Source of the DNA: Bugula neritina
Lineage: Eukaryota > Animalia > Bryozoa
DNA: 19,715 nt
Reading direction: 5' to 3'
Assembly: GCA_964035545.1 (NCBI GenBank)
Contig: CAXIUT010000058.1
Coordinates: 1-19,715, forward strand
Notes under the pieces: generated by a model
Databases searched by the model: none
The model's input: only the letters and a program-made list of their open reading frames with translations
What the model was told of the DNA's origin: nothing
Position numbers and translations under genes: made by a program
Shown: positions 1-19,715 of the stretch, in pieces
Layout: each line of letters begins with the position of its first letter
Position numbering within the stretch: position 1 is the stretch's first letter

Positions 1-76
1 CCCAACCCCAACCCCAACCCCAACCCCAACCCCAACCCCCAACCCCAACCCCAACCCCAACCCCAACCCCAACCCC
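1..76. repeat. Left telomere, (CCCCAA)n
   Basis: Tandem C4A2 repeats at the contig start with one C5 variant. This is the Tetrahymena-type ciliate telomere repeat, in the orientation expected for a left chromosome end. Confidence 0.98.
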
Positions 77-120
77 TAATTTTAAGGAGTACCTATTGGT
101 TAGCGGCCTTATTCTTGCAT
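77..120 (-). other. Putative gene N-terminus truncated by the left telomere (MQEEGREPIGTPEN...)
   Basis: Minus-strand ATG at 120 after an AT-rich spacer, 72 bp past the syntaxin stop. It gives 14 relatively GC-rich codons running without TGA into the telomere. No homology support. Confidence 0.4.
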
Positions 121-192
121 AATGAATTATAGTCAAATGATATTAGTACCAATATATAAGTGATAAATAGTCAAAGTGTTTAGTTCGATAAA

Positions 193-1215
193 TCATTTAG
201 CGACTTTAAATCCCATAACAATAGCCATCGACAATATTAGAATAATAAGAATACACATACACTTCTTAGCACAAGGACTACTTGCTTTCTTATTTGCTCC
301 TTTTAAATGAACCAAACCTCTTTAAACATGACCAACGGTCTATTCAATATTAAAGTCAATTCTATCGATTAAAGAACCCTGCTCAATAACTAAATCATTC
401 AGTTCTCTATAAACAGAATTCAGTTGGTTGATTGATTTTACTAATAATGTAATTTGCTAATTTCTTTATTTATCTTATCCCATCTAAGTCTAACATACCT
501 CCATGTCATCAAAGTCATCTTTCATACGCTATCTATCTTATTGACACAGCTGAATAGCTAAGTTAGCTGATCCAGTTTCATAGGCCTTCAAACGGTCAAA
601 ATAATCTTTCTATTGTGCCCTTAAACTTCGACTTACTTCTCTTATTTCAAGAGCTAGTGATTTTTACATATTTCTATAGACTATTTATAAGTTAAGATAC
701 GTTTTTATTCAGTTTCAGAGTGGCTTTTTAGTTTTCTTATAGAACTAAGTATCTTTTAACTTTTGAGAAGGTACTTATTTAATGATTATTTACATCTACT
801 GCTTTGGCTGAATACTTTGAAATATTTTCTTAATACTTTTTAATTTATGCCTATTTAAAAGAAGACATCCTTAATTTGATCTCAGAAGTCATTTTTTTAC
901 CTGAAAAATCAAATACTTACGATAATCATCAACATGTTTTAAATGACTTTTTGCCTAATCATAAATATCAAGAGAAATAGTATTATCGGCCTCGATGCTG
1001 TTAGTAGAATTTTTAGTTGTAGCTGATAACAGATGACCAGTGTTATTGACTGTATCTAGGTTAGAATGATTTACCTTAAGATAATTAATCTTATTTTCCA
1101 ATCAGTTTGAAACTGAGTTAACGAATGCATACATATTCTTTTTTCGAGTAAGCCCTCCCTTTGCCAGGTGAAGAGCTTCAGTGCGGTTGCGAGATATACC
1201 GATGCTTCGCTTCAT
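193..1215 (-). CDS. STX16: Syntaxin-16/Tlg2-like Qa-SNARE, ~307 aa, 5 introns
   Basis: With TAR=Glu and introns 1113-1132, 1056-1074, 901-920, 774-793 and 681-700 removed, the frame is continuous. It has an N-peptide (SRNRTE), an Habc helix (NMEKSLALEIREVSRSLRAQEKDY), a SNARE motif (KERNEQITLLVKSINQLNSVYRELNDLVIEQGSLIDRIDFNIE) and a C-terminal TM helix (CMCILIILILSMAIVMGF). TGA at 193-195. Confidence 0.9.
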
Positions 1216-1381
1216 CAAATATTAAATTCTATAATATAAAATCAAACTCTAACAAACAATAAATGCTATTAACACATCCTAGAACATACTAATTATATTC
1301 ATTTACATAATTTAAATTATATCAATATTCATAAAAGATTTTACATAATAACAAATATCAATAAATATATAAAAAAGAAGA

Positions 1382-2219
1382 ATGTTCGAGTTTTTAAACA
1401 GTAAATAACATCAAAAACCTAAAAAACCTTCAATGAAGTATATGCCAGCTATGGTCTATGGACATACAAATGAATCAATACCTCAAACTCAAAACAAACA
1501 TACAGTCTACTATTCATCTCCATAGAAAAAACTACCTTTTATCCGATATTCAACCCCCATATAGTCCAATTCAAACCAATAAACACAATCTAAGCAACTA
1601 ACTGCTACAGCTCATTTCAAAAAAAATGAAACAAATAAATATTCACATCGAAACAGTCAGCCTGAATCTCAATTTCATCGTACGAGAGGATAGTTTTCAA
1701 ACTTTATGGATAATCATAAAAATTATGGAAATATTGGAATTCTACATAAATAGAAAGGAATCAAAGAAGAATATAAAAAAGGTAACATCTTTCCCAAGTG
1801 GAATGCCAGTATCAATACTGACAATAAAAGCAATCCAAATTAATCAATTTAACAGTACCTTTTTAAAATAATATAGAAAATCAAAAAAATAGTCTCTTAA
1901 GTAGTCATGTCTTGGCTCGATTAACAATGGTTCTATCCTTACTAGAAGTGTTTCAGTTAGTGTTCTTTCTAAGCCTATTGAAAGAATGTAAATAAGAAAC
2001 AGGAGGGAATAGTTTTCTTAATTAGCAAAAAAATAATTTGATATTAGACGAAAAACTAAACAATAAACCTTTGTTCTACCTAATGGTGGAGCAGCCCATG
2101 AGTTATATTTTTTAGCTAAAAATCGTAGAGAATAGAAAATGAAAACTAGAGATGAAAGATAAGAGTTAAACAAAGATTTGTAACGTTTTGAGAAGAAATT
2201 TTTAAAGAAACTAGTTTGA
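1382..2219 (+). CDS. Hypothetical basic protein, ~271 aa, 1 intron
   Basis: ATG at 1382 (MFEFLNSKEHQKPKK). Removing the 22-nt intron 1855-1876 (GTACC...TATAG) joins it to a frame ending at TGA 2217-2219 (...FEKKFLKKLV). No family recognised. Confidence 0.7.
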
Positions 2220-2288
2220 ATAAATATGTTTTTTAAAAATAAAGTTATTATCTTTACTAATATTTCATCATATTTAATATCATAAAAT

Positions 2289-3470
2289 TCAATTTTTTCC
2301 TTTTTGAATGAGCTAATGGTATTTCAAAAGAAGAGTTTTCATATAACACAAATAGTTATGATAGTTATGAACCTTTAGTGACCACTCTCTTCCTCTCTTA
2401 GCGATGGCTTATAGCTAGGCATCATTTTCTTTAGCCCAACGAAGCTTTTCATCCAGATCTGACAAATCCATTTTAATTGGGACATAGTGCTTCCAAGGTT
2501 AAGCTGAAACTGTGGCAATATCTATAAAAGTGTGAACCTTAAAAACAGCTGCACCTAGCTGTAAAAGATGAGGAAATCTTTCTGAAAAAGAAAATCCATC
2601 AATATCTATCAGTATTTTATATTGAGTTTGATATTTTTTAGGTGTTCTTGGTTTAAGAGTCAAATATTTATTCAATTTATTTTTAACCTATCTGGATAAA
2701 TCACTATAACTGGTGAATTAAACATCACAATCGCTTCTATTTTGACAAAATTTAAACAGACGAAACCGATGAGATCCATTATATACATCATCAAAGGTAG
2801 AAGCACCAGATTGAGTTCCAGTTAAGCTTCCTCTCCAAAATGCTACTAATTTTCTTTGACTCCAAGGAAGAATTTATGAAGATTTAAGTTTATCTAAATC
2901 CATTCTTGAAGAAGTAATATGAAATTGAGATGGTATTAGAATGTCATTATGACATTAGTTAATTTTATCTATTGAGAAGACTGGTATAAGTTATCTTTTT
3001 TACTTAGAATAATATTAATCATAATAATTGAAATATGTATGTCCTGGAAAAGAATAATTTTTTTAACAGTACATACGATCCTTTAGTTTACAAGTTTATT
3101 TATTACATCGTTATTCTTTTAAAAGATATGGTTTGTCCCATATATGCAAAGCAAATTAAAGATCTGGTACGTATTTAGCTACTACATTGAAAGCACAATT
3201 TAATAATTTCAAATCAATTTCATTTTAACAATTTAAAGGTACTATTTTGTGGTTTTTTATACTGACTTTACAATTATTTGAATTTAACATTTTTTTTAAC
3301 ATTTACGGAGTAATTCCATCACGAAATGGCTACAAGTCATGCTCAATTTGTTTATGATACAATGGGTTTATCACACAATTATCTATATTTTGGCTTCTTC
3401 TTAATTATTAGTTTCTTAGACTTACAAGAACTAAACAAAGAGCGAATATAATGAATAACTTTAATATCAT
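2289..3470 (-). CDS. Glycosyltransferase family 90 (CAP10/KDELC/POGLUT-like), copy A, ~393 aa
   Basis: Intronless frame with an N-terminal signal peptide (MILKLFIIFALCLVLVS). Motifs: QIEHDLEPF, VPDLEF, PVFS...HNDILIP, PWSQRKLVAFWRGS, YKILIDIDGFSFSERF, PWKHYVPIKMDLSDLDEKLRWAKEND. Confidence 0.88.
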
Positions 3471-3521
3471 GTGATTTAATTATAATTAAATAATGCCTTT
3501 GTTTTTGCAAAAATATGTACA

Positions 3522-5168
3522 TCATTTCTTCTTTTTCTTCTTTTTATTATCAACCATATCAGGATTACTTGGTAACTGCTTTGTTGGAAACTATCGAGCT
3601 GTCTCTGAAAAGAAATCTTCATTCTCAGGAAGACATAGTCCTCTTGAAAGAGCTTTGATGTTCACATTTACTTTCACTTTTGTCAACTTTTATTTTATCT
3701 TACCAACTTCTTCTAATTGACAAAGTCTCTCTTTTGAATGACTATGGTTACGAATGATTTCTGAAAGACCTCTACGTCTAGATGTGTACTGACATAGAGA
3801 AGGTGCTGATTATCTTTCCTCTTGATCAGCTAAGTTCAGAACTTTTGAGAATTTATTTCTCAGAGAAGATAACCTATCTCTTCTGATTGTTTTTTCGTTC
3901 AAATCAAAGTTACCAGATGTTTTCAATCCTGGAAGAGTTAGATCAAATTAATTAGTTCTGTTTCTTGTTCTAGCAGTGGTAGCAAATCCATATTTAATTT
4001 AATCTTGAGGTGCTATGCGCTCTTAAGGAGGAGCAGCTTCTTTACTAAAACTAAATTATGCTTTAAATTTCATATTTTATAACTTATTTTGCATTTATTT
4101 CGAAATAGTAGCCTTCTTTTTAGCCCATTCATGTGCTATTTCTATGTTATTTACATCTTCTCTTTGTCTCTTTAATATATCCTGATATCTTCTTACATAT
4201 CGCAAATCCATATTTCTTTCTTCTTTAGCTTCATTGCCCTGATAAAATTGATATCCATCTTTATATTTTTTATCATTATCAGCCTTTATTGCATCTATAT
4301 ATAATGGGTTCTTTGGACGAAGTTTATCAGGAACCTCTTAAGGCTATTCCTCTTCAGGCTACTAAGGTTCTTCACCCATACCTAGATCAACTCCTGGTTG
4401 CTATGGTTGTTAATTCCCTCCTTCTTCAGCAGGTTGTCCTTCTATCTTTTAGCCTTCAACTGCAGGAGGCTTTTCTTATCCTGGAATAACTTCAGGTTAT
4501 TATATCTGTGGTTCTTCATACTTGGGTGGTTTAGGATAAAGAACTCTTTGAGGTTTTCCTTATTATCTTTGATTATCTGAAGGTGCTAAATTAAGAATAT
4601 TCAAAGTTTTTACTTTGTATTATCTAAGTCTGCGAGTTGGATTTTAAAATTATTAGTGAGTAGTTCTCCAATTTTGTCTGAAAGGTTAGATAATTCTTTC
4701 AATTTGATAGAAAGGAATATCAAGCTATTCTTCTTCTACTTATTCCTCTTTTTCAGGCATATTTTTAAGTGCATCTCTATACTCTTTGCTCATTTAATAG
4801 CGAATATTTCCTTGATCATATCGTTGTTTGACAAGTCTTTGTTGCTATTTGTACCACGCTACCATGGATTCAAGACCAGTAATTTGGTCTTCTCGAGTTT
4901 ATATTTGAGCTAAATCTGAAAGCATTGAATGAACTCTTTGATAAGAAAGTATTTCGTAAGGATCTTTCACTAATTCTCTATCGACTCGACTATTGAAATC
5001 TTTCAGTTGGGACACTAAAAAACGAAAACCGTCCTGGTTCTTTAAGAAAGGATTAGAGGTGAGAGCTATGTTGAGACCAAATGATTTTGGCTTCTTCTCA
5101 GTAGCTATTTCTTTGTAGTATTAACGAAATTTTTGTACAACTTCCTCTTTTGATAGTGGCTTTTTCAT
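3522..5168 (-). CDS. Hypothetical protein, ~548 aa, with a central Glu/Pro-rich linker and poly-Lys C-terminus
   Basis: Frame of 549 codons from ATG 5168 (MKKPLSKEEVVQKF) to TGA 3522-3524 with no internal TGA. Contains GEEPEEPEEEEPEEVP and ends LPSNPDMVDNKKKKKKK. Confidence 0.88.
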
Positions 5169-5189
5169 TAAATTTATTGATTATAGCTA

Positions 5190-6048
5190 TCAAGCATCAA
5201 ATTCTTAGCTAGAAAGTGGTAAAAACATTACCTTTCCTCCTCCTCCCTTTGCAACAGATTGCAATATTTCCAAATATCTGATTTGCATGGCCGCCTTTGA
5301 GTTCAAAATGTCAGCTGCCTGATGCATCAATTTAGCACTCTTGACATCAGCCTCAGCAGAAATGATCTTGGCCTTAGATAGTCTTTCTGTCTTGGATGTC
5401 ATTGAAAGATCTCTTTGTAGGTCTGCATTGATCATCATATCTTTGATAAAAATCTGTTCCACATAAATACCTTCATAACATAAGACTTACCCCATTTGTT
5501 AGTTTTTTGATAAACATATTCTTCAATGATATCAGCTATTTCCTGTCTTTTCTAAAGTAAATCTTGAAGAGTGTTTTATCCGCAAATGGTTCTTAGGGTA
5601 GCATAAGTCACCTCAGCCACAGATTGGACGATGTTGGCAATTTTATAATGTGCAGTTTTAGGTTCAATGACTCGATAGTAAACACAAGTATCAATGTCAA
5701 CTGTAATATTGTCTTTTGTCAGAATTTTTTGCCTATCAAGATCTAAAACTCTAGATGAAACATATTTTACGTTGTCAAAAGCGATATTCCACTCAAGCTT
5801 TCAGTACAAGGGTTAATATAGTGAAGCCCCGGTTCTAAGTCATCAATCCAACGTCCAAATCGTTATTTGAGTCCAATACTTCCTTGTCTAACTTACCTAT
5901 AAGGGTAAGGACACCAGCAGCAACAACAGGGTAGCCATGAACGAAGACAACCAGTACAACTTCCACAACTATCGAGGACAGATTCATAGCAAGTTGATTC
6001 CCTATCATCTTAAAATACATTTTCCTCTTCCTTTTGACTCCTCCTCAT
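5190..6048 (-). CDS. Stomatin / SPFH (band 7) family protein, ~272 aa, 2 introns
   Basis: Introns 5751-5770 and 5471-5490 (20 nt each). Motifs: GLKERFGRW...LEPGLHYINP, ILTKDNITVDIDTCVYYRV, TLRTICGENTLQDLLEKRQEI, WGIYVEQIFIKD, AKIISAEAD, AAMQIRYLEIL. Cys-rich N-terminus. The frame reads through the TAA at 5205 to TGA 5190-5192. Confidence 0.95.
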
Positions 6049-6054
6049 AATCAA

Positions 6055-6630
6055 ATGAAAAAAATAGATTAAATAGTTTAAACTAAATAATGGCTGTAGT
6101 TATTTCATTAGATGAATTAATATCATATGATAACATTGTAAGAGATTGGTATATACCATTATATTCGTTAAATGAGTTTGATTGAGTCATCAACCATTTT
6201 ACAACCTCATAAAAATGTCAGCTTTTTGAACAGTAGTTAATCATCAGGTAGTGCTCCTCGAAGTCGTTCAAAAGGTATCTCTCTTTCTAAAGAACTAAAA
6301 TCAAAACATCGGTAAAATTCTCCTTCTTTTATAAAAGTAACTCAAAACCAAAAGAGAACTCCATTCGTCGAAAAAAGATAAATAAAGTTAATCATCAAAG
6401 CTCGAGAAGGTAGTCCTTCATTGGTAGATCATAAAAAAGTACCAAATAAGTAAAATATATAAAGCTATTAAAGTCAACCATCAAGGTCTTTTATGAATTC
6501 TATCTCAAACAATGGAATATATTTGAATATTCTTCAACCAAGGACGAATTGCTACTTTGAAAATAGACAAGGAGTCAGAAATGAGAGAGGAGGGTATCGA
6601 AAAGTTTGTCCTTCGATTCAATTAAACTGA
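6055..6630 (+). CDS. Hypothetical protein, up to 191 aa
   Basis: TGA-free frame from ATG 6055 (MKKIDEIVETKEWLELF) to TGA 6628-6630. The start could instead be the in-frame ATG at 6112 or 6127. It is Ser/basic-rich with no family recognised. Confidence 0.65.
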
Positions 6631-6659
6631 TCTAAATTATATTTCTAAATCATAGTAAA

Positions 6660-7873
6660 ATGGATTCCATAGCTGACAGACTAAACAAGAATAATTAATA
6701 GAGTTGCGATGCCTTTCTTTCCTAAATACTTATCTCTCAAAACAAAAACCTCGCTTTATCATCAAAAAAGTATCAAGTCTACATGGTTGAAGATTCCATT
6801 CCTCCTTCAGATTTTCCAGCAACTCAAACTTTCACTCCTCTTCCAGCAACTGTATAATTTAGTAGAATAGTTGCTAACGTGATAACATCATTAACAACCA
6901 GTTATTTCAAACAATTGAGAATTCAGAAGTAAAGATCTATTAATGTAGAGAAAGATCAAGTGAGAATATAGTAGAAAAATGGACTAAATATCTGAATCTT
7001 TATGAAAACAAGGCTCTAGTTTCAGATTGCTTTTGGTTAGCTATTTGTAAATTTTTTCATCAAGGAAAATATGAACTTTCTGAAGCTTATCTTGAAAAAA
7101 GAATAGCTAAAAATTACATTGGTTTATTTCTATCGATCCCTTAAAAGAAAGAAAACGATATATTTTTCAAATAGTATTTTAATACTTTGGCCCAATCAGT
7201 TTTTTATTCATTTTTCTATGCATTTCCAAAAAGTAGATCTAAATTCGATAATAACTTAAAAGACAAATTACTCACTACTTTTAGTAAAGTTTTTACAGGA
7301 GTATAAATCAGTAATAAAAAGCATTATTACTAAAAATGGACTTTAGATCTTGGAACTGGTAATATTTTAATTAAAAAGAATAGAAAAATATAAAGTGGAA
7401 ATTAATAAAATATGACAATTAATACTACTCGTACTGAATTAGGAAAAAGTTTTTAAAAAATGAAAAAAAGATAAATTTTACCAATAAGATATAGTCCAAT
7501 AGTTGAACTCTTCCTCAAATCAAATAGATATAAAACAAGAAATTACGTCTCTTAGTTCAAAATGAAATACACACAAGTTGATAAAACTCAACATCTAAAG
7601 TAATAAAAATTTGCACAGTATAAAGAAGAGGCAAAAAAGATATTAGAGTGGTCATAAAATCAGAAAAATGATGATGATACTAAGAAAAAACAATTATAAT
7701 CTTAAATAAAAGGTTTGAAAAGAGAAACTATCAATCACCACAAAAGACTTGATAGAAGAAAAGTATAAGAATTAGAAAGAGGTGCTCACTAATACGCCAA
7801 TTACTTAGTTAGTATGCTAAATGCAGGAATCACTATGACTTCTCTTGGAGTTGTTAGAAAAAATATTAGTTGA
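6660..7873 (+). CDS. FAM227 family (FWWh domain) protein, ~397 aa, 1 intron
   Basis: Intron 6929-6948 (20 nt). The segment DCFWLAICKFF...RIAKNYIGLFLSIP...DIFFKEYFNTLAQSVFYSFFYAFPKSRSKFDNNLK and a later SPIV match the FAM227A/B pattern as I recall it. Confidence 0.8.
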
Positions 7874-7923
7874 TATTTCTTAATTAGATTTTCATAAACT
7901 ATTTTTATATAATCTTTTATTCA

Positions 7924-8773
7924 ATGCAACAAAAAATTTAAGAAATAACTCAAATGCAAATGCTCATGGCTGGTAGTTCTAGCCTAACTCCTGGACAGCA
8001 AACAATAGCTGCTTTACACTCTATCAACCTGCAACACAAATTGGAATGCATTGATGATAATAATCAAGTATGCTAATTTCCAGAAAAATGGAAATAACAA
8101 GCAGATGGCTCATATACCTTCAAATATAAAAACAAATCAAAAGGAACTATCGTTAAATTCAAAATGACAGAAGAAGACAAAAGAGTCATTGTAGTTTTTG
8201 GATAGTAAGGATCAAAATAGACATTCAGAGTCACAGTTAACTCAACTTCAAGCATGCAAAATATCATTCAAGATTATTCTTTTACCCTAAAACAATATAT
8301 TGGAAAAGTTAATATTCCTCCTTAAACTTATCCAATCAATAATACTCAATATCAATCAAATAACAGTCAAAATAATTCAAGATTAGGAATTACTACAGAA
8401 AAGATTCAACCAGTTTACCCTCCAAAAAATCTTATCAACACAGGAAATACTCAAAATCCTTTCGGACAAGAATAATATGTAGGACCAAATAGTAATATTT
8501 TTACAAACCAAAATTATCAGAAACCTCAATCTGGACTCATGATTCCCCCTGGAGCTAGATATGATCCTGTCGATCCATTCGACAACCCTCTTCTTGAAAG
8601 AAATCAACCAGAAGATTTTAGAGGGTTTGATTAATTTGGAGCTCCCCTAGGAAGACCTTTCCCTCATCAAAAAGGACCTTTTGGTAACAATCCATTTCAA
8701 GGACCTCGAGGAGGATTCGGAGGAGGATTTGGGAGGAGGATTTAATGGAGGTTTTGGAGGAGGAATGATCTGA
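7924..8773 (+). CDS. PSMF1: Proteasome inhibitor PI31 (PSMF1/Fub1-like), ~282 aa, with an apparent 1-nt insertion near the 3' end
   Basis: FP-domain-like N-terminus (AALHSI...CEFPEKW...YTFKY), YVGPNSNIF and the hallmark IPPGARYDPVDP, then a Pro/Gly-rich tail. An extra G at 8731-8733 must be skipped to read GGGFNGGFGGGMI-TGA (8771-8773). Confidence 0.85.
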
Positions 8774-8799
8774 CTAGTTGTTATGTTATCTATTTATTA

Positions 8800-10272
8800 A
8801 TGAGTTAAGCTATATAGTTTAACAATAATGATGCAGTTCATGGGGTTGGGGGTTGGGGTTGGGGTTGGGGTTGGGGTTGGGGTTGGGGTTGGGGGTTGGG
8901 GTTGGGGTTGGGGTTGGGGGTTGGGGTTGGGGCTGAGGGTACAGGTCCTCTCGACTCAAAATTTCGTATTAGTTGTCCAACCTGCCGTAAAAATACTATC
9001 ACTCTCAACATTCAAAATCTAGTTAATAAAGAAAACGAAAAGTTATTGTTTGTAAACATGGAGAGCTCAGAACTAAGCTAAGAAGAACTAGAGCAACAAT
9101 TTGGAGAGGGAAAAGGTCGAATCAGTTAAAGTCGTCTCAGAAAAATGTCCTACACTTAGAGGAGAAGTAGTGTATATGCATAAAGAAGAACTCCTGAAGT
9201 TCTTGAAAGAAACAGTAGAGGCTACGATTCTCGAGGAGCTCCTAGTAGAAATAAACAAGCTGAAACACTCTAAGTTAAATGTAGCCTTCATAAAGAAGCA
9301 TTGATGTTTTACTGTGAGCAAGAAACAAATGTAATGTGTATGCAATGTATGTATAAACACATGAAATAACAAAAAAATCATAATGTTTGCTCCTTAACTG
9401 ATGCCTTACCAACCATTGCCAAGATAAACCTAGAGTATAAAACAGAAGCAAAGCATCGCATTTAAGATATAGAGAAAAATCTTACAGTCTGTAAAGGAAA
9501 TAAGAGTAGAATATAACAGGCATATCAAATACATGAACAACTTGTTGGGCAATAGTTTAGATAATTAGAAAAACTTATTCAAAAAAAAGAACAATAAAAT
9601 AGATAGTATTTATAAAAAGTATTCAAGAGGAAATAGTAATAAATAGGAGAACAAATTAATTAACTTAATTATATTAAAAGTTGTCTCAAATAACATTTTT
9701 AGTTCAATATTGATAATTCTAGTGCACATGTATATTTTTTCAACGCTTTCAACCTACTTAGAACTGCTGTCAGCAAGTATACTATCAATTATAAACAAAT
9801 CAAAAAGGAAGAGTTCTTCTGCTTTGATAAATATGCTTCTCTGGAAGATTTTTCATCTCTACTTGAAAAATTTTATAAACCCAGAGAAGGTGGACGCTAA
9901 AGTAAAACAGCAAATATTCGTAAAGATTAAAGTAATGGACCTTCAAGAGCTTCATAAAAGGGTCAGACTCTCAAAATAAAGCAACAATTTTACTAAGAAG
10001 CCAAAAAGAAACTCGAAAAGCTGAATAAAATGGAACATTAACATACTGGAAAGAAGAAGAGTTCGAGATAAGAATATTTGCAAAACTTTTTCATCTAAGA
10101 AATGGGACGTTAACTCTAAAACAGTTATAACCGACCTCCACCAGGAAGTGCTGTGGCATCCTATCGAAAAAGTTCAGCAAGTTAGTATGTAGAGAGAAAA
10201 GCTGGGCAAAAGACTATGACCCCTACAAGGATAACACCTACTCCAACAAATCCAAAATCACGCAAGAAATGA
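8800..10272 (+). CDS. RING(partial)-B-box-coiled-coil (TRIM-like) protein, interrupted in frame by the telomeric tract
   Basis: From 8932 the frame reads AEGTGPLDSKFRISCPTCR (last RING CxxC), a B-box (CSLHKEALMFYCEQETNVMCMQCMYKH...HNVCSL) and a coiled coil (GQEFRELEKL) to TGA 10270-10272. ATG 8800 (MSEAIEFNNNDAVH) is in the same frame. The 3' part is secure, while the 8800 start is inferred. Confidence 0.8.
8841..8932 (+). repeat. Internal telomeric tract (TTGGGG)n, ~92 nt
   Basis: About 15 G4T2 units with three G5 variants, in right-end orientation. It is followed directly by coding sequence, with no opposing C4A2 tract. Confidence 0.97.
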
Positions 10273-10297
10273 TAAGAAGTATTATGTGTAACAAAAA

Positions 10298-12646
10298 TCA
10301 TTTTAAAGTCTTGATAATCTCATTGAGATTTGAATATTCAGCTTATTTGACTGACCACAGATGATCAATTCCATCATTAACTTGTCGACTTTTACGTAGT
10401 AAGCGCTTCATTTATATGTTATCTTGCTCCATAAAAGCTTTTTTTTGCTGAAGTTGAGCATGTTGATTTCCTAATTCAGTCAAACTGTCAAGTTTTTATA
10501 CAAGACTACTTATTTTCAAACTATTCTATGCCTGAATACCCTCAAGTCTTTCTTCTTGTTCTTTACGATACACATGAAGAGTTTAATCTTTTTATTTAAG
10601 AAGATGGTTTAGTTGATTACTTATTCTTTCAACTTCTTTTGTTTTTTAAACTAACTTACTTTCAAGATGAACTTTTTATCCCATTCTTTGATTTATTTAT
10701 TGAGATGTTTGTTTCTTTACCCTGTCTAATTATGCCTGAAGTCGATGAATTTCAGAAAAGTATTATGTTTTAGCTAAAGAAAGTTTTAAATCTGTTTCTT
10801 CTTTACATTTAAAAGATTTTATTTACTCTTCAGCTAGACTTCTTTTAAGTACTTTGATTTATTCTTCATACTCAAATATTTGATTTCTATGTTAATCAAT
10901 TAATTTTGATATATTTACTTTAGTCTAAGCTAGCTATTCTTCTCTAAGTTAAATTTGTTGAGATTTTTTCATTACTAAATTTTTTTATTCATTTTGATGT
11001 TGAGTTAAATTTTCATTTAAAAGACGAATTCTTTATAATTAATAGTTGCTTTTATGAGCTTCATTTTAGGCTTTTTGCATAGCTTATTTTAATCTTTTTA
11101 GTTATCCTTGAGCTTCTTATTTTAATCTTCTTTCAAAAGACATTTGATCTTTAATCTTTTTGATATCTTAAACAAAATATAACTTCTACATTTATTATTC
11201 TTCATTATTTCTTTAAATCTATCTTAATTTTTATTATAATTCTTCTTCTCTATCCTTTATCTTTTTAAGTTTTTACTACAACTCTGGCTAAGATATATTT
11301 ACATGATCTACCTTTTGTACTTGATTATTGTTGATTTATTTTCTAAGAGAGGCTACTTCTGACAATAATTGTTGATCAGGTTTTACCTGAAGATTTGATA
11401 TTTTTTCTAGTAAAAGAGAAAATACTTCAGATTGATCTTTTTATTCTTCGCTATCATCAGATTTAAGACTTTATATTTGTTGTTTCAGTTACTATGACTC
11501 CTGTTTTAATTTCTTTATCTAAAACTACAATGTACTAATATATTATTTATCTTTTTTTTCTTGTTTAATCCATTTAGATTGTATTTAATTTTTTTAATCT
11601 TAATCTTTATTTGTTCTATTCAACAACAGCTTATATCTTTAATCTTTAATTTAAATTTATTGAAGTAATTTTTGTATTTATTCTCTTTTATCTAAAAGAA
11701 TTTGTTCTTCAGTTGAAGATAACCTTCTTTGAATCAATGCTATTTCATCTTTAAATGATCTTTCCTGCATTTAAAGCTACATCTTATATTTCTTTGTATC
11801 CAGCTAAAGTGTACAATATTTATTCTTTTCATAATATATCTATTCTTACAAAGCTTTAATTCGCTCGTCTTTTTTCATAATTTGAATGTGACATATCTTT
11901 ATTTATCCCTCTATTGTACCTGTTGAGTTACTAAATTATTTTATCTTCTGCTTCAGTGATTCACACTATCTTTTACTATCTTCGATCTGTTACTTTAAAC
12001 CTTAAATATCTTAAATATATTTCTTAGTTGTATGCTATCGCTATTTTTCGTTCATTTGAATGATCTATAGTTTGTTTCTCAACTCTAAGTTTATTTTTTT
12101 AAGTTCAATTTAGTTACCCAATAATTCTTAAATTTTTTTCATACTGTTATTAAGAGTAATTTCCATTTGTTTTCGCTCCAAGGCTACCATTTGTACTTCT
12201 CTATGTTGTGATTTTTTTCTTGTCCTTTCTATTTTGCTACTATAAGAAGATGAACGAGCATCTGATCTACTCTTAGAAGAACCATTACTTTAATTACTAT
12301 TAGTTGGATATCGATGATGAGTAAGTATATTTGACTCAAGTTCTGTATTTTTAAGAACCTAATATTACCTTTTGAGCTCACTAAGAATTTAAATTTGGTT
12401 AGATTTCAATTTTTTAAATCCAGTTTACAAACCAGTCACTCTACTATAACTAACTGTAGGACGAGATGTTTATTATTCTCTGTTCTAGTGAGGCAGATAT
12501 TAATGATGATATTGATTGCTTAAGACTTGATGAGAATAATTCTCGATATGAGGATCAATAGGATTTCCCCAAGTCATGTGTTAGTAGTTATCTTCAGATC
12601 GATGATATTGGTTTTCATAAGGACTAGATAGAGGCTGTGAACTCAT
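10298..12646 (-). CDS. Long coiled-coil protein, ~782 aa
   Basis: Frame of 783 codons from ATG 12646 (MSSQPLSSPYENQYH) to TGA 10298-10300 with no internal TGA. Low-complexity N-terminus followed by E/K/Q/L-rich heptads. No specific family recognised. Confidence 0.9.
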
Positions 12647-12828
12647 TCAAATTTTATTCTGTTTTATTGATAAAACTATAGTTATACAAAACAACTCAAA
12701 TTATCATCATAAACTTAAAATCATCTATTTATAAAATCTTTAGCCATGAATATGATATATTTTTAATTAAATGATAAAACAAAGGGATTAAATTTGAATA
12801 CTGATGAGAAGTTAATTGTCAGTCTGCT

Positions 12829-14346
12829 ATGTTGACTATATTATTTTTATTTGAATTAGAAGATGAGTGTGCTAACACAAAAACTATAAAATGTAGTTTA
12901 GAAATTATTCAGGCTTCAAAACTATTTCATAGTCATAGCTTTAAAAAAAGTCTATAAGCATATCAGGATTGTATTGACTTTTGCTATAAGACCCAAGAGG
13001 ATCAATCTGTTATCTTCAATATTCTTACCACCAGAGCCAATCTTTAATACATTCTTGGAAATTATTAAGAAGCATTAGCTACTCTTAAAATTGTACTTTC
13101 AAAGGATCCTTTCCACTTTTTAGCTTTACTTCGAAGAAGTCAAGTATATAAGAAGGTATAGTCAACACTTATGTAGAAAAATAAATTAAACAAAGCATTG
13201 GGAGATATATAAAAAATATATGTCTTTTGTCCAGATAACTTACAAATATCTGCTTTCAAAGTAGAAATCGAACATATGATTCTCAAACAAGGAAGTAAAA
13301 TCCAATCTTCTGATTCAGAAGATTCTGTAGATAATGAAGAAGAAGAATTAAGTCTTAATTTTATGAATCTTAAACTAATAGACAGAAAATCAAGTGACCT
13401 ATCAGCATCAAAACCAAGAAAAAGTCAAGTTACTATTTTAGGAGATTCCACTTTTTAATATAAACAAGAAGATAGTTGGAACAATATCTAAGATGATGAT
13501 AAAGAAGAAGTAAATTTCAAAGCTATTAGAACTCAAAAATAGATTTAAATTGATAACTAAGATTAATAATAAACTGAACCTTAAATTCAAATAAAAATCT
13601 TAGCTCCTATGAAAAATAAAAAAAGTATTCTCAAGAACAGAGGCAGTGAAATATTTGTTAGTCCAATAGATGAAAATTAAAAGAAACAATAATTATATTT
13701 AGGAAGAAAAAGTCAACTTCTAACTAAACTAAAAAATATTGATGGAAAAGTAATCCAAACAATTGATCTTTAAAATAGTCAAAAAGAATTAAAAGAAGTG
13801 CTATTTAGAAAAAGTGTAAGTAATATTACTCCTCTAGTATCAGTTTTCAATTAAACTGATACTGCTTGTTTTAATAAATTGACTGTAGGAGGAAGTGGTA
13901 GAAAATCATGTATTAAAAAATCTTCTTTCTAGCTAGCAGGAACAACTTTCCCCTTAAGATTGTCTAAATTTTAATCAATAAATGCTGGAAAAATCGATGG
14001 AAAACTTCTAAATCATCGAAATAGAAATTCTATTGAACATAAAAATGAAAATGAATAAAATTCTGAATCAGATAACGAATCCAGTTCTCATAATATATTT
14101 GGAAATACAGGTCCTATAATAGGAGATGGCATAATCCACAATCTTGGGTTGCCTAAAGAAGATCCAAATGAGCCTCAATCAGGTAGTAAATCTACAAAGC
14201 TAAATAAGAAGCATTCAATATTGAAGAAGAATTCAATGACACCAATAACAAAGAAGATGTCAATAAAGGAAAGTAAAGATCTACCTGTTTAATCAGGATT
14301 CAAGATGAAATCTAAGAAAAGTGTAGTCTTTAATTGCACTATGTGA
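12829..14346 (+). CDS. TPR-repeat protein with a long disordered tail, ~498 aa, at least 1 intron; 5' end uncertain
   Basis: Three TPR-like repeats (ASKLFHSHSFKKSLEAYQDCI; TRANLEYILGNYEEALATLKIVLSKDP; ALLRRSQVYKK|KNKLNKALGDIEKIYVFCPDN) with a 21-nt intron at 13156-13176. TGA at 14344-14346. An alternative start at 12746 would need a 29-nt GTT-donor intron at 12831-12859. Confidence 0.8.
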
Positions 14347-14416
14347 TCTCAATATATCAATCATTGTGAACAATAACTAAAATAAAAATAGATTAATGAT
14401 TAACAATAAGAATAAG

Positions 14417-15234
14417 TCAATTAGATATATTAACCTCCACATTTTCTATTGGAGAAAAACTATTACTTCCCACCTGAGACTGTGGTTCAGATACACTACT
14501 ATGACTCTCATAAAAAGACTCACTTCCTCTCACAGCATAATATGCATAGTTATGCTCAATATTTCCTTGATTCATATGCGAAGTCACCCGTAAACTCACC
14601 ATCTTCGATTAAATTTTTGTATCACTAACTGCCACAATATTAATCTCACAAGGTGGCTTCAATATCTCAACCACCTATTTCTAACTATACCTCCTAAAGA
14701 AATCAAACTCCTCTCCCATCAAAAGAGGATGCTGACCTGGCTTATTCGTATACAATACTCCACAAAATGGTTCAGGTTCTATTCTAAGAGTTATTTCAGG
14801 ATTGCTAGTATTATAGCGAATGACTTTTTGATCCGAATCTAGAAGTTCCTAATCTATTTGAATAGCTGGGACTTTAACTCTACGGTTGCCTTTGAGAGAT
14901 TATTTGCAGAAAGAAGAGCTATATTTCAAACTAGTATTTGCAAGATCATAAGGACGATAAAAAAAAGAACATTTAAGTACTTATTGAGCCATATTGATAT
15001 CCTGATTAAAGCTTAATGATAAAGAAATTACTTAAATTTATCATACTACAGTCTATCAATAATGGCATTTATGCGCCTATATGATTTAGCAAGCAACTTC
15101 TGAGCTCCTCTCGATTTACTGTTAATTCCAGAGATTACTTCATGAGCTTATCTCTGATATTTAAGTTTAATGTTTTATGAATCTTCCTCTACCTGACCAT
15201 TGATATTGCTTAACTCCTATTATTCTGAAATCAT
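14417..15234 (-). CDS. Hypothetical protein, ~265 aa, 1 intron
   Basis: ATG at 15234 (MISEEEELSNING). The 20-nt intron 15012-15031 restores the frame into the supplied 14417-14602 ORF. TGA at 14417-14419. Confidence 0.75.
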
Positions 15235-15258
15235 TATCTTATTATTATTAACTCTCTA

Positions 15259-16551
15259 ATGCTTCTTTCTAAAATCAACAAAATCAACATTTCCATCAAA
15301 CACAACCTCACAAATAACTCATCGCTATATATGTTCTCCCGCCAAAATAACAAAAAACACTTCTTTAACATCAAAGACAAACAACCCGAAAAGTCAATCA
15401 AAGCCATCCTACCCAAACAATATCCAACCAATCTCGTAGATGGATCTCCAATGATAGAAAGAGGAAGACCAGTTCATTTCCTATCTCCTAGAGATGAAAT
15501 AGCATAAATTAAGATGATGTCAAATGATGATGCAATAATATCTACCTTATACGATGGTGAATGGAAAAGTCCTTAAAATGCTTATAAATTAAATGTTGGG
15601 TTAATAGGCCCTATCAATTCAGGTAAATCATAACTTCTATCAAAACTTAGTCATAAAATAAGTGCTGTATCACCCAAAAGTCATACCACTAGTGAAGTAC
15701 TTCATTCATTCAAATCTTTTCAAGTAGAATCAGATAAAGGAATCAAAAATATACAACTTAAATATTTCGATACTCCAGGATTAGCTCATCATAAAACTGG
15801 ATTCATATCAAAAGGTTGGAAAGTTTTAGGAGATATAGATTTTTCTTTATTGATTATTGATAGTTCTAAAAAATTTGATGATCTTCTGCAAGAATCCATC
15901 AACAGAATTTAAAAACATAGAAAATATTAACTTTTTATGAAAGCCTTAGTTCTAAATAAAATTGATCTTGTATAAAACAAAAGAAAATTTCATGGTTTAA
16001 TCGCTTAAATATAAAAATATGGAAAATTTGATAAAATATTTTATACTTCAGCATTAACTGGATATGGAGTCAAAGACATCTAAAACTATTTATTATAATT
16101 TGCTAAAGAAGGGTAGTGGTAGTGTCCAAAATAGACCAAAACAGATAGTTCTGAACTGTAAATAATCTAATAACTATTCAAATAGTCACTATTTCATAGA
16201 ACATATTATCAAATACCTCATAGCAGTTTAATATAATGTTAATCAATAGCATAAAAATCAAATGGAGTTCATTTTTTTCAGTTCAGAGTGATGGTAGAAG
16301 ACTAAAATGTTCAAAGAATGGTAATTGGGAAAAAAGGAAGGAATATCAATTGGATGAGAGATCACTTTAAATCAAATTATGCCAAACTAAAAGGAGTATA
16401 AGTATAAGTTCATGTGAGAGTAGTAATTCGGAAGAAGAGACTTTTACGTGAAACAAGTTAGTTGGAAAGTTCATATTACAAGCAATCAAGAGGACAGTAG
16501 ATGAAGATGATAAAGTAATAATTATAGAAGGAGGGAAAGTTTATAAGATGA
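15259..16551 (+). CDS. era: Era-family GTPase (ERAL1-like, probably mitochondrial), ~430 aa
   Basis: G1 VGLIGPINSGKS, SAVSPKSHTT, G3 DTPG, G4 NKID, G5 TSALTGYG, and KH-domain VIGKKGRNI. The basic, acid-poor N-terminal extension resembles a mitochondrial presequence. TGA at 16549-16551. Confidence 0.92.
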
Positions 16552-16588
16552 TATTTATGAGTTGTTATAATTGCTATTTTCTATTTCT

Positions 16589-17930
16589 ATGGCTATGTAT
16601 TCTCCAGAAATTGTCAAAACTTTATCCAATCAAGTTCAAACTCTCACTCCACTAAGAGAATCTTTCCACAAACTTCAACAATATTACCTCCAACTCACTC
16701 AGGACTTTAACCATCTCCTCACCACTACCGTATCAAAATTAACATTTAGGATCTCTCAGAAAAATAACTCAAAAACAATTTAGCATACTTTGAAGAAGTT
16801 AATCGATCTCTAGAGAGGGAATTCGGAGTGTGTGGAGAAGATCTTCGACAAATGGAATGTGAACTTGCTAGAATACAAATGGAAAAAAATCAAAATTGTG
16901 CCCAATCTGATGCCCTTAAAAGTCGAGAAGTACTCGAACTAGAACATAAGTCCTCTTTGGAAGGTACTCATTGTTTAATAAAGATAAAAAGAAAGATCTA
17001 ATCGATCAGAATGAAAAGTTATCATTCAGCGTAGGAAAATATAAAGAAATGGTTCATAACATCGAACTGGCAATCAAAAGCAAATAATATGAAAACAGAG
17101 ATATAGAGAGATAAATCAAGAAAATGGAATTAGTTAACCTTAAAATAGCATAGCTTAACAATAACACATAAACTAATATTGATAACATACACAAAGACAA
17201 TTAGATGACAGTGAATAAAATATATTAACAAGAATGCAAATTAGAAACTTATAATAAGTTAATTTAAGTCAAAGAAAAACAAAATAAAGAAAGCTTGCAA
17301 AATCTTATTGATAAAACTTAAGAATTAGAACAACTTAAACATAGAAGACAATACATCGATAAACTTATTTAATCATAACTCTTAGAACAAAGAGAACTTA
17401 ACAAAACCCAAGGATAGCTTTAGTCTATTCTAGCAGTCAAAAATGATAAACTCATGTCCATTGAACAATAAAATAAAGAGTATGGTAAACTTATTGAAGA
17501 ATAGAAAAAACAACAAATGAAGAATGAAGATTAACTTATCAAACTTACTAATTATCTCCAAACTCTAGTTCTTACCAACTAAAGTCTCTTCAAATAACTA
17601 TAAAAAAGCTGTTCCAAAGACAAAGAAGTCCAAGTAATGCTGAGTGATAAGCTTTAAAGACTTTTAACGATGAATTAAAAAATAACTTAAAATGAACTTC
17701 TAAATCGATGCGATAGAAGTTCAGTTTCTCGTGTTGCCTTATTCAAGGAAAGAAGTGTTTCTCCTAAAAGAAATGAAAAGGAAATGACAACAATAAAAGC
17801 CAAGTTGATTGAAAAATCTAATTTATTGAAAGGTCAGGATTCCATTAAATAAAAAATATTAAATAGAAGTCAGGAAATGTCTTCCACCTGGGGAAGTCGT
17901 TTAAAAGAAAACTGCTGTTATGATCTTTGA
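16589..17930 (+). CDS. Coiled-coil hypothetical protein, ~433 aa, 2 introns
   Basis: ATG at 16589 (MAMYSPEIVKTL). The 20-nt introns 16730-16749 and 16964-16983 give a continuous E/K/L-rich frame to TGA 17928-17930. Confidence 0.8.
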
Positions 17931-18012
17931 TCCCTTATATCACATTATACAATACTAAATTAACAAATAATAATAACAATATATTTTAATTTGATAGTCT
18001 TAATCATGAAAT

Positions 18013-19197
18013 TCAATTTTTTCCTTTTTGAATGAGCTAATGGTATTTCAAAAGAAGAGTTTTCATATAACACAAATAGTTATGATAGTTATGAACCTTT
18101 AGTGACCACTCTCTTCCTCTTTTAGCGATGGCTTATAGCTAGGCATCATTTTCTTTAGCCCAACGAAGCTTTTCATCGAGATCTGACAAATCCATTTTAA
18201 TTGGGACATAGTGTTTCCAAGGTTAAGCTGGGATAGTTCCAATATCTATAAAAGTATGAACCTTAAAAACAGCTGCACCTAGTTTTAATAGATACGGGAA
18301 TCGTTGTGAAAAAGAAGCTCCATCAATATCTATCAGTATTTTAAATTGATCTTGATTTTCCATGGGAGTTATTTTAGCAGGAGGAAATTATACCATCAAT
18401 TTGGTAAAAAGATGTTTTGGTCGATCACCATAACTAGTGAATTGTGCATCACAGTCATTCCTATTCGAACAAAATTTAACTAAACGAAATCGATGAGACT
18501 TATTATAAATTTAATCGAAAGTGTCAGGTCTTTGAGGTGCAGTTAAACTTCCTCTCCAAAAAGCAACAGATTTTCTTTAATTCCAAGGACAATTTTACTT
18601 CAAAGGTTTACCTACATCGAATCGAGACAAATATAAATGAAACTGAGAAGGTGCAAGAATATCATTATGACACTAATTGATCTTAGATATTGAAAATACT
18701 GGGAGAATTTATCTTTTTTATTAAGAAGAATATTAAGTATTATGATCAAAATACATATGACTTGGAAATGAATAATTTTTTTAACAATATTGACGATCTC
18801 TTAGTTTACAGATAGGTTTATTACACCTTTATTCTTTTAAAAAATATTTTAAAAGAAATGGCATGTCCAATATATGAAAAATAAACTCAAGATCTGGCAC
18901 ATATCTAGCTACTACCTTAAAAGCCTATTTTGAATTTCTATATCCATTCGAATTTTAACAATTAGAATGTTACAATTTGTGATCTTTTATTGTTACTTTA
19001 CAGTTAATTTAATTTTATCTTCTTAATATTTTTGTTAACATTTATTGAGTGATTCCATCTCGAAATGGCTAGAAGTCATGCTCGATTTGCTTGAGATAGG
19101 ATGGATCTAAATCACATTTACTCAAATCTTAGCTCTTTTTTAGTTATTAGTTTGCAAAAACAGTCAGAAAAAGAGAGAATATAATGAAAAAATTCAT
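18013..19197 (-). CDS. Glycosyltransferase family 90 (CAP10/KDELC/POGLUT-like), copy B, ~394 aa
   Basis: Full-length paralogue of 2289-3470. Signal peptide MNFFIIFSLFLTVFA, plus VPDLEF, AFWRGS, IDIDGASFSQRF and PWKHYVPIKMDLSDL. TGA at 18013-18015. Confidence 0.88.
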
Positions 19198-19588
19198 TTA
19201 AAATAATTATAAACGTCAATTAATCAATAAAACTTGAACATCAATTTAATTAAACTATCTATTTCAATAGTAGTCAATTAGAAATATTTTAAAAGTACTT
19301 GATACGATAGATATTTCATAAAATAAATATAAATTATCATATTAGATATTATCATATTTTTAGAATCAAAAGAATTTAGTGATAATACTGTCATTAAAAA
19401 ATTCATCGAAATGTTTTAAATATTTTTATTACTAATTTAAAAATAATTATGTTTGATTTTATTATCTTTCAAGTCTAGAAATATATTCATCTAAATCTGT
19501 TTTAAAGATAAATAATATTAAAATAAAACTACTTAGATAAAATCTAATGAAATATTTAATAGATATTTAATATTTTTATGAAAAATAA

Positions 19589-19715
19589 TGGGGTTGGGGT
19601 TGGGGTTGGGGTTGGGGTTGGGGTTGGGGTTGGGGTTGGGGTTGGGGTTGGGGGGGTTGGGGTTGGGGTTGGGGTTGGGGTTGGGGTTGGGGTTGGGGTT
19701 GGGGTTGGGGTTGGG
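19589..19715. repeat. Right telomere, (TTGGGG)n
   Basis: Tandem G4T2 repeats to the contig end, with one G7 variant. Confidence 0.98.

Follow-up and report, generated by a model that had tools for sequence, protein, structure and literature searches.

The DNA analysed here (hereafter the window) comprises 19,715 nt, positions 1-19,715 of the forward strand of contig CAXIUT010000058.1 in assembly GCA_964035545.1, which is filed as Bugula neritina. The window represents a single macronuclear chromosome (~19.7 kb) of a ciliate that uses the peritrich genetic code: TGA is the sole stop codon, and the 366 TAA/TAG codons that could be aligned with relatives face glutamate at 223 positions, aspartate at 42 and glutamine at 14, in agreement with the peritrich nuclear code (table 30), in which TAA and TAG both specify Glu. 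Intergenic spacers are very short within the window, 21-57 bp. An exact look-up of two open reading frames (15259-15504 and 1626-1868) returned no record, and the matches of three queries included no protein of the same organism; a search of the literature on peritrich macronuclear genomes yielded no chromosome or telomere data. The comparisons below rely on related ciliate contigs, among which JGI loci L001-L010, L203 and L204 and Logan loci L077-L080 are more distant relatives with other gene orders and without telomere tracts, uninformative on the junctions. A telomere-pattern search of viral contigs was of no use, as almost all of its 64 loci came from phages or viruses and had short repeats of the Gly/Val type. 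The features around the three telomere sites are listed in Table 1.

Table 1. Features at the two ends and at the internal telomere tract of the 19,715-nt window.
Feature	Position	Strand	Remarks or basis
Left terminal telomere, C4A2 repeats	1..76	.	Sequence
First 44 nt of the next gene, truncated by the left telomere	77..120	-	ATG 118-120; orthologous start
72-nt spacer, stop of the last gene to ATG 120	121..192	-	Sequence
Last complete left-end gene	193..669	-	Coiled coil and C-terminal membrane anchor; 3' end toward telomere
PI31-like gene	7924..8773	+	3' end toward internal tract; frame broken by extra G at 8731
Spacer and leader with ATG 8800	8774..8830	+	ATG 8800 is 42 nt from the tract
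Probable true RING/B-box start	8831..8841	+	ATG 8831 (or 8828), 11-14 nt ahead of telomere addition site
Internal G4T2 tract, 91 nt	8842..8932	+	Alternative telomere addition site; probably covers ~92 nt of unique sequence
Remainder of RING/B-box gene, 446 codons	8932..10272	+	Relatives and B-box match
GT90-like gene	18013..19197	-	5' end toward right telomere; paralog of 2289-3470; Glyco_transf_90 match weak
Leader, 392 nt, 14.5% G+C	19198..19589	+	ATG 19547 (43 nt from junction), ATG 19578 (12 nt)
Right terminal telomere	19590..19715	.	G4T2 repeats, one run of seven G

At the left end, the last complete gene shares 68% nucleotide identity with L011, and its product, judged by eye, is presumably syntaxin-like; a Pfam search of the short left-end pieces gave no hit. 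The 116-nt trailer that separates its stop codon from the telomere holds a single ATG, ATG 120 on the minus strand. In L011, L206 and L207, the same upstream gene is followed by a gene whose start carries ATGCAAGA, the sequence at this ATG, and in L205 the gene corresponding to the left stub remains open over more than 350 codons; when the short stubs were aligned to relatives with MAFFT, the result was ambiguous past the first 6-9 nt. Because ATG 120 matches a real gene start in two related ciliate contigs, the left end falls within the next gene, 44 nt past its start, and the truncation proposed in the initial annotation is borne out.

The internal tract follows the PI31-like gene, whose PI31_Prot_C match scores 25.9 bits, slightly below cut-off, and which is spanned from 7930 to 8646 by contigs of run X9. 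The window consensus is error-prone, as seen from the extra G at 8731, a letter absent from the contigs of three runs (X1, X2 and X4). Downstream of the tract, the RING/B-box gene has a B-box match at 9274-9366 (25.9 bits against a cut-off of 24.1), and its first 49 codons past the tract compare with L011 as 23 identical, 22 synonymous and 4 non-synonymous. Judged from this pattern of codon change, the gene beyond the tract is a working gene under purifying selection. Two relatives, L011 and L202 (~70% nucleotide identity), match both flanks of the tract, which in them lie 164 and 155 nt apart without telomere repeats in the interval; since both are collinear across it, the internal tract is not a chimera. 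An exact 36-mer from 8803-8838 found no match in metagenome contigs.

Single Logan contigs of three runs cover both tract flanks (X1, 14.8 kb; X2, 12.9 kb; X4, 795 nt, with 34 differences listed over the stretch), and in each of them window positions 8831 and 8947 are separated by 116 letters, against 115 in the window itself. A Logan contig file cannot contain a repeated 31-mer, and the tract region of the window contains 23 kinds of them; the 116 letters therefore cannot be the G4T2 tract, a conclusion of uniqueness that rests on the Logan contig-building rule. The telomere repeats, which start at 8842, thus lie inside a longer form of the same locus represented by these contigs and by the two relatives. 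A read-through form exists at the internal site, while the consensus tract suggests a second, shorter form of ~8.9 kb. Of the three telomere junctions counted in the initial annotation, the internal one is not an end of this molecule, the locus being contiguous in relatives and Logan contigs.

It might be argued that the tract truly resides inside the molecules, for instance because a healed end had been joined again to the distal fragment or because telomerase had added repeats at a repaired break. The Logan comparison masked 8836-8946 and hence counts the letters between the flanks, not their identity, and the share of sampled words (0.97 for X1 and X2 over 6900-10900) fits a real tract with homopolymer errors and an overlaid telomere alike. 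The contigs of the three runs are moreover unbroken at 8841, where a branch would be possible if the shorter form were abundant, which counts against an overlay. However, contigs that exclude repeated 31-mers span the site at full length in all three runs, an overlay in the consensus would be expected to replace nearly the same length, as seen here (115 against 116 letters), and strong purifying selection on the second half of the RING would hardly be expected if the first half were permanently destroyed. AT-rich junctions of short-read metagenome contigs, for their part, showed only palindromic G4T2/C4A2 artefacts. A truly interstitial tract is thus very improbable. With the 5' end of the RING/B-box gene cut, the rest of it conserved and contigs of three runs reading through, the earlier proposal of a truncated neighbouring gene that persists on an overlapping chromosome isoform appears to hold at the internal site.

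The position of the break relative to this gene depends on its start codon. ATG 8800 shares the frame of the downstream gene only in the 115-letter version of the window and loses it once the 116 letters are restored, while ATG 8831 combined with the 116 letters is in frame and places 34 codons ahead of the AEG residues, the same count as in L011 and L202. The window ATGAGT at 8800 resembles the ATGAGT and ATGAGC starts of L202 and L011, which counts against ATG 8831. The RING/B-box gene probably starts at ATG 8831 all the same, and the true distance from start to break would then be 11 nt, not 42.

At the right end, ATG 19547 could not be tied to any gene in the comparison with L081 and L077. 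A match of the right stub to the start of the next gene in these loci, a La-domain gene, was considered and set aside as unsupported: counted by eye, the two share 19 of 42 nt and three residues.

The initial annotation had rested on the regular spacing of telomere-facing ATGs, and its measurements are exact: recomputed from the window, the distances from ATG to junction are 44 nt (left), 42 nt (internal) and 43 nt (right), and the preceding stops, TGA 193-195 (minus) and TGA 8771-8773, lie 72 bp from ATG 120 and 26 bp from ATG 8800. The other telomere-facing ATGs it mentioned near these junctions are likewise there, two at the internal site (11 and 14 nt) and one at the right end (12 nt). The 14 TGA-free codons running into each telomere are present too, but such runs are expected by chance. 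In shuffled flanks, a telomere-facing ATG shares a 3-nt window across all three 100-nt flanks in 0.9% of mononucleotide and 1.6% of dinucleotide shuffles, which corresponds to a nominal P of ~0.01-0.016 (0.009-0.016 by shuffle type). By the same measure, a mean of 1.87 of the 64 trinucleotides have such a common window in shuffled flanks, against 2 (ATG and TTT) in the real ones. Among 74 junctions of other G4T2 ciliates there is no ATG peak at 42-44 nt, the bins at 39-44 and 45-50 nt holding 3 and 7 ATGs against a mean of ~7.

These figures bear on the idea that breakage is measured from a gene start, through the transcription start site or the edge of the +1 nucleosome, so that the telomere is placed 42-44 nt past the start codon. 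Such a ruler would account for the three near-equal distances and their low shuffle P; it also draws on a left ATG that is a real gene start by orthology, on the likeness of ATGAGT at 8800 to the relatives' starts and on the 349 nt between ATG 19197 (minus) and ATG 19547, which would suit a divergent promoter. Against it stand the frame of ATG 8800, lost with the 116 letters where ATG 8831 yields the relatives' 34-codon N-terminus, a right ATG without ortholog support (19 of 42 nt against the L081 start) and the lack of a peak among the 74 junctions. A fixed distance of 42-44 nt is accordingly not supported and regarded as improbable, the internal one being probably 11 nt, and the equal spacing is most likely a coincidence. 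What survives of the general idea is that ends cut the 5' end of the next gene and that the gene is kept on a read-through form; at least two of the three telomere sites fall just inside the start of the next gene.

No known breakage motif was seen at these sites. The last 45 nt of the three flanks show no convincing common motif, as first noted, and the motif ATGAWTATYA has no fixed place at the junctions, the nearest instance (ATGAATTATA, 2 mismatches) being found 46 nt from the left junction, on the inward strand. The 15-bp Cbs of Tetrahymena, allowing up to 3 mismatches, has 3 matches in the window against 1.6 expected by chance, none near a junction; as the Cbs is normally eliminated from the macronucleus, its absence from flanks is weak evidence. 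For the E-Cbs of Euplotes, whose TTGAA core lies 17 bp inside the addition site, neither TTGAA nor TTCAA occurs in the three 100-nt flanks.

Gene starts might also be irrelevant altogether, the position of the ends depending only on random healing or on a minimum trailer behind the last gene, in which case all three ATGs, the left one included, would be incidental. Shuffled flanks have about two coinciding trinucleotides by chance alone, and the distances from stop codon to telomere, 116 nt at the left end and 68 nt at the internal site, resemble the trailers of other small ciliate chromosomes. In Paramecium, neotelomeres lie within genes and bear little relation to features (PMC13076228). Both of the two testable sites, however, fall in the first 15 codons of the next gene, which would be rare for random sites in a mostly coding genome, although with spacers of 20-60 bp a minimum-trailer rule would lead to the same placement; this explanation is judged unlikely. 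The placement could be taken further, as breakage and telomere addition aimed at the first ~15 codons of genes, perhaps via the transcription start or the first nucleosome; targeting of this kind seems rather unlikely.

The reading preferred here, to which we assign a probability of roughly 0.6, is that breakage occurs at gene boundaries, that the internal tract is an alternative end overlaid on the consensus and that the ATG spacing is coincidental. The mechanism is built on only two informative sites. Gene boundaries would be the places of breakage and telomere healing, and no fixed sequence signal would be involved, a situation close to that of Paramecium. The 3' end of the upstream gene would have to be retained (hence trailers of 116 and 68 nt) and, because spacers are so short, the break would land among the opening codons of the next gene. 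The left telomere lies 44 nt inside the coding sequence of that gene; at the internal site, 8841 would be an alternative end used by the shorter form; the right telomere sits in AT-rich DNA upstream of a gene. In the assembly consensus, the telomere of the shorter form has probably replaced a near-equal length of read-through sequence, and the overlaid ~92 nt would correspond to the first half of the RING finger in the RING/B-box gene. A gene cut in this way would remain usable on molecules unbroken at that site.

The internal telomere tracts of the same polarity that recur in this genome, often in frame and matched in length, most likely go back to alternative ends absorbed by a long-read consensus and probably not to telomere-joined DNA, and each hides ~90 nt of real sequence. 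If such placement of ends extends genome-wide, the number of copies of neighbouring genes and their level of expression would be linked to the break frequency at each site. If breakage is aimed at gene starts, many genes would exist both as a cut stub at an end and as an intact read-through copy, unlike the intergenic rule of Oxytricha. The window offers a first look at the placement of ends in a ciliate with the peritrich code and multi-gene chromosomes of 9-20 kb.

Several known systems provide points of comparison. In the minichromosomes of Blepharisma, telomere-bearing reads reportedly map inside assembled somatic contigs, and we know of no link there between telomere addition and gene starts; alternative internal telomere addition sites are the shared feature, whereas the telomere repeat and the ciliate class differ. 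Tetrahymena and Euplotes share with the present case programmed fragmentation followed by de novo telomere addition, but their Cbs and E-Cbs signals have no counterpart near the junctions. Oxytricha trifallax, which shows alternative fragmentation, likewise carries several genes on a small chromosome; its strongly supported fragmentation sites are enriched 58 times between coding sequences (PMC3558436; PMC6937825), while both testable sites here lie in the first codons of the next gene (44 nt; 11 or 42 nt), and its telomeres are of the G4T4 type, as opposed to G4T2 together with the peritrich code. Paramecium (PMC13076228) is similar in its G4T2-type telomeres, the lack of a strict signal and intragenic sites; its broken and unbroken molecules coexist, as they probably do here. 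Its addition sites are spread over kilobases, lie on nucleosome cores and increase with clonal age (PMC13076228); in comparison, the site described here is sharp enough to have entered the consensus, and the chromosomes measure only ~9-20 kb.

The internal telomeric tract is best read, with a probability of about 90%, as the telomere capping a shorter form whose end is at 8841, merged into the consensus over a read-through sequence of nearly equal length. Besides this tract and the two terminal telomeres, the window contains no G4T2 run. Relatives reached from a stomatin piece of the window align with it at ~70% nucleotide identity: the Logan contig L011 matches 6762-8749 and 8944-10431, and the ENA contig L202 matches 3521-14102 in several blocks, with 164 and 155 nt, respectively, between the flanks of the tract and no telomere repeats anywhere in either. 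A chimera at the internal tract is ruled out by these two relatives, collinear on both its sides.

Telomeric tracts and the genes that face them
Feature	Position	Strand	Description
Left telomere	1-76		C4A2
Tail-anchored coiled-coil gene	193-669	minus	3' end toward left telomere, trailer 116 nt
PI31-like gene	7924-8773		3' end toward internal tract, trailer 68 nt
Internal tract	8842-8932		G4T2
GT90-like gene	18013-19197	minus	5' end toward right telomere across 392 nt, 14.5% G+C
Right telomere	19590-19715		G4T2

Logan contigs of four sequencing runs were compared with 7000-11000, and in three of them both flanks lie on one contig (14.8 kb in X1, 12.9 kb in X2 and 795 nt in X4, which is from another study, with 34 differences listed). 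These contigs hold 116 letters against the window's 115 (8832-8946); since 8836-8946 was masked in the comparison, the length of the 116 letters is what was observed. The tract region of the window contains 23 kinds of repeated 31-mer, and a near-perfect G4T2 run of ~90 nt would hold such repeats, yet full-length contigs of three runs cross the spot; given how Logan contigs are constructed, the 116 letters must be non-repetitive sequence. The window consensus is itself error-prone. An extra G at 8731 (GGG, against GG in X1, X2 and X4) disrupts the PI31-like frame and suggests a long-read consensus carrying homopolymer errors; without this G, the ORF 7924-8730 continues to the stop at 8771-8773. 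The right telomere contains a run of seven G.

The gene interrupted by the tract can be followed in L011 and L202, where it begins 30-40 nt downstream of the PI31-like stop; its first 34 codons there encode C-x2-C and C-x-H-x2-C-x2-C, and the second half of a RING finger, AEGVGPLD..CP.CRK, comes next. The window continues right at AEG (GCT at 8932) for 446 codons onward, with a B-box at 9274-9366. The RING/B-box gene is, by codon comparison, under purifying selection, because the first 49 codons past the tract differ from L011 by 22 synonymous and 4 non-synonymous codons, 23 being identical; a functional copy requires the finger's first half. Of the PI31-like and RING/B-box coding sequences, run X9 (65 million letters) covers just parts (7930-8646 and 9385-9535), with nothing in between, as an RNA library would; both genes would then be expressed. 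TGA is the sole stop codon in the window, which by its alignments uses the peritrich nuclear code, since TAA/TAG sense codons aligned between the window and its relatives (L011, L202, L081) face Glu in 223 of 366 cases (also 42 D and 14 Q).

The initial annotation had proposed that breaks are set 42-44 nt after the ATG of the gene that is cut. The telomere-facing ATGs do lie where it placed them, at 44 nt (minus-strand A at 120), 42 nt (8800) and 43 nt (19547), with the stops preceding the left and internal ones 72 and 26 bp away. At the internal site, 115 letters put ATG 8800 in the frame of AEG, and the 116 of three runs put it out of that frame and bring ATG 8828 and ATG 8831 into it; ATG 8831 stands exactly 34 codons before AEG, a count equal to that of both relatives. 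The ATGAGT at 8800 resembles the relatives' ATGAGT/ATGAGC, in short-stretch alignments that are ambiguous. The true start is very probably ATG 8831 or 8828, which would therefore put telomere addition 11-14 nt past the start codon, not 42.

The trailer at the left site contains a single ATG, ATG 120. In the related contigs L011, L206 and L207 the next gene after the same upstream gene begins ATGCAAGAG, 38 nt past the stop; the window counterpart is ATGCAAGAA, 72 nt past the stop. Because this start is conserved, as is the ORF (87-97% amino acid identity between data sets), and because the frame stays open for >350 codons in the relative L205, the left end probably truncates a real gene 44 nt after its ATG. 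In L011 (12118-12161), L206 and L207, an ATG overlapping the upstream stop (AAATGA) shares its frame with the ATGCAAGAG that starts the next gene; in the window the frames differ. L206 (ENA ERZ937806), which carries the ortholog of the left-cut gene, is from an activated-sludge metagenome (DRR046817), and activated sludge is a habitat typical of peritrichs.

At the right site, the gene after the coiled-coil one in the relatives L081 and L077 has a La domain, and the window has a GT90-like paralog between, in opposite sense. The right stub gave no convincing match to the La gene start of L081/L077, and ATG 19547 may open a gene behind a divergent promoter, or may be there by chance. The GT90-like paralogs (2279-3461 and 18003-19194), neither of them found in the relatives' collinear contigs, share 77% identity overall and 98-99% over ~200 nt of their 3' ends, which looks like recent gene conversion.

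The fixed ruler is most likely a coincidence, because one of its three ATGs is probably not the start codon and another, ATG 19547, could be tied to no gene. The internal junction has further telomere-facing ATGs at 11 and 14 nt, and the right one has another at 12 nt. An ATG fell in a common 3-nt window of all three 100-nt flanks in 0.9-1.6% of shuffles; about two trinucleotides (mean 1.87) coincide in this way in each shuffled set, as do two, ATG and TTT, in the real flanks. Telomere-facing ATGs were not enriched at 39-50 nt from 74 AT-rich G4T2 junctions in JGI metagenome contigs of other ciliates. In short-read metagenome contigs of AT-rich ciliates (L087, L090, L094, L095, L111, L133 and other JGI loci), many G4T2 tracts run directly into C4A2 repeats, palindromic joins at chromosome ends that are probably artefacts of assembly.

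What survives of the proposal is that the next gene is cut in its 5' part, at the left and internal sites, and that a read-through form persists, at the internal site (X1, X2, X4). No Cbs-like or E-Cbs-like motif was found near the three window junctions. The modestly favoured mechanism is healing that needs no sequence signal and falls at gene boundaries: the 3' end of the upstream gene would have to be retained, which would limit where healing falls, and the spacers between tandem genes (21-57 bp) would be too short for a chromosome end. ORF 7002-7415 shares 4 nt (ATGA, 7412-7415) with ORF 7412-7873. By comparison, alternative sites in Oxytricha are strongly intergenic; Paramecium heals its ends inside genes, on nucleosome cores.
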